Part shown: positions 1 through 64,000 of the stretch, piece by piece
How the letters are laid out: each line of letters starts with the position of its first letter
How positions within the stretch are numbered: the stretch's first letter is position 1
NCBI GenBank assembly: GCA_963745075.1
Contig: CAVUWV010000008.1
Span: forward strand, 224,001-288,000
Direction: 5' to 3'
Length of the DNA: 64,000 nt
DNA from: Candidatus Hydrogenedentota bacterium
GTDB taxonomy: Bacteria; Hydrogenedentota; Hydrogenedentia; Hydrogenedentales; SLHB01
Notes under the pieces: model-generated
Told to the model about the DNA's origin: nothing
Database searches by the model: none
The model's input: only the letters and a program-made list of their open reading frames with translations
Position numbers and translations under genes: made by a program

Positions 1-1902
1 GAACTTGGCCTTCAGCCAGAACACGCCCCGCCACGGTGCCCATGTTGTTTCGCAGCACGATTTCTATTGTGGGCGTTGCCGCATCGTAGAACGCGGCGCC
101 AACGCCGGATTCGGCGTGCCACGCGGCGATGCTGCCCCGGTCTTTTTCGAGACTTTGCAAGCGAAACCGGCCATTTGCGTCCGTCTTTGCCAAGGCTTGT
201 GTCTCGCGCGACGCTGCGTCCGCCGGTACGCGTTTCGAAAATACGAGGGCTCCTTCGACAGGCGTTCCATCCTCGCCGACGACGGTTCCTTCCACGGCAA
301 GGCCGCGTTCAAGGCGCGCCTCCACCCCAGCGACCTCGCGGCCCGGAAGCACCGTTACCGGGGTGCCGGTTTCCTTGTACCCCTCGGCGGAGACTAGTAC
401 TTCGTTTTCCCCAGCATCGGCGCCTTCCACACGGAACCGGCCTTCGTCGTTTTCCACGAGCACAGGCTGATTGTCCCCCTTCTGCATACGGACCGAGAAG
501 CGTGTGACCGGCATGCCGGTATCCGCATACCGCACTTGTCCGATACGGTTCCCCGGTGTTCGAGAACGATGTCAAAGGGCCGTTTGACGGGATCCGCAAG
601 GAATCCAAATAGCGCGGAATAGTCCGCATGCTCGACGCGAAGAGGAAGTAGGTGACCGGCGTAGAACCCGGGCAAACTGTAGCTCCCGTCCGGCAGCGAC
701 TGAGCCTTGATGCCGTCCCGCTTGTTCCCCAGTTCACTCGCATAGAACGGTTGCGCCCGCGATGTTTTCCGAGGGAGTCCCGAACATGCCCGGCAAGCGT
801 CCACTCACCTTCGGTGGCCGCAGACAGCAGCTGGTTCGGAGCCCGAAGATGAAATCCGCTGACGTGTTGGTCCCAAGTAACCTCGATACGCTTCAGGACC
901 ATGCCTCTCGTGGGGCGCCCAGCCGTACGACTGCTCGTCTTCCCCGGGTTTCCGGGGGTTCCAGGCAAGATCGTATTCGCCCTCGGCCAACAGCCGGAAG
1001 CACGAAATCTCCGTTTTCATCCGTCTTGCCGTATCGCGATCCCAAATAGTCACTTGCAGTGGACCGCGCCATGACATTCACTTCGGCGAGCGGTTGACCG
1101 AGATGATCGGACAGGGTTCCGGAAACACTTGCTCCGTGCCGAAGCACCAGCCGGACGTTATGCAAGCCGTCTTCGGGCATAGCCAACGGTCCGGCGATTT
1201 TGCTAACGTAGCGCTTCGCGGTCCGGCGGCAAGCGCTTTGGTTGTTCCATCCGGTTCCGTTCGCACGGACGTATGGATGTCCTTACCTTTCGATGCGAAC
1301 AGCATCACCTCGTCGGTCACCGGGAACCCACCCGCTTTGAACCATCCGTTCGCTGCGGTTTGCGCATTCAAATAGGTCGACGCCCCACGGAACACGATTT
1401 CCGCGTCCGCGACCGGATTCCCGGCGGTGTCGACAACGATTCCCGAAATGGTCTCGCCCACGATGGCCTCGAAGTCCGGCCCGGATTGGGCCGGGCGTCA
1501 GTGACTTCAAATAGTCGAATGGACTCGTTCTGCGCGAACCGTAGTTCGACTTCGTAGTCCTGTGTGTCACCGGGGTCTTGCGTGTTCCAGTAACTCGAAC
1601 ACAGTAGTTTGTACCGGCCCGGCGCCAATCCGGTGATACGATATCGTCCTTCCTCATCGGTTAATCACGGTTTCTTCGTCGCGAATAGCGGAACATGCCC
1701 GTGCCGTCGTCTGGCTGACTGACCAGAGCGTACGCCTTTCAACGGCCGGTCCGTGTCCTGCTCGCGGACGTACCCTTCGACGGTTGGTCCGGTGATTGCC
1801 GCGGGAAGCGCGGCTGCGGGTCAGGCGCAGGTGCGGGCGAGTCGTTGCGGTTCGGCCGTTCCGGTTCGGAAGTGGGGACCGAAGCCGCGGTGGCCGGGGT
1901 GT
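1..1902 (-). CDS. Frameshifted C-terminal extension of the ECF sigma factor, with repeated carboxypeptidase-regulatory-like (beta-sandwich) domains; continues beyond the window start
   Basis: Minus-strand fragments repeat the motif GxVVDxxGxPV...TDxNGxF (ISGIVVDTAGNPVADAEI; VSGTLSDHLGQPLAEVNV...KTDENGDFVL; VEGTVVGEDGTPVEGALV...KTDANGRFRL) in alternating frames, joined by frameshifts. Confidence 0.65.
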
Positions 1903-2688
1903 TCAGCGAAGATCGCCGGCAGTGTCAACGTCGGGCGTTTCGTGGAACGAAAGAGCTGCAATTCCCATGCCACCAATGACCAGTAACGCGGCGACGATCG
2001 CCGCAATTCCTTTCGCCGTCAACAGTCCGGCAGCAACGCCCGCGGCGGCATTGCTTGCGCCTGCGTAGACGGCGAGGTTCCCGAGGCTCGCCGTGAGGCC
2101 TGCGGGCACGGCGATCGCTTCGGCCAAGTTCGCCGCGAGCAGGGCGGTGAGCGCGGTAAGCGACACGTTCACGCCGCGTTTATCAAGGGTCGCGCGGACC
2201 GACTGCAAGGCGCGGTTGATCCGCTGCGAAACGGCGGAACGCGTCACACCTTCCGCGTCGGCGATGGCCTGTTGCGAGACCCCCTCGATAAAATGCGCGA
2301 CGATCGTGTCGCGTACATGGTCGGGCAGTTCGTTGATGGCGGCGTCGACGTGCTCGCGCAGATCGTTCCACGTGACTTCCGTCGTCGTGGGGGACTGCGC
2401 GGCAAAGCGATCTTCCCGCGCCCTGCGCGAGGAATCGCGGCGCATCCGGTCGATGGAAAGATTGACCGCGACCCGGTGCAGCCAGGCGCCCAGCGAACCC
2501 CGAATGGTAGTCGACGTGCGCGCTAGGCTAAGGAAGCACTCCTGCGTCACGTCTTCCGCGTCGGCGGCGTTGCGCAACATCCGCAACGCGGTGGCGTACA
2601 CCATGCCGGCGTATTGCTCGCACAACCCTCGGAACGCGTCCGCGTCCCGCCGTTCCAACCACGCCTGCGCCAATGCCTGCTCCGTCAT
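1903..2688 (-). CDS. ECF-type sigma-70 RNA polymerase sigma factor with a C-terminal transmembrane segment
   Basis: Region 2 (DAEDVTQECFL, GAWLHRVAVN) and region 4 (AINELPD...IADAEGVTRSAVSQRINRA), followed by a hydrophobic helix IAAIVAALLVIGGMGIAAL. Confidence 0.9.
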   Translation of the reverse strand: MTEQALAQAWLERRDADAFRGLCEQYAGMVYATALRMLRNAADAEDVTQECFLSLARTSTTIRGSLGAWLHRVAVNLSIDRMRRDSSRRAREDRFAAQSPTTTEVTWNDLREHVDAAINELPDHVRDTIVAHFIEGVSQQAIADAEGVTRSAVSQRINRALQSVRATLDKRGVNVSLTALTALLAANLAEAIAVPAGLTASLGNLAVYAGASNAAAGVAAGLLTAKGIAAIVAALLVIGGMGIAALSFHETPDVDTAGDLR

Positions 2689-2979
2689 CGCTTGCTCCTT
2701 GGATTACGATAGCATGTCCACGTCTGCAAGAAAGACGGAGAACGCCGGGGGATGTTAAGTCCGCCCGGGAAACTTTCCACGGATCGGCTGCGCGCATCGA
2801 AATTTCCACGTATGATGGTGGTGATCCATTAAGCGCCCGAGAGACAGCAGGGACATCAAGGACAGCAAAGACGACACGGAATACGAGAAAGTTGACCGTC
2901 TGCCAAGATGTCATCGAACGATTTCCATAGTGCCCGATGCCACGACTATTGGATTTGTCCCTGTGGTTCCTGCGGCCGC

Positions 2980-4536
2980 TTACGGCCCCTCGAATACGTG
3001 GGCAGGCATGGGCTTTGGTTCGCGCACGATGGGTTTGAATTTGGCCAAGGCCAGGATTTGCGATTCGATGTCGATTCCCGGCGCGACTTCGATCAATTCG
3101 AGCCCCTCTTCGATCAGCCGGAACACGGCGCGCTCCGTGATGTAGAGAATCTCCTGGTCGCTGAGCAGCGCGCGCTTCGCCGCGAACGAGATTTGCTCGA
3201 CGTGTTCGACGAACTTGGAATACTTGCCTTCCTGCACGATCTGTAACGTGCCGTTGGCCACCGCGACTTCCAGTCCGCCGGCCATGAAGGTCCCGCAAAA
3301 CACGACGCGCTTCGTCGATTGCGTGATGTTGACGAAGCCGCCCACGCCCGCCAGTTTGGGCCCGAACTTGGAGACGTTCACGTTGCCTTCGCCGTCGACT
3401 TCCGCGGCGCCGAGTAAGGCGATGTCGATGCCGCCGCCGTCGTAGAAGTCGAACTGGGCCGGCTGGCTCACGATGGCTTCGGGATAGTTGGAGGCGCCGA
3501 AACTCATAAATCCCGCCGGGATGCCGCCAAAGGGCCCACTTTCGACGGTCAGCGTGAACCGATCCAACGTGCCCTTTTCGGCGGCAATGCACGCCACGCC
3601 TTCGGGCATGCCGAAGCCCAGATTGACGATGTCGCCATCGCGGATTTCGTCGTAGGCGCGGGCCGCGATGATCCGGCGGTCGTCCATGGGCATAGGGGGC
3701 AATAGCGTTGCCACATCCAAATCCGGCGGCGCGGCGGAACAGTACGCCGGATTGAACTCTTCGCCGAAGGTTTGATCGTGTTCGTGTCCTTGAGCTACTA
3801 CGACCGCGTCCACAATCACACCGGGCACTTTGACGGATTGCGGCGGGGCGGCCTCCTCCCGAACGGTTTCCACCTGCGCGATTACGATCCCATCGTGATT
3901 GTGGGCCGCTTGCGCGATCGCCAGGATCTCGCCCGTGATCACTTCCCGGTCCATAGTGAGGTTGCCGCGCACATCCGACGAGGTCGCGCGAACCAAACCT
4001 ACGTGAATCGGGAAACTGTGGTACAGCAGCCAGGTTCGCCCGCCGATCTCGATGCGCTCGACGAGTCCTTCCGGCGTGCGATCGTTCAGGCGGCCACCTT
4101 TGTGAATGGGATCGATAAAGGTGTCGAGGCCCACGTGCGTGATACAGCCCGGACGCCCCGCGGCGATGTCGCGATAGAGTTGGCAGATGACGCCCTGGGG
4201 AATGTTGTAGGCTTCGATCTTGCCGTCGACGATCATGCGGCCTACACCCGGGGCGAGACCGAAGTGTCCCCCGATTATCCGGCGCACCATGCCGTCGTGT
4301 TCCACGTGGTTCAGGCCGCGGGTCTGAAAATCCCCCTGCCCGGCGGCATAGACCAGCGTCAGGTCCCGGGGATGGCCCTCGGCGAGAAACCGCCGTTCCA
4401 AGGCCGCCAGCAACCCTTCGGGGTGCGCGGCGCCGCCAAACCCGCCGACCGCAATTGTCACCCCGTCGGCTATCCGCGCGATGGCCTCGTCTGCGGAACA
4501 CACCTTTTCCATTTCGAGCGTCTGTGCGGATTGCAT
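2980..4536 (-). CDS. Acyl-CoA:acetate/propionate CoA-transferase (fused family I, YdiF/Pct-like)
   Basis: Motifs NIPQG, VGLDTFIDP, NLGFGMPEG, TVESG (catalytic Glu), QFDFYDGGG, GNVNVSKF, YITERAVF. Confidence 0.92.
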   Translation of the reverse strand: MQSAQTLEMEKVCSADEAIARIADGVTIAVGGFGGAAHPEGLLAALERRFLAEGHPRDLTLVYAAGQGDFQTRGLNHVEHDGMVRRIIGGHFGLAPGVGRMIVDGKIEAYNIPQGVICQLYRDIAAGRPGCITHVGLDTFIDPIHKGGRLNDRTPEGLVERIEIGGRTWLLYHSFPIHVGLVRATSSDVRGNLTMDREVITGEILAIAQAAHNHDGIVIAQVETVREEAAPPQSVKVPGVIVDAVVVAQGHEHDQTFGEEFNPAYCSAAPPDLDVATLLPPMPMDDRRIIAARAYDEIRDGDIVNLGFGMPEGVACIAAEKGTLDRFTLTVESGPFGGIPAGFMSFGASNYPEAIVSQPAQFDFYDGGGIDIALLGAAEVDGEGNVNVSKFGPKLAGVGGFVNITQSTKRVVFCGTFMAGGLEVAVANGTLQIVQEGKYSKFVEHVEQISFAAKRALLSDQEILYITERAVFRLIEEGLELIEVAPGIDIESQILALAKFKPIVREPKPMPAHVFEGP

Positions 4537-4633
4537 CGAACGTGCCCCCCTGAAGTACTGCTGCGCCGCGTACCATCTACGGCGACCCCCTTCTCGGTAT
4601 CATAAACCCTGCACAGGGAAAAGGTAAAGGTTC

Positions 4634-4661
4634 TAAAGTCTTCCCCTCTTCTTGCCGATAA
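4634..4661 (+). promoter_or_regulatory. Sigma-28 (FliA/SigD)-type promoter
   Basis: TAAA (4634-4637), 16-nt spacer, GCCGATAA (4654-4661) matches the flagellar sigma consensus. Confidence 0.7.
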
Positions 4662-4733
4662 AGAGACTGGCGAATTGGGAATGGTTTTCTCACGGGAGAG
4701 TCATGCCTTGGCGTGACTCGGGGATGGACAACT

Positions 4734-6077
4734 ATGGGTACAGGCGCACTGCAATTTCACCCGCCGCCGTTGTTCCCGGGGCTGCCGGGGTTGAACAACG
4801 GCAACACGCAAGAACTTCTGGCCAAACTCCTTGGCATCGCTGCTCCGAAGCAACCAGGGAGTCCCGAATCCACCGAAACGACGGATACCGACGGGGTCGG
4901 CGACGACCAGTCACATGCCATCGGTCAACAGTTCGACGCGTTCGTGTACAAGTCACAGGTGGAGCGATTCTCGCTCTCGGCCGCGCTCCAGGAAGCCGCG
5001 GCGCGGATCAATGGCGAAAATGGCGACAGTGGCGCCGAAGCGCAAGTGGCCCAACTCTCATTTTCGTTCTTTGCGGAGTCCCGTACCGAGGAACTCGTCC
5101 GTTTCAGTCAGCGCACGCAGGACGTGGCGAACGGCCTCGACGGCTCGCAACGCGAATCGTATGTCGAAGCCAGCCGCAAGGTGGCGCAACGCTTCTCGTT
5201 GTCGCTAACCGTGACCGGCGGCGCCCTGAACGGCTTCTCCGGCGCGTCGGAAAAGTTGAGCGGAACGAACGGGCAAACGGCCATCGATCAACTGCTCGGT
5301 TTGACCAACGAAGCGTTGGCCAATTCGGACGAAACGCTGAACAAGATCTTTGATTTGCTGGACGCCTTCTTCTCGAATACAGATTCCGATTTCCAGGCGC
5401 GCTTCAACGATTTGCTTGCCGGGCTCCAGGAAACCGGACTGATCAAGAGCCCAAATACCGGACAGTCCGGCAGCGGCGGACAACAGATCCAGATTCAGCA
5501 ATCGAGTTTCAGCCTGCAACTCGAGTTCAGTTTCGAGTCGGTCGAAGTCACCAGTGTGAAACAAGGCGAGGTGAAGGAGTCCGATCCCATCACGCTGGAC
5601 CTCAACGGGAACGGCATCGAACTGACCAGTTACAGTAACGGCGCGCGCTTCGACATTCTCGGCAACGGCACAGCCGTGAACACGGCTTTCGTAACGGGCG
5701 GCGACGCATTCCTCACCCTGGATCGCAACGGGAACGGTATTGTCGACAGCGGCAAGGAGTTGTTTGGCGATCAGAACGGCGCGCGCAACGGATTTGAAGA
5801 ACTCCGCAAGCTGGACAGTAACGGTGACGGGGTAATCAACGCGCGCGACAAAGAGTTCAGCGCACTGCGCCTCTTCCGCGACAACGGCAACGGGATAACC
5901 GAAGCCGGCGAACTTATCTCCCTGGCCGATGCGGGAATCGAGTCCATCGATCTGAACTACACCAACGTCAACGAAAAGACTTCGGGCGGCAACCGCATCG
6001 GGCAAGTCGCCCAGTTCCGTTACGGGGATGGCCGCTACGGTCGCGCCGTCGACTCGATTTTGAATTACACCGCGTAA
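4734..6077 (+). CDS. Hypothetical protein with a C-terminal Ca-binding DxNGNG-repeat domain of the kind found in RTX/hemolysin-type proteins
   Basis: DPITLDLNGNGIEL...GGDAFLTLDRNGNGIVDSGKELFGD...LDSNGDGVIN...DNGNGITEAGEL. ATG 4734 chosen as start; the ORF is open from 4713. Confidence 0.7.
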   Translation: MGTGALQFHPPPLFPGLPGLNNGNTQELLAKLLGIAAPKQPGSPESTETTDTDGVGDDQSHAIGQQFDAFVYKSQVERFSLSAALQEAAARINGENGDSGAEAQVAQLSFSFFAESRTEELVRFSQRTQDVANGLDGSQRESYVEASRKVAQRFSLSLTVTGGALNGFSGASEKLSGTNGQTAIDQLLGLTNEALANSDETLNKIFDLLDAFFSNTDSDFQARFNDLLAGLQETGLIKSPNTGQSGSGGQQIQIQQSSFSLQLEFSFESVEVTSVKQGEVKESDPITLDLNGNGIELTSYSNGARFDILGNGTAVNTAFVTGGDAFLTLDRNGNGIVDSGKELFGDQNGARNGFEELRKLDSNGDGVINARDKEFSALRLFRDNGNGITEAGELISLADAGIESIDLNYTNVNEKTSGGNRIGQVAQFRYGDGRYGRAVDSILNYTA

Positions 6078-6317
6078 TCTCAAAATGGTTGTCCCTATTT
6101 TTTGCGGCGGGCTCCATTGCGGTCTTGGTCAGCAATCAGAGTACGGTTGACGGTGAAGCATTGTGGCACGACGGCACCGTTGAGGTGGAAGCGTAAACGA
6201 CACGAATCCGAATACAATCCACATTCGCGCGGTAACAATCCGTTTGTGTTTGTTCGATTACGATTACGAGTACGAGAGGATGAACCGAGACGATTGTATC
6301 GACCTAGCGCGGAGGGG

Positions 6318-8454
6318 CTACGACCGGTAGCTGTAGACCCAGTATGTGTACTCATCCCACGTCGTGCCGTCGTCGGCGGTGAGCGTGATGGTGAGGTGCT
6401 CCTTCCCTGCGGTCAGGCTGCCGGGAATTTCAAAGTCCGTGTCGCGCCAGGTAGCGCGAGCGTGCCCGGCGGGGATGTACCAGGAGCCGGCGTCTTCGCC
6501 ATTCACGCGCACGCGAACGCGTTGCGTTTTGGTCAGAACGGGTTCGGGTCGTCCACCGCCTAAGGGGCCCTTCGCGCCGAAGGCATAGTACGAGCGGCGT
6601 CGCAGTTTTACGCCTGCGTTGTTGGGATCTACGTTCACAGTAAAAGAACTCGTACCGGTCCACGCGCGGCCGGAATCTTTGAAGGCATGGTCGCGGTCGC
6701 GCGGTGCATCGTCCAGCAACGTAAGCTGGTAGGCGCCTTCGTACGGCAGCACATATGCCGCCTCTTCCGTCGCACCTTTGCACGCATATGCATGAGCCTG
6801 TTCCGACGCCGCATCGCCCACGTCCAATTCATCCGTGAGCGTCAACGCAGGTTCGTCCCGCTGGTAGAAGAACGCGGTCCCAGAGTAGTGCGCGGGGATG
6901 CGTCCATTCGGACCGTGCTCGAGGTCGAAACGGAAGGACCGGTAGTACGGCGCAACGCCCCCGACGTGAAACCGGTACATAACGGTGTAGTCTTCCCGGC
7001 AGCGCACGTGCAAGGGATAGCCGTGGGTCGGGTACGAAAACACGGCGTCGTGTTTCTTCAGGTCGTACCACCCCCAATTAAAATACTCCTCAGTCCCCGT
7101 GCTGGCGACGAGCGGGGTGCGGTTGCCGTCGGTGTAGTACCGGGCGTCGCCTTCCAGGTATCCCCGGTGCGGCAACTGGTTGGACGGACGGCTGAAGTGC
7201 ACGCTGCTGAACGTCATCACGCAGCCCACGTAGTGGCCGCGCCCGCGCGTGTCGAGCACGCAATAGTCTTCACCGTCACGGAGCGGTGTCTCGCTGCGCC
7301 ATTGCGCGTTGAAGTAGCAGGCAGTTTCCGGATAGGCCTTCTCCGTTCGCGTCACGGCGTACTCGACCTCGATGGTGTCGGTGTCCGATTCATTGAGTAA
7401 TTCAATCCGCGCCGACTTCCAATACGGCATGGGGAAGTTGCAGTACAGCCAACCGTCTTCGTCCTGCCCGACATAAAGGCTTTCGGGACGCACGGTACCC
7501 GCCACGTAACGCTCGGTGTCGAAGGGCTGAAGGTCCGGACTCTCGAGTGCCTTCACCGCGCGTGGACACCCGAGCGCGAAAAACGTGCTCACCGGCGAAT
7601 CGACGTGCGGCACCTCCCGGCCGTCCCAATACGCGCGCAATACGAGGTCCGCAGCCGGTTGGATTGCCCCATTCTTAAACCGAAGTCGAAGCCCCGTGAT
7701 CGCGCCCGCGCCTGCAACGTCAACAATGGAAGCCGTGCCCGCCAGTGCGATGGAAAGCGACCCGGACTCGGTCTTACCCTTTGGTTTGGGTTGGTGCGCG
7801 GGGTCGGTCCACCACGGCTTTGCATCGTCGAGATTCTGTGCCGGATCGAAGGAACGTCACGGCCGTACCCGACGCGAACTTATGCGCGAAGACATTTAGA
7901 AAGTGTGGTTTCTCCATCTCCGTCGTCGTGAGCTTGCAGCCGTGCGCGAACGGAATCGGTACGTACGACCACGACGAGCCGTGGGCAACGTCTTCATCCG
8001 CCACAAACGGCGGCACGAAGGGCGGTGTCTTGCCCGCGTAGAGATCCTTGAATGAGATCGTGTAAGAGGGTTCCTTCGCGCCATCGAGATAGACGCGCAG
8101 ATCGCCCTTGTGCAGAATCGTCCGCAGGACGTAGACGCACCCCGGCCCATCTTCGTCGAACAGCACCCATTCGTCGCCGTCCTTGTAGAGATACGAGTAG
8201 GCCGCATTAAACCCGTCGTCGTTGTCGCCGGTCACGTCGTGGCTGTCCGTTCCGACCAGCCAAACCCCTTGCCGTGCCAGCGGCAAGCCGTCCGGCGAAA
8301 CCAACGCCGCACGCCCCTCTTCAGCGTTTGACATGACACATCCTCCCCAAGCGACCAGGCAAAGCACCAAAGCAAATGCCGGTATGTTTCGACGAAGTTT
8401 TCCGTTCTGCATCGCGTTCATCGTCATTCTCCCCGCGTTGTCCCTGTTCCCCAC
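6318..8454 (-). CDS. DUF2961 / GH172-like glycoside hydrolase with signal peptide, split by a frameshift near 7850
   Basis: LFDEDGPGCV, LRAYWDG, NFPMPY, GRGHYVG, LEGD...YTDG, TGTEEYFNWGWY, YRFH, LEHG. The N-terminal ORF has a lipoprotein-like signal. Confidence 0.8.
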
Positions 8455-8511
8455 GGAAATCGTGACTTATCGTAGGCGGGGCGGAAACACCGATCAATAG
8501 CGGTCAACAAT

Positions 8512-8599
8512 GTAGACGCGGCTTCCAGCCGCGTTAGCTCTTTCTGCCATCAGAACAGATTGAAGTTTAGGATTTAACGCGGCTGGAAGCCGCGTCTAC
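8512..8599. repeat. GTAG-family REP doublet (REPIN-like)
   Basis: GTAGACGCGGCTTCCAGCCGCGTTA (8512-8536) and its exact reverse complement (8575-8599), 38-nt spacer. Each arm is itself palindromic. Confidence 0.85.
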
Positions 8600-8713
8600 T
8601 CTGGACTGCGCGCGGAACTAGGTTTCAAGGATAAGCGTACGAACCACAGATTTCCCCCGGAATCGACATCGGCGGCGTGGTCGTTATAAGATGGGCAGAC
8701 AAGGAGGTCCGAC

Positions 8714-9187
8714 ATGAGCCAAATCCCCCTGGAAGTCCTGGGTGTGAGCATGGATAGCCACCATCAGCCGGTCGTGATCCTGCGCCATGAGGATCGCGTA
8801 CTGCCCATCGTCGTGGGGTTGCCGGAAGCGGAAGCGATCCATGCGGCCCTCATCAACCGCGACCTGGGCCGTCCCATGACCCACGACCTCATCTGCAACC
8901 TGTTGGCCGGACTTCGCGGCGAGTTGCAGTCGGTGACCATCTACAAACTCGAAAACGAGACCTTCTACGCCCACCTGAACATCGAGCAGCGCAGCGTGGA
9001 CGGGCAAGTCGAACAGGTCCTTCGCGTGGATTCGCGTCCCAGCGACGGGATCGCCATCGCCTGCCGCACGGAATCGCCGATTTTTGTGACGCAGACGGTT
9101 ATGGACGTGGCGTCGCAGGATATGTCCATCCTCGGTACCGGGGAAGAACCGGACGAAGAAGGCGAAGAGCCCGATTTTGACGCGTAG
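8714..9187 (+). CDS. Bifunctional nuclease family protein (DUF151)
   Basis: LPIVVGLPEAEAI, RPMTHDL, TFYAHL, DSRPSDGIAIA. RBS AAGGAGG upstream. Confidence 0.92.
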   Translation: MSQIPLEVLGVSMDSHHQPVVILRHEDRVLPIVVGLPEAEAIHAALINRDLGRPMTHDLICNLLAGLRGELQSVTIYKLENETFYAHLNIEQRSVDGQVEQVLRVDSRPSDGIAIACRTESPIFVTQTVMDVASQDMSILGTGEEPDEEGEEPDFDA

Positions 9188-9392
9188 TCCGGATGCGCGG
9201 TCGCCGTCATGGACTTGCGGTTCTCTCAGAATCGATAAGTTGCGTATTCACAGGAACTGGACCGCACTGTATATTCTCTGGATCGGATGGATCGGTCCGA
9301 TCGGTCGGATCCGTCCGATCTCAATTGAAGTTTTCGAGGCCGCGCAGGGACGACGCTGCTAGGAGTGACATAGTCTTGGGGAGAGCAGTCCA

Positions 9393-10394
9393 ATGAAAGG
9401 TGAAGTTCGCGTAGGGTTCGTGGGCTGTGGCGCGCACGCCACCATGAACCTGTATCCGTCGCTGCAGTACGCGCCGGTGCAACTGGTTGCGGTGTGCGAC
9501 ATGGACGTGGAACGGCGTGATACTGTGAGTCGGCGGTTTGGCGCAGAAGCGGCATTCGACTCGGTGGACGCGCTCCTGTCCGGACCCGAGTTGGACGCGC
9601 TCATCATTTGCGGTCCCCCGGAATTGCACCAGGACGCCGCAATCAAAGCCCTCGACAAGGGGTTGCACGTCTTCATGGAGAAACCGCCCGCGCCGGATCT
9701 GGCCGGCGCCCTGGCGATCCAGACCGCGGCACAACGCAACCAACGCCAGTGCATGGTGGGCTTCATGAAACGCTACGCGCTGCGCTACCAGGAAGCCCAG
9801 GAGATTCTGCGTTCGCGCGTGTTCGGAAAGCTCACTCACGTCACCCTGAAGTACGCCCACTGGAATGTGCCGGACCTGCGCTGGATGCTCACGTATATGT
9901 CCGTGCATGCGCTCGACTTGGTCCGGTTCTTCGCGGGAAACTTGGCGCATATCACGATCGAACATGTCGAAGTCGCGGGCCAGCATTCCTTTGCGTGCAC
10001 CGCCGTGGCCCGGAACGGCGCGCTGGTCGCTATCAACATGAGCAGTCAGGAACCTCGCGTCAAGGAACACGTGGAACTCGTCGGTGAAGGGGAACTGGTC
10101 GTCGTGCGCAACGTGGTCGAACTCGAATACCACCGGCGGGTCAGCCCGACCCGGTTGTTCCATTCGGATCTGCACGACGTGCAACTGCTGCGACCCGATT
10201 TCGCCATCCCGAATCCCGACCAGAACACCTTGTACCTGCAAGGGTATGCGGGGGAAATCATCGAATTCGCCAAGGCCTGCCTCGAAGACCGTGCGCCGAC
10301 GGTCACCATCGACGACGGGGTCGCTGCCATGCGCCTCGTCGAGTTGTTGTCCGAGGGCAAGAACGGCACTTTCGATCTCCCGGACGAGGCGTAG
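9393..10394 (+). CDS. Gfo/Idh/MocA family oxidoreductase
   Basis: VGFVGCG Rossmann motif, HVFMEKP, VGFMKRY, HALD. Confidence 0.9.
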   Translation: MKGEVRVGFVGCGAHATMNLYPSLQYAPVQLVAVCDMDVERRDTVSRRFGAEAAFDSVDALLSGPELDALIICGPPELHQDAAIKALDKGLHVFMEKPPAPDLAGALAIQTAAQRNQRQCMVGFMKRYALRYQEAQEILRSRVFGKLTHVTLKYAHWNVPDLRWMLTYMSVHALDLVRFFAGNLAHITIEHVEVAGQHSFACTAVARNGALVAINMSSQEPRVKEHVELVGEGELVVVRNVVELEYHRRVSPTRLFHSDLHDVQLLRPDFAIPNPDQNTLYLQGYAGEIIEFAKACLEDRAPTVTIDDGVAAMRLVELLSEGKNGTFDLPDEA

Positions 10395-10469
10395 GCGCAG
10401 CCCATACAGTTCCGGTATAATCCTTTACGGTGCAGCGAAACGGGCGCATATTGCCGTTGGAGAATAGCC

Positions 10470-11162
10470 ATCCCATCTGAATCGGTTGAGAACTATCTGA
10501 AGGCTATTTACGAGCTGGAAGAAGAACATGGTCGCGTGACCACATCGGCCTTGGCCGAGCAGTTGGCGATCAGTCCGCCGTCCGTAAGTGCCATGCTCAA
10601 GCGCTTGAGCCAGGAAACGCCGTCACTCCTGGAACACGAACCGCACCGCGGTGTGGTATTGACCCCCGAAGGACAACGGAAGGCCCTGCGCATCATCCGG
10701 CGCCACCGGTTGGTGGAGACCTTTCTCTGCGAAGCCTTGGGCTACACGTGGGACGAGGTCCACGAGGAGGCCGAGCAGTTGGAGCACCACCTCTCGGAAA
10801 CGCTGGAAAACCGTATCGCTAAGTTTCTCGGTCATCCCAAATACGATCCCCACGGCGCGCCCATCCCTTCCAAGGAAGGCCACATTTCCGAACACACCTA
10901 CATTGCCCTGACTGAACTGGAAGAAGGGCAGCGCGCACAGGTCTTCCGGGTGAAGCACGACGTGCCGGAAGTCCTGCGCTACCTCACCTCCCTCGGAATC
11001 GAACCCTCGGTTTCGGTCTGCATGACCGAGAAAGCCCCCTTCGACGGCCCCGTCTACGTTCGCGTCGGCGACGCCGAAGACGCCAGCGTCCACGGCATCG
11101 GCCGTAACGTCGCCGACATGGTGATGGTCACCCGCCAGACCGAAATCGGCGACGCCGATTAG
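10470..11162 (+). CDS. DtxR/MntR family metal-dependent transcriptional repressor with C-terminal FeoA-like domain
   Basis: SESVENYLKAIYEL...HRLVETFL...VHEEAEQLEH...DPHGAPIP. The conserved N-terminus lies upstream of the ORF-track start (10536) and implies ATC at 10470 behind a GGAG. Confidence 0.9.
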   Translation: MPSESVENYLKAIYELEEEHGRVTTSALAEQLAISPPSVSAMLKRLSQETPSLLEHEPHRGVVLTPEGQRKALRIIRRHRLVETFLCEALGYTWDEVHEEAEQLEHHLSETLENRIAKFLGHPKYDPHGAPIPSKEGHISEHTYIALTELEEGQRAQVFRVKHDVPEVLRYLTSLGIEPSVSVCMTEKAPFDGPVYVRVGDAEDASVHGIGRNVADMVMVTRQTEIGDAD

Positions 11163-11236
11163 TTCCCACTGAAGAATAATGCCTGATAAAAAAACGGACT
11201 TGATCCGCCGCCGCACGGTAAGTAATGGGTCATTTC

Positions 11237-11258
11237 AAATTTAGCCTAGGCTAAATTT
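11237..11258. promoter_or_regulatory. DtxR/MntR-type operator
   Basis: Perfect 22-bp palindrome AAATTTAGCCTAGGCTAAATTT immediately upstream of the feo -35. Confidence 0.8.
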
Positions 11259-11261
11259 ATC

Positions 11262-11291
11262 TTGACACATCGCACATCCTGATTGTATAAT
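11262..11291 (+). promoter_or_regulatory. Sigma-70 promoter of the feo operon
   Basis: TTGACA (11262-11267), 18 nt, TATAAT (11286-11291). Confidence 0.85.
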
Positions 11292-11320
11292 CAATTAAGT
11301 TAGCTGAAGGTATATACACT

Positions 11321-12481
11321 ATGTTTAATCTTAATAATTATTTAGGGCTTGGGCGACACAATGACAAGTCTTCTGCCGCGGCGCTCTTTGCACCTGAAGA
11401 CGCCGTTTCCTTAAGCGATCTGCGGCCCGGCCAAGTCGGGTATGTCCAGGAAATCCGGACCAATGGCCTCCTGCGCCGGCGCATGTTGGACCTCGGATTT
11501 GTGCCGGGCGCGGAAGTGTCCGTTGCACTCGAAAGTCCCGCCGGTGACCCGACGGTCTATCGTGTTCGCGGTACGAGTATCGCCTTGCGCCGGGCCGATG
11601 CGGCCCATATCCGGGTCGCGCGCCATCAGGAAGAAGCTGCGGCGGTCGCGCCGGCGTCCGACGGCTGCAGCCAGGGCTGTTCCTACTGTCCGGTGCGTCC
11701 TGAGGTTCCCCAGCGAGCGAACGTATCCGGCAAAGAATTCGTGGTGGCGCTGGCGGGCAATCCCAATACCGGTAAGAGCACCGTATTCAATGCGTTAACC
11801 GGTCTGCGCCAGCACGTGGGCAATTGGCCCGGCAAGACCGTGGCGCGCGCCGAAGGCAAATGGATTTACGCCGGCGGCTCGTTCAAACTGGTCGACCTGC
11901 CCGGCACCTACTCCCTGCTGTCCACGTCGACGGACGAAGAAATCGCCCGCGACTTTCTGCTGTTTTCCCAACCAGATTGCACGGTGGCCGTGGTGGATGC
12001 CACGTGCCTCGAACGCAATCTGAATCTGGTATTCCAAATCCTTGAAATCACGGATCGCGTCGTCGTTTGCGTCAATCTGATGGACGAGGCCGCGCGCAAA
12101 GGCATTACGGTGGATATTAAGGCGCTGGAAACGACGCTGGGCGTTCCCGTGGTCGGCACTGCGGCCCGGTCCGGGCGTGGTCTGGACCAACTCAAGGAAC
12201 GCATTCTGGATATCGCGTCGGGCGCCATCGAGACGGAACCCTACCGGGTGCCCTACGAGCCCGAATTGCAGCGTGCGATTGACAGCATCCTCCCCTATGT
12301 CCGGCGTGCATTGCCGGACGTGCCGAACGAGCGTTGGATTGCGATGCGCCTGATCGATGGCGGCGACGCGCGGTTGCGCGAGCGCGTCCTCGACGGATCG
12401 CTGAACGTACGCGAGACGACGCGAAAACCGGTTCGGACCCGCGCCAAGCAGTTGGAGACGGCGGGGCAAGGAACCGCGTAA
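11321..12481 (+). CDS. feoB: FeoA domain fused to the FeoB GTPase (N-terminal half of a split FeoB)
   Basis: FeoA motif RRRMLDLGFVPG...PAGDP...IALRR. G-protein motifs GNPNTGKST, VGNWPGKTV, DLPGTYSL, NLMDE. Confidence 0.9.
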   Translation: MFNLNNYLGLGRHNDKSSAAALFAPEDAVSLSDLRPGQVGYVQEIRTNGLLRRRMLDLGFVPGAEVSVALESPAGDPTVYRVRGTSIALRRADAAHIRVARHQEEAAAVAPASDGCSQGCSYCPVRPEVPQRANVSGKEFVVALAGNPNTGKSTVFNALTGLRQHVGNWPGKTVARAEGKWIYAGGSFKLVDLPGTYSLLSTSTDEEIARDFLLFSQPDCTVAVVDATCLERNLNLVFQILEITDRVVVCVNLMDEAARKGITVDIKALETTLGVPVVGTAARSGRGLDQLKERILDIASGAIETEPYRVPYEPELQRAIDSILPYVRRALPDVPNERWIAMRLIDGGDARLRERVLDGSLNVRETTRKPVRTRAKQLETAGQGTA

Positions 12482-12496
12482 CGAAAGTGTCCCCCC

Positions 12497-13957
12497 ATGT
12501 CTCATCCCAAGATCGCTGTCGAGACATTACTCGATAAGGCCGATGAACTTCACGAGGAGTTTGGATCTTCTCTGCACGACCGCGTGACGGTTTCGACCTA
12601 TGCCGCGGCGTCCGAAGTGGCCGCCCGGGCCGTGCGCGAAGGGTCGCGGCGCCGGTTTAACTGGGACCTGATGCTCGACCGGTTGATCACGTCGCGCTGG
12701 CTGGGCATTCCCTTTATGGGCGCGCTGCTGGCGGTGGTGTTCTGGCTGACCATCGCAGGCGCCAATGTCCCGTCGGCCTTTCTTGCCGGTATTCTGATTG
12801 ACGAGGGCGGGCTCTCCGGGGTCCTTCACCAGTATTTCGGCGTGCAGCACGTACCGGCCCTGTTCTCATTCAGCATTTGGCAGCTATTGCATAGCGGATT
12901 CGCGTTTGTACATGCGCCCGCATGGCTTTCGGGATTCCTCCTGGACGGGGTGTACCTCGGCATAGCCTGGGTGGTGTCCGTGATGCTGCCGCCGATGGCG
13001 ATCTTCTTCCCCATGTTCACGCTGATGGAAGACCTCGGATTGCTCCCCCGGGTCGCCTTCAACATGGACCGTTTCTTCCGGAGCGTGGGTGCCCACGGCA
13101 AGCAGGCGCTCACCATGTCCATGGGGTTCGGGTGCAACGCGGCGGGCGTGGTGGCTTGCCGGATCATCGACTCGCCTCGCGAACGTTTAATCGCTATCCT
13201 CACGAACAACTTTGTGCCCTGCAACGGTCGCTGGCCCACCTTGATCATGGTGTCCTCGCTCTTTGTGGCTGCGGCGTTCCCTGCGTGGTTGGCGACCTTC
13301 GTTTCGGTGGGGACCGTTATGGCGGTGACACTGCTGGGCATCGCGGTGACGCTGGCCGCGTCTTTCTTTCTCTCGCGCACCATGCTGAAAGGGGTGGCTT
13401 CCAGTTTTACCCTGGAAATGCCCCCGTACCGGCGGCCCCAAGTCGGGCGCGTCCTGTACACGTCGCTGATTGACCGAACCTTGATCGTGCTGTGGCGGGC
13501 GGTGGTGTGCTCGGCCCCGGCTGGCGGGTTGATCTGGCTACTGGGCGCGCTGCACGTGGGCGACGCGAGTCTTTTCATGCACTTACGGAACGTGTTGGAC
13601 CCCATCGGCCATGTTCTCGGACTGGACGGAGTCATTCTCATCGGGTTCCTGTTCGCGATTCCGGCCAACGAGATCGTCATCCCCACGATCATCATGGGCT
13701 ATATGCACGCGAGCCGGATGACCGACTTGGCCGACCCGTCGCACCTTTTCATCGCAAACGGGTGGACCCCGGTGACGGCCATCTGCATCCTGCTGTTTGT
13801 CTTGCTCCACTACCCTTGCACGACCACAAGTTACAACATTTACAAGGAGACGGGGAGCTGGAAATGGGTAGGCGTGGCCAACGCGCTGCCGCTCACCATT
13901 GCCCTTTTCGCCTGCATCGCCGTTGCCCAAGGTGCGCATTTGCTGGGGTTTCAGTAA
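12497..13957 (+). CDS. feoB: FeoB membrane (gate/nucleoside-recognition) domain, C-terminal half of a split FeoB
   Basis: MEDLGLLPRVAFNMD, MGFGCNA, PCNGRWP, LEMPPYR, IPANEI, HYPC. Multiple TM helices. Confidence 0.9.
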   Translation: MSHPKIAVETLLDKADELHEEFGSSLHDRVTVSTYAAASEVAARAVREGSRRRFNWDLMLDRLITSRWLGIPFMGALLAVVFWLTIAGANVPSAFLAGILIDEGGLSGVLHQYFGVQHVPALFSFSIWQLLHSGFAFVHAPAWLSGFLLDGVYLGIAWVVSVMLPPMAIFFPMFTLMEDLGLLPRVAFNMDRFFRSVGAHGKQALTMSMGFGCNAAGVVACRIIDSPRERLIAILTNNFVPCNGRWPTLIMVSSLFVAAAFPAWLATFVSVGTVMAVTLLGIAVTLAASFFLSRTMLKGVASSFTLEMPPYRRPQVGRVLYTSLIDRTLIVLWRAVVCSAPAGGLIWLLGALHVGDASLFMHLRNVLDPIGHVLGLDGVILIGFLFAIPANEIVIPTIIMGYMHASRMTDLADPSHLFIANGWTPVTAICILLFVLLHYPCTTTSYNIYKETGSWKWVGVANALPLTIALFACIAVAQGAHLLGFQ

Positions 13958-14087
13958 GCACTGACACCAGCCGACGTTTGTGCCAAGGGGTTCCTATCTG
14001 CGATACTATCCCTTTACGCAAGGTCGTCGTATTTCCATTCCGCGGCACGATCGCGCGGCCATAATCGTAGACGAGGCATCGGTTTTC

Positions 14088-15158
14088 ATGGACAAGACCC
14101 AGAATATTCACGTTCGTAGCATGGTCCCCCTGGTTTCGCCCCGGGAACTCAAGGAGTTTCTCCCAATTTCCGCCGGGGCCCGGAAAACCGTGCTCGATGC
14201 GCGTCAGACCGTGCAAGACATTCTCGCTCGGAAGGATGAGCGGCTCATCGCCGTAATGGGCCCGTGCTCGATCCACGACGATATCGCCGCCCTCGAATAC
14301 GCCATGCGCCTTTCCGAGCTGTCGAAGCAAGTCGAAGACCGGCTTGTGCTTATCATGCGCGTCTATTTTGAAAAGCCGCGCACGACCGTGGGCTGGAAGG
14401 GCCTGATTAACGACCCCTCCCTTGATGGGGCTTTCGACATCGAAGGCGGCCTGCGCAAATCCCGTGAGATTCTGTTGCGCCTCAATGAGATGGGCGTGCC
14501 CTGCGCGAGCGAAATGCTGGATCCCATCACGCCGCAGTACACGGCCGACCTGGTCGCTTGGGCGTCGCTCGGGGCCCGGACCACCGAATCGCAGACCCAC
14601 CGGCAAATGGCCAGCGGTCTCTCGATGCCGGTCGGATTCAAGAACGGCACGGACGGAAACCTGCAGATCGCGGTGGACGCGATTCAGGCCGCCCGCCATG
14701 CCCACGCTTTTCTCGGTATCGATTCCGACGGGCAAACGTGCATCGTCAACACGACGGGCAATCCCTTCGGGCACATGATTCTGCGCGGTGGCCGGTCCGG
14801 CCCGAACTATGGGCCCGAGTACGTGCGGGAAGCCGCGGAGGCGCTGATCAAGCAGGATCTTGAGCCGAACATCATCGTGGACTGCAGCCACGCGAATTCC
14901 GAAAAAGACTACCGCAAGCAACCGGCTGTGTGGCGCGCCGTGGTCGAGCAGCGGAAGCAAGGCAACAAAGACATCATCGGCCTGATGCTGGAGAGCAATC
15001 TGAACGAGGGCAACCAAGCCCTCGGCGACGATGTGTCGCACCTGAAATACGGCGTGTCGATCACGGATTCCTGCATCAACTGGGACCAGACCGCCGAGTT
15101 GGTCCAGCAGACCTACGAAGTACTCGACCCGAAGAAAAACGTGGCGGCGTGTAAGTAG
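14088..15158 (+). CDS. aroG: 3-deoxy-7-phosphoheptulonate (DAHP) synthase, class I-alpha
   Basis: GPCSIHD, RVYFEKPRTTVGWKGLINDP, GARTTESQTHR, GFKNGTDG, DCSHANS, YGVSITD. Confidence 0.95.
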   Translation: MDKTQNIHVRSMVPLVSPRELKEFLPISAGARKTVLDARQTVQDILARKDERLIAVMGPCSIHDDIAALEYAMRLSELSKQVEDRLVLIMRVYFEKPRTTVGWKGLINDPSLDGAFDIEGGLRKSREILLRLNEMGVPCASEMLDPITPQYTADLVAWASLGARTTESQTHRQMASGLSMPVGFKNGTDGNLQIAVDAIQAARHAHAFLGIDSDGQTCIVNTTGNPFGHMILRGGRSGPNYGPEYVREAAEALIKQDLEPNIIVDCSHANSEKDYRKQPAVWRAVVEQRKQGNKDIIGLMLESNLNEGNQALGDDVSHLKYGVSITDSCINWDQTAELVQQTYEVLDPKKNVAACK

Positions 15159-15222
15159 ACCGTCCCGGCGCACGCCGTGGGGCTGGCGTGCCGCCCTGAT
15201 GCCTTGAGGAGACCGGGCGCCC

Positions 15223-15894
15223 GTGCCATCATTGCTTCTAATCGTGCTGCTCGTGCTTGCCGCCATTTCCGCGGGGACCTTGGCCCTCGTGCCCGCGTGG
15301 CTCTTGTGGCGCATGAAACGCCAGTGGCAATTCCCCCTGATTTGGTTGGTGGTCGTGGTCATCGTGCTGGGGCTGGCGACGATGCTCACGATGACGCAGG
15401 TCCAAAGCTTACCCAAACCTGTACCCATTAACGAGACCTTGCAAGACGTGACGGACCTGTCCGGCGATTTCACGGTGACCGGACTGCGACTACTCGATCC
15501 CACCGTACGCGACGCCCTCATTGAAGTGGATGTCGAGAATGCCGGTTCCGCGCCGGTTTCGTTCGGGCTTCAGTACATTGCGGACGGCGGAAACCTCGGT
15601 AATGAAGCGTATGCGGCCGGGACGACGGAAGGCGCGTTCATCCGGCGGATCGAGCCCGACTGGAGCGGGACTGTCGCCTTTCATGCCACGCTGCCTCCGT
15701 TCGTGTTCGGCGGCAACATCGTCATTGTGCTCGCCATTTGTCCCGATGTGGAGTTGGACCCCGGTGCGACCGCGTTGCCCCCGGATTCCCAGGCGCTGTA
15801 TCAAAACCATTTTGAATTGGTGCCGAAACCGGTGCAGCCCCAACAGGAAGGCGCGGGTTCCCATCGGACGAATCCGACCGATCGGTCGGATTAA
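15223..15894 (+). CDS. Hypothetical membrane protein
   Basis: Two N-terminal hydrophobic helices. RBS GAGGAG upstream. Confidence 0.6.
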   Translation: MPSLLLIVLLVLAAISAGTLALVPAWLLWRMKRQWQFPLIWLVVVVIVLGLATMLTMTQVQSLPKPVPINETLQDVTDLSGDFTVTGLRLLDPTVRDALIEVDVENAGSAPVSFGLQYIADGGNLGNEAYAAGTTEGAFIRRIEPDWSGTVAFHATLPPFVFGGNIVIVLAICPDVELDPGATALPPDSQALYQNHFELVPKPVQPQQEGAGSHRTNPTDRSD

Positions 15895-15916
15895 GCAAGC
15901 GCAGTGGAGGAAAACG

Positions 15917-16339
15917 ATGAAACGACAGTTCGCAAGCGCGCTCATATTGATTTTCACCTTCACCGGATGCAGCATGGCTCCGCAGATCAATTCCGCCGGT
16001 GACCTGGTCGCTGAACTCCAGAAGGAAGGCCTTCCCATCGCCTCGCAGGAGCCCGCCCCCACACCGAAGGGCCGGCACTTCCGCTTTGACGAAGGGATCA
16101 CGCTGAAGGGGGAAGACGTGTGGATCAACGTCCTGCGGATCAGCGACAGGAAGGTCTATGATATTGCCAAAGACGCGTCGGGGTTGCTCGTGATTACAGA
16201 GGCCGCTGCAGGACAAGAGCTGCCCGGCAAACCGGATATCTACACGCGGTACCCGTTCATGGTTATCATCCGGCAACAGCCGGAAGGCGCGGATCTCATG
16301 AGCGCGCTGAAAACGATCCTGCCACCCGAAGAGGCGTAA
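15917..16339 (+). CDS. Hypothetical lipoprotein
   Basis: GGAGG RBS, then MKRQFASALILIFTFTGC (lipobox-like). Confidence 0.65.
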   Translation: MKRQFASALILIFTFTGCSMAPQINSAGDLVAELQKEGLPIASQEPAPTPKGRHFRFDEGITLKGEDVWINVLRISDRKVYDIAKDASGLLVITEAAAGQELPGKPDIYTRYPFMVIIRQQPEGADLMSALKTILPPEEA

Positions 16340-16362
16340 CGGCGGAAACCGCGTGAGCGAAC

Positions 16363-17151
16363 TTACCCTTCGGTTTTCTCGAAGACGTACAAATTGGTCG
16401 CGCCAATCCGTGGTGGAAGATTCATCCGGTAGGCGAGGTTGTTCAAATGCAATAGCATGTGACGCGGAAACCCGCGTAACCGTACCTGGATCTCCGAGAG
16501 TTCACCGATGCGGCGGTGTTTCAGCGTGAACCCTTTTTCCGCGAGATACTTCGTTACTGCGGCGGCATCCAGTTTCCAGACCCAGAGCCGGTCGCCACTC
16601 ATCTCGTACCACACGCCGTCGCCCATGGGGAGATGTTCGAGGCCCTTCAACGGCTTGCGCACAACGAATCGCGCGAACCGTTCGATGGACCGATCGAGGG
16701 CATGTTTATTGGTCAAGTACAGCGCCAATTTTCCGCCGGGTTCCACGACGCGGGCCAATTCGTCCAGTGCTTTCTCGATGGCTGGAATGTGAATGATCAC
16801 CCCCCAGGAGAATACGTAGCGATAGGACGCGTCCGGAAGGTCGAGCGCGGTGAGATCCTTCTGATGGAACGCGATCTTTTCAGCGACGCCGGCCGCTTCC
16901 GCGCGCTGCCGGGCCTGATCCAGCATGCCGTTGGAAATGTCGATGCCGACGACGGGATGTCCCGCTTTCGCGACGCGGATACTGTGAACGCCCGGCCCGC
17001 ACCCGCCGTCCAGCACCGTTGCGCCGGGTTCCACCTCCATGAGCCGCAGCATATCCGCCACCGCCCAGTCGTACAGCTTCAGCGAAATGGGATGGTAATA
17101 GGCGGTATCCCACTGATCGATGGTTTCTCTTGCTTCAAAAACTTCGGACAC
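16363..17151 (-). CDS. Class I SAM-dependent methyltransferase
   Basis: VLDGGCGPG, VGIDIS, VFSWGVIIH, LARVVEPGG. GTG 17151 behind GAGG chosen as start. Confidence 0.9.
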   Translation of the reverse strand: MSEVFEARETIDQWDTAYYHPISLKLYDWAVADMLRLMEVEPGATVLDGGCGPGVHSIRVAKAGHPVVGIDISNGMLDQARQRAEAAGVAEKIAFHQKDLTALDLPDASYRYVFSWGVIIHIPAIEKALDELARVVEPGGKLALYLTNKHALDRSIERFARFVVRKPLKGLEHLPMGDGVWYEMSGDRLWVWKLDAAAVTKYLAEKGFTLKHRRIGELSEIQVRLRGFPRHMLLHLNNLAYRMNLPPRIGATNLYVFEKTEG

Positions 17152-17362
17152 GTTGGTTTCCTCACGTGATGGTTGTCCCAGTCGACGTATTATGCGGGAC
17201 GGAGATGCGAATGTCATTCTCGCGGGTTTGAAAAGGACGCAAGGGATCTAAACGACCGACGGGACGATGGGGGCAATCGCCAGGCAGATTTTCCAGGCTT
17301 CTGGCGTCCCCTGGAGCGCTTTCGTCCTTTTGGTTCTTTGTGCGCCTCTGATTTTGCGGAAT

Positions 17363-17391
17363 TTGCTTTCTTGTCAAAAGTCAGGTACACT
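17363..17391 (+). promoter_or_regulatory. Putative sigma-70 promoter of the DEAD-box helicase gene (implies a ~180-nt 5' UTR)
   Basis: TTGCTT, 17 nt, TACACT. Confidence 0.45.
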
Positions 17392-17576
17392 CCCTGCAAC
17401 TTATGTCTGCTGGTCAGGTAGGCGGTTGTCTTTACCGGTCTTCTCTCCTACTCGATGCTCACCTCAGAATTTGGACACTGCCTTTGTGTCGTTTCCCCGT
17501 TTTGTCAGCGTTGAGCATACAGCATCAGCCAACGCTATGGCTCTGTAACGAGCCGGCAAAATGAAAGGGAATATCC

Positions 17577-18785
17577 ATGTCTTTTGAACCACTAGGGATC
17601 CATCCGCGCTGCTTGAACGTGTTGCAGCGGCAGGACATCACGGAGCCCACCCCCGTCCAGGCGCAAGCCATTCCGGTCGCGATGGAAGGGCGTGACCTCG
17701 TCGCCATCGCCCAGACGGGCACGGGCAAGACGCTGGCCTTCGGGCTACCGGCCCTGACGCAGCTCGCGGGCAGCAAACCCGGCCGCACCCGCATGCTGGT
17801 GCTGGCACCGACGCGCGAACTGGCCCAGCAGGTGGAGAAGGTCATCGCGCCCTTGGGCAAGGCCGTCGGGCTCCATACGGTGTGCGTCTATGGCGGCGTC
17901 GGGTTTGAACACCAGACCCGGGCCTTGCGGCGCGGCACGAGCATCATCGTCGCCACCCCCGGGCGCCTCATCGACCACATGAACCGTGGCAATGTCCGTT
18001 TCGACGACTTGTCGATCCTCACGCTGGACGAAGCCGACCGAATGCTCGATATGGGTTTCATGCCGGACATCCGGCGCATCGTCGGCGCGTTGCCCAAGAA
18101 ACGCCAGACGCTTATGTTCTCGGCGACGTTTCCGAAGGAGATCGAGCGGTTCGCCCGCGAGATGCAGCACGACCCCGCGCGCGTCGAAGTGGGCCGGGTC
18201 GCTTCGCCAGCGGAAGCCGTCCGCCAGGGCGTATACACCGTGCACCAGACGGCGAAGGTCGAACTGCTTTCGAAGATCCTTCGCGAGAAGGAAGTGGGAT
18301 CGGCGTTGGTCTTTCTGCGCACCAAGCACCGGACCGACCGCGTCGCCAAGGCCCTGAAGAGTTCCGGGTTCAAGGTGCAGGCCATTCACGGCGGCCGCAC
18401 GCAGGGGCAGCGCCAACAGGCCATCGACGGGTTCCGGCAAGGCCGGTACCAAGTTCTGGTCGCGACGGACGTGGCCGCGCGCGGGCTCGACGTGCAGGGT
18501 ATCACCCATGTGTTTAATTTCGATATCCCGAATAGTTCCGACGACTACATCCACCGCATCGGCCGGACGGCCCGTGCCAGCGCGGACGGTGACGCCATCA
18601 CCTTTGTCAGTCCGGAAGATCATCGCATGCTGGCCACCATCGAAAAGGCGTTGGGGAAAAATATCCCGCGCGAAGAGTGGGACGGCGCCGTGCCGGTGTA
18701 CTCCGGCTTCCAGCCGGAAGGCGAAGGTCGCAACAAGGGCCGGCGCGGCAATCCACGCGGACGACGGTTGATGCGTCGGCGGTAG
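17577..18785 (+). CDS. DEAD-box ATP-dependent RNA helicase (RhlE-like)
   Basis: AQTGTGKT, PTRELA, TPGRL, DEADRMLDMGF, SAT, ARGLD, HRIGRT. Basic C-terminal tail. Confidence 0.95.
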   Translation: MSFEPLGIHPRCLNVLQRQDITEPTPVQAQAIPVAMEGRDLVAIAQTGTGKTLAFGLPALTQLAGSKPGRTRMLVLAPTRELAQQVEKVIAPLGKAVGLHTVCVYGGVGFEHQTRALRRGTSIIVATPGRLIDHMNRGNVRFDDLSILTLDEADRMLDMGFMPDIRRIVGALPKKRQTLMFSATFPKEIERFAREMQHDPARVEVGRVASPAEAVRQGVYTVHQTAKVELLSKILREKEVGSALVFLRTKHRTDRVAKALKSSGFKVQAIHGGRTQGQRQQAIDGFRQGRYQVLVATDVAARGLDVQGITHVFNFDIPNSSDDYIHRIGRTARASADGDAITFVSPEDHRMLATIEKALGKNIPREEWDGAVPVYSGFQPEGEGRNKGRRGNPRGRRLMRRR

Positions 18786-18826
18786 TTCGAGTAATTGCTC
18801 GACGTTTTCTTGACAAGAGTCGCGTA

Positions 18827-18870
18827 CCCCAACTCTCCCCATCTTCGGGAAGAGTTGGGGTTCTTGTTTT
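18827..18870 (+). terminator. Rho-independent terminator
   Basis: CCCCAACTCT...AGAGTTGGGG stem followed by TTCTTGTTTT. Confidence 0.7.
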
Positions 18871-19003
18871 CCAGGCCAATGCGCTCTCGTTGACGACTTC
18901 ATCTGCAACAACTACAATCACTGAGTTGGAGTCCGTGGCGACGCCGCGGGCCGATCTTACGGGCGAAAGAATTCAGGTATCTACGAGTACGCAAGGACAC
19001 ACC

Positions 19004-20185
19004 ATGATCATGACAGTGCTAGCGATGACTGCGCTCGGCGCGTTGCCGGGCGAGCCGATGTACCGGGCGGACAACGTCCAAAACGTGAAAGTCTATTACG
19101 AAAAAGGACGCTTTGGCGGTTGGCCCGCGAACTACGGCATCTGGATTTGGGACGACAACGAGATTTTGGTCGGGTACAGCCGCGGCTACTACAAGGACCT
19201 GGGGCCGACGATGCATCACATCGACCGGGAAAAGCCCGAGGAGTTCTGGCTGGCGCGCAGTCTGGATGGCGGCCTGACGTGGACCCATGAACACCCCGCG
19301 GAGCAAGGTTCATTGATCCCGCGCGGACCGGCCTTGCACGGCACAGAAACGCCGGAGCTCAAGCTGCCGCCGATTACGGATCTTAAAGAGCCCATGAACT
19401 TCACGGATCCAAACTTCGTGTTGACCTTTCGCATGGACAACTATCAGGGCGGCACGTCGCGCTTCGAGTATTCCTACGACCGCGGCAAGACGTGGAAAGG
19501 CCCCTATCGACTGCCCAACTTCGGCACGCCGGGAACCGCTGCGCGAACCGATTACATGGTGAACGGTCCGCACGACGCACTTGTCTTCATCACGACTGCG
19601 AAGGAAAACGGACACGAGGGCCGGCCCGCATGCGTGCGCACGACGGACGGCGGCCTGACCTGGGAATTGGTATCGTTTATCGGACCCGAGCCGGAAGGCT
19701 TCGCTATCATGCCGTCGACGGTGCGGCTCTCGGACAACGAACTGCTGACCACCCTGCGATGCCGCGAAGGGACGTTCCGCTGGATCTCCGCGTGGCACAG
19801 CATGGACAACGGCAAGACGTGGGAGTTCTTGAACAACCCCGTAGACTACACAGGCGAAGGCAACCCGCCCTGCTTGAACAAGCTGCCCGACGGACGGCTA
19901 TGCCTGACCTACGGGTTCCGCGGCTATCCGTACAGCATCCGCGCGCGCATCAGCAACGACAACGGTCGCACCTGGGGGCCGCAGATCGTGCTCCGCGATG
20001 ACGGCACGGATCGCGACGTGGGTTACGTGCGCAGCGTTGTGCGCCCGGACGGCAAAGTCGTGACAACCTATTATTTCGACGACGAGGAGACCGGCCCGGA
20101 ACGTTACATCGGCGCGACGATCTGGGACCCGAACAAGATTTCCGAGATCACCAACGGCGAAGCCGACCGGCAGTTGGCGTTCTAG
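19004..20185 (+). CDS. BNR/Asp-box (sialidase-like) secreted hydrolase
   Basis: Five Asp-boxes (RSLDGGLTW, SYDRGKTW, TTDGGLTW, SMDNGKTW, SNDNGRTW) and a signal-like N-terminus. Confidence 0.85.
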   Translation: MIMTVLAMTALGALPGEPMYRADNVQNVKVYYEKGRFGGWPANYGIWIWDDNEILVGYSRGYYKDLGPTMHHIDREKPEEFWLARSLDGGLTWTHEHPAEQGSLIPRGPALHGTETPELKLPPITDLKEPMNFTDPNFVLTFRMDNYQGGTSRFEYSYDRGKTWKGPYRLPNFGTPGTAARTDYMVNGPHDALVFITTAKENGHEGRPACVRTTDGGLTWELVSFIGPEPEGFAIMPSTVRLSDNELLTTLRCREGTFRWISAWHSMDNGKTWEFLNNPVDYTGEGNPPCLNKLPDGRLCLTYGFRGYPYSIRARISNDNGRTWGPQIVLRDDGTDRDVGYVRSVVRPDGKVVTTYYFDDEETGPERYIGATIWDPNKISEITNGEADRQLAF

Positions 20186-20242
20186 TCCGCGCGAAAACGT
20201 CGCCATGGTATACTTCGGTAGGCGTTTTCGGAGTGAGAATCG

Positions 20243-20416
20243 AAGAAAGAGCTTACGTACACGATCGTTCTGGAGCCTGCCGAAGAAGGTGGTTTCAATG
20301 TGTCCGTACCGGCATTACCGGGGTGCTTCACGCAGGGAGACACGTTCGAGGAAGCATTAGCGATGGCGCAAGATGCCATCGCGCTTTGGCTCGATGCGTT
20401 AACGGCTAGGTCGTAA
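20243..20416 (+). pseudogene. hicB: HicB-family antitoxin (no valid start codon, no hicA)
   Basis: Translates as KKELTYTIVLEPAEEGGFNVSVPALPGCFTQGDTFEEALAMAQDAIALWL. It is absent from the ORF track. Confidence 0.8.
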
Positions 20417-20475
20417 AGGGCGATTACGGAGCAGCAAGAAATCCCGGTGTTCTTTGCTTCGCGGATAATGCCCAA

Positions 20476-21332
20476 TCACTTCTTGATTAGGTCCACGACC
20501 TCGCTGATGATTCGCGCGACGGGGATGCCGGCGGCTTCCAGCTTTTCGATTTTGGCTGCGGCCGTGTCGTCTTCGCCGCCGACGATGGCGCCGGCGTGGC
20601 CCATGCGGCGTCCCGGGGGCGCGGTCAGGCCGGCCATGAACCCGACGACCTTCTTCTTCATGTGCTTCTTAAAATACTCCGCCGCGACAACCTCGTCTTG
20701 GCCGCCGATCTCGCCGACGATAACGATGGATTCAGTGTCGGGATCTTCTTCGAAGAGGGGCAGCAGATCGACGAACTTGCTTCCGATGATCGGATCGCCG
20801 CCGATGCCGATGCAGGTAGTCTCGCCCAGACCTGCGTCGGTGAGTTCCTTCACGATCTCGTAGGTGAGCGTGCCGCTGCGCGAAATCACGCCGACCTTGC
20901 CCGGCGCGTGAATTGGTCCCGGCATGATCCCGATTTTGCATTCGCCCGGCGTGATGAGGCCCGGACAGTTCGGCCCGATCATCCGGATGCCTTTTGCGGT
21001 GAGCGCTTCGTAGGCTTCGAGCACGTCAAGGGTCGGAACGCCTTCGGTGATGACGACCAGCAGTTTGAGTGGCGCCGCAGCGGCGTCGAGCATGGCCGCC
21101 TTCGCAAATTTCGCCGGCACGTACATGACCGAAACGTCCGCACCGGTCGCGTTGACGGCCTCATTCACGGAGTTGAAGACCGGCACGTCGAAGATGGTTT
21201 GGCCGCCCTTGCCGGGCGTGACGCCGGCGACGACCTTCGTGCCGTACTGAATCATCTGTTCGGTGTGAAACGAGCCATCCCGGCCGGTAATGCCCTGGAC
21301 AATAACTTTAGTATCTGCATTGATCAGAATGC

Positions 21333-21336
<4 letters not shown>
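20476..21336 (-). CDS. sucD: Succinyl-CoA synthetase alpha subunit
   Basis: [46 protein letters not shown] start overlaps the sucC stop. Confidence 0.97.
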
Positions 21337-22475
<1,139 letters not shown>

Positions 22476-22645
22476 GTGCAACCCTCTCGTGGATGGGCCC
22501 CAACGCGCCGGACCAAATGCCCCACGCGCGACGCCGATTGGGGGAGAAGTCGTAACGGCAAACGTCCACCGTCACAAGAACCCGCAGAATAGCGGCTTAC
22601 GGGGAAGGTTTTCAACCTGCCTTCTTGCATCGTTCTCGATGATTG

Positions 22646-22675
22646 CGTACAATTATATGTACAGCAAATTGTACT
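22646..22675. promoter_or_regulatory. YefM/Phd-type autorepression operator
   Basis: Three GTAC-core sites (CGTACA, TGTACA, TGTACT) at exact 12-bp spacing directly upstream of the antitoxin RBS. Confidence 0.65.
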
Positions 22676-22687
22676 TGGAGGCCCGAC

Positions 22688-22969
22688 ATGTCCAGACTCA
22701 GAATCGATGAAGACATTCGCCCGCTATCTGAATTCCGGGCCGCTGTTGCCACATTTGTGAAACAGATACGGGAAACGCAGCGTCCCCTTGTCCTAACGCA
22801 ACACGGGCGCGGCGTAGCGGTTCTCGTCGACGCGGGCGAGTACGAACGAATGCGGGAACGGCTGGAAATCCTGGAAGACATCTATCGTGCCGAGTCACAG
22901 CTCGCGGCCGGCGAGGGCGTTCCGCATGACCGTGCCCGGGCGAGTGTGCTGAAAGAAATCGGCCGTTGA
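22688..22969 (+). CDS. Phd/YefM family antitoxin
   Basis: IRPLSEFR...PLVLTQHGRGVAVLVDAGEYE. Confidence 0.9.
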   Translation: MSRLRIDEDIRPLSEFRAAVATFVKQIRETQRPLVLTQHGRGVAVLVDAGEYERMRERLEILEDIYRAESQLAAGEGVPHDRARASVLKEIGR

Positions 22970-23268
22970 CGATCACATGGTCACCGCTCGCGCTGGACCG
23001 GGTGCGCGAGATTACGCTGTACATCGCACAAGACAACCCGGATGTGGCGGCGCTGTGGGTAGAGAGACTCTTCGACAGCGTTCAGCGGCTGGGCGCGTAC
23101 CCTGAGAGTGGCCGGGTCGTACCCGGGTTGGGAGTCGCCAGAATACGAGAGGTGGTCTTCGGTGCCTATCGGGTCATTTACACCACGAAGGACGAAATCG
23201 AGATCCTTACCGTACGCCGCGGAAGTCAGTTGCTACGGGAGGACGAAACGCGTGACGAGCCCTCATAG
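22966..23268 (+). CDS. RelE/ParE family toxin
   Basis: WSPLALDRV...YIAQDNP...YPESGRVVP...IRE...YRVIY. Overlaps the antitoxin stop. Confidence 0.9.
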   Translation: MTITWSPLALDRVREITLYIAQDNPDVAALWVERLFDSVQRLGAYPESGRVVPGLGVARIREVVFGAYRVIYTTKDEIEILTVRRGSQLLREDETRDEPS

Positions 23269-23338
23269 CATGAACCTCTGTGTCCTCGAAGAACGACGAG
23301 AATGTACGGAAGTCTGCTAACCGATTAGGGAAGAACTG

Positions 23339-26300
23339 TCAACGGTGCGCCTTAAGGGATGCTCGCCGATAGCCAGAAACCGAATCCTGTGATCCCGCAT
23401 CCCGCATAGCCTCATGCAGGCGCAACGCCTGTAGGCAGAATGCCTCAAGCCGGGCCTCGATGATTTGGGGAAATGCGTTGCCGTCGGTTTCGATGGCGAG
23501 GAAGGGGAGTTTCCGGTTGCCTTGCAGCAGGGGCGCGGCGATGCCGTTGCCGTTTCCATTGCCGGAATGGATGGCCCGTTTTTCCGCTGTATTCAGTTTC
23601 TGATTCAGTATCGATTCGGCCACGCGCGAGGGCATGCAGCCGAAGGGGCCGATGGAAATAATTCCGCAGGACGGGTGCAACACTTCGTGCAGCGCGGCGC
23701 CGACGGTGAGAATGCTCTCACCCGTGAGACGCGGCGAGACGTAGCGGCTCCCGGCGTCGACAATCGGGTCCACGTCGGCCTTTTCTTCGTAGAATAGCCC
23801 TGCGGGTTTCAATAAGGTCCGGATACGCCGCTCAAAGTATTGCTTGGTCCAGTAGCGCGGCCAGAAACTCAAGGACTTCTCGCTTTCGATTCCCCGCTTC
23901 GCGAGCCAATCCAGGTACTTGATCCATTCGCTGGTCTTCGAGGTACGGACAACGAACCCGCGGTCGGCCAACCGTTCCACGATTCGTTGCAGGGAAATGG
24001 GATCGTTGCGGACGTAGATCTCGCCGATGAGCGAAAGTTTGGGATACTCGTCATAGGGTCGCGCTAGCCGAATATTGCCCAACCGCCGACCCGTCGCCGT
24101 CAATTGGCGCGCGAGTGCGGACCAACTCTTGTCGGCTACCCGCAGGATGGCGGCGTGCTCTTCGTCAAGGATCCGCAATGCGCCTTCGCGATCCACGGCC
24201 GCGGCGAGTAGCGTTGCCCACATTTCGTCGAAAAGATCGCCGATGATGACCGCGCGCCATGCGGCCAAGGCGAAACGCTCGCCTAATCCACTGTATCCGT
24301 CTTCCGCCGCGAGCGAGAAAATTGCAACGTCCCGAACGTGGCGTTTCTCGATGAGGTTTTTCGAGAAGGTAGCGTACTGACCGAATCGGCAGGGGCCGTT
24401 CGCGGTCGCCATGAAGTATGCCGTGATTTCGCCTTCGGGACGACGGGAGAGGTAGTGAAGGAAAGACCCCGTAGTCGTCTGCAGGGGCAGACACTCTTTG
24501 CACGAGGAATTCCCACGCCCGAGCTTCAGCACTTCCTCGTTTGCCGGAGGCAGCGCCTCAGCCCGGACCCCGACCCGGCCGAACGACTTCGCCAATAACG
24601 GCGTTCCATAGCGCCCCATGGCGGGCACGAGGATTTTCACGCGCGAGTTGCGAAGGGACACCCATTCCTGCTGCGACGTGAGAATGCCGGGCAACCCGTT
24701 CCGTTGCGTGAATCGCGCGGGATAGTACCCGTTCGATTTCGCTGTTGGCACGCGCGATTTCTGAATCTGCTGATAAAATCGGACGATGTCGAGGAAGGCT
24801 TCGATACGCGTCTCAATCCCCGCGTCCGCGGTGTGGCTGTCAAGTTCGAGGGTCAACGACGGTTTGCGCCCCATGATATCGCGGAAGAATCCCACGAGGA
24901 ACGAATCCGGCCCGCACGAGAAGTTCGTGATGTAGGTGCCGAAGAGTTGTGGGTGGTTCCGAACGATCTGCGCGGCGCGCAGAATGAGGCGTCCCATGGC
25001 CCAGTACATGTTTTGGCCGTCGTCAAGTTCTTCGCCGTCGGAGGGGATCATGTCCAGCGGAATGACGCGCACACCGCGGGACGCCAGTTTCGCGGGGATG
25101 CCTTTGTTCGCTGCGCTCGTGAAACTGTTGTAGGGACGGCCGAACAGGATCACCGCGAATTCGTCGGGATTGCCGCAGAGGGCATCCAACGCGTCTTTTC
25201 CCATGCGTTGGATGTCTTCGTGGAAGGTTCGCTGTTCCGCGGTGGCGGCCTCAAGCGCGGGTTTTATCTTGTTTGCAGACACGCCCAGTTCACGTGCGAC
25301 CTCCCGGAATGCGTCCAGATTGGATTCAATCCCTCGCGAAAAGTCGAAGTACGGTGTGAGCACCCGGCGCGATTCGAGTTCCGGGAAGACAGCCCGCAGG
25401 TAATAGGGTTCCCCCTGCACGAACACGCAGGTGCACGAGTTTTCCTTCCCGTTGTTCGTTGGAATTCCGCGCAAGTGGGGCAGAAGAACGAAGTCGGGGC
25501 CCTTGACCAGAAGGTTTCCGAGGTAGCCGTGGGCCTGTTCGACCGGATAACAGAACGCCGCGCCTTGCCGATCCACGGCGTTTGGTTCGATCGCATCGGG
25601 CAAGACAACCCGGAAACCCAGTTCCGCGAAGAAGCGGTTGTATAACGGGAAGTACGTGTGTGTGAGAAACGATCGGTTCAGCCCGATGGTCGGTCGCGTG
25701 TCGTTCGGATTGTCGGGCGCGAGATCGCGAAATACGCGCCGCTCCCGCATAAGGACGAGATCGAGCCCCGCGGGATCGATCTTGCGTCCGTGAATGAGGT
25801 TGTCATACCGATTACAGATCCCGCCGAAGGGGTAGGTCTTCCCGTTAATGCGGATGCGAGCGATGATGCAACCGCGGTCGCATTTCTCCTTGCCGCCTTT
25901 GCACTGGAATGCCTTGCCGTACTCGAGTTCGCGTTCGGCGAGCACGCGTAAGTCGAAGCTGCCCGCTTCCAGCAGGCCCTGTTCCATCCGTTGCTCGACG
26001 GCGAGCGCAACGCCGTATGCACCCATGAGACCCGGGTCCGGTGGCACGACCACGTTTTTCCCGGTGAGCGCGGCCATGGCGACCGGTACGGCCTCGTTGT
26101 AACAGACACCACCCTGGACGAAAATCTTCTGACCAACGGGCCGGTTACCTTTGACGCGGTTCGTGTAGTTCATGCAAATCGAATAGACGAGCCCCGCGAC
26201 GATGTCCGGCACGCTGACGCCTTCCTGGGCTGCGCGTTTGATGTCGGACCCGATGAAGGCCGCACACTGGTCGTTGAAGTTAGGCGGCGCCTCGGCTTCC

Positions 26301-27703
26301 ATGGCCGTTTTGCCGATGGACGTGACGTCGATGCCGAGACTTTCCTTCGCGGCCTCTTCGAGAAACGATCCCGTGCCCGCGCTGCACGCCTCATTCATGG
26401 CGTAGTCACTGGGCACACCGTTCGTGATGTAGGTGTACTTGGCGTCCTGCCCGCCGATCTCGAAAATCGTGTCAACCTCCGGATCGAAATGAACTGCCGC
26501 AGTCGCGTGGGCGATGATCTCGTTGATGACGCCGTCGGTCATCGCGTGCAACCCGGCGATCTGCCGTCCGCTGCCGGTGACGCCTAATCCCTCGATGGCA
26601 AGGGGCGCGTCGATTTGGCCGGCGAGACTTTCGTAAACCTGCCGCGACGCGCCGACGGGGTCGCCGTTGGTGCGCAGGTATTCCGCGGCGAGAATTGCCT
26701 TGTCGCGTCGCCGCATGACGACGCCCTTCGTCGTGGTCGATCCCACATCCAGCCCGAGAATCGCCACATCGCCGGGTTCGGCCTTCGTCCACGGCTGCTT
26801 CTTGAATTCAACCATGTCGCGGAACCCGGCGAGCGGCCGGTGAAACGAAACGGTCCGGCATCCGTCGCGAAATACGCCGTCCAACGTGGTAAAGGGAACG
26901 GTTTGATGATCCAGCGCCCAGAGCCCCGCTCCCAACGCTTCAAACCACGGCGCCTCTTCAGGCACGTGCAGATCGTCGACCGCGCCGCGTAAGTGATGGA
27001 CGAGCCACCGGTTTTGCGCGCAACCCCCGACGAGCATGACGGCGCTGCGCGGCAACTGCTTGAGCAGTTCCACCAGTTTGTCGGCCATCATCTTCGTGAG
27101 GCCCGCCACTACCTCCGGTTTCGGGACGCCCTTGTTAAGGGCATGGGTACAATCGCTCTTGCAAAAAACGGAACAACGTCCGGAAACGCGGTGCACGGCC
27201 TCCGGCAAGTCCATGGCGGCCACGTCGGCGAGCGTGATATCCATGCGCCGCAGTTGTTGTAGAAAGAATTCGCCCGTGCCCGACGCGCACTTGTTGCCGG
27301 TGTGGATGGCTTGCACGCGGCCGTCCGCATCAAGATGGTAGATCATAAACGTCTCGCCGCCCGCGCTCATGATCACGCGATAGGGATGGTCTTGCGGCAA
27401 CACGTGGGCCGTCGCAATCTCGAGGGCTTCGGGTTCGGAGATGGTGGAGAGTGTGACGTGATCCCGGAACTTCCGGCCCGTCGCGGCGATAGCGAAATTC
27501 GGCAAACCCCCGACCTCGCCCAACAACTCGCGTAGTCGTTTGCGCGGCGTTCCCTCGTGGGCCACGGTTCGCGCCCAATCGAATTCGACGCGGCCCTTCG
27601 TTCGATGAAGCTGGACCAAGCCGATGGTCGATGCGCCCAGGCAAATCCCCAAGGCCTGTCCAGATGAATTGTTCCCCGCGTGCGATTCGTCTTGATCGTT
27701 CAT
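23339..27703 (-). CDS. Acyl-CoA dehydratase activase-related protein (two BcrAD/BadFG ATPase domains plus DUF2229)
   Basis: KCASGTG, CSVFCKSD, GLDVGSTTTK, GVTGSGR, EIGGQDAKY, MNEACSAGTGSFLEE, FCYP, FSCGPD, GPCRFGQY, PFGCMP. Confidence 0.9.
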   Translation of the reverse strand: MNDQDESHAGNNSSGQALGICLGASTIGLVQLHRTKGRVEFDWARTVAHEGTPRKRLRELLGEVGGLPNFAIAATGRKFRDHVTLSTISEPEALEIATAHVLPQDHPYRVIMSAGGETFMIYHLDADGRVQAIHTGNKCASGTGEFFLQQLRRMDITLADVAAMDLPEAVHRVSGRCSVFCKSDCTHALNKGVPKPEVVAGLTKMMADKLVELLKQLPRSAVMLVGGCAQNRWLVHHLRGAVDDLHVPEEAPWFEALGAGLWALDHQTVPFTTLDGVFRDGCRTVSFHRPLAGFRDMVEFKKQPWTKAEPGDVAILGLDVGSTTTKGVVMRRRDKAILAAEYLRTNGDPVGASRQVYESLAGQIDAPLAIEGLGVTGSGRQIAGLHAMTDGVINEIIAHATAAVHFDPEVDTIFEIGGQDAKYTYITNGVPSDYAMNEACSAGTGSFLEEAAKESLGIDVTSIGKTAMEAEAPPNFNDQCAAFIGSDIKRAAQEGVSVPDIVAGLVYSICMNYTNRVKGNRPVGQKIFVQGGVCYNEAVPVAMAALTGKNVVVPPDPGLMGAYGVALAVEQRMEQGLLEAGSFDLRVLAERELEYGKAFQCKGGKEKCDRGCIIARIRINGKTYPFGGICNRYDNLIHGRKIDPAGLDLVLMRERRVFRDLAPDNPNDTRPTIGLNRSFLTHTYFPLYNRFFAELGFRVVLPDAIEPNAVDRQGAAFCYPVEQAHGYLGNLLVKGPDFVLLPHLRGIPTNNGKENSCTCVFVQGEPYYLRAVFPELESRRVLTPYFDFSRGIESNLDAFREVARELGVSANKIKPALEAATAEQRTFHEDIQRMGKDALDALCGNPDEFAVILFGRPYNSFTSAANKGIPAKLASRGVRVIPLDMIPSDGEELDDGQNMYWAMGRLILRAAQIVRNHPQLFGTYITNFSCGPDSFLVGFFRDIMGRKPSLTLELDSHTADAGIETRIEAFLDIVRFYQQIQKSRVPTAKSNGYYPARFTQRNGLPGILTSQQEWVSLRNSRVKILVPAMGRYGTPLLAKSFGRVGVRAEALPPANEEVLKLGRGNSSCKECLPLQTTTGSFLHYLSRRPEGEITAYFMATANGPCRFGQYATFSKNLIEKRHVRDVAIFSLAAEDGYSGLGERFALAAWRAVIIGDLFDEMWATLLAAAVDREGALRILDEEHAAILRVADKSWSALARQLTATGRRLGNIRLARPYDEYPKLSLIGEIYVRNDPISLQRIVERLADRGFVVRTSKTSEWIKYLDWLAKRGIESEKSLSFWPRYWTKQYFERRIRTLLKPAGLFYEEKADVDPIVDAGSRYVSPRLTGESILTVGAALHEVLHPSCGIISIGPFGCMPSRVAESILNQKLNTAEKRAIHSGNGNGNGIAAPLLQGNRKLPFLAIETDGNAFPQIIEARLEAFCLQALRLHEAMRDAGSQDSVSGYRRASLKAHR

Positions 27704-28465
27704 AGCATCAGCGCGTCTAGGGAGACCGACGACATGCGCTCGCCAGTCCCTTTCACTGACGACCCCCCATTCGTTGCGCCATCCGACCGGCTCCGCTTCC
27801 CGAACTATTCTAGCAAAAACAAGCGCGGAGCGTACGGCCGTCCATTGTAGCAGCGGGACTTAGCCGCTCCACACCCGCAATGACCGGGATCGGCCGGCGG
27901 GCAACTGGCTTCAGTTTTCCGTCCAATGGCTGGTTTTCAGAGAGCATGGCGCGTGCCGGTGAAAACCTGGAGTGCAAGTTACGTATTTACAGGATCTTAC
28001 AGAATAAGAACCTGATCGAATGAACGGCTCGATTCCGAGCCTATACATCGAACGCGCGCGGTGTGGACAAATAATGCTCAGCGGCCGTGCCAGTACGAGT
28101 TCCCCCAAGGCAATCCCACTAAATAAGCCCCAAATCCGCATTTCGTACCGCCCGAAAGGCGTCGGCTTGCGGACCGGTACCGTGGGTGTGAGAATTCCGG
28201 GTCACGAACACCATTCGGTGGCGGGGGAAGCGCGAGTCCTCTTTATACTCGCCACTGCCGCCGTAGTAGACGAGGTATAGATCACCATTTTCGAGTTCCG
28301 TAATCGACCCGGGCAGCTTGTATTCACCGGGAATCTAACCCCCTTGACGAGCGAGATCCTCTCGCCCAGAATACCAGCGGCCGCTGGCGTTAACGTGTCG
28401 CTGGCGTACAAGGACCTGCGCAGGCACAAGGAGCCGCAAGAAACCGGCGCAAACAGCGGCCCCTC

Positions 28466-28759
28466 CTCGACCGCCAAAATGCAAACAGCGAAACCCGCAA
28501 CGATGCCGCGCAAACCATCACGTCCGACAACAACGGCACCCCCTTCCCCGAAGGCCCGAATGTCGGCCCGAATTCTCAGGGCGCCGACCTCAACCTCGTC
28601 AATCCCGAAGAATTCGATATTCGCCCGAGGAAAGGATCGCCGCTCATCGACGCCGGTCGCAAACTCCCCGGCATCACCGACAACTTCCAGGGTGCCGCCC
28701 CCGACCCCGGCGCCTACCCCTGGCGGGCCGGCATCACGTGGGATCCGAAGGTGCCTTAG
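28466..28759 (+). pseudogene. C-terminal remnant of a right-handed parallel beta-helix protein
   Basis: A frame without a start reads DLNLVNPEEFDIRPRKGSPLIDAGRKLPGITDNFQGAAPDPGAY, the typical DFRLxxGSPAIDAG...APDIGAY tail. Confidence 0.6.
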
Positions 28760-28839
28760 GGAACTGTTGTTTCGCGCTTTCAGAGTCCATGAGCTCATTC
28801 CAACTCAGATGCTGAGAACGAAGCAAAACCGGCGCCCGC

Positions 28840-29874
28840 TCAAGGATTGATCGGAACTGCCATTCCCGCGCCTTGTAGACGCGGGGCGCTAATCAACCGA
28901 TCCATGAACGCACCGAGGCGAAACCCCGCACTGGCGAGAAAGGCCACGCGTCGCTCGGACGAGTCCACGTCGGTATCCGTGTAAAGATTGATGACGGCCA
29001 GCACGCGATCCGGCGTGCCAACGGGAATCGTGTAGTGTCCATGCGCTCTCATGCCTAGCCATTTGTGCTCGTGCCGGCTGTCATCAAAACAGCTTCGGCA
29101 AACCAGCACGCGCCCCTCCACCGCGGCCCGTCCGCAAAGGCATTTGCCCAGAGGTACCGTCTTTTCGTCCTCCAGGAATCTCGGACTGAAATTCCCGTCT
29201 ACGACGACCAGCCGCAACACATTTTGATCGAAGTTGACTTCGAACGCTAAGCCGCTTGCATAAGATTTGAATTCGTGCAGCGTGAGGAAGAGCCTGAGGG
29301 CACGCGTCAGGAGTTCGACGGACGATCGAGCCGTATTGCCGATCACATCAATCTGTTGAGGCAGCGAACATTCTTCCGTACGGGTTGTTTGTTCCTGTTC
29401 TGCTTTCTTTTTGGCGCTGGAATCGTGCCTTACCGAAATGAAACAGCCAATTCGGCCGTCGCTCTGCATAACAGGCGTAATCGTCTGCTCATCCACATAG
29501 AGTCGGCCGTCCTTCTTACGATTGACGATATCGCCCTGCCAGGTGTGCCCGGCGAGTAGATGGCGCCACATGGCCTGATAGAAAAATGCGTCGTGCTTGC
29601 CTGATTTCAGGATGCGGGGCGTCTTCCCCAAGGATTCCGCTGCGGAATACCCGGTCAAGACGCAGAACGCCGAATTCACGTAGCGGATGGTCCCCACCGC
29701 ATCCGTTATCGATACGGGTTCCCGTGATGCATGGAATGATTGGGAGTACGTATGGATCAGCGCATCGACGGCGTTTTGCGAATGCCTCCGCGTGCCGTTT
29801 TGTAACCCTGCGGCCACGTTCGTATCCGGTCTCTTGTCGGGCACGGTCATCTTGAAGAACTTCATACCGATCAT
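28840..29874 (-). CDS. PAS-PAC plus GAF sensor protein with no output domain
   Basis: ITDAVGTIRYVNSAFCVLTGYS...GKTPRILKSG...WQGDIVNRKKDG (PAS). GKCLCGRAA...HGHYTIP...VINLY (GAF). Confidence 0.8.
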   Translation of the reverse strand: MIGMKFFKMTVPDKRPDTNVAAGLQNGTRRHSQNAVDALIHTYSQSFHASREPVSITDAVGTIRYVNSAFCVLTGYSAAESLGKTPRILKSGKHDAFFYQAMWRHLLAGHTWQGDIVNRKKDGRLYVDEQTITPVMQSDGRIGCFISVRHDSSAKKKAEQEQTTRTEECSLPQQIDVIGNTARSSVELLTRALRLFLTLHEFKSYASGLAFEVNFDQNVLRLVVVDGNFSPRFLEDEKTVPLGKCLCGRAAVEGRVLVCRSCFDDSRHEHKWLGMRAHGHYTIPVGTPDRVLAVINLYTDTDVDSSERRVAFLASAGFRLGAFMDRLISAPRLQGAGMAVPINP

Positions 29875-30033
29875 TCCTTACCCGCCTGGCCCGACCTGGA
29901 ACGTTCTTTTGTCCCAGATTCGCCGCGAATCCCCGCAGGACGGTACTGCCGGGTCGGTCACGCGGCACGGTCTGTCCGGAACACCGTCCCATCGACGGGT
30001 TCCGGCTCGTTGCCAGCACTCGACACTACACTA

Positions 30034-30050
30034 AGCAAGCCCAATGCCAG
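30034..30050 (-). promoter_or_regulatory. Sigma-54 (-24/-12) promoter
   Basis: Minus strand CTGGCATTGGGCTTGCT: GG-N10-GC with TGGCA/TTGCT consensus, facing the PAS-GAF gene. Confidence 0.75.
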
Positions 30051-30087
30051 CGCCAAGAGCTTCTCAATCGAGACATAAGTCACGTTT

Positions 30088-30100
30088 TATCAATATATTA
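30088..30100 (+). promoter_or_regulatory. IHF-like binding site
   Basis: TATCAATATATTA matches WATCAANNNNTTR, within an AT-rich island. Confidence 0.55.
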
Positions 30101-30133
30101 GATAAAAGAAGAACAAAGTTGTTTCATTTGATC

Positions 30134-30181
30134 TGTCCAATTTGTTAAACTAATTCAAGATGTTGTCCAATATTTTGGAAA
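30134..30181. promoter_or_regulatory. Putative enhancer (UAS) sites for a sigma-54 activator
   Basis: TGTCCAA repeated 30 bp apart (30134, 30164). The second is part of the dyad TCCAA-TATT-TTGGA. The sites lie ~85-130 bp upstream of the -24 element. Confidence 0.5.
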
Positions 30182-30264
30182 TCACCTCTCAGACAAGGGG
30201 CCGGCACGGACGGTTATTCCGCTGAAAAATGTTGCGCGTAAACGCGCTCTTGAGGTAGGCAGAC

Positions 30265-32658
30265 GTGAAGGATGTGGAAGGCGACTGCGGACCCTATCGT
30301 ATTTCTCGCACGCTGGGAAGCGGGGGCATGGGGGTTGTATACGAGGCGTGGGACACCCGCCTGGATCGTCGAGTCGCGATCAAGATGGTGCACGGCCATC
30401 TGCTCGCCGTTCCTGGCGTACTGGCGGCGTTCAATCGGGAGGCGAGGCACGCCGCCCGCGTCGAGCACCCGAACGTCGTCCGCGTGTATCGCGTGGATGT
30501 CGTCGAAGGTCAGGTCGTCATTGAAATGCAGTATGTGGATGGGGTGCCGTTCAGCAGATTGCTGGATGCCGGCCCGATCTCGCCAACGCATGCGGCGAAT
30601 CTTCTGCGCCAACTGCTGGAGGCGTTGGCCGCATGTCACGAACAGGGAATTATCCACTGCGACTTGAAACCCGGTAATTTGCTGGTGACCCGGCACGATC
30701 GGGTCATGCTGACGGACTTTGGCGTGGCCCGTGCCTTCTATGAAGCCGGCGCCGCGCAGACAACGCCGGAGGCGCCGGCTTCGTTGCGATGGGGTACGCC
30801 TCAATACAGTCCGCCTGAGGCATGGTCGAATAACGCAATCACTCCTCAGTGGGATCTGTACACCGCGGGCGCGCTTATGTATGAGGCGCTCACGGGCAAT
30901 CCCCCGTTTCACGGACTATCCCGGGCCGATCTTGCAAACGCCGTGCGGACGAGAACGCCCCGGTCGATTTCGGCGATTCGTCCCGATGTTTCAGAAGCCT
31001 TTGCAGAACTGGTCATGCAACTGATGGCCCGCGATCCGGCGGTTCGTCCCGCCAGTGCAGGAGCGGCTTTGGTCCAACTAAACCGGTCGCCGGAATCACA
31101 GTCTTCCGGTCCGGACACGGAGCCGTTGGAGGAGATGCGCGGGGCAACCACGAGCCGGGAAGAGGGGTCACGCAAAACAAGACCGATGTATTTCGCTTTG
31201 GCCGCAGTGTTCGTGTTAGCCGGGCTCGGTGCGGTATCACATTTCCTCTACCATCATGCGAAGCCCGCTCCTATGGAGGCGGGCACGGTTACCCCCGCGT
31301 CGTCGCTCCGCGGAACCAGCGCGGACGAACTGCTGGTGGAGGGGAATTGCGCTCTCTTTGCTGCCGACGACGGGGTGCACGGCCGGGAACTTTGGCAGGT
31401 AGCTGCGGGGCAGAAACCAGAATTAGTCGCTGATATTGTGCCCGGCCCCCGCTCGTCCAATCCGCGACGATTTATGCTGCGACCGCAAGGCGGCTTCGTG
31501 TTCGCGGCCACGACCCCGGAAACCGGCGAGGAATTATGGTTCGCAAGTAGCCCCGGCGGAGGCCGGTATTCCGTGAGTCTTATCAAAGACATCATCCCTG
31601 GGCCAATGGGGAGCAACCCCGAGCCCGTTGCAGCGGCAGGCGCACTCGTTCTTTTCTACGCCACAACATTGCGGGAGGGGCGAGAGCTGTGGTGCACCAA
31701 TGTCCACGAGGGGCAAACCGCTATTGTGGCGGATGTTCTTCCGGGAGTTGGAAGCTCCGTCCCAATGAACCCGCGGGCGTACGCAGATAAAACCGGCGCT
31801 TACATCGTCGCGCTGAGCGATGCCGTGCGCGGATGCGTGCTGTATCGCTATGACTATGCCACCAACGCGCTCCGCGAAATCGGAGACGTCGCCGACGATA
31901 CCGCCGGTCTCGCCCGGGCGGGCCATCGAATCCTTTTCCCGAATACGGACGAAGACCATGGCTGGGAATTGTGGGCATACGACGAAGACACGGAGAATCT
32001 GGGGCTGTTAGCCGATTTGTCTCCGGGTAAAGCGTCGTCGAATCCGTCGGAACTGAAGACTTGGGGCGAGCGGGTCATGTTCCAGGCACGGACCCCTGAG
32101 TCGGGTGCGGAACTCTGGATTTCCGATGGCACGACCGCCGGCACGCATATGGTTGCCGACATCAATCCGGGTTCGGGTGACAGCGATCCCTACGATTTCA
32201 CCGTAGTTGACAAATATGTCTTCTTTCGCGCAAAGGACGACGCGTGCGGCCGGGAACTCTGGGTCACGGACGGGACAGGGAACGGCACATCGCGCGTGGC
32301 CGACATCATGCCCGGGGCGGCGTCCGGCGAGCCGTACAACTTGACTCCAACGGGTTCGTCGCTCGTTCTCACGGCCAATGATGGTGTACATGGCGAAGAG
32401 TTGTGGGGTGCCTTTGAGCGGGAAGGTGCATGGTCCGGCGCATTGCTGTTTGACCTTGAACCGGGTCGACAGAGTTCGGAACCGCATCGATTGCACTGGT
32501 GCGACAACGGATGCGGCTTTCTTCTCGCCACCATGCCGGAAGCGGGGGAAGTCGTGTACTTGTTGCGTAAGCCGGTGGTGAACCCCGTGAGCGCGGAAGG
32601 ATGGACTATCGAGCAGATTGCAGCAACGGCGCGAATTGGAAAGGAGGCACGGAAGTGA
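30265..32658 (+). CDS. Membrane Ser/Thr protein kinase with extracytoplasmic ELWxxDGT repeats
   Basis: LGSGGMGVVY, VAIK, HCDLKPGN, DFG, GTPQY. One TM helix, then repeated GRELW...DI.PG...SxP units (ELWISDGT, ELWVTDGT). Confidence 0.9.
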   Translation: MKDVEGDCGPYRISRTLGSGGMGVVYEAWDTRLDRRVAIKMVHGHLLAVPGVLAAFNREARHAARVEHPNVVRVYRVDVVEGQVVIEMQYVDGVPFSRLLDAGPISPTHAANLLRQLLEALAACHEQGIIHCDLKPGNLLVTRHDRVMLTDFGVARAFYEAGAAQTTPEAPASLRWGTPQYSPPEAWSNNAITPQWDLYTAGALMYEALTGNPPFHGLSRADLANAVRTRTPRSISAIRPDVSEAFAELVMQLMARDPAVRPASAGAALVQLNRSPESQSSGPDTEPLEEMRGATTSREEGSRKTRPMYFALAAVFVLAGLGAVSHFLYHHAKPAPMEAGTVTPASSLRGTSADELLVEGNCALFAADDGVHGRELWQVAAGQKPELVADIVPGPRSSNPRRFMLRPQGGFVFAATTPETGEELWFASSPGGGRYSVSLIKDIIPGPMGSNPEPVAAAGALVLFYATTLREGRELWCTNVHEGQTAIVADVLPGVGSSVPMNPRAYADKTGAYIVALSDAVRGCVLYRYDYATNALREIGDVADDTAGLARAGHRILFPNTDEDHGWELWAYDEDTENLGLLADLSPGKASSNPSELKTWGERVMFQARTPESGAELWISDGTTAGTHMVADINPGSGDSDPYDFTVVDKYVFFRAKDDACGRELWVTDGTGNGTSRVADIMPGAASGEPYNLTPTGSSLVLTANDGVHGEELWGAFEREGAWSGALLFDLEPGRQSSEPHRLHWCDNGCGFLLATMPEAGEVVYLLRKPVVNPVSAEGWTIEQIAATARIGKEARK

Positions 32659-34517
32659 CGGAGTCACAGGATGATTCGAAACCCGAGTATTGCCTTCGGG
32701 CTGTGACAGGACCGTTGGCGGGCAAGAGTTGGCATCTGACCGAGCCCGTTTCGCTCATAGGCCGCAATCTTGGCTGTCATGTGCGGATCGATGATACGCA
32801 CGTGTCACGAGTGCAGTGTGAATTGATCGCAGCACCGTACGGTATTCACATGCGGAACATCGGCCAACGCAATCCGACGCGGATAAACAACGTGTCGCGG
32901 GAGGAGGCGCATCTGCAGCCGGGAGACGTTTTGTCCTTCGCGGGGCTATCGTTCATTGTTGAACAGGCAGATGGGCCAGAGCCTCGTGGGTTGCACATGC
33001 CCGAAAACAACCGCACCACGCAGAGCTTTGCCGACGTCATACATCTCCGCGCGGAGTTTGACGAGCAAGCGTACGCGCGCGATACCCAGCTGACAGGTGA
33101 TTTGCACCGACTCCTGGGGTTGCTCCGATCGCTCGGTCGTGCCACGTCACTCGAATCGCTCTGTCAAACACTAACCGAACACTTAAAGGAACGGTTGCAG
33201 GCGGACGAGGTGTGGTTGGCCTGGCGCCTGCACCCGCAAGAGGAATTGGTCCTTTTCCCACCGGCGGCTCCGGAAAAGAACCGCAAAGCGCCCTTTCAAT
33301 TGATGCGCGACGCCTGCATTACTGCGGCGGGTATCATGATCACCGCGGCATCGACGTACGATAGAAGCGACCGTCGCACGATGGCCGCACCATTGCTGCA
33401 TGGCGGGCAGTGTTTTGGCGCTGTAGCCGTGGGTCGCACCCTCGCTTTGCCCGGTTACACGGAAAGCGATTTACAGCATTTGACCGCCGTCGCCGAATGC
33501 TCCGCGCCGTTGATTCGCGGAGCCGAGCGCATGGAGCAGTTGCAACGTGATAGCGGAAGCAATCCGGAAGGGACCGTGCCGCCGGCGACTTTGTTGAGTG
33601 CGAGCCATAGTATGCAGCGCGTACACACGGAGATTCGGCGTGCCGCCATCACCTTCGGTCACGTCATTCTGCAAGGGGAAACCGGCGCGGGCAAGGAACT
33701 TGCGGCACGCATGAATCATAACCTCAGCGCGCGCGCAAACGGACCCTACATTGTGGTCAATTGCGCGGCCATAGCGCCGGAGTTGTTTGAAAGCGAACTC
33801 TTCGGCCACGAACGCGGCGCGTTCACGGGCGCCCTTCGCCGCCGCCGCGGATTCTTCGAACTGGCCCACGGCGGTACGTTGTTTCTGGACGAAATCGGTG
33901 AACTCAGCCTCACCAACCAGGCCACGCTGCTGCGCGCCGTCGAAACCGGGCGGTTCCGCCCCGTGGGAGGTGAGTCGGAGATACAAGTCGATGTGCGCAT
34001 CATTTGTGCCACCAACCGAATGTTGCCGGACGTGAAACAGACGTATTTTCGCACGGACCTGTATCATCGGCTGGCCGGTTACATCGTCACGATACCTCCG
34101 CTGCGAGAGCATCGCGAAGACATCCCCGATCTTGCCCGTCATTTCCTGCGAGCCAGTGCGCCTAAGGCGCCCGCCCATCCCAAGGAGTTCACCAAGGAGG
34201 CCATGGACAAACTCGTCGCCTATGATTGGCCCGGGAACGTCCGGGAACTTCGCAACGTCGTCGAGCGTGCGTGTTTCTCGACGCAAGCCGCCTTTGTATC
34301 CAGTGACGATATCCATGTTGATCGGCCGGAAGCGTCCACTGCAATTCCGACCGGCACCGTATCGGTGGAAGAATTCGAACGCCAGCAGCTTATTGACGCG
34401 TTGCGGCAAAATGACAACAGCGCCTCAAAAGCGGCCAAGGCACTCGGGATTCCGCGAAGCACCATGTACTATAAGCTCTCCTACCACGGCATCAAGCCAC
34501 GAACTATGACACACTAA
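32655..34517 (+). CDS. FHA-GAF-sigma54-interacting (AAA+, Fis-HTH) transcriptional activator
   Basis: FHA (IGR...VSRVQ...NPT), GAF, GETGAGKE, ESELFGHERGAFTGA, LFLDEIGE, WPGNVREL, KAAKALGIPRSTMYYKL. The start overlaps the kinase stop. Confidence 0.92.
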   Translation: MTESQDDSKPEYCLRAVTGPLAGKSWHLTEPVSLIGRNLGCHVRIDDTHVSRVQCELIAAPYGIHMRNIGQRNPTRINNVSREEAHLQPGDVLSFAGLSFIVEQADGPEPRGLHMPENNRTTQSFADVIHLRAEFDEQAYARDTQLTGDLHRLLGLLRSLGRATSLESLCQTLTEHLKERLQADEVWLAWRLHPQEELVLFPPAAPEKNRKAPFQLMRDACITAAGIMITAASTYDRSDRRTMAAPLLHGGQCFGAVAVGRTLALPGYTESDLQHLTAVAECSAPLIRGAERMEQLQRDSGSNPEGTVPPATLLSASHSMQRVHTEIRRAAITFGHVILQGETGAGKELAARMNHNLSARANGPYIVVNCAAIAPELFESELFGHERGAFTGALRRRRGFFELAHGGTLFLDEIGELSLTNQATLLRAVETGRFRPVGGESEIQVDVRIICATNRMLPDVKQTYFRTDLYHRLAGYIVTIPPLREHREDIPDLARHFLRASAPKAPAHPKEFTKEAMDKLVAYDWPGNVRELRNVVERACFSTQAAFVSSDDIHVDRPEASTAIPTGTVSVEEFERQQLIDALRQNDNSASKAAKALGIPRSTMYYKLSYHGIKPRTMTH

Positions 34518-34954
34518 TTCTCATCCGCGTTCCTGGCACTCGCTATGCCATGGCGTCCACCTGGATTGGGCTGGACTACCGGAGTTTTGCCACGGAATAC
34601 CGAACCCGCATAAACCTTCGCTGATCGTTTCCCGTTCAACCTTTCGCATTGCCCGCCTCGCGTTAGTTTGATCCCCCATCCGCCTGAAGCTCGGCGAGCA
34701 CGTTGTCCAGCACGACGAATCCGGCGCCCCGACGTTGCTTCATTCCCGCCATGGCCGCGGCGAAATTCACATTCAAACACACTTCACTTGGGCCGTGGAA
34801 TGGTGGGTCACCCGCTCAGGCCCTCTCCAGAAACAGGAGACATTTCTAACGAGTCTTGACGATTCACGGTCCTGCTCTTTGCATCCCGCCGGCAATCGCG
34901 TATCATAGCGGTTTACGAATAGGTGCATTGATCTCGAGAACTTAGGAGGCATTC

Positions 34955-36283
34955 ATGTCGTACTCGATCACGAGGCGTGATTTCGTTAAGTCCGCCACGC
35001 TTACCATCTCAGTTGCCGCGGCCGGTCCTGCGATTGCGAAGCCGGGTTCGGCAAACGACAAACTCGATATCGCCATCGTCGGTGTGGGCGGCCAGGGCCA
35101 TTACAGTTACGAAAACCTGAGCAAGGAGAACATCGTCGCCATCGCCGACGTGGATTCCGAGCGCGCAGGCAAACCCTTCGCGGAGATGGACCCGTCGCAC
35201 CGTTTCAAAGACTTTCGTGTCATGCTGGACAAGGTGCAGAACTCCATCGACGCCGTCGTCGTGGCGACGCCGGACCACTCGCACTTCCATGCCGCTCACA
35301 TGGCGATGGACCTCGGCAAGCACCTCTACCTCGAGAAGCCCATGGCCCACAACGTGTGGGAAGCGCGCACGCTGACCGAATTGGCCGCCCGCAACGGACT
35401 CGCCACCCAACTCGGCATGCAGCGGCACGTCAAAGACAACATGCACCGCGTCACGGAATTGATTCAGGCCGGTGCGATCGGTGACGTGACCGAAGTGCAC
35501 AGTTGGGTCGGCAGCGACCGCGGCATGGTTCCGCGACAGACCGAACCACAAACCGTTCCCGATACGCTGGACTATGACCTCTGGCTCGGGCCGGTGGAGT
35601 ACAAGCCTTACGACTCTAACATCACGCCCTACGGCTGGCGCTTCTGGTGGGACTTCGGCACCGGCGAATCGGGGAACTGGGGTTGTCACATCCTGGACAT
35701 CCCCTTCACCGCGCTGGGCCTCGACTTCCCCACGCACGCCGGCGCGACCGGACCCGACCCCGATCCGGAGATGACGACCAAATCCATGCACAGTTGGTTC
35801 GATTTCCCGGCGAAGGGCGACCGCAAGGCGCTCAAACTGCACTGGTACCAAGCGAAAGGCGGCCCGCCCATTTTCGAGGAATTGGGACTGCCTGCCAAAG
35901 GCAACAACCTCTTCATCGGCACCAAGGGCGTGCTGAACTGCGGATTCGACGACCGCCGCCTGTACCAGAAAGACGCGAACGGCGAATGGAAGCTGGTCCT
36001 GACGGACAAAGATTCCATGGACTTCGACATACCGCCGCAAACCGTCCCCGATTCGCCCGGCTTCCATCAGGAATGGGTCAACGCGTGCAAAGGCGATCCC
36101 ACGCCGCCGGCCTGCAACTTCAGTTGGACCGGCCCGCTCTCCGAAACGGTGCTCTTGGCCAACGCGGCCTACCGCGCGCAATCCGAGTTCGATTGGGATC
36201 ATACGACCATGACCTGCACCGGCGCCCCGAAAGCCCAAGCCTACATCCGGCGAACGTTTAAGAAAGGTTGGGAGATCGCTTAG
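34955..36283 (+). CDS. Tat-exported Gfo/Idh/MocA oxidoreductase
   Basis: TRRDFVK twin-arginine signal, IVGVGGQG, ATPDHSH, YLEKP, GNWGCHILD. Confidence 0.92.
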   Translation: MSYSITRRDFVKSATLTISVAAAGPAIAKPGSANDKLDIAIVGVGGQGHYSYENLSKENIVAIADVDSERAGKPFAEMDPSHRFKDFRVMLDKVQNSIDAVVVATPDHSHFHAAHMAMDLGKHLYLEKPMAHNVWEARTLTELAARNGLATQLGMQRHVKDNMHRVTELIQAGAIGDVTEVHSWVGSDRGMVPRQTEPQTVPDTLDYDLWLGPVEYKPYDSNITPYGWRFWWDFGTGESGNWGCHILDIPFTALGLDFPTHAGATGPDPDPEMTTKSMHSWFDFPAKGDRKALKLHWYQAKGGPPIFEELGLPAKGNNLFIGTKGVLNCGFDDRRLYQKDANGEWKLVLTDKDSMDFDIPPQTVPDSPGFHQEWVNACKGDPTPPACNFSWTGPLSETVLLANAAYRAQSEFDWDHTTMTCTGAPKAQAYIRRTFKKGWEIA

Positions 36284-36391
36284 CGCGGCATCGCAGCGAA
36301 CAAATCCGAATATCCGGACCGTCGATTGAGGAACCTGGACACTCAGACGTACTGTTTCGACCGGCAATTAGAGCTATGGTACAATTCACCT

Positions 36392-36604
36392 ATGAGCAAG
36401 CGAATGACAGCCGATGACATTCTCCCGCTCATTGCAGGGCTTTCAACACAGGAACGGGTCCGGCTAATTCGACTAATCTCCGGGACTCCGTGCTGCCGTG
36501 ACGATGGCGCTGTCTATTCTGAAACCCCGCCCAGAGACTCCGAATTCTCAAGCGAAGACGATCCTCTTGCGTGGGAAGGGGATGGATGGGAGGAATTCGA
36601 TTGA
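36392..36604 (+). CDS. Small acidic protein, putative antitoxin
   Basis: 70 aa, overlaps the mazF-like start by 4 nt, and has an acidic C-terminus (SSEDDPLAWEGDGWEEFD). Confidence 0.65.
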   Translation: MSKRMTADDILPLIAGLSTQERVRLIRLISGTPCCRDDGAVYSETPPRDSEFSSEDDPLAWEGDGWEEFD

Positions 36605-36929
36605 TCCGAGGGGAAATCCGGTGGTACACCTTTCGAATCCCTGACAAACGGCGTCCCGTTCTCATCCTCACCCGTGACGAGATCATTGATCGGCTTAACG
36701 AAATCATCGTTGTACCGGCAACTCGAACCATACGAGGGCTGGAAAGTGAAGTACTCCTGACGGTCGAGGATCAGATGCCAACGAACTGTGCCCTGAACTT
36801 CGATCATGTGTCTCTCGCACAACGTGCTCGCATTGGCCCACTGCTTTGCACGCTTCGCGAAGAGCGATGGCCCGAAATACGGCGGCACTGCTGGTTGCTT
36901 GTGGATTCGGCGAGGGAGTGTTTGAATAA
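36601..36929 (+). CDS. PemK/MazF family toxin (apparent 1-nt frameshift near 36885)
   Basis: RGEIRWY...KRRPVLILT...IIVVPAT...IRGL...CALNFDHV. Restoring one G gives the C-terminus RRALLVACGF. Confidence 0.85.
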
Positions 36930-37067
36930 CAGGTTCTCCGTCCCGTGCCGAACAATCTCGCAGACATGCCTCAAGTCCCCGCTGAACCTGGCGCATCCCC
37001 ACTCACCTGCACGAAATCCAATCCCCGTTCGTGCGTGCCGGGCCGAACGTTTTCGTCCGGGAACTGA

Positions 37068-37610
37068 CTAAGGCGGCCGTTCGAGCGAAGTACCAGAGGC
37101 AGGAACTGGGAAGACCGCGTGAAATCGCCGCCCGCGCCGGTCTTTCCGCCGGACCGCATCACGCGTGTTTTCTTCGTGAAGCTGTAGGGCAAGAATCCCT
37201 GATTCGAACGTCAAGTGGATTTCCCGGCCCTCCGATTCCCAGGTACCGTCAACCGTATGTTCCTGTCGCGGTTCCACCTCTTGCACGGCGGGGTTGTCGG
37301 GATCGACGTAGTCGAACAACCCCGTGTCGATATCCATCCATACCCGCATGGTGAACGTCCCATCCGGGCGTATGTCCAGTTCAACCCCCTGCTCACCGGA
37401 CGCGTTCTTCTCCCGCACCGACTCCTGGGCGCGGGCGTTCATTTGTTTCGCATTGGAAAGGCTATCGGGCACGAACCCGGCGGATACCGGTAGCCCGGAC
37501 CGCCATTTACCGACGAAGGCCGGATTGTGCTCGGTCTCGCGGTCACATCCCGCGATTAAAGCAACTGCCACGATCAAGTAATACCCGTGTGTACTCACCG
37601 TTCGTTTCAT
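37068..37610 (-). CDS. Hypothetical lipoprotein (lipocalin-like G-x-W motifs; 3' end uncertain)
   Basis: MKR...LIVAVALIAGC lipobox, FVGKW, RPDGTF, GTW. Confidence 0.55.
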   Translation of the reverse strand: MKRTVSTHGYYLIVAVALIAGCDRETEHNPAFVGKWRSGLPVSAGFVPDSLSNAKQMNARAQESVREKNASGEQGVELDIRPDGTFTMRVWMDIDTGLFDYVDPDNPAVQEVEPRQEHTVDGTWESEGREIHLTFESGILALQLHEENTRDAVRRKDRRGRRFHAVFPVPASGTSLERPP

Positions 37611-37908
37611 GGAGGACGTCCAATCGCCAAGATTGTGGCGCAGCGTTGGATTAAGAATGCGCCGGACGCGATTTGCCTGTGGAAGTAGATGTGAGTTTCG
37701 ATTGTCCATACGAATGGGCCCGCGATCAATTACGTGCCGACTCGACACGTTTTGACGCGGAGCGGAGTACGCGATCGGGGTAGCGTGCGCGCTCTTCAAA
37801 CACCGGTGCCCCGGTGGATTTGTGCTGTCAGTTGCTGGACAACGCGGAGGAGTTTGTTCAAGATATCGCTGTCCGAATAGACGAGGTGTACACGTTGGAG
37901 GATCGTCG

Positions 37909-38670
37909 GTGACCGAGCAGGAACTCTTCCCCTACGTCGTTGCCTTCGGGTTCCTGGTTGCTGCCGTCGTTTTCATCCGCCTCTTCTTTCAGAACGCCCC
38001 CTACGGGCGCTACATCCGCGGGGGCTGGGGTCCGACCGTTCCCGCGCGGCTGGGCTGGATTGTGATGGAAACGCCCGCGGTGCTGACCATCGCGTGGTTC
38101 CTGTTAAGCGGGCGCAACGGCGATGCGCCGATGACGATCGTCTTCCTCATCATCTGGCAGATTCATTACCTCCACCGCGCCTACATCTTTCCATTCCGGA
38201 TACGCGTTACGGGCAAACGCATGCCCATGGTCATTGCAGTCTTCGCGATCGTGTTCAACCTGTACAACGGCTACGTGAACGGCCGGTACCTGGGTGCGTT
38301 CGCCGATCCGTACCCTTTGTCGTGGCTGTACGATCCGCGCTTCATCGTGGGGGCGGTCGCTTTCTTCATCGGCTTCGCGATCAACCTGCACGCCGACACC
38401 GTGTTGATCCACCTGCGCAAACCGGGCGAGACGGATTACAAGATCCCGCATGGCGGAATGTATCGGTACCTCTCCTGCCCGAACTACTTCGGCGAGTTGC
38501 TGGAATGGACCGGCTGGGCCATCCTGACCTGGTCCATCCCCGGCCTCCTCTTTGCCACATGGACCGCAGCCAACCTCCTACCCCGCGCATTCAACACCCA
38601 TCGCTGGTACCACGAGAAGTTCCCCGACTACCCTCCCGAACGCAAGGCGGTCATCCCGTTCCTGCTCTGA
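37909..38670 (+). CDS. 3-oxo-5-alpha-steroid 4-dehydrogenase (steroid 5-alpha-reductase) family protein
   Basis: APYGRY, WIVMETPA, HYLHRA, YKIPHGG, SCPNYFGELLEW, NLLPRA, HRWY, RKAVIPF. Confidence 0.92.
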   Translation: MTEQELFPYVVAFGFLVAAVVFIRLFFQNAPYGRYIRGGWGPTVPARLGWIVMETPAVLTIAWFLLSGRNGDAPMTIVFLIIWQIHYLHRAYIFPFRIRVTGKRMPMVIAVFAIVFNLYNGYVNGRYLGAFADPYPLSWLYDPRFIVGAVAFFIGFAINLHADTVLIHLRKPGETDYKIPHGGMYRYLSCPNYFGELLEWTGWAILTWSIPGLLFATWTAANLLPRAFNTHRWYHEKFPDYPPERKAVIPFLL

Positions 38671-38832
38671 GCGTTTGGTGTGCTCGCCTGGACTAACATT
38701 GCGCAGTTTCCAGGGTACCTTCTATTCCGATCCGCACGTTCCGCTCTCCAAGTTCGGCACCGGAGACATCGGCAGTTCCCTGTGATACACTGCGCCCCGC
38801 AAGGTGTGGCGGATCTACTTCAGAGGTGCACG

Positions 38833-39876
38833 ATGAAACCACATATCCCCAAGATCCTCGCGGCATGTTCGCTGATACTGAACTCATGCGCGCTGATCTT
38901 TTTCGTAAGGTGGCTCTTTAAGCTAAAAGTTTCTGGCATTGCCGGCCATGTTGGTTTTCAAGTGACGCATCGAGGACCGGTGGAGTGGTTGATAGCGGCT
39001 CTCGTGCTCTCCATCCTTGGCGTACTAACGACGGTTGTCAGCCTGATCGGCCTGACGCGTAAGCGCGGTGCTGCGCACCCGACCCATTCATCATGGCTGC
39101 GCGTGTTGACCGGCCTCGCGCTCCTGGGCGTTACCGCGCCGGCAATTGGTATCATTCCAGGCAGTGCATTGCTGCTGCCAAGTGCACAACGGGAAGCCCG
39201 CCGAGAGGCCGCAATCCACGATCTACCCGAAATAGACCGGCTTCTGAAGGCCCTGAAAGATGAAAATTACGACGTCCGCCGCGACGCAGCGCAAAAGCTC
39301 AGAAGCGAATCGTGGCTGCCCGAAAGCGCAATTCCCACGCTCACGAAGGCAGCGGCGCGCCATGATGGAGAGCCCAGTACTTTGTCCGTCCAAGCGCTGG
39401 CCCATTTCCACAATATCCCGGACGATGTGGCCCCTCGCCTGGTGGGCTTACTGGACACGCCGGAGATAGGCCCCGTCGCGGGAGAGGTTTTGGGCGGGTT
39501 TGGCGAGACGGGTGTTGATGCATTGTTGAAGGCATCAAAATCGCGAGATGCGCAGGTGCGCCAGTCTGCCGCGCACGGCCTGGGAAAATGTTCCAACTTT
39601 AAGGAAGAAATAATCCCGCAGCTCACGGGACTGCTCAGCGATGAGAACGGCTCCGTGAGGGCGGCTGCTGCGATGTCTCTGGGCAGTTGGGGCGTCAAAT
39701 CGAAATCCGCGCTTCCGATACTGCAATCCATGGCAAACGATCCCGACCCCGATGCCCGCAGCGATGCGGGATGGGCCGCCCGTGAAATTGCAAGTCGAAC
39801 CAGATCGCCCAGTCAGCCGTTACCGTTACGCGACGGTGGGCCTTTGGGCCAAACAAAAAGCGCCCCGGCCCAGTAA
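38833..39876 (+). CDS. Membrane protein with HEAT repeats
   Basis: Three TM helices, then HEAT repeats (LKDENYDVRRDAA, DAQVRQSAAHGLG, LSDENGSVRAAAAMSLG). Confidence 0.8.
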   Translation: MKPHIPKILAACSLILNSCALIFFVRWLFKLKVSGIAGHVGFQVTHRGPVEWLIAALVLSILGVLTTVVSLIGLTRKRGAAHPTHSSWLRVLTGLALLGVTAPAIGIIPGSALLLPSAQREARREAAIHDLPEIDRLLKALKDENYDVRRDAAQKLRSESWLPESAIPTLTKAAARHDGEPSTLSVQALAHFHNIPDDVAPRLVGLLDTPEIGPVAGEVLGGFGETGVDALLKASKSRDAQVRQSAAHGLGKCSNFKEEIIPQLTGLLSDENGSVRAAAAMSLGSWGVKSKSALPILQSMANDPDPDARSDAGWAAREIASRTRSPSQPLPLRDGGPLGQTKSAPAQ

Positions 39877-39953
39877 TCACCGGACCGGGGCATATATGCA
39901 TAAACCCCGGCTAAAAAGTACTGCCGCCGAGGGAAGGCATATGGCTCCCCGAG
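39848..39953. repeat. Copy 1 of a 106-bp direct repeat (tRNA 3' end, trailer and terminator)
   Basis: Nearly identical to 40327-40432. Similarity continues through the pseudo-tRNA. Confidence 0.9.
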
Positions 39954-40044
39954 TCACGCCGCACGCGTGATCTGCGACAGACTCGAACTTGCGACCTAGT
40001 GGTTAATCCCGCGTGCCGCGGGACTCTACCAACTGAACTCGGGA
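39942..40044 (-). pseudogene. Pseudo-tRNA-Asn disrupted by two 17-nt palindromes
   Basis: Aligns with 40421-40496, with TCACGCCGCACGCGTGA (39954-39970) inserted and TCCCGCGTGCCGCGGGA (40007-40023) replacing the anticodon-stem 5' arm. The 5' end is degenerate. Confidence 0.85.
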
Positions 40045-40311
40045 TTACTCGGGGTCTCCCCGTGTCACGTCATCGAAATAGCGCCCGATGCCCCGTTTCT
40101 TGATCTTCTTTTCCAACGCCATGGCCTCGGCCCGGGTCGGCAATTCGCATTTCCAGACGAGTTCCCATGGGCCTTCGAAACGCTTTGTAGTCTTGGAGCC
40201 ATGATAGTCAGGATCGTTGTGTTGGGCGATGCGGCGTTCGACATTGTCAGACGAGCCACAGTAGTAACGCCCCGTGGTTGCGCTTCGCAGAATATACGTC
40301 CAGCAAGGCAT
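40045..40311 (-). CDS. Small stand-alone GIY-YIG nuclease (88 aa)
   Basis: WTYILRS...YYCGSSDNVERRIAQHN...KTTKR..GPWELVW...RAEAMALEKKIKK: GIY/YIG-equivalent motifs with the conserved Arg, His and Glu. Confidence 0.92.
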   Translation of the reverse strand: MPCWTYILRSATTGRYYCGSSDNVERRIAQHNDPDYHGSKTTKRFEGPWELVWKCELPTRAEAMALEKKIKKRGIGRYFDDVTRGDPE

Positions 40312-40326
40312 CGGTAGCCCCCTACC

Positions 40327-40432
40327 GCCAAACAAAAAGCGCCCCGGTCCAGGTTGCACCGGACCGGGGCATATATGCATAAACCCCGGCTAAAAGATAC
40401 TGCCGCCGAGGGAAGGCATATGGCTCCCCGAG
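40327..40432. repeat. Copy 2 of the 106-bp direct repeat, containing the tRNA terminator
   Basis: Minus-strand hairpin GCCCCGGTCC...GGACCGGGGC followed by GCTTTTTGTTT. Confidence 0.9.
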
Positions 40433-40496
40433 CAAGACTCGAACTTGCGACCTAGTGGTTAACAGCCACCCGCTCTACCAACTGAGCTATCGGGGA
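40421..40496 (-). tRNA. tRNA-Asn (GTT)
   Basis: TCCCCGATAGCTCAGTTGGTAGAGCGGGTGGCTGTTAACCACTAGGTCGCAAGTTCGAGTCTTGCTCGGGGAGCCA: 76 nt, full cloverleaf, encoded CCA. Confidence 0.97.
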
Positions 40497-41178
40497 TTAA
40501 ACTTGCTTCCGAAATTACTCGGACGGTTAATCCCGCCATGGGCGGGACTCTACCAACTGAGCTATCGGGGATTAAACTTGCTTCCGAAATTACTCGGACG
40601 GTTAATCCCGCCATGGGCGGGACTCTACCAACTGAGCTATCGGGGATTAAACTTGCTTCCGAAATTACTCGGACGGTTAATCCCGCCGTGGGCGGGACTC
40701 TACCAACTGAGCTATCGGGGATTAAACTTGCTTCCGAAATTACTCGGACGGTTAATCCCGCCGTGGGCGGGACTCTACCAACTGAGCTATCGGGGATTAA
40801 ACTTGCTTCCGAAATTACTCGGACGGTTAATCCCGCCGTGGGCGGGACTCTACCAACTGAGCTATCGGGGATTAAACTTGCTTCCGAAATTACTCGGACG
40901 GTTAATCCCGCCGTGGGCGGGACTCTACCAACTGAGCTATCGGGGATTAAACTTGCTTCCGAAATTACTCGGACGGTTAATCCCGCCGTGGGCGGGACTC
41001 TACCAACTGAGCTATCGGGGATTAAACTTGCTTCCGAAATTACTCGGACGGTTAATCCCGCCGTGGGCGGGACTCTACCAACTGAGCTATCGGGGATTAA
41101 ACTTGCTTCCGAAATTACTCGGCCGGTTAATCCCGCCATGGGCGGGACTCTACCAACTGAGCTATCGGGGATTAAACT
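40473..41178. repeat. Tandem array of nine 75-bp units plus a 31-bp partial unit, each containing the 5' 24 nt of tRNA-Asn and a 17-nt palindrome
   Basis: Unit starts at 40473, 40548, 40623 ... 41073, 41148. Unit: CTCTACCAACTGAGCTATCGGGGATTAAACTTGCTTCCGAAATTACTCGGACGGTTAATCCCGCCRTGGGCGGGA. Confidence 0.97.
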
Positions 41179-41248
41179 CGGTCCCGACCCCACGCCACGC
41201 TCTTCAAGCCCGCCAAGCGCCGGACTTTACCAATTGAGCTATCGGGGT
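41179..41248. repeat. Degenerate terminal unit of the array with a different spacer
   Basis: GCCCGCCAAGCGCCGGA (17 nt) followed by CTTTACCAATTGAGCTATCGGGG. Confidence 0.8.
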
Positions 41249-41261
41249 CAGTTTGACTCAA

Positions 41262-41291
41262 AGTCTACCGCATGGCCGGGACTTAATGCAA
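41262..41291 (-). promoter_or_regulatory. Putative sigma-70 promoter for the array and tRNA
   Basis: Minus strand TTGCAT, 18 nt, TAGACT, ending 14 nt before the first tRNA-like 5' end. Confidence 0.6.
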
Positions 41292-41569
41292 GTTTTTGCC
41301 ATGTTTGAGCACCGGGACGGTCGCGTAGCCGGTGATTCGCTCCGTTCACGCGCGGCTCCGCGCCGTCCGTTGAGACCCGGAATCTGCCCTGCGCTCGCGC
41401 GGATACGACCGCCCAACCTGACGCAACACCCGGCGCGAAGGGGGTGGTTGTACAGGACTGATTCTCTCGCCTCGCATTTGATAACCTGACGACCATGAGT
41501 TTGGGGTGGCATTGCGTCTGGTGTCCGGTCGTTGACACGCCACGAGAACCGTTTACAAAGGAATCCCTC

Positions 41570-43430
41570 ATGCACCGAAGTCGTCTGTTCGTAGCGTTTT
41601 GGGTAGGAATTCTCGTCTGGAGCGATCTTTGCCTCGCCCAAGCGGCGCAAAAGGGGATCGAACTGCAGGAAACGTCGCGCGACAAGCTGCGCGTGGAGTA
41701 CGTGGGCTATCGCGCCGCGCGGTATGAAACCGAGGCGCTGATCGAGCCGGACAACGAACGGCCGAACCAAGGCGGCCTGGTGTACGTCTATCTCACTAAC
41801 GTCACCGACGAACCGGTTCACTTGGCCTTTTACCAGATTAACGGCAAAGACGAATCGACGTGGCGGCTGGACGGTTTCCTGGCTTGGGACCGCGTCTACA
41901 GCAGCACCTTGCAACCCGGCCAGACCACGGTTCAGGAATTGAACGGGATCACCCGCGATTTCGGGAACGGACAACCCTTCGCGTTCACCTACATCGATCG
42001 CACGTGGAAACCAGCCATGCGGACCTATCGCACCACGCTGGAGGAGGACCCGGTCCAGATTTCATCGGTGCGCATCCGACCGGACATGGCCACGCTGGAC
42101 GTACACGTCCGTCACTCGGTAAAAGCAAAGCGGCATTAGGTTCGTTGGAAATTCTCGGTCATGAAACGGCAACGTGGAATGGGTCGGCGATACAATGCGC
42201 GGCCAATCCCACGCCATCGCCCGGTTGACGCTGGCTACACCGTTGAAACCGTCCGAACTCGCCATCCTGAAACTGGACGTGAACGACGCGGACGGCGAAC
42301 GGTTCGTCTATACCCACCGCCGAGCCTTCGTGGACCGGTTTCCCATCGGCACCTGGTCGGCGAACGAAAAGACCTGGGAAGAGTTGAAGCGGATTCACGT
42401 CGACACCGTCGTGGAAGGCGGCTCGCCGGAAAATCCGTTCTTCTCTAAGGCCGTTCCGACGTATGGGTTCCACGCCATGGTGCCGACGGACAAAGGCCGC
42501 GCCATCGACACCATTCGCAGTCTCGGCGGGTCCCCCGCGGTATCGTGCTGGATGCTGTCGGACGAACCGGACTGGTCCACCGCCGCGAACATCATGCTCT
42601 TCGCCGACGGTCTCGCGCGCCGCTATGACTCCACCATCCCCACCTTCATCACGCTCTGCCGCAACGTGAAATTCTTCGAGTACGCCGCCATCGCGGATAT
42701 CCCGTGCCAGGACCACTACTGCGTCACCGCGCCGACAAGCAGCAAATGGCCCCACGTGTACGGCACGCATCTCGAAGAAACGGCCTACTATACCCGCGAC
42801 CTGAAAGCCGCCTGCGAACCCAAGCCAATCTGGGTGTGGTCCCAGGCGATCGCGAACTGGGAGGAGCGCCCCCTGCGCCCCCTTCCTACGCCGGAGGAAC
42901 TCGCCGCGCAACTCGTCTACAACCTCGGTCGCGGGGCCAAGGGCATCCTCTGGTTCAATTATGACCACGACGTGGCCGAGAAATATCCCGAAGTGCGCGA
43001 CGCCATGCGCGACTGGGGACGCGTGATGCGCATGATCCGGGAAGATTTGCTCGCCTCCGATCCGGTGCAGTTGCACTCGGAGGCGCCGAAGAAAGTCGAC
43101 GTGGCCACGCTGGCCACACGGGATAAGGTCTTCGTGTTCGTGTCGAACCAGGACTACGAAATCGACAAACAGGCCTACCCGTTCCACACGCAGCGGAACG
43201 TGACCGTTCACCTCGATCTGCCCGATTGGGTTGCGCCGAAGGCAGCGCTGGAAGTGTCGCCCGACGGCGTTGCCGAATTGCCCTGCGAAATGAGCCGCAG
43301 TGGCGCGAGGTTGACGCTGAATGAGCTGCACGTTGCCCGGGTCTTCGTACTCGCGAACGACGCTGAATCCAGGTCATCATACGAAACCGAATACCAGCAA
43401 GCATTGTCCGACGAGCAAAAGACGTACTGA
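41570..43430 (+). CDS. Secreted putative glycoside-hydrolase-like protein, split by frameshift(s) near 42130-42170
   Basis: Signal peptide MHRSRLFVAFWVGILVWSDLCLA. WMLSDEPD, DHY, PIWVWSQ, PTPEEL and GAKGILWF motifs resemble GH-A-like TIM barrels. Confidence 0.6.
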
Positions 43431-43574
43431 TTCCGCGAATCTGGAAATCGTCACGTCGCCGGGCGTAGGATCGCACTCCACCCTCTGCAAGGCGGGGTGG
43501 TAAGACGATCGTTACCCGTGTGTGCTTCCGTGGCGATCCGTTCCTGATGGCGTGCCTTGCGGAGTTGTTTTGAC

Positions 43575-44783
43575 ATGTACGATGCAATCGTTGTGGGTGC
43601 CCGGTGCGCGGGATCTCCGCTCGCCATGCTGCTGGCGCAAAAAGGATATTCGGTGCTACTGGTCGATCGGGCCACATTCCCGAGCGACACCGTGTCCACC
43701 CATTTCATTTGGCAAGCCGGCGTTTCCTATTTGAAACGGTGGGGGCTGCTGGATGCCGTGGCGGCCAGCAATTGTCCGCCCATCCGTAAAGTGCGACTCG
43801 ACGCCGGCGACGTGATCCTCGAGGGGAGTCCCCCACCCACGGAAGACGGCGTCGCGGACGCGTACGGTCCGCGCCGCAAGGTATTGGACCCAATCCTGCT
43901 CGACGCCGCCATCGCTGCGGGCGTCGAGTTTCGCGAGGGATTCTGGGTACGCGAACTCGTGGAAGAACGCGGTCGTGTCGTGGGATTGCGCGGCGCCACC
44001 AAGAATGGGCCTGCGACCACGGAGCGGGCACGCATCGTCATCGGCGCCGACGGCATGCGTTCATCCATCGCGCGCATGGCCGGCGCGGATGAATACAACC
44101 TGTCGCAGCCGCTTTGTCCCAGTTACTACACCTATTGGAGCGGCGTGCCTTGCGACGCCTTTGAAATGGTGGCGCGAACCGGCTGGGGGATGGGTGCGCT
44201 GCCCACGAATGACGGCCTCACCTGCGTCGTCGTCGGCTTCAACGAATCGCTGTTCCCCAATTACCGATCCGACGTCGAAGGAACCTACCACCGCTCCCTC
44301 GCGTTGTGCCCCCGTTTCCATGAACTCCTGCAGGATCGCAAACCCGAAGAACGCATTATGGGAATTGTCGAATCCGAAAGCTTCTTCCGAAAACCCCACG
44401 GGCCCGGCTGGGCCTTAGTCGGCGATGCCGGGTATTACCGTCATCCCCTCACCGCACAAGGCATTACCGACGCCTTTCGCGATGCGACGCTACTGGCGGA
44501 CGCCCTTCACGAAGCGTTCTCGGAAGACCGGAATGAGGAAGCCGCGCTCCAGGACTATGAGCGCAAGCGCAATGAAGCCGTCTTGCCCATGTTTGAAAGC
44601 ACCTGCCAACGGGCCGCCTTGAACCCGTTGCCCCCGGAAATGATGCAGTTCTTCCACGCCCTGGCGAAGAATCAGGAAGAGACCGACCGGTTCTTTGGTA
44701 CCGATGCGGGCACGGTGCCCATGCAGGAGTTCTTCTCGCCGCAGAACATGGAACGCATCATGGCCGGTGCGGCGACGGTCTGA
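43575..44783 (+). CDS. FAD-dependent oxidoreductase (geranylgeranyl-reductase/monooxygenase-like)
   Basis: YDAIVVGARCAG, LLVDRATFPSDT, IGADG, WALVGDAG...PLTAQGI. Confidence 0.9.
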   Translation: MYDAIVVGARCAGSPLAMLLAQKGYSVLLVDRATFPSDTVSTHFIWQAGVSYLKRWGLLDAVAASNCPPIRKVRLDAGDVILEGSPPPTEDGVADAYGPRRKVLDPILLDAAIAAGVEFREGFWVRELVEERGRVVGLRGATKNGPATTERARIVIGADGMRSSIARMAGADEYNLSQPLCPSYYTYWSGVPCDAFEMVARTGWGMGALPTNDGLTCVVVGFNESLFPNYRSDVEGTYHRSLALCPRFHELLQDRKPEERIMGIVESESFFRKPHGPGWALVGDAGYYRHPLTAQGITDAFRDATLLADALHEAFSEDRNEEAALQDYERKRNEAVLPMFESTCQRAALNPLPPEMMQFFHALAKNQEETDRFFGTDAGTVPMQEFFSPQNMERIMAGAATV

Positions 44784-44789
44784 AGACGG

Positions 44790-45986
44790 CTATCGTGTCT
44801 TCGCGGGCGCGTCGATCAAATCCCGAATGTCCCCATAGTTCTTGAGGTCGATCAAGTCCGGATTATACGGAGCGTCCGGCGCGGACGCCATGATGTCACG
44901 GTCCATGTAGTACTCGTTGTTCGGCTTGAAGCCCGGCACGGTGATCACGTTGACGAACACGTCGATCCCGCGATGCCCGGTGCCGGGCCGAATGTGAACA
45001 AAGTCCCCGGGTTCGAGCCGGTGCTCCTCGTGGCAGGTTAAGTCGTGCAGGTCCGGGTACGTTATCAACGACGCCTCCCGGCCATGCGTGTCGAGGCCGT
45101 ACGCGGCCGGGTCCAGCACCAGGTAAAACTCGTTCTGCGCGCTGTCGCCAATGACGCCCTGCGGCGGATGAAAGTGGGATGGCGACGTTTCCTTCGCGAT
45201 GTTGACGACGTGGCTGTTCACGAAATTCACGCCGTCGCCTCGCTCTCCCGGTTCGCTGAGGTACCAGGTCAAGGGCAAGCGGCGAAACGGTTCGAAGTCG
45301 AAGTTGCATCCCCCGGAACTGTCTTTGAGATAGCGCAGCCGCATCGTCGCAGAAACATGACTCGTCATACGAGCGACGTTTTCCAGCGTCAAACACGCAA
45401 ACGATCCACGCACGGGCAATCCCACGCCGGCACACACCACAAGCTGATCACCTTCCATAATCCGTTCCCACGAATCCACGGATTTCCGCGAGTACCCGGC
45501 GTCCGCACATAGACCGAACAAGTTTCGTAAGGCGGAATCGATAGCCGGGTCTTCCGACCATGGCGCGGGGATGTGCTCGAGTTTCCACAAATCGTTTGCA
45601 AAATCGCCGACGTACGATTCCCCCTGCCATCGACTCAGGATGGCATCCACAGGAGCGCCGGCCGCTTCGACCACGGAATCGCGCCGTTCCCGGAGGGTCG
45701 TCAGAAGTTCTAGCAACCCGGCGGGCATGGGCTGGGGTTCGTACGCGGAAGGCAGCGCACCCCCGTCACCTTCTTTGGTCCGGAATCCGGCGGGGAGAAA
45801 GACTTCGCCCGCTCCTTCATAAAGCCAGAAGATCCTCATCCCACCGCGTGCGCTTTGGAGAATGGTCTCGCCATCGCGGAGGACGAAGCGGTCGAATTCG
45901 AGCGACGGATGATCCCGTTTGAAATGTCGGGCGAACGACCGTATCGCGTCGTCGTCCCCCATGCGCATCACGCGCACTTCGGGCAT
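44790..45986 (-). CDS. Hypothetical protein with a probable C-terminal cupin domain
   Basis: SHFHP...NEFYLVL...LEPGDFVHIRPGTGHRG resembles cupin motifs 1 and 2. Confidence 0.6.
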   Translation of the reverse strand: MPEVRVMRMGDDDAIRSFARHFKRDHPSLEFDRFVLRDGETILQSARGGMRIFWLYEGAGEVFLPAGFRTKEGDGGALPSAYEPQPMPAGLLELLTTLRERRDSVVEAAGAPVDAILSRWQGESYVGDFANDLWKLEHIPAPWSEDPAIDSALRNLFGLCADAGYSRKSVDSWERIMEGDQLVVCAGVGLPVRGSFACLTLENVARMTSHVSATMRLRYLKDSSGGCNFDFEPFRRLPLTWYLSEPGERGDGVNFVNSHVVNIAKETSPSHFHPPQGVIGDSAQNEFYLVLDPAAYGLDTHGREASLITYPDLHDLTCHEEHRLEPGDFVHIRPGTGHRGIDVFVNVITVPGFKPNNEYYMDRDIMASAPDAPYNPDLIDLKNYGDIRDLIDAPAKTR

Positions 45987-46010
45987 GGCATCAGCTCCCG
46001 TGTTGGCGCG

Positions 46011-48773
46011 CTATTCCCCGGTATACCCGAGGGCGCGCAACTCTTCGACGATATCCTCGGTAAGCGGTTTCGCGGCTGAACGCTTGGCCGCAGGCGACAC
46101 GTACCAGATCCGCAGGACGTTTTTGCCCGTCAAATCCGTCTGCGGCCGGGCATATTCCGCCGCCGACGGGTCGAGCGGGATCGTGAATTGGGTGCCGGTC
46201 TGGACCGGCGCGTCGCCGACCGCCAGACTGAATTCGGATTCCCCGTTCACGGTGACCACCAGCTTAGTCATCGGGTCAGTCGTACGCAGTATCAGTTCGT
46301 CGTCACCATCGCGGCCCATCCGCACGATCACGGAACGACCCTTGAGAATCATGTTTTGGCGATCCCATCCCCGCGTGAGAATGGCCGTATCCAACGCGCT
46401 GTCCGCGGCGACTTCGAGATCGCCCCGCCAATTCGGGTCCGCCAGGGAGTAGGCGAAATGCCAGCCTTCCGGGCTGACCCGGTAAAAATCCAGCAGGTCG
46501 CTTTGCAGTTCACCTACCGAGTCCTTGGCGTCGGCGTACAGGTTATTCTGCTCGGCCCGATCCGTCTTCATGTCGTAGAGTTCGTAACGGTCGCCGCGTA
46601 CGTTCCGGATCAGTTTGACGTCGTCCGTGCGGATCGCTTTTTGATTCATCCGTTGCACGTACGCTTTGCCCGAGGGCGTTTGCCCGCCGTTCAAGAGTTT
46701 CGACAGATCCTGGCCGTCAACGGGTTTCGGCAACGGAACACCCAACACGCCCAGAATGGTCGGGTACAGATCGGCCAATTGCACGACGTGCGGGTACCGC
46801 GTCCCGCCGTGCTGGCCGTGCGGGAACCGAATCAACAGGGGGACGTGCGCGCTCTGCTCGTATACGTTGCCGTGCCCGTAAGTTCCGTGTTCGCCAAACT
46901 CCTCGCCGTGGTCTGCGGTTACGATGATGAGCGCGCGGTCGTAGAGGCCGAGACGCTTCAGCTTGTCAAAGAAGGCATGGATATTCTGGTCCACCATGCG
47001 GATGCAGTCGTCGTAGAGAGCGATGCAATACGCCACCTCGTCGGGCGTAATCTCAATCTCACCCCGATCGACCGAGAGCATGAAGTCCTCACCATTCACC
47101 TCGTCGCGACCCTCGCGCTCGAAGGTCGGCGGCGAATCGAACTCCTTGGCAAAATGCAGATAGCTGGGATCGTCGGGCCCGTACGGCAGGCCGTCATACT
47201 GCCGGGCCGGCTTCGAGTGGGCGTCGAAATTATGGAAGAACACAAACAGGTTCGGGACCGGATGATTGTCGATCCAGCCCTCTAACAAGGCGCGGGTGTC
47301 GTAGACGGCGCGAAAACGCCAATCCGGAATGTTGTAGATATCGAAGCCGTGCGAGAATCCGCGCCAGGGATACAACCAGAAGCTGAATCCTGTGTAGCCC
47401 GCGGTCAAGTACCCTGCACCGCGCAGCGCTTCGGGAAGCGTAACGGTCGACTCCGGGAGGTTGGCGTTGGCGGTCATTCCGTGGTTCTTCGGATACAACC
47501 CCGTAAAGATGGTGCCGTGGGACGGCAAGGTCCACGTCTCATTGGAAATCGCATTCTCGAAGAGCACGGCCTCCTTCGCAAAAGCGTCGAGGTTCGGCGA
47601 GGTCTCGCGAAGGTAGCCGTAGCACGACAAGTGATCCGCGCGCACGGTGTCGCACACGATCAGAACGACGGGCGTCGCGCTCGTGTTCGACGCCCCACTG
47701 TAAATCATGGGATCGCCCCAGAACGCGTAGTCTGAATCCGGCGTCTCGCCATGGTCGACACGCAGGTTCAGCGTCACCGGTTGTCCGGCGTATTGGGACA
47801 GATCGAGATCGAGCGGCAGCCAGAACCGATGCGTCTCGACGGTCGCGGGCGATAACGTTTCGTCCGCCAGCGTGTGGGCGCCGTCCGGCGCGTCCAATTC
47901 GACGATAAACCGGGCCTCGCCGTTGCGCCCGTTCTCCCAGGAACGAGGGTGCATGCCGAGGTGTACGTCGAGCCTTCCGTTTTCGGGCACGGTGAACGAC
48001 CAAGGCGGTTGCGTGCCATACAACGCCTCATGTGTCTGCGTGTCCAGCGTCACCCGCGCCGGCCCTTCCGGAGGCACGTACAGGAATTTTAGTTCACGGA
48101 CTTCGACATTGGCCGGTTGGTCCGACGGATAGAAGGCGATACTCTTGATCGTACCCAGCCACGTCTCGGCATTGTAAGGATCGAGAGCAAGGCGGTACGT
48201 GTGCAATTCATTATCCGCAAAGATCGGTGTACCGACCCCTTCGTTCCGCAAGACCGACGGTTCCAGATCGCTGGACCAGCTCAAAATGCACCGGGATCCC
48301 CGGTCGGCGCGCAACGTCACTTCCAATACATTGTAATGACTCGCCAAGAACCGGTGGTTCGTTTCGATGCTGCTGTACTTGTCGCCCGCCTTCACCCGAA
48401 TGTACTCGGGGGTCTTCTCGATCATCTTGGCGATTGCCGCCTTGTCTTCGGCACCGCCACTCCGCATGCCGAGCGACACTCGCATGGTTTCCAGGGGAAT
48501 GACGAGAGGGTCTCGTTGTGTGTTCTGCCGGTGGGCGAGGATGTCTTGCGTCAGACGCAAGGTCTGCGCTGCGCTGTCCTGCGTTGCAATGGGTTGCGCC
48601 ACGACGACCGCCGTATCCGACGGATCGTGGACGTCCTCCTTCGACACCGGCCCGCGTCTGCACGCGGGCAAGACCAGCAGACCGGCCGCCAGCAGCAACA
48701 GGATGCGGGCATGGTTAAGCCGGAGAATCATGCGTGTGAGTGTACCTCGTGTTACCGGATTCGTGGTCATCAT
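46011..48773 (-). CDS. Sulfatase-like hydrolase/transferase lipoprotein with N-terminal accessory domains
   Basis: VVLIVCDTVRADHLSCYGY, TSPNLD, WTLPSHGTIFTG, TADHGEEFGEHG, HVPLLIRFP, ELYD, ELRALGY. Confidence 0.88.
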   Translation of the reverse strand: MMTTNPVTRGTLTRMILRLNHARILLLLAAGLLVLPACRRGPVSKEDVHDPSDTAVVVAQPIATQDSAAQTLRLTQDILAHRQNTQRDPLVIPLETMRVSLGMRSGGAEDKAAIAKMIEKTPEYIRVKAGDKYSSIETNHRFLASHYNVLEVTLRADRGSRCILSWSSDLEPSVLRNEGVGTPIFADNELHTYRLALDPYNAETWLGTIKSIAFYPSDQPANVEVRELKFLYVPPEGPARVTLDTQTHEALYGTQPPWSFTVPENGRLDVHLGMHPRSWENGRNGEARFIVELDAPDGAHTLADETLSPATVETHRFWLPLDLDLSQYAGQPVTLNLRVDHGETPDSDYAFWGDPMIYSGASNTSATPVVLIVCDTVRADHLSCYGYLRETSPNLDAFAKEAVLFENAISNETWTLPSHGTIFTGLYPKNHGMTANANLPESTVTLPEALRGAGYLTAGYTGFSFWLYPWRGFSHGFDIYNIPDWRFRAVYDTRALLEGWIDNHPVPNLFVFFHNFDAHSKPARQYDGLPYGPDDPSYLHFAKEFDSPPTFEREGRDEVNGEDFMLSVDRGEIEITPDEVAYCIALYDDCIRMVDQNIHAFFDKLKRLGLYDRALIIVTADHGEEFGEHGTYGHGNVYEQSAHVPLLIRFPHGQHGGTRYPHVVQLADLYPTILGVLGVPLPKPVDGQDLSKLLNGGQTPSGKAYVQRMNQKAIRTDDVKLIRNVRGDRYELYDMKTDRAEQNNLYADAKDSVGELQSDLLDFYRVSPEGWHFAYSLADPNWRGDLEVAADSALDTAILTRGWDRQNMILKGRSVIVRMGRDGDDELILRTTDPMTKLVVTVNGESEFSLAVGDAPVQTGTQFTIPLDPSAAEYARPQTDLTGKNVLRIWYVSPAAKRSAAKPLTEDIVEELRALGYTGE

Positions 48774-48896
48774 CGGAATGTAGCCGAGCGGCCCATTTGG
48801 ATCCGGAGTGAATGCCGCACACTAGCCGACCCCCGAATGACGTGTCAACTCCGCGACGTGTTGTCGTGGAACGCGAGGCAGAAACGCCCCGGACAT

Positions 48897-49660
48897 TCAA
48901 ATCTCTATCACCGTGATCTCCGGTCGACAGGCGAACCGAACGGACAACAGAAAGGTGCCGATCCCGGGATTCACATACAGCGGACCGCCGGGGGTTTGGA
49001 AACGTCCGCGGCTATAGGACCCCACCCGGTCCGGCACGACGGGGGCTCCGAAAAAGGGCACCCGGCATTGGCCGCCGTGAGAGTGGCCCGCGAGAATCAG
49101 GTCGAACGGTTCGCCGTGCACCATGTCCGCGTCCATGGGATAGTGAGTGAGCAGGATATGTTTGCGCGAGCCCGGCGCCGGTTCGGATTGCGGGATGCGG
49201 TTGTCGTTGCCGACGATTTGGAGGTCGCCGATTTGCACATCCGTGTTGCGCATCCATGCGCCGCCGGTGGATTCGAAACACGCGGCAATATCGGACTGAC
49301 TACCCCGCGCGATGTAATCCCAATTGCCGGGCACGCCGTAGGTGGGCGGTGTGAGTTTGCTCAGGCCATCGAGCGCTTCGGTAAGAAACGATCTTTCTTC
49401 CACGATGTCGCCCGTGAAACAGACGAAGTCCGGGGACAGGGTGTTGACGTGGTCGACGACCTTCGCCAAGTCGCGCGGTCGCCCTTGTGATGAAGATCGG
49501 TGAAATGTACGAACCGGGTCGTGGGATCTCCGGACATCTTCAGTTTGCGCACCCGAAGCCACTCCGGCTCCAGCCAGAACGCATCCGCGACGCACACCGC
49601 TGGAACCGAGTAAAACGCTGTGCGCAAGAACCATCGGCGCGGAATACGCGGCATGCCCAT
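48897..49660 (-). CDS. Calcineurin-like metallophosphoesterase (YkuE-like), frameshifted near 49480
   Basis: TDLH (first frame), then TGD, GNWD, LTH and LAGHSHGGQ (second frame). Tat-like RRWFL N-terminus. Confidence 0.85.
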
Positions 49661-49764
49661 GATGGAACACCTCCACGGTCTCAATCCAAATCGCGTCCCT
49701 TACCATGGTATCACCGCAACGTGGTGGGGGTACCATCTTTGGCGATTTCGATAGGGGTCGCGAA

Positions 49765-49788
49765 GGACGGTTGGCCAGCCTTCCCTAC
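49765..49788. repeat. Single degenerate GTAG-type REP
   Basis: Minus strand GTAG-GGAAGGCTGGCCAACCGTCC, an imperfect palindrome. Confidence 0.4.
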
Positions 49789-49885
49789 CCCTATCGCATC
49801 GTGCAATGGGGTTATCCCGCCCGCTCGTGATATCCTGTAAGGCAAGTACGGTGCTGAATTCTTACCCGAATCGAGAACGTGCGCG

Positions 49886-50926
49886 ATGCAAGCTTGCGTG
49901 TTACATGCTATCGGTGACTTACGCCACGAGGAAGTGGCCAACCCGCGGCCGCGCGTGGGGGAAGTGCTGCTGCGCGTCGGCGCCTGCGGCGTCTGCGGCT
50001 CCGACATTCCGCGGGTGTTCACGAAGGGCACCTACAGCTTTCCCACCATCCCGGGCCATGAGCTGGCGGGCGTCGTCGTCGAAGCCGGGGCTAAGGTCGA
50101 CGAATCGATCGTCGGCAAGAACGCCGCCGTGTTTCCGCTCATCCCGTGCCGGAAATGTCCCATGTGCGAAATTGGCGAATACGCCCAGTGCTCGGATTAC
50201 GACTATCTGGGGTCACGATGCGACGGCGGGTTTGCGGAGTATGTGCGCGTGCCGGTGTGGAACCTCGTGTTCCTGCCCGACGGCGTCACCGTGGATGAGG
50301 CCGCTATGACCGAACCCGCGGCGGTCGCGCTCCACGCCTTGCGGCAGGCGAACGTCGATATCGGCGACCGTGTGCTCATCCTCGGCGCGGGCCCCGTCGG
50401 GTTGATGGCCGGCATGTGGGCGCAGGTTTGGGGCGCGGGCAAGGTGATGCTGGTCGACATCGATCCCCAGAAACTGGACTTCGCCAAAAGCCTCGGGTTC
50501 ACGGATGTGTGCAATTCCGGCGAAGACGATCTCGCCGCGTGGGTCAAAGATCTGACCGACGAAGGGGCCGACCTCGTCGTCGAAGCCTCCGGCAGCACCG
50601 TGGCGCTCGACCAATGCATGCTCACCGCGAAAGTATTCGGCAACGTGGTGCTCATGGGCAATCCAGTGGGCGACATGTGCCTCTCGCAACAGGGCTACTG
50701 GGCCATCCTGCGCAAACAACTGAAACTGCACGGCACCTGGAATTCGTCCTACAGCAAGGTCGCCCGCAGCGAATGGCAGCTTACCCTCGACTTCATGGCC
50801 TCCGGCAGACTCAACGTCAAACCTCTCATCACCCACCGCGTCGGCCTGGACGGACTCTTCGACCGCATGAAAGCCGTCCGCGACCGCACGGAATTCTCGA
50901 ACAAGGTGCTCTGCGTGAATCCGTAA
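49886..50926 (+). CDS. Zinc-dependent sugar-alcohol dehydrogenase (galactitol-1-phosphate dehydrogenase-like)
   Basis: CGVCGSD, GHE, CRKCPMC...C, GAGPVG. Confidence 0.9.
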   Translation: MQACVLHAIGDLRHEEVANPRPRVGEVLLRVGACGVCGSDIPRVFTKGTYSFPTIPGHELAGVVVEAGAKVDESIVGKNAAVFPLIPCRKCPMCEIGEYAQCSDYDYLGSRCDGGFAEYVRVPVWNLVFLPDGVTVDEAAMTEPAAVALHALRQANVDIGDRVLILGAGPVGLMAGMWAQVWGAGKVMLVDIDPQKLDFAKSLGFTDVCNSGEDDLAAWVKDLTDEGADLVVEASGSTVALDQCMLTAKVFGNVVLMGNPVGDMCLSQQGYWAILRKQLKLHGTWNSSYSKVARSEWQLTLDFMASGRLNVKPLITHRVGLDGLFDRMKAVRDRTEFSNKVLCVNP

Positions 50927-50988
50927 CGGTCACCGGGTTTATCACGTGGAGGTGCGACAACCGCCGGCATCGTCCCGCAGCACGCGTC

Positions 50989-52560
50989 TCAATCGTTGAG
51001 CCAGTTGTTCCACGCGGATACGACGAAGCGGAGTTTGCCCGCAATACCCGGGTCATTCTCGTTTTCGAAGGGGATCTGCATTGCTACCTTGCCGTCTTGA
51101 CGCACTTCGTAGTCGAGGGACCGATCCGGGAAATCCGGATCCTCGCCCTGGCTCTGCCAACGGTACGTGACCTTCCAAGCATCGTCCCCCGATTGCGGGG
51201 GAAAGATCTTGACGATCAAGACGCCCCAGTAGAGGTAGCCGCCCTCATAGTGTCCGTCGATCCAGAATCTTCTATCCACCTCGTAGTCCGGCACGCGCAC
51301 CCCCAGCGTCAACCCGTAGGAAAGCGACGTATCCTCGTCGGTCACGCGGGCACTGGCCGCCAAAAACACAGTCGAGAGATACACCTTTCGTTTGCTCGCG
51401 TCATCCGGGTCGGTCAATTCCAAATGCGTGCGGCACGCGACCGAATCTTCCTCGGCGACACGGCGCGTAAGATACCAGCGCATACCACGGGGCGCTGCCA
51501 GCAACTCAATCTGGTACAGCGCATCCACCGCCTTTCCCTGAATCGCCTGTGGCAACCGAACTTTGTCGATGTCCAGCCAGATGTCGGCCCGAACATCGCC
51601 GAACAGGAAACGCGTGAGGTTCTGGTAAGCCTCCTCGCTGTTCACGATGCCGAAATGGCCGGAGTGAGATCGGTACGCATAGGCGGTCGCACTCGGAACC
51701 GACACTTCCCCTTTGGCAGTGAAACCCCATACGGACGCGTTTTCGACGCGGACCAATCCGTCGCTGCCGTGTCCGGCAAAGGTCCTGGACAACCCCAGCG
51801 CAACTTCGTAATCCGCCCGGTTCGTGCCGACCATGCAGAAAAACCGATCTGACGGAAAGACCTCTTCCGGCAGCCAGTCGACGCGATGCGTGTCCTTAAA
51901 CCGGGATTCGAGCGCGAGGTACTTGGACATGTCCAGGCGATTAAAGTTGTCCATGTCCGCAAGGCCCAGCCATTGGGGAACGTTGATCCCCGCCATGTCG
52001 ATGCCGTTATGGGGTGTCGCATAGGTGAATACCTTGTCGACGCACCGACGGGCTTCGTCATCGCCACAGGCAGGATTCTGCAAGAAGGCGCGGCACACAA
52101 GCCCACCCATCGAATGTGCCACGAGATAGCACCGGAAATCTTCCGGAGTCGTTTTGTTTTCCTCACGGTCGCAGACCAGTTTGCGAACGCGGACGATTAA
52201 GTCGCTTAGATCGCTCGCGAATTTCGTAATCGGCGGCGTTTCTCCCTGCCCCAAGAGCAACGAAGCCTCATCGTAATATCGAAAGACAATGATGGATCGA
52301 CGCGCGATCGATCCTTCCCATCCCTCGTCCATGATATCGAGCCCATTCTCGTACACGTCGCAGTATTTGTAATCGGAAATGAGCCGCACCACGGGAGACT
52401 CGAAGATGAACTTCTTGGGCGGTTTCTTCTTCTCCGGAGTCGCGCGATATACGGTCGACCCCAAGTTGAAACCGCAAAACGGATCGGCGGCAGTTTCGTT
52501 CTGCTCTCCTTGGGTCATCGCATACCCACGGACATAGATGATCGGGAGACAACGGGCGGT
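50989..52560 (-). CDS. PGAP1-like alpha/beta hydrolase, 5' end abutting or truncated by the IS3 fragment
   Basis: PIIYVRGYAM, LVAHSMGGL nucleophile elbow, YATPHNG, SDGLV, SHSG. Confidence 0.8.
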   Translation of the reverse strand, partial: TARCLPIIYVRGYAMTQGEQNETAADPFCGFNLGSTVYRATPEKKKPPKKFIFESPVVRLISDYKYCDVYENGLDIMDEGWEGSIARRSIIVFRYYDEASLLLGQGETPPITKFASDLSDLIVRVRKLVCDREENKTTPEDFRCYLVAHSMGGLVCRAFLQNPACGDDEARRCVDKVFTYATPHNGIDMAGINVPQWLGLADMDNFNRLDMSKYLALESRFKDTHRVDWLPEEVFPSDRFFCMVGTNRADYEVALGLSRTFAGHGSDGLVRVENASVWGFTAKGEVSVPSATAYAYRSHSGHFGIVNSEEAYQNLTRFLFGDVRADIWLDIDKVRLPQAIQGKAVDALYQIELLAAPRGMRWYLTRRVAEEDSVACRTHLELTDPDDASKRKVYLSTVFLAASARVTDEDTSLSYGLTLGVRVPDYEVDRRFWIDGHYEGGYLYWGVLIVKIFPPQSGDDAWKVTYRWQSQGEDPDFPDRSLDYEVRQDGKVAMQIPFENENDPGIAGKLRFVVSAWNNWLND

Positions 52561-53600
52561 GAGTTCCTTTCGAGTTGATGGAGGAGCATGTCGCGCTAAA
52601 AAAGGAACTTGGGGAGCTCTGACGGGCGCCTGGGTTCCCCACGACACGCGAGATGCCCTGATGGATTTCGTGAACGGCTGGTCGGCGAAGACGGAGATCC
52701 CGGCGACCCGTTTCATTCGGCTGGATGGGCATCGGCTCGAGCAAGTTCTACGACTGGCGCAAGCGGTACGGCAAGGTGAACGAGCACAACGGCTGGATTC
52801 CGCGCGACTTCTGGCTCGAGCCTTGGGAACGGCAGGCGATCCTCGCCTACTTCTGACAAGCATCCGGACGAAGGCTACCGCCGGCTGACCTTCATGATGC
52901 TGGACGAGGACGTGGTGGCCGCCAGTCCGACGACCGTGTGGCGGGTCCTGCACCAAGCGGGCCTGCTGCGCCGCTGGAAGGAAAAGACCAAGAAAGGCAA
53001 GGGATTCCAACAGCCCTTGCAGCCCCATGAACATTGGCATGTCGACATCTCGTACATCAACATTTGCGGGACGTTCTATTACCTGTGCAGCGTCCTGGAC
53101 GGATGCAGCCGCTACATCGTCCACTGGGACATCCGCGGAGTCCATGACAGAGACCGACATCGAACTCATGTTGCAACGGGCCAAGGAACTGTAGCCCGAG
53201 GCGCGGACCCCGCATCATCACCGACAACGGCCCCCAGTTCATCGCCAAGGACTTCAAGGAGTTCATTCGCATCAGCGGCATGACCCACGTGAAGACCTCG
53301 CCCTTCTATCCCCAAAGCAACGGCAAGATCGAGCGGTGGCATCAATCCCTCAAACGCGAATGCATCCGTCCCGGAACGCCGCTCACGCTCGAGGACGCGC
53401 GGCGCTTGGTGGCCGGATACGTCGAGCACTACAACACCCGGCGCCTGCACAGCGCCATCGGCTACGTGACCCCCAAGGACAAACTCGAAGGAAGGGAACA
53501 AATGATCTTCGACGCACGCGACCGTAAACTCGAAGCCGCCCGCGAACGCCGGAAGGCGGCACGGGAACAGCGCCATGGTATACTGGCCAATGCCGGGTGA
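52561..53600 (+). mobile_element. Degraded IS3-family element (end of orfA plus frameshifted orfB DDE transposase)
   Basis: orfA tail ELMEEHVALKKELGEL* with A6G slippery site (52598-52604). orfB fragments WHVDISY, DNGPQF, PQSNGKIERW, YNTRRLHSAIGY. Internal stop and frameshifts. Ends not resolved. Confidence 0.9.
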
Positions 53601-54004
53601 AACGGAGGCCGGCTCTGCGGGAGCGCAACCGCGCCAAGGGATAGCCCGGCCGGGCTCATCGAGACGATGTGCCACACGGATGGGGCGAGCAATTGACGCC
53701 CCATCCCCATACAAAAACATCGGATCGATAGACCCGCTATCTTTGAATCGGTCATATTCCCCTCCGATGATTGCATCCCCTCGCCGTTTGTCATCATAGT
53801 GCACCAAAAGGGATTCTGTCGAGGAGCAATGCCATTGGCGTCTCACGAAGACCGATGGAACCCACGCCCGCAATCTTGCCCATCAACCCACTCCGTCTAT
53901 ATGATATGTAGACGGTTGGTTTGTTGGGGGGGACGAGGCGGATGCCGTCTCCCTGTGGTTCAATCCTGCGCACCGCTCGGAACGTGTGACCCTGATATCG
54001 CGAG

Positions 54005-54592
54005 GTGACTTTGACGAAAGAACTGCTACTCGTCGATTTTGAAAATGTACGGCAGGTGGAACTGTTGCGCCTGCGCGACGCCTGCAACGTCATCATCTTT
54101 CTTGGCGCGAACCAGAAGACCCTTCCCGTTGAACTGGTCACTGCGGCCCAACAGCTCGGCTCGCGTGTCCAGTGGCAGCAGATCGAGGGCAACGGCAACA
54201 ATGCGCTGGATTTCCACATCGCCTGTCATCTCGGCCGCATACTCGAAACGTCACCGCAGACCCGCTGCACCGTTCTCTCCAGAGATAAAGGCTTTGACCC
54301 GCTTCTTCGGCACTTGAACAAACTGGGTCTCAAGTGCAAGCGGATCAACAGTCAGATGGAACTCGATCCGAAGCATGCACCCGCAATCGATTCAAACTAC
54401 AAGCGGGTAATTGAACTGCTTCGGAAATCCGACAAGAACAGACTCCCTCGAAAGCGCAAGACCTTGTCACAACACATCTCGTCCATGTTTCAGAAGAGGA
54501 TCGCGCAAGAGGACGTCGATCGCATCATCGACACGCTGTTCGCAAACGAAATGATCTCAGAGACGAACGGAATCGTTTCTTACGGATTTTGA
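54005..54592 (+). CDS. PIN-like (NYN/PIN7-type) domain protein
   Basis: LLVDFENV, GNGNNALDFHIA, SRDKGFDPL, and a C-terminal helical domain (PRKRKTL). Confidence 0.85.
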   Translation: MTLTKELLLVDFENVRQVELLRLRDACNVIIFLGANQKTLPVELVTAAQQLGSRVQWQQIEGNGNNALDFHIACHLGRILETSPQTRCTVLSRDKGFDPLLRHLNKLGLKCKRINSQMELDPKHAPAIDSNYKRVIELLRKSDKNRLPRKRKTLSQHISSMFQKRIAQEDVDRIIDTLFANEMISETNGIVSYGF

Positions 54593-54898
54593 GCACCCGC
54601 GACGGCACCCCTTGCCGTGAGCATTTCGTGTTTCGGCAGATCCTGAAGCTGGCAAAAGCGTCGATATGTCCAACGGCTTCGTTCGGCAACGACGTCGCCG
54701 TGGCATTGCGCAGGTTGAAGGTCGGCGACAAGTCGCCTTGCTTCGCGTCGGCTAACCCGGGGCTATGAATATCGAGGCCTTTCAAGCCACCGAACCGCGT
54801 ATGTCCGTGGAGTGCGCATCTGTAGAACGCGCGTCCGGAGAATCTGCGTCATCCGTGGAGCGCGCATCTGCCAAATCCACGTCATCCGCGTTCCATTG

Positions 54899-56314
54899 TT
54901 ACTCTTGCTTCGCGGCCCAGGTGGCGGCTTGCGCGACGAGACGTTGGTAGTTGGGGTTGGTAAACTCTTCCGGGCCGTGGCCGAGTTGGATGTAGCACAC
55001 GTTGGCGTTGCCGTGACGCCGGACCCAGCAGATGGCCGGTTCACTGGTCGGCTCGTCGGTCGTCAACAGAATGCGGTTGTTGTCGAAGACGTCGTAGTTG
55101 TTGTAGGTCTCGTCGTGCACGACAAAATCCTGCAATCCCCGTGTGACGGGATGCTGACTGTCCGCGACGTGAACGGTGAAATCGACACCGTGTTTGTAGA
55201 TCGACTTCGTGTGTTCCGGCGTATCTTCGAGGTAATACTTCGCGCCGATGATGTCCGAATATTCCGGCCAACCCGAGAACGCCGCCACCGCGTGATGCAA
55301 CACAACGAACCCCACGCCGTCATCGAGTAACTTGAGAAAATTTGCCTGCCGCGCTTCGGAAATTTGCTGCGTCATGTTGTAGAGGACGACGACGTTGTAC
55401 GGGAAGTCCGTCACGTTGTCGAAGATTTCGCTGTCGTCTTTCTGTTCGAGGATGGTGTACGTCGCGCCCTGGTGCGACGCGAAGATCTGCGGGAAGACGG
55501 CTTCGTCAAAGCCGTGTCCGCCCACGATGACCGCCGCGTTCACCTTCGGCGCTGGCCACGGGTCCGCGATCGGGATCGTCACCGCGCCGGTTGCCGCCCA
55601 CTCCGTACCGCGCAGCATGAGCGTCTGGAAACCGGGGTTGCCCATGGCCTCCGTGTTGTGCCCGAGGATGTTGTAAAAACACCGGCCGTCGCCGAATTGG
55701 GTCGTCACGGCGATGGGTTCAAATTCACCTGTGCCATTTTGATCTTTGGCGGAGAATGCCGACGCCACCACGTGCATGGACGGGTGTGGGGTCAGCCGGT
55801 GGTACAGCTCATCCGGCCCCGCAATAAAGGGTGGCATCCCCTTCGCGATCGGATGCTCGGGGTCGTCGATGAATACCTCGAACTTGTGAAACTTGCCGTG
55901 GCCCGAGTCGTCACCCCAGGTGCAACCGGCCATCTCCTGGAACTCGGGCCAGTCCGAGAAGCACGCCGTCGCCGCGTGCAGCAAGACGAATCCCTTGCCG
56001 CCGCGCACGAAGTCGAGAATCGCGCCCTCCGCGGGCCCCCACTGCCGGCCCGTCATGTCGGGATACGCGCTCCAGTTGTCGACGAGCACATCGTACGGCT
56101 TTAATGTCTCGGCCGTTAGCGACGCGGGGTCGTTCGTAACGTCCACCACGAACCGGCCGCTGGTTTCGTACATGTCTTTCAGGAACGGCGTGGTCTCTTG
56201 CCAGTTGTGGTTGTTTTGTCCGGACAGGATCAACACGCGCAACGGTTCCGCCGCGTTGCCCTGTACGGCCGCGCCCAGTCCCAGCAACATCGATGTGATA
56301 AGCATAAATCGCAT
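54899..56314 (-). CDS. Secreted protein with two ThuA-like domains
   Basis: LSGQNNHNW, GKGFVLLHAA, HPIAKG, DELY, GRCFYNILGH; second domain GGHGF, LHHA, HDETY, QLGHG. Confidence 0.88.
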   Translation of the reverse strand: MRFMLITSMLLGLGAAVQGNAAEPLRVLILSGQNNHNWQETTPFLKDMYETSGRFVVDVTNDPASLTAETLKPYDVLVDNWSAYPDMTGRQWGPAEGAILDFVRGGKGFVLLHAATACFSDWPEFQEMAGCTWGDDSGHGKFHKFEVFIDDPEHPIAKGMPPFIAGPDELYHRLTPHPSMHVVASAFSAKDQNGTGEFEPIAVTTQFGDGRCFYNILGHNTEAMGNPGFQTLMLRGTEWAATGAVTIPIADPWPAPKVNAAVIVGGHGFDEAVFPQIFASHQGATYTILEQKDDSEIFDNVTDFPYNVVVLYNMTQQISEARQANFLKLLDDGVGFVVLHHAVAAFSGWPEYSDIIGAKYYLEDTPEHTKSIYKHGVDFTVHVADSQHPVTRGLQDFVVHDETYNNYDVFDNNRILLTTDEPTSEPAICWVRRHGNANVCYIQLGHGPEEFTNPNYQRLVAQAATWAAKQE

Positions 56315-56422
56315 GACTCCCCCTTCGGTTGCGCCGGTAAGCCTACCGCAACGGCTCACCCCTCCATCAAATCATGGAACGATCCGAAAAGCAACTGGGT
56401 CTTCGTACGTGCGCGGGTTGCG

Positions 56423-57445
56423 CTACAAAATCAACATCACGTCGCCGTAGGAGTAGAACCGGAACTTCTCGCGAATGGCGTATTGGTAGGCTTCCCGGGT
56501 GAGGTCGGTCCCGGCAAAGGCGTAGACGAGGGCAAGCAGGCTGGATTTCGGCAAATGAAAATTCGTCTGGAGCACGTCCACGGCGCGGAATTCGTACGGT
56601 GGGTATATGTAGAGCCCCGTCGCGCCGGAACCGGGCTGGAACGCGCCGTGCCGGTATTGGAATTCCAGCACGCGGGTGGAGGTCGTGCCTACGGAAACGA
56701 CGCGGCCGCCGTTCTCGCGGGTGGCATTCAGCGTTTGGGCGGTTATGTCGGGCAGGTTGAACTCTTCGGGATCGATCCGGTGGGCCTCGACGCGATTGCC
56801 GCGAATGGGACTGAACGTGCCGTACCCCACGTGCAGCGTGAGCGTCGCGCGCTGCACGTCCCGTGCTTCCAGATCCGCAAACACGTCTTCGGTAAAATGA
56901 AGTCCTGCCGTCGGCGCGGCCACGGCACCGGGAGACTGCGCGTACACGGTCTGGTACCGCGTCAGGTCGGACGGTTCGGAACTCTTACGATGAATGTACG
57001 GCGGTAACGGCACTTCGCCGCACGCTTCCAACACCTGCAACACGTCGGGCCGGTCGAACGTCACCCGGCGGCGTCCTTCCGGCAGCACGTCCCCCACCGT
57101 CGCCGCGATACCGGCCGCGAGATCCACGCGCGTGCCCGGCGCGACCTTCGCCGACGGCCGCACCAGCGCGTCCCATTCACCCGGCGCGTGTTCGTGCAAC
57201 AGAAATATTTCGACCCGGCCGCCCGTGTGTTTTTGCCCGTGCAGCCGCGCGCGAATCACTTTCGTCTCATTCAATACGAGGCAATCGTCCGCGCGCAGGT
57301 ACGCGCCCACATTGCGAAAGACGTCTTCCCGGATCGCGCCGGTGGCACGGTCCACCACCAGCAGACGCGATTCATCCCGCTTCTCGCAGGGGTGCTGCGC
57401 GACCAACGCTTCGGGGAGTGTATAGTCCAGCTCGGCAATATCCAT
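56423..57445 (-). CDS. queA: S-adenosylmethionine:tRNA ribosyltransferase-isomerase
   Basis: DYTLPEALVAQ, PLPPYI, YQTVYA, AAPTAGLHF, VGTTSTR, TNFHLPKS, FYSYGD. Confidence 0.97.
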   Translation of the reverse strand: MDIAELDYTLPEALVAQHPCEKRDESRLLVVDRATGAIREDVFRNVGAYLRADDCLVLNETKVIRARLHGQKHTGGRVEIFLLHEHAPGEWDALVRPSAKVAPGTRVDLAAGIAATVGDVLPEGRRRVTFDRPDVLQVLEACGEVPLPPYIHRKSSEPSDLTRYQTVYAQSPGAVAAPTAGLHFTEDVFADLEARDVQRATLTLHVGYGTFSPIRGNRVEAHRIDPEEFNLPDITAQTLNATRENGGRVVSVGTTSTRVLEFQYRHGAFQPGSGATGLYIYPPYEFRAVDVLQTNFHLPKSSLLALVYAFAGTDLTREAYQYAIREKFRFYSYGDVMLIL

Positions 57446-57625
57446 CGCGCGCAACAATAGCAAGAGATCGGGATCGCAGACAACGCGCGGTCCGTGGTAT
57501 CCGTCGTCTACAGGACCGTGCACCTGCCCGGTTGTAAACGTGTTCGTAATCGTAATCGAGGCTCTTGCTCCCACACACACGGGGGCAAGAGCCTCATTTC
57601 ACATTCGATCCAATCCGTTACGCCA

Positions 57626-58786
57626 TCACTCGCACAACTCGAACACGCCGGCTCCGCCCATGCCGCCGCCGATGCACATGGTGACGAGGCCGTATTTCTC
57701 ACCGCGCTTTTGCATTTCATCGATGATCTGCACGGAGAGTTTCGCGCCGGTGCAGCCGAGGGGATGCCCCAATGCAATGGCGCCGCCGTTAACGTTGACC
57801 TTCTTGGGGTCGAGTTTGAGTTCGCGCGTCACGTAAATCGCCACGCACGCGAAGGCTTCATTGATCTCGATGAGCCCCACATCCTCCAGTTTAATGCCGG
57901 CGAGTTCGCAGGCTTTCGGGATCGCGACAAGCTGCGCCGGACCGAGGTATTTCGGACTGGCTGCGGCAATGTTGTAACCGCGGAACTTTGCCAGCGGTTT
58001 TGCGCCGGTTTCCTTCACGGCCTTTTCGCTCATCAGCACCAACGCGGCCGCGCCGTCGCTCATCTGACTCGAATTGCCCGCCGTGTGGAACCCGAGTTTG
58101 GGCGACGCGGCAAAAGCCGGTCTTAACGCCGCCAAACCTTCCAACGTCGTGTCGCGGCGCGGACCCTCGTCCATGTCGAAGGTAATGGACTGTCCGTTGA
58201 CCGGCACTTCCAGCGGCACGATCTGATCCTTGAACTTCCCGGCGTCGATCGCGGCCACGGCTTTCTGGTTACTTTCGAGCGCACATTGGTCCAGTTCCTC
58301 GCGCGAAATCTTGAATTCGCGCGCCACGTTGTCGCCCGCGTTGCCCATGGCGATGTAAATCTCGGGATAGTTCTTCGTGAGGTACGGATTCGGCGCAACC
58401 CGCGCACCCGGCATGGGCACCTGACTCATCGATTCGGTGCCGCCCGCGACCGCGATGTCGAAGAACCCCGCCTCGATCTTGGCCGCCGCGATCGACATGG
58501 ATTCCATGCCCGACGAACAAAACCGGTTGATGGTCATGGCGCTGACAGTGTCCGGCATCCCTGCACGCAACGACGCGATGCGCGCCACGTTCATGCCTTG
58601 GGACTGCTCCGGCATCGCGCACCCGATGACCACGTCCTGCACCTGTTCGGGGTTGATGCCCGCCCGTTCGACGGCCGCTTTGATCGATTCCGCCGCCATG
58701 TCGTCGGGACGATAATTGACCAGGGTGCCCCGTTTCGCTTTACCGATGGCCGTGCGCGCACCCGAGACTACGTAGACGTTCTCCAT
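57626..58786 (-). CDS. fadA: Acetyl-CoA C-acyltransferase (thiolase)
   Basis: NRFCSSG, TAGNSSQMSDGA, NEAFA, GHPLGCTG, CIGGGMG. Confidence 0.95.
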   Translation of the reverse strand: MENVYVVSGARTAIGKAKRGTLVNYRPDDMAAESIKAAVERAGINPEQVQDVVIGCAMPEQSQGMNVARIASLRAGMPDTVSAMTINRFCSSGMESMSIAAAKIEAGFFDIAVAGGTESMSQVPMPGARVAPNPYLTKNYPEIYIAMGNAGDNVAREFKISREELDQCALESNQKAVAAIDAGKFKDQIVPLEVPVNGQSITFDMDEGPRRDTTLEGLAALRPAFAASPKLGFHTAGNSSQMSDGAAALVLMSEKAVKETGAKPLAKFRGYNIAAASPKYLGPAQLVAIPKACELAGIKLEDVGLIEINEAFACVAIYVTRELKLDPKKVNVNGGAIALGHPLGCTGAKLSVQIIDEMQKRGEKYGLVTMCIGGGMGGAGVFELCE

Positions 58787-58806
58787 GATTCCTGTCCTCC
58801 TGCGAA

Positions 58807-61208
58807 TCAGTTACGCAACGGCTTACCGGTGGTAAGCATGTGTTGAATGCGTTGCTGGGTCTTTTCCGTGCCGACAAGGCTGACGAAGGCCTCCCGTTCG
58901 AGGTCGAGCACGTCTTGTTCGGTCATCTTGGTTCCGGGCAAGCGGTCGCCGCCGGTGAGGATGTTCGCAATCTTCTCGCTGATCAGCACGTCGTGCTCGG
59001 ACGCGTACCCGCTGAGCTGGAAACTGTACAGCGCCATCCGGAACGTGGCGCGCGCCTGCTCGCCGAGGGCGGTTAACGTCGCCGGCATGGGCGGCCGATA
59101 GCCCGCTTTGGCTAGACCGAGGCAGACCGCCTTGGCGCGGCTGATCTGTTGGTCGAAACTCGGTTCGACCGGGCAGTCGGGCGTGAGGTAGCCGAACTCG
59201 ATGTATTCCATGCCGCTCGTGCTGACTTTCGCCATGCCGATGTCTTCAAAGGCGCGCCGCACGTAGGGGAACGGATCGCCTTCGGGCACGGTATCCGGCA
59301 CGTAAGCCAGCGCGCGCCGCAGCATTTCCTTGCACCCGCCGCCGCCGGGGATCAGGCCCACGCCGACCTCCACGAGTCCGCCGTAGGTTTCGCCCGCGAT
59401 GACGCACCGGGCGGTGTGCTGGCAGATCTCCGTGCCGCCGCCCAGCGTGTAGTGGTGCGGCGCCGCGACGATGGGCCGTTTGCAGAACCGGATCGCCTGA
59501 TTGCCTTGTTGGAACGCATTCACCGCGTCTTCGACCGCTTTCCAGTTTTCCTGCATCGCTTCGCCGAGTATCACGAAAATGTTCGCGCCCGCGCAGAAGT
59601 GGTCGGCCTGGTTGCCGATGACCATGCCCTCGAATTTCCCTTCGTTCAGCATGGTCACCGCGTCATTTAACATCTGGCCCATGTCGTTGTCGATGGCGTT
59701 CATCTTCGTGTGGAACTCGGCGCAGATGATCCCGTCGCCGATATCGACAAGGCTGCAACTGTCGTTCTCCTTGACGACTTTCTTCGCATCCTTTCGCGCT
59801 GGCGATGGAAATGATGTTCGGATTCTGCGGCACGGGCTTGTACGCCTTGCTCGCCAAATCGAAATACAGCGGCGTACCCTTCTCGGTCTTGTAGAAGGAG
59901 TCGAGGCCCGCGTCGAGCAGCGCCTTCGCGATGGGCGGCAGGGTGAGGCCGTCCTTTTCCATCCGGTCGCAAACGTACTTCACGCCGAGGAGGTCCCACG
60001 TTTCAAAGATGCCGACTTCCCACGCGAACCCCCATTTCACCGCGTTGTCGATGTTGACGATGTCGTCCGCGATCTCGGGGATGCGGTTGCCGGCGTAGAT
60101 GGCCGTGTTGGCGAAGGATTTCCACGCGAACTGCGCGCCCTTGTCTTCGCCCTTGTACATAATCTCGAGCTTTTGCTCGATGGACTCCGCGTTGCGGACT
60201 GCGCCGGTGCACTCGAAGCGCGGCTTGATCGGGTCGCGATACTCCAGCGTCTCCAGGTCGAGCCCGAGGATGATGCGCTTGCCCTTTTCGTCGCGCTCCT
60301 TCGTCGCCTTGTAGAAGCCGGAACCGGATTTGGAACCCAGCAGGCCCTTGTCGACCATCTTCTGAAGCCAGTCCGGCACGTTCATCACGTCTTGCCGTTC
60401 GTCGTCGGGACAGTTGTTCGCCACGTTGCCCAGCACGTGCACGTAGGTGTCGATACCCACCAGGTCGAAGGTGCGGAACGTTGCCGAGGACGCGTGCCCC
60501 ACGGCAGGGCCGGTCAAGCGCGTCGACCTCCTCGACCGAAAGCCCGTCTTTCGTCATCTCGTGGATGATGTACTGGCACGCAAAGGTCAGGATGCGGTTG
60601 GCGATGAAGTTCGGCGTGTCCTTGGCATACACCACGCCCTTGCCTAACACGTTCTCCATGAAGTCCGCCATGAAGGCAATCGCCTCGGGATCGGTCCCCG
60701 TGTGGGGGATAATCTCGATGAGTTTCAGGTAACGCGGCGGGTTGAAGAAGTGCGTCCCGAAGAAGTTGCGGCGCATGTCCTCGTCCATCACGTCAGTCAT
60801 GGAGGCAATCGGAATGCCGCTCGTGTTGCTGGTGACAATCGTGCCGGGCTTGCGGTGTTTCGCCACCTGCTCGTAAATCTTCTTCTTGATCGAAAGGTCT
60901 TCCTTGACGACCTCGATGATCCAGTCGCAATCCGCGATCTTCGCCATGTCGTCCTCGAAGTTGCCGATCTCGATCATGTCGAGCACCTTCTTCGAGTACA
61001 GGGGCGACGGACGGGCCTTGAGCATGGCTTGCTTACTGCTCTCGGCGAATGCGTTCCGCTTCTTCGGATCCTTCTTGTCGGCCCCCGAAAGGTTTGGCGG
61101 GACGATGTCGAGCATGAGGCTGGGGATGCCGCAGTTGCCGCAGTGCGCCGCGATGGCGCCCCCCATGACCCCGGAACCCAATACAGCGACGCGAGTAATC
61201 TCTCTCAT
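58807..61208 (-). CDS. fadN: 3-hydroxyacyl-CoA dehydrogenase/enoyl-CoA hydratase (FadN-like), split by two frameshifts (~60520, ~59790)
   Basis: VLGSGVMG, SNTSG, HFFNPPRY, KDTPNFIANRI; DLVGID, KWGFAWE; LGGGTE, GLVEVGVGLIPGGGG, GKPLRN. Confidence 0.92.
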
Positions 61209-61639
61209 GGCGAATAGACTCCTCCCAACTCGGAACCCGGCACGACTCTCCGCGCGATTCCATCCCGAAAGTTCGAGGAACGCAACATATGTCTATATGA
61301 GTACCTTACAAAACAGGCACCTAAAAACAAAAACTGACCTACCGTTAGGTCTGCACCGACATCGCAAACAACATCCGCATTCGCAGGATTCATACACGGG
61401 AATACCGTGGCCCGGGCCAATACGCCATCCTACACATTCATGCTGTACCCGTCAAGGGATCGAACCGGCTCGAAGTCCGCCACCTCCGGCTCCGCGCGCC
61501 TCCGAAAATCTCCGTGAAACCCCCGGCGATCATGGTAGAATCAAGTGGCAAGCTGTCCCCAGCGGACCAGGTGCCTGAAGTGACATCTCCGCAGCGGTCA
61601 TCCTCCCCATCCAACGCGGGGAGCGAATCGCTGCTGAAC

Positions 61640-61902
61640 CGTATACGCCTATCCGGCCTCCCGAAAGGAATCGACGCAGTATGAATCGGAAGCCATTCAC
61701 CAAAGATGCATCCGCGCGAAGCCCTTTTCGCGCTAAGAACTCCAGACACGATACCGGCACGACCAATCTCGTCGTCATCGATCCCGATGTTAGCGAGTAT
61801 TTCCCGGACCGCGAGTCCGTGAACGAAGCACTTCGAGGCCTCATCGCCATCATCAGACGCCAGCGCGAAACCGCTGAAGTAGAGTCCAAAAGACAAATTT
61901 AG
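61640..61902 (+). pseudogene. Remnant of a BrnT-toxin / antitoxin pair
   Basis: Fragments RIRL.../ASRKESTQYE (BrnT-like C-terminus), then TTNLVVIDPDVSEYFPDRESVNEALRGL (partner antitoxin C-terminus). Confidence 0.55.
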
Positions 61903-62097
61903 GATATCCGGCGTCAACCTGCGCTCATTCGGGACAACGTGTCGTAAACCCCATCTCTGAGACATGCGGTAGATACCACGTCCGCACTCGCGCGCCCGCC
62001 GAGTGCGCGAACCATCGAAAACAAGAATCGCCACAACCGAAGCCGGACCCTGTGCTATACTTCCATAGAGCACCTACCCGGGCTACGGATGGTTGCC

Positions 62098-62971
62098 ATG
62101 AAATCGACGCGCAAGAGATGGATGGTTGCGGTCGCAGTCCTAGCGGTCGCATGTGGAACCGGCTGGACGTACACGTGGTACCGCACGGCCCAACGCAACG
62201 CGCAGTGCGTGCGCAACCTCGAGCAAATCGGCGCCGCCCTGCACGCCTACATGAACGACTCGAAGGGGGAGTACTCTCCCCCATTGTCCTTGGTGCCGGG
62301 CCGACTCATGTTCGACCGCGACGCGGTTTACCCAACGTATCTGACCGAACCCATGTGGCTCGTGTCGCCGTTTCACCCGGACTATGTGCGTTTTCAGGCG
62401 CAAGACAGCGATCCCGAGTCGCTCATTGATGACGCCAGCTATTGGTACCTGGGCTATATCTTTGCCAACGAACGGTCTGCCTTTGCTTGGATTGATGAGT
62501 ACAAGAAACGTGCATCCCCGGCGGGCAACTTCCTCCCGATGTCAGCGTTCTTTGGCCGGACATACAAGACGGATTGGCGGCACGGGACAGGGAAATGCGC
62601 GCACGATACGACGAAGCGTTGGCGAAGGTTCGCGCCGATTGGATCGCGTCTGGCCAGGAGGGCGATCCACCAGAAACCCGTGGGGATGTTGAGAAATGCG
62701 ACCGAACCTTCCCGGAAGAATGCACTAGTACATGTCTTGAGACGGAGTAGAACGCTTTCTGATCACGGAAATCATGGCAATCCCGCGGTGCTGGGCAAAA
62801 GGCATCACGAAAGCCCCCGTCATGGTCGAACGGCCCGAACTGCACGGCGACGGCGGCCACGTCCTGTACATGGATGGCCACGTCGAGTTTGTCCCTTACC
62901 CCGGCCCGTTTCCCATGACCGTGACCTTCATCGATGGCCTGCGGTCGCTGGATCGGATGGCGTCGCGCTGA
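62098..62971 (+). CDS. DUF1559-like / H-X9-DG domain protein, frameshifted
   Basis: TM helix, CVRNLEQIGAALHAYMND, SYWYLGY, C-terminal HGDGGHVLYMDGHVEF in another frame. Confidence 0.75.
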
Positions 62972-63122
62972 CAGTATGCGTGGTGAGGGGCATTGCGCCA
63001 GAAGATCGTAACCATTGCACTTCCACATGACATACGATTGCAGATGTTGCGCCGGATTGGATACGGTACAATACTGAAGAATGCGAGTTGACGCGCGATT
63101 CCGCTCGTGAGGAGAAGACACG

Positions 63123-63347
63123 ATGTCACCGGACGCAATGGATTTAGTCAGGGAAGCTTTGAAGCTGCCGCCCGAAGCGAGAGCAGCCCTTGCCGGAACG
63201 CTTCTGGAAAGCCTGGAAGAGCCGATTGACGCCGACAGCGAAGTGGCGTGGTCCGTGGAAATTCGGCGGCGGCTCGATGAATTGGACTCAGGGAAAGCAA
63301 CCACGGTCCCATGGTCTGAACTCCGCCGCCGCATCCACGGCTTCTGA
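63123..63347 (+). CDS. Addiction-module antitoxin (TIGR02574-like)
   Basis: ALKLPPEARAALA..LLESL...AWSVEIRRRL...VPWSE. Confidence 0.88.
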   Translation: MSPDAMDLVREALKLPPEARAALAGTLLESLEEPIDADSEVAWSVEIRRRLDELDSGKATTVPWSELRRRIHGF

Positions 63348-63646
63348 TGGTCGACCGTGTGGAGTTCCATTCCGCGGCTGCGGATGAAGTCCAGGCGGCA
63401 CACCGATGGTACGCTGAACGCAATGATTCAGCCGGCGCTGCCTTCCTGCGCGATTTGGACAATGCAGTGTCGCGAGTCTTGGAGTCGCCGGAGCGTTGGC
63501 CGCGATACATTAACGAGACGCGGCGATACGTCTTCCGCCGGTTCCCATATTCGCTCGTGTACAGGGTTGCCGCTGAGAACGTTCAAGTAGTTGCAGTGGT
63601 CCACGCACGTCGACGGCCCGGGTATTGGAAGGAGCGTACGCGCTAA
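63347..63646 (+). CDS. RelE/ParE family toxin
   Basis: FHSAAADEV.AA.RWY...RRFPYSLVY...VVAVVHARRRPGYW. Confidence 0.9.
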   Translation: MVDRVEFHSAAADEVQAAHRWYAERNDSAGAAFLRDLDNAVSRVLESPERWPRYINETRRYVFRRFPYSLVYRVAAENVQVVAVVHARRRPGYWKERTR

Positions 63647-63824
63647 ATAATCGCGGAGGTGTAGGCGGACCCTTTATATGGAAGTGGTGTGAACTGCTTT
63701 CTGGGTTCATCATGGGACCTCGCCATCACGCAAGTCGCACCTCAATTACAATAGCGCCTCACGATTACGAAAAAGTCGAAGGGGGAAACATCCGTTTCTA
63801 ATCGGCATCAGGAGGGGGGGAAGA

Positions 63825-64000
63825 CTGAGATTTGATCCAGATAGAGCGCTCGACCTGCTCCGGTTGGGGACCGGTATTCCAGACGCCCGCTTTCGCGAGG
63901 GCCAAGCGGAAGCCATCCGCCACGTCGTGGAGGGCCGGGGCCGGCTGTTGGTGGTGCAGAAAACCGGCTGGGGCAAGAGTTTCGTCTATTTCATCGCCAC
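63825..64000 (+). CDS. RecQ-family ATP-dependent DNA helicase, N-terminal part (runs off the window)
   Basis: DARFREGQAEAIRHVV...LLVVQKTGWGKSFVYF (motif 0 and Walker A). Likely CTG start behind GGAGG. Confidence 0.8.
   Translation, partial: MRFDPDRALDLLRLGTGIPDARFREGQAEAIRHVVEGRGRLLVVQKTGWGKSFVYFIA

What the first reader, a model, noticed from the sequence alone, without database searches (positions are those of the whole stretch)
39848..41291. Candidate tRNA-targeting GIY-YIG nuclease system: nuclease cassette, tRNA-derived repeat array and 17-nt palindromes
Seen in sequence (minus strand): promoter, degenerate unit, nine 75-bp tRNA-5'-derived units, intact tRNA-Asn, terminator, 88-aa GIY-YIG gene, then, immediately after its stop, a second tRNA-Asn copy broken by palindromes and a duplicated 106-bp trailer. 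No integrase, transposase or cas gene is nearby. Established: GIY-YIG domains are strand-nicking nucleases found in homing endonucleases, UvrC and Slx1, and tRNA genes are common integration targets. Inference: this is a minimal selfish element. The nuclease would recognise or nick tRNA-gene DNA or the hairpins, and repair would duplicate the tRNA, insert palindromes and amplify repeats, analogous to RAYT/REP but with a GIY-YIG enzyme. I do not know of a named system with this layout.
Basis: partly seen in the sequence, partly recalled or inferred. Interest (0 to 1): 0.88.

Follow-up and report, generated by a model that had tools for sequence, protein, structure and literature searches.

The report
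Nuclease-hairpin cassette nested in tRNA-Asn gene
A tiny nuclease gene sits directly behind this bacterium's only asparagine-tRNA gene, flanked by partial copies of that tRNA whose stems are overwritten by GC-rich hairpins, and the same package recurs at tRNA genes in many bacterial phyla, so it looks like a compact selfish element that I could not find described.

Summary
On the minus strand, 41291 to 39848, lie: a promoter-like site; one degenerate and nine 75-bp units (tRNA-Asn positions 1-24, then a 17-nt palindrome and a tail); the genome's only tRNA-Asn; a terminator; an 88-aa GIY-YIG gene; a second tRNA copy broken by two palindromes; and a repeated trailer.

The layout is not peculiar to this genome. 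Of 68 related loci that could be judged, 56 have an intact same-strand tRNA within 350 bp of the nuclease gene. One protein clade sits at tRNA-Asn and its sister clade at tRNA-Pro, Ser or Ile. Hairpin-substituted tRNA remnants follow the gene, tandem or truncated older copies occur, and 5'-unit arrays recur in two other phyla. Relatives without the nuclease have clean tRNA-Asn loci.

The closest described system is the Ssn family (Chenal 2025): single-domain GIY-YIG nucleases that cut single-stranded DNA beside TCCCGC...GCGGGA-type hairpins. That paper does not mention tRNA, and its published search motif does not match here.

My best reading is a selfish, homology-driven cassette whose nuclease acts at the hairpins, with the array left by repeated break repair. 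The REP/RAYT analogy holds only in part, because the palindromes are not dispersed. The copy number of nine is not verified by reads. Earlier notes of this scan report the same kind of cassette on other DNA (59 notes).

The parts
41262..41291 (-). Promoter-like site, TTGCAT-18 nt-TAGACT, upstream of the array
   Evidence: Read. The same layout (TTGCAA-18-TACACT) stands upstream of the units in sister genomes. The consensus scan did not call it.
41172..41247 (-). Degenerate first unit: tRNA-Asn 5' part with mismatches, a decayed palindrome and a different tail
40497..41171 (-). Nine 75-bp units. Each is tRNA-Asn 1-24 + TCCCGCC(CAT/CAC)GGCGGGA + TTAACC + a 19-nt stretch with a small hairpin + 9 nt resembling the native leader
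   Evidence: period 75, 9.4 copies, 99%. Palindromes stand at 40531 + 75n. The unit folds as DNA with z -3.5.
40421..40496 (-). Intact tRNA-Asn(GTT), the only one found in the genome
   Evidence: 70.9 bits; 46 tRNA genes, one Asn
40312..40420 (-). Trailer with intrinsic terminator (40340-40371), conserved across the genus
   Evidence: 95-97% identical over 87 nt in sister genomes; compensatory changes in the terminator stem in three loci
40045..40311 (-). 88-aa single-domain GIY-YIG nuclease gene (P0001)
   Evidence: Pfam PF01541 at E 1.3e-18. Y6, Y17, R27, H31 and E67 are invariant in 15 homologues. AlphaFold model pLDDT 89.9, nearest UPF0213 BH0048 and Slx1. dN/dS is 0.03-0.18 within the genus.
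39942..40044 (-). Hairpin-substituted copy of tRNA-Asn. D arm, then palindrome 1 (40007-40023) replacing positions 25-34, then positions 35-62, then an insert with palindrome 2 (39954-39970), then the 3' acceptor strand and CCA
   Evidence: It does not score as a tRNA.
39848..39941 (-). Second copy of the trailer and terminator (39861-39892)
   Evidence: 94 nt, 92.6%

Best explanation
This is one copy of a widespread cassette that lives inside bacterial tRNA transcription units. The cassette has three parts:
- an intact tRNA gene;
- a small single-domain GIY-YIG nuclease gene of the Slx1/UPF0213/Ssn-like kind, placed behind a terminator;
- partial copies of the same tRNA in which a stem is replaced by a GC-rich palindrome (T-CCCGC...GCGGG-A and variants).

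Shown here: the anatomy; its recurrence at tRNA genes across phyla; the tie between protein clade and tRNA identity; the restriction of hairpin-bearing tRNA fragments to genomes that carry the nuclease; tandem and decayed copies; purifying selection on the protein.

Inferred: the cassette is selfish. The tRNA-derived segments on both sides act as portable homology arms. Through them the cassette is copied into, or recombined with, a tRNA gene while always leaving one intact tRNA. By analogy with Ssn enzymes, the nuclease binds the palindromes when the DNA is single-stranded (replication, heavy tRNA transcription or incoming DNA) and cuts beside them. The resulting breaks are repaired among the repeated tRNA modules. 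This repair drives copying of the cassette and, by unequal repair, builds the tandem arrays: nine 5' units here, and tandem nuclease genes elsewhere.
For: Association with tRNAs:
- Among relatives, 17 of 61 genomes have a homologue, including 5 of 5 in the genus and 13 of 36 in the family. In 9 distinct places tRNA-Asn stands directly upstream.
- Of 80 loci from a species-wide genome collection, 49 have an intact same-strand tRNA within 350 bp upstream and 7 downstream. 12 have none and 12 are cut by a contig end. The tRNAs are Asn 41, Pro 12, Ser 2 and Ile 1.
- In a tree of 68 proteins, one branch (support 100/99) separates 51 rows (37 at tRNA-Asn, 14 with no tRNA seen, no other tRNA) from 17 rows (11 Pro, 2 Ser, 1 Ile, 3 none, no Asn).

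Hairpins:
- The reading frame typically runs into a remnant made of the D arm, a palindrome and the rest of the tRNA.
- Core-type palindromes number 151 in 102,911 bases around the genes, against 8 in the other 245,297 bases of the same loci.
- Protein subtype and hairpin type go together. 49 of 67 'KxRGI' loci have TCCCGC and none has TCCGCC. 3 of 5 'SGxGR' loci have TCCGCC and none has TCCCGC.

Control: 0 of 22 tRNA-Asn loci from nuclease-free relatives carry a tRNA fragment.

Turnover:
- 16 of 80 loci have more than one nuclease hit. Six pairs are 67-83% identical, and in three of them (L031, L034, L038) the copy distal to the tRNA is the truncated one. Seven loci have copies 96-100% identical, including two in isolate genomes, L074 and L092.

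Arrays of 5' units elsewhere: 7.1 x 105 bp at 100% identity at a tRNA-Pro (Ignavibacteriota) and 3 x 68 bp at a tRNA-Asn (Pirellulaceae).

The protein is kept functional: dN/dS is 0.03-0.18 and the catalytic residues are invariant.

Analogy with Ssn: SsnA is a 94-aa single-domain GIY-YIG enzyme that binds a hairpin with core TCCCGC...GCGGGA in single-stranded DNA only and cuts a few nucleotides upstream. Y6A, Y17A and E64A abolish its cleavage (PMC11893778, sections read). P0001 has Y6, Y17 and E67.
Against: - No cleavage, movement or circular or single-stranded intermediate has been observed. Every mechanistic step is inferred.
- The published SRM search pattern finds 0 sites in this locus and 1 in 348,208 bases of related loci, so these are not canonical Ssn motifs.
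- I could not test whether P0001 falls in the Ssn clade (cd10448) or in UPF0213.
- All five genomes of the genus carry the cassette at the same tRNA, with saturated synonymous divergence and strong purifying selection. That also fits a long-kept, useful gene.
- No carrier was found: 3 weak plasmid hits in housekeeping contexts, 0 phage records and 0 viral contigs.
- An intact, presumably cleavable tRNA remains beside the nuclease gene, which a simple homing model does not explain.
- Cross-phylum mixing in the tree rests partly on MAG labels that can be wrong. For example, L029 is titled Nitrospiraceae but is a same-genus genome.
- The 80 loci were found with peptide patterns taken from Asn-type proteins, so the sample is biased.
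Confidence: 0.55

Rival explanations
1. Domesticated host function. The nuclease and its hairpins are kept by the host. One possible role is to restrict recombination or integration at the tRNA-Asn locus, as SsnA restricts uptake of NTS-bearing DNA in Neisseria, or to guard a favoured integration site. Another is a role in DNA repair. On this reading the tRNA fragments are by-products.
For: - 5 of 5 genomes of the genus keep the gene at the same place.
- dN/dS is 0.03-0.18 while synonymous sites are saturated.
- The trailer is 95-97% conserved over 87 nt.
- SsnA has such a host-level effect on transformation (PMC11893778).
Against: - Only 13 of 36 genomes of the family have the gene.
- Pseudogenes and truncated copies occur: a TGA stop in G002 and truncated partners.
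- Diverged copies are stacked at one tRNA.
- Two protein subtypes are scattered over genera and families of one order.
- Loss leaves a clean, working tRNA locus.
Confidence: 0.2
2. Classical double-strand homing. The enzyme is a free-standing homing endonuclease like T4 SegB. It cuts double-stranded cassette-free tRNA-Asn genes in the region that the palindrome replaces. The palindromes only make the remnant immune to cutting.
For: - The palindrome always replaces part of the tRNA copy.
- The tRNA kind follows the protein clade.
- SegB is a GIY-YIG homing enzyme in a tRNA gene cluster (PMC2330249; search listing and start of the abstract only).
Against: - The protein is 88 aa with no DNA-binding domain.
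- An intact tRNA with the supposed target stays beside the gene.
- Mere immunity would not need palindromes that keep a conserved sequence and show compensatory variants.
- The nearest characterised single-domain enzymes do not cut double-stranded DNA (PMC11893778).
Confidence: 0.15
3. RNA-level system. The array and the remnants act as RNAs, for instance as tRNA mimics or as a repeat-encoded antitoxin before a terminator and a toxin gene, as in type III toxin-antitoxin loci (the ToxIN layout is recalled, not looked up here).
For: - The order promoter, tandem repeats, terminator, small nuclease gene resembles ToxIN.
- The array lies inside the pre-tRNA transcript of an essential tRNA.
- Some relatives carry complete 'mini-tRNAs', each followed by a run of T.
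Against: - Only some cassette loci have arrays; many have no unit upstream.
- No Rfam family other than tRNA matches.
- GIY-YIG enzymes are DNases, and SsnA does not bind RNA (PMC11893778).
- Unit tails differ between sister species.
Confidence: 0.07
4. Assembly artefact or chance similarity.
For: The genome is a metagenome-assembled draft, and no read or contig that I could lay spans the 675-bp array.
Against: - The same layout appears in independent assemblies of four sister genomes and in isolate genomes of other phyla.
- The window's contig is 561,836 bases long.
- Units differ at defined positions, CAT versus CAC loops.
Confidence: 0.03

Closest known systems
Ssn family of single-domain GIY-YIG single-stranded-DNA nucleases with NTS/SRM hairpins (Chenal et al., Nat Commun 2025, PMC11893778; outline, Results parts 1-2, sections 10, 12, 17, 18 and term search read)
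   Same: Both are single-domain GIY-YIG proteins of about 90 aa with tyrosines at positions 6 and 17 and a catalytic glutamate. Both genes are flanked on both sides by short hairpin-forming inverted repeats. The palindrome core TCCCGC...GCGGGA is the same as in the NTS. The authors themselves note the IS-like layout.
   Different: - The published SRM pattern with its 5' HGTCWY flank does not match here (0 hits).
- The hairpins are not dispersed through the genome but sit inside copies of one tRNA gene.
- The gene is nested in a tRNA transcription unit, which the paper never mentions.
- Clade membership (cd10448; blastp to CAX49033.1) was not tested.
Free-standing GIY-YIG homing endonucleases, e.g. 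T4 SegB in the phage tRNA gene cluster (PMC2330249; listing and start of the abstract only)
   Same: Both are GIY-YIG nuclease genes lodged among or at tRNA genes and inherited together with flanking sequence. Distribution is patchy and copies decay.
   Different: Seg enzymes carry a DNA-binding domain (their size of about 200 aa or more is recalled) and cut double-stranded DNA of a co-infecting phage. Here the protein is 88 aa, sits in bacterial chromosomes, and comes with palindromes and a duplicated target.
REP elements with RAYT, and IS200/IS605 transposases (as discussed in PMC11893778, section 12; otherwise recalled)
   Same: A small nuclease is paired with hairpin-forming palindromes that are recognised as single-stranded DNA.
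   Different: The catalytic fold differs (HUH/Y1 versus GIY-YIG). REPs are dispersed in hundreds of copies, whereas here 10 of the genome's 42 palindromes are in one locus. No covalent strand-transfer chemistry is known for GIY-YIG enzymes.
Integrative elements that target tRNA genes and restore them with their own copy of the 3' part (recalled general knowledge)
   Same: An intact tRNA stands on one side and a displaced partial tRNA copy on the other. Successive arrivals stack up at one tRNA.
   Different: No integrase was found. The whole element is about 0.45 kb. The remnant also carries 5' parts of the tRNA and has engineered-looking hairpin substitutions.
Prokaryotic standalone Slx1-like / UPF0213 GIY-YIG proteins (PMC1564403, passages only; PDB 1zg2, 1ywl)
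   Same: These are the best sequence and fold matches. They share the minimal GIY-YIG domain without the C-terminal Asn motif.
   Different: Their function is unknown, and no link to tRNA genes or hairpins is reported in the passages I saw.

Membership tests
GIY-YIG nuclease superfamily (Pfam PF01541) | Match to the domain model above the curated cut-off | tested here: met
   67.5 bits against a cut-off of 22.6, E 1.3e-18
GIY-YIG nuclease superfamily (Pfam PF01541) | Conserved Tyr-Tyr-Arg-(His)-Glu catalytic set and the beta-beta-alpha-beta-alpha fold | tested here: met
   Y6, Y17, R27, H31 and E67 are invariant in 15 sequences. Model pLDDT is 89.9. The top solved matches are 1zg2, Slx1 and HIGLE.
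Ssn nucleases (Chenal 2025) | Single GIY-YIG domain, under 150 aa, no extra domain | tested here: met
   88 aa, with the domain at residues 3-72
Ssn nucleases (Chenal 2025) | Top CDD assignment cd10448, or blastp to N. meningitidis SsnA at E < 1e-10 with 75% cover (criteria) | not testable with these tools
The best solved relatives are labelled UPF0213.
Ssn nucleases (Chenal 2025) | At least one SRM (HGTCWY N0-2 YYVSBRH N0-5 WNVSBRG N0-2 RNCYNB) within 500 bp on both sides | tested here: not met
   0 matches in C8:262000-267000; 96 in the whole genome; 1 in 348,208 bases of 80 related loci
Ssn nucleases (Chenal 2025) | Flanking hairpin-forming inverted repeats with the NTS-type core | tested here: met
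   TCCCGC..GCGGGA palindromes stand on both sides of the gene. They are enriched around homologues, 151 against 8.
Ssn nucleases (Chenal 2025) | Cleavage of single-stranded DNA only, a few nucleotides 5' of the hairpin | not testable with these tools
   Needs a biochemical assay
Free-standing GIY-YIG homing endonucleases (Seg / I-TevI type) | Nuclease domain joined to a C-terminal DNA-binding domain | tested here: not met
   88 aa. The match to the NCBIfam group I intron endonuclease model is only 17.7 bits against a cut-off of 56.
Free-standing GIY-YIG homing endonucleases (Seg / I-TevI type) | Cuts the allele that lacks the gene and is copied into it | not testable with these tools
   Only indirect signs: patchy presence and stacked, truncated copies
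REP/RAYT | HUH/Y1 transposase-like protein | tested here: not met
   The protein is GIY-YIG
REP/RAYT | Palindromes dispersed in many copies over the genome | tested here: not met
   42 palindromes in 6.8 Mb, 10 of them in this locus. No shuffle control was run.
Type III toxin-antitoxin (ToxIN-like) | The repeat array before the toxin gene is a constant part of the system | tested here: not met
   Many cassette loci have no upstream unit. The protein is not of the ToxN kind.
Integrase-driven tRNA-targeting islands | Tyrosine or serine recombinase gene in the element | tested here: not met
   None among the six neighbouring ORFs scanned. The duplicated segment holds only the 88-aa gene.

The most novel reading that the evidence does not exclude
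A new class of mobile element: a cassette of about 0.4 kb that invades essential tRNA genes with no recombinase. It brings its own replacement tRNA sequence. It uses hairpin-substituted pseudo-tRNA segments both as homology arms and as recognition sites for a minimal single-strand-specific GIY-YIG nuclease. Each round of nuclease-induced repair leaves a footprint, so polar arrays of tRNA 5' units build up in front of the tRNA. If so, the large Slx1-like/UPF0213/Ssn-like group of orphan bacterial nucleases would be, in good part, the engines of tRNA-gene parasites.
Probability: 0.35. Interest if true: 0.85.

Novelty: new variant of a known kind. Interest (0 to 1): 0.72.

Why it matters
Small standalone GIY-YIG proteins are among the commonest bacterial 'hypothetical nucleases'. 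Only one branch, Ssn, has a known activity, and its biological role outside Neisseria is open.

This locus and its relatives tie such nucleases, with matching hairpins, to specific tRNA genes across phyla. That gives a concrete, testable biological setting: a recombinase-free element that parasitises essential tRNA genes while keeping them intact.

It would also explain three things:
- odd tRNA fragments, tRNA-derived tandem repeats and contig breaks at tRNA loci in many genomes;
- spurious long ORFs that can be read across such arrays;
- a supply of natural nuclease-hairpin pairs with different specificities, useful for single-stranded-DNA tools.

Tried and rejected
- Read support: 19 public runs were listed, the best holding 0.21 of the sampled words, all kept as contigs, and no RNA holder was listed. 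Laying four of them gave only short pieces, and none spans the array or the duplication. The copy number stays unverified, and nothing can be said about expression.
- Synteny for an empty-site comparison: the four neighbouring proteins of the window found no match in 29 tRNA-Asn loci of relatives (L110-L138). I therefore could not align an exact empty allele, and the cassette boundaries stay inferred.
- Carriers: plasmids gave 3 weak hits (35-37% identity), two of which I inspected and found in housekeeping contexts. Phage records gave 0 and IMG/VR viral contigs gave 0.
- The first profile for the locus search was too diverse and gave an error. A narrower alignment worked.
- Canonical SRM motif: no match.
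- 'C after the palindrome', the key base for SsnA binding: 101 of 117 distinct hairpin contexts have a C after the palindrome on one strand (82 on the antisense strand, 19 on the sense strand). Most share the same D-arm context, so I do not count this as evidence.
- The upstream in-frame ATG (111-aa ORF from 40380) is rejected as the start, because the frame is not kept in the sister genome L005.
- The ORFs of 244-260 aa across the array are repeat read-throughs, not genes.
- Literature: seven searches found no description of GIY-YIG genes nested at bacterial tRNA genes with hairpin-substituted remnants. The library lacks most subscription journals, and I did not open the supplements of PMC11893778, which may list genomic contexts.


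Full report
**What is there**

The following features lie on the minus strand, from 41291 down to 39848:

- A promoter-like site, TTGCAT-18 nt-TAGACT (41291-41262). The consensus scan did not call it (0 sites). The same arrangement, TTGCAA-18-TACACT, precedes the equivalent units in sister genomes.
- One degenerate unit (about 41247-41172).
- Nine 75-bp units (41171-40497). Tandem Repeats Finder gives period 75, 9.4 copies and 99% matches.
- tRNA-Asn(GTT) at 40421-40496.
- A trailer with an intrinsic terminator at 40371-40340.
- An 88-aa ORF at 40045-40311 that matches Pfam GIY-YIG at E 1.3e-18.
- Directly after the stop codon, a second tRNA copy (40044-39942).
- A second copy of the trailer and terminator (39941-39848; 94 nt at 92.6%).

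Each unit consists of tRNA positions 1-24, the 17-nt palindrome TCCCGCC-CAT/CAC-GGCGGGA, TTAACC (tRNA positions 35-40), and a 28-nt tail. The last 9 nt of the tail resemble the native leader.

In the downstream copy, TCCCGCGGCACGCGGGA replaces tRNA positions 25-34. A 26-nt insert holding a second palindrome, TCACGCGTGCGGCGTGA, sits in the 3' strand of the T stem. The first palindrome folds as a 7-bp DNA hairpin at -8.6 kcal/mol.

Neither the units nor the downstream copy score as tRNA.

**Genome context**

- The tRNA is the only Asn gene among the 46 tRNA genes found in this 6.8-Mb, 36-contig draft, which is 89.7% complete.
- The nuclease gene is single-copy. A tblastn search gave no other hit better than E 0.7. 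The only other GIY-YIG domain lies in a 687-aa frame.
- The six neighbouring ORFs I scanned carry HEAT repeats, a steroid 5-alpha-reductase domain, a weak GH42 match and an FAD monooxygenase domain, or nothing. None has an integrase or transposase domain.
- Record titles of close relatives name the lineage as Candidatus Hydrogenedentota.

**The protein**

- Y6, Y17, G19, R27, H31 and E67 are invariant in 15 homologues.
- An AlphaFold model built from that alignment has mean pLDDT 89.9. Its best solved matches are the UPF0213 protein BH0048, Slx1 and HIGLE. A sequence profile finds the same proteins: 1zg2 at E 4.1e-16 and 1ywl at 2.4e-12, followed by the Slx1 chains.
- Within the genus, dN/dS is 0.03-0.18 in the five pairs that could be computed, while synonymous sites are near or beyond saturation. 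The protein is therefore under purifying selection.

**The layout recurs**

Among 61 genomes (G000 and its relatives), 17 have a homologue. That includes 5 of 5 in the genus and 13 of 36 in the family. In 9 distinct places tRNA-Asn lies directly upstream.

Three sister genomes share the whole layout: promoter, one to two or more units, tRNA-Asn, the same trailer, the nuclease gene, then D arm + TCCCGCGGCACGCGGGA + the rest of the tRNA.

More distant members of the order carry a second protein subtype with TCCGCC...GGCGGA hairpins in the remnant.

A search of one genome per species returned 80 loci. Their tRNA context is as follows:

| Context of the nuclease gene | Loci |
|---|---|
| Intact same-strand tRNA within 350 bp upstream | 49 |
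| Intact same-strand tRNA within 350 bp downstream | 7 |
| No such tRNA | 12 |
| Cannot be judged (contig ends less than 430 nt upstream) | 12 |

The adjacent tRNAs are Asn 41, Pro 12, Ser 2 and Ile 1. Several of the 12 loci with no intact tRNA still carry hairpin-bearing remnants.

In most loci the reading frame runs into a tRNA remnant in which a palindrome replaces part of the tRNA. In the Pro type, a 17-nt TGGCGCC-N3-GGCGCCA replaces the 17-nt anticodon arm exactly.

In the isolate Desulfoferrobacter suflitae, two identical cassette copies follow tRNA-Asn, and the stop codon TAA of the nuclease gene is the TAA of a copied anticodon loop.

**Association tests and controls**

- Core-type palindromes (TCCCGC, TCACGC, TGGCGC and relatives) number 151 in the 102,911 bases around the nuclease genes. 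They number 8 in the remaining 245,297 bases of the same loci.
- Of 26 tRNA-Asn loci of relatives (L113-L138), 22 come from genomes with no real homologue. None of those 22 has a tRNA fragment nearby. My loose hairpin pattern hit seven times there, and only one hit is a true palindrome (TCGCGC type, 221 nt downstream in L125). The other four loci come from genomes that have the nuclease. Of these, L113 and L134 carry tRNA 5' units with a palindrome, L114 carries palindromes but no 5' fragment at my threshold, and L115 carries only a 3'-end remnant with no palindrome by my pattern.
- In a tree of 68 proteins, one branch with support 100/99 separates 51 rows (37 at tRNA-Asn, 14 with no tRNA seen) from 17 rows (11 Pro, 2 Ser, 1 Ile, 3 none). 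The tRNA kind is therefore a property of the protein clade.
- Protein subtype and hairpin type go together. 49 of 67 'KxRGI' loci have TCCCGC and none has TCCGCC. 3 of 5 'SGxGR' loci have TCCGCC and none has TCCCGC. The second group is small and its members are related.

**Signs of turnover**

- 16 of 80 loci have more than one nuclease hit.
- Six pairs are diverged, at 67-83% nucleotide identity. In L031, L034 and L038 the copy further from the tRNA is the truncated one.
- Seven loci hold copies that are 96-100% identical, including six tandem copies behind a tRNA-Ser.
- Three further 'pairs' are split hits of one gene.
- G002 has a copy with an internal TGA.

**The 5'-unit array is not unique to this window**

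- An Ignavibacteriota contig has 7.1 units of 105 bp, 100% identical, in front of tRNA-Pro. Each unit is tRNA 1-26, a palindrome in place of the anticodon arm, positions 44-53 and 50 nt of leader.
- A Pirellulaceae contig has 3 units of 68 bp in front of tRNA-Asn.
- A complete Zixibacteria chromosome carries several 'mini-tRNAs' around the nuclease gene. Each is positions 1-24, a palindrome, the T arm and the acceptor strand.
- In the window, the degenerate unit is the one furthest from the tRNA. This fits growth at the tRNA-proximal end, but it also fits homogenisation of the inner units.

**What is known**

The scan's earlier notes pointed me to Chenal et al. 2025, which I then read. Its main findings are:

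- SsnA of N. meningitidis is a 94-aa single-domain GIY-YIG protein.
- It binds the NTS hairpin (CGTCATTCCCGCGMAVGCGGGAATCYRG) only as single-stranded DNA and cuts a few nucleotides upstream.
- Y6A, Y17A and E64A abolish cutting.
- Homologues in other phyla are flanked by related hairpins (SRM).
- The authors note the IS-like layout and leave the role outside Neisseria open.

The palindrome core here is the same, and the protein has the same size and tyrosine spacing. Three things differ or are untested:

- The word 'tRNA' does not occur in that paper.
- Its SRM search pattern finds nothing in this locus and only 1 site in 348,208 bases of related loci.
- I could not test clade membership.

The 2006 classification of the superfamily places standalone bacterial proteins in the Slx1 cluster. 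In the passages I saw, it mentions tRNA only for a fusion to a TrmH-like methyltransferase. Seven literature searches found no description of this tRNA-nested layout.

**How it most likely works**

Shown:
- a nuclease gene with matching hairpins is tied to particular tRNA genes across lineages;
- it is flanked by tRNA-derived segments;
- one intact tRNA is always present;
- it is patchily distributed, stacked, decaying and amplifying.

Inferred:
- The tRNA-derived flanks serve as homology arms, so that the cassette can be copied into or recombined with a tRNA gene, which is nearly identical across species.
- The nuclease binds the palindromes in single-stranded DNA and nicks beside them.
- Repair among the repeated modules copies the cassette and, when misaligned, builds tandem arrays.

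The constant left junction (...GTAGAG|palindrome) and the right junctions at TT (TTAACC, TTGGTTCGAG, TTCGAG) across loci suggest a defined placement relative to the D arm, but I cannot say how it arises.

Against a purely selfish reading:
- the genus-wide retention under purifying selection;
- the lack of any carrier;
- the unexplained safety of the intact tRNA next to the nuclease.

**Limits**

- The copy number of nine rests on one metagenome assembly.
- The boundaries of the element are inferred, because flanking genes are not shared with cassette-free relatives.
- The 80-locus sample was seeded with Asn-type peptide patterns.
- Some MAG labels are unreliable.

Noticed in passing
window 40312-40420 and 39848-39941 (minus strand); L005, L021, L006, L007: The tRNA trailer is 95-97% identical over 87 nt between this genome and sister species. 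The adjacent nuclease gene differs at 69 of 264 bases, with saturated synonymous sites. The terminator stem shows compensatory changes in three loci. A conserved AGCCGGGGTTTATGCATATATGCCCCGG stretch precedes the terminator and shares CCCCGG with its stem, so it may be an attenuator or a binding site.
   Followed up: partly
L031 / L006 (G003:C52, near 18.8 kb) versus L021 / L030 (same contig, near 43.5 kb): One sister genome carries two cassette copies with identical nuclease proteins 25 kb apart. One sits at the functional tRNA-Asn. The other follows only a decayed tRNA 3' end and is itself followed by a truncated older copy.
   Followed up: partly
window 40455-41308, both strands: Three open frames of 244-260 aa run through the repeat array and encode 25-residue repeats. 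Gene callers may annotate them as repeat proteins, but they are read-through of the 75-bp units.
   Followed up: no
L134 (G019:C8, near 365.3 kb) and L011 (same contig, near 395 kb): A tRNA 5' unit with a TCCCGCCTGCGGCGGGA hairpin lies 277 nt upstream of tRNA-Asn. The nuclease gene with a remnant of similar hairpin type lies 30 kb away without an intact tRNA. This suggests a rearrangement that split a cassette.
   Followed up: no
L029 versus G005:C228: The public title of this contig says 'uncultured Nitrospiraceae', yet the genome is placed in the same genus as the window. One Asn-type locus (L053) is titled Bathyarchaeia. Taxon labels of such assemblies should not be used to argue for cross-phylum transfer.
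   Followed up: no
L141 (Sphingomonas plasmid NZ_CP155752.1, 295828-296148): A distant homologue (35% identity) lies between nrdR and an RNA methyltransferase gene that overlaps its end. The 2006 superfamily paper reports fusions of such nucleases to a TrmH-like tRNA methyltransferase. This is another, different link between minimal GIY-YIG proteins and tRNA.
   Followed up: no
table: Many close homologues sit on very short contigs (about 0.5-3 kb). That is expected if assemblies break at these tRNA-derived repeats, so the cassette is probably under-represented in draft genomes.
   Followed up: no
L095 1990-2080: A CTCACTC microsatellite followed by a GGCTCCC repeat lies about 100 nt upstream of the Pirellulaceae unit array.
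   Followed up: no
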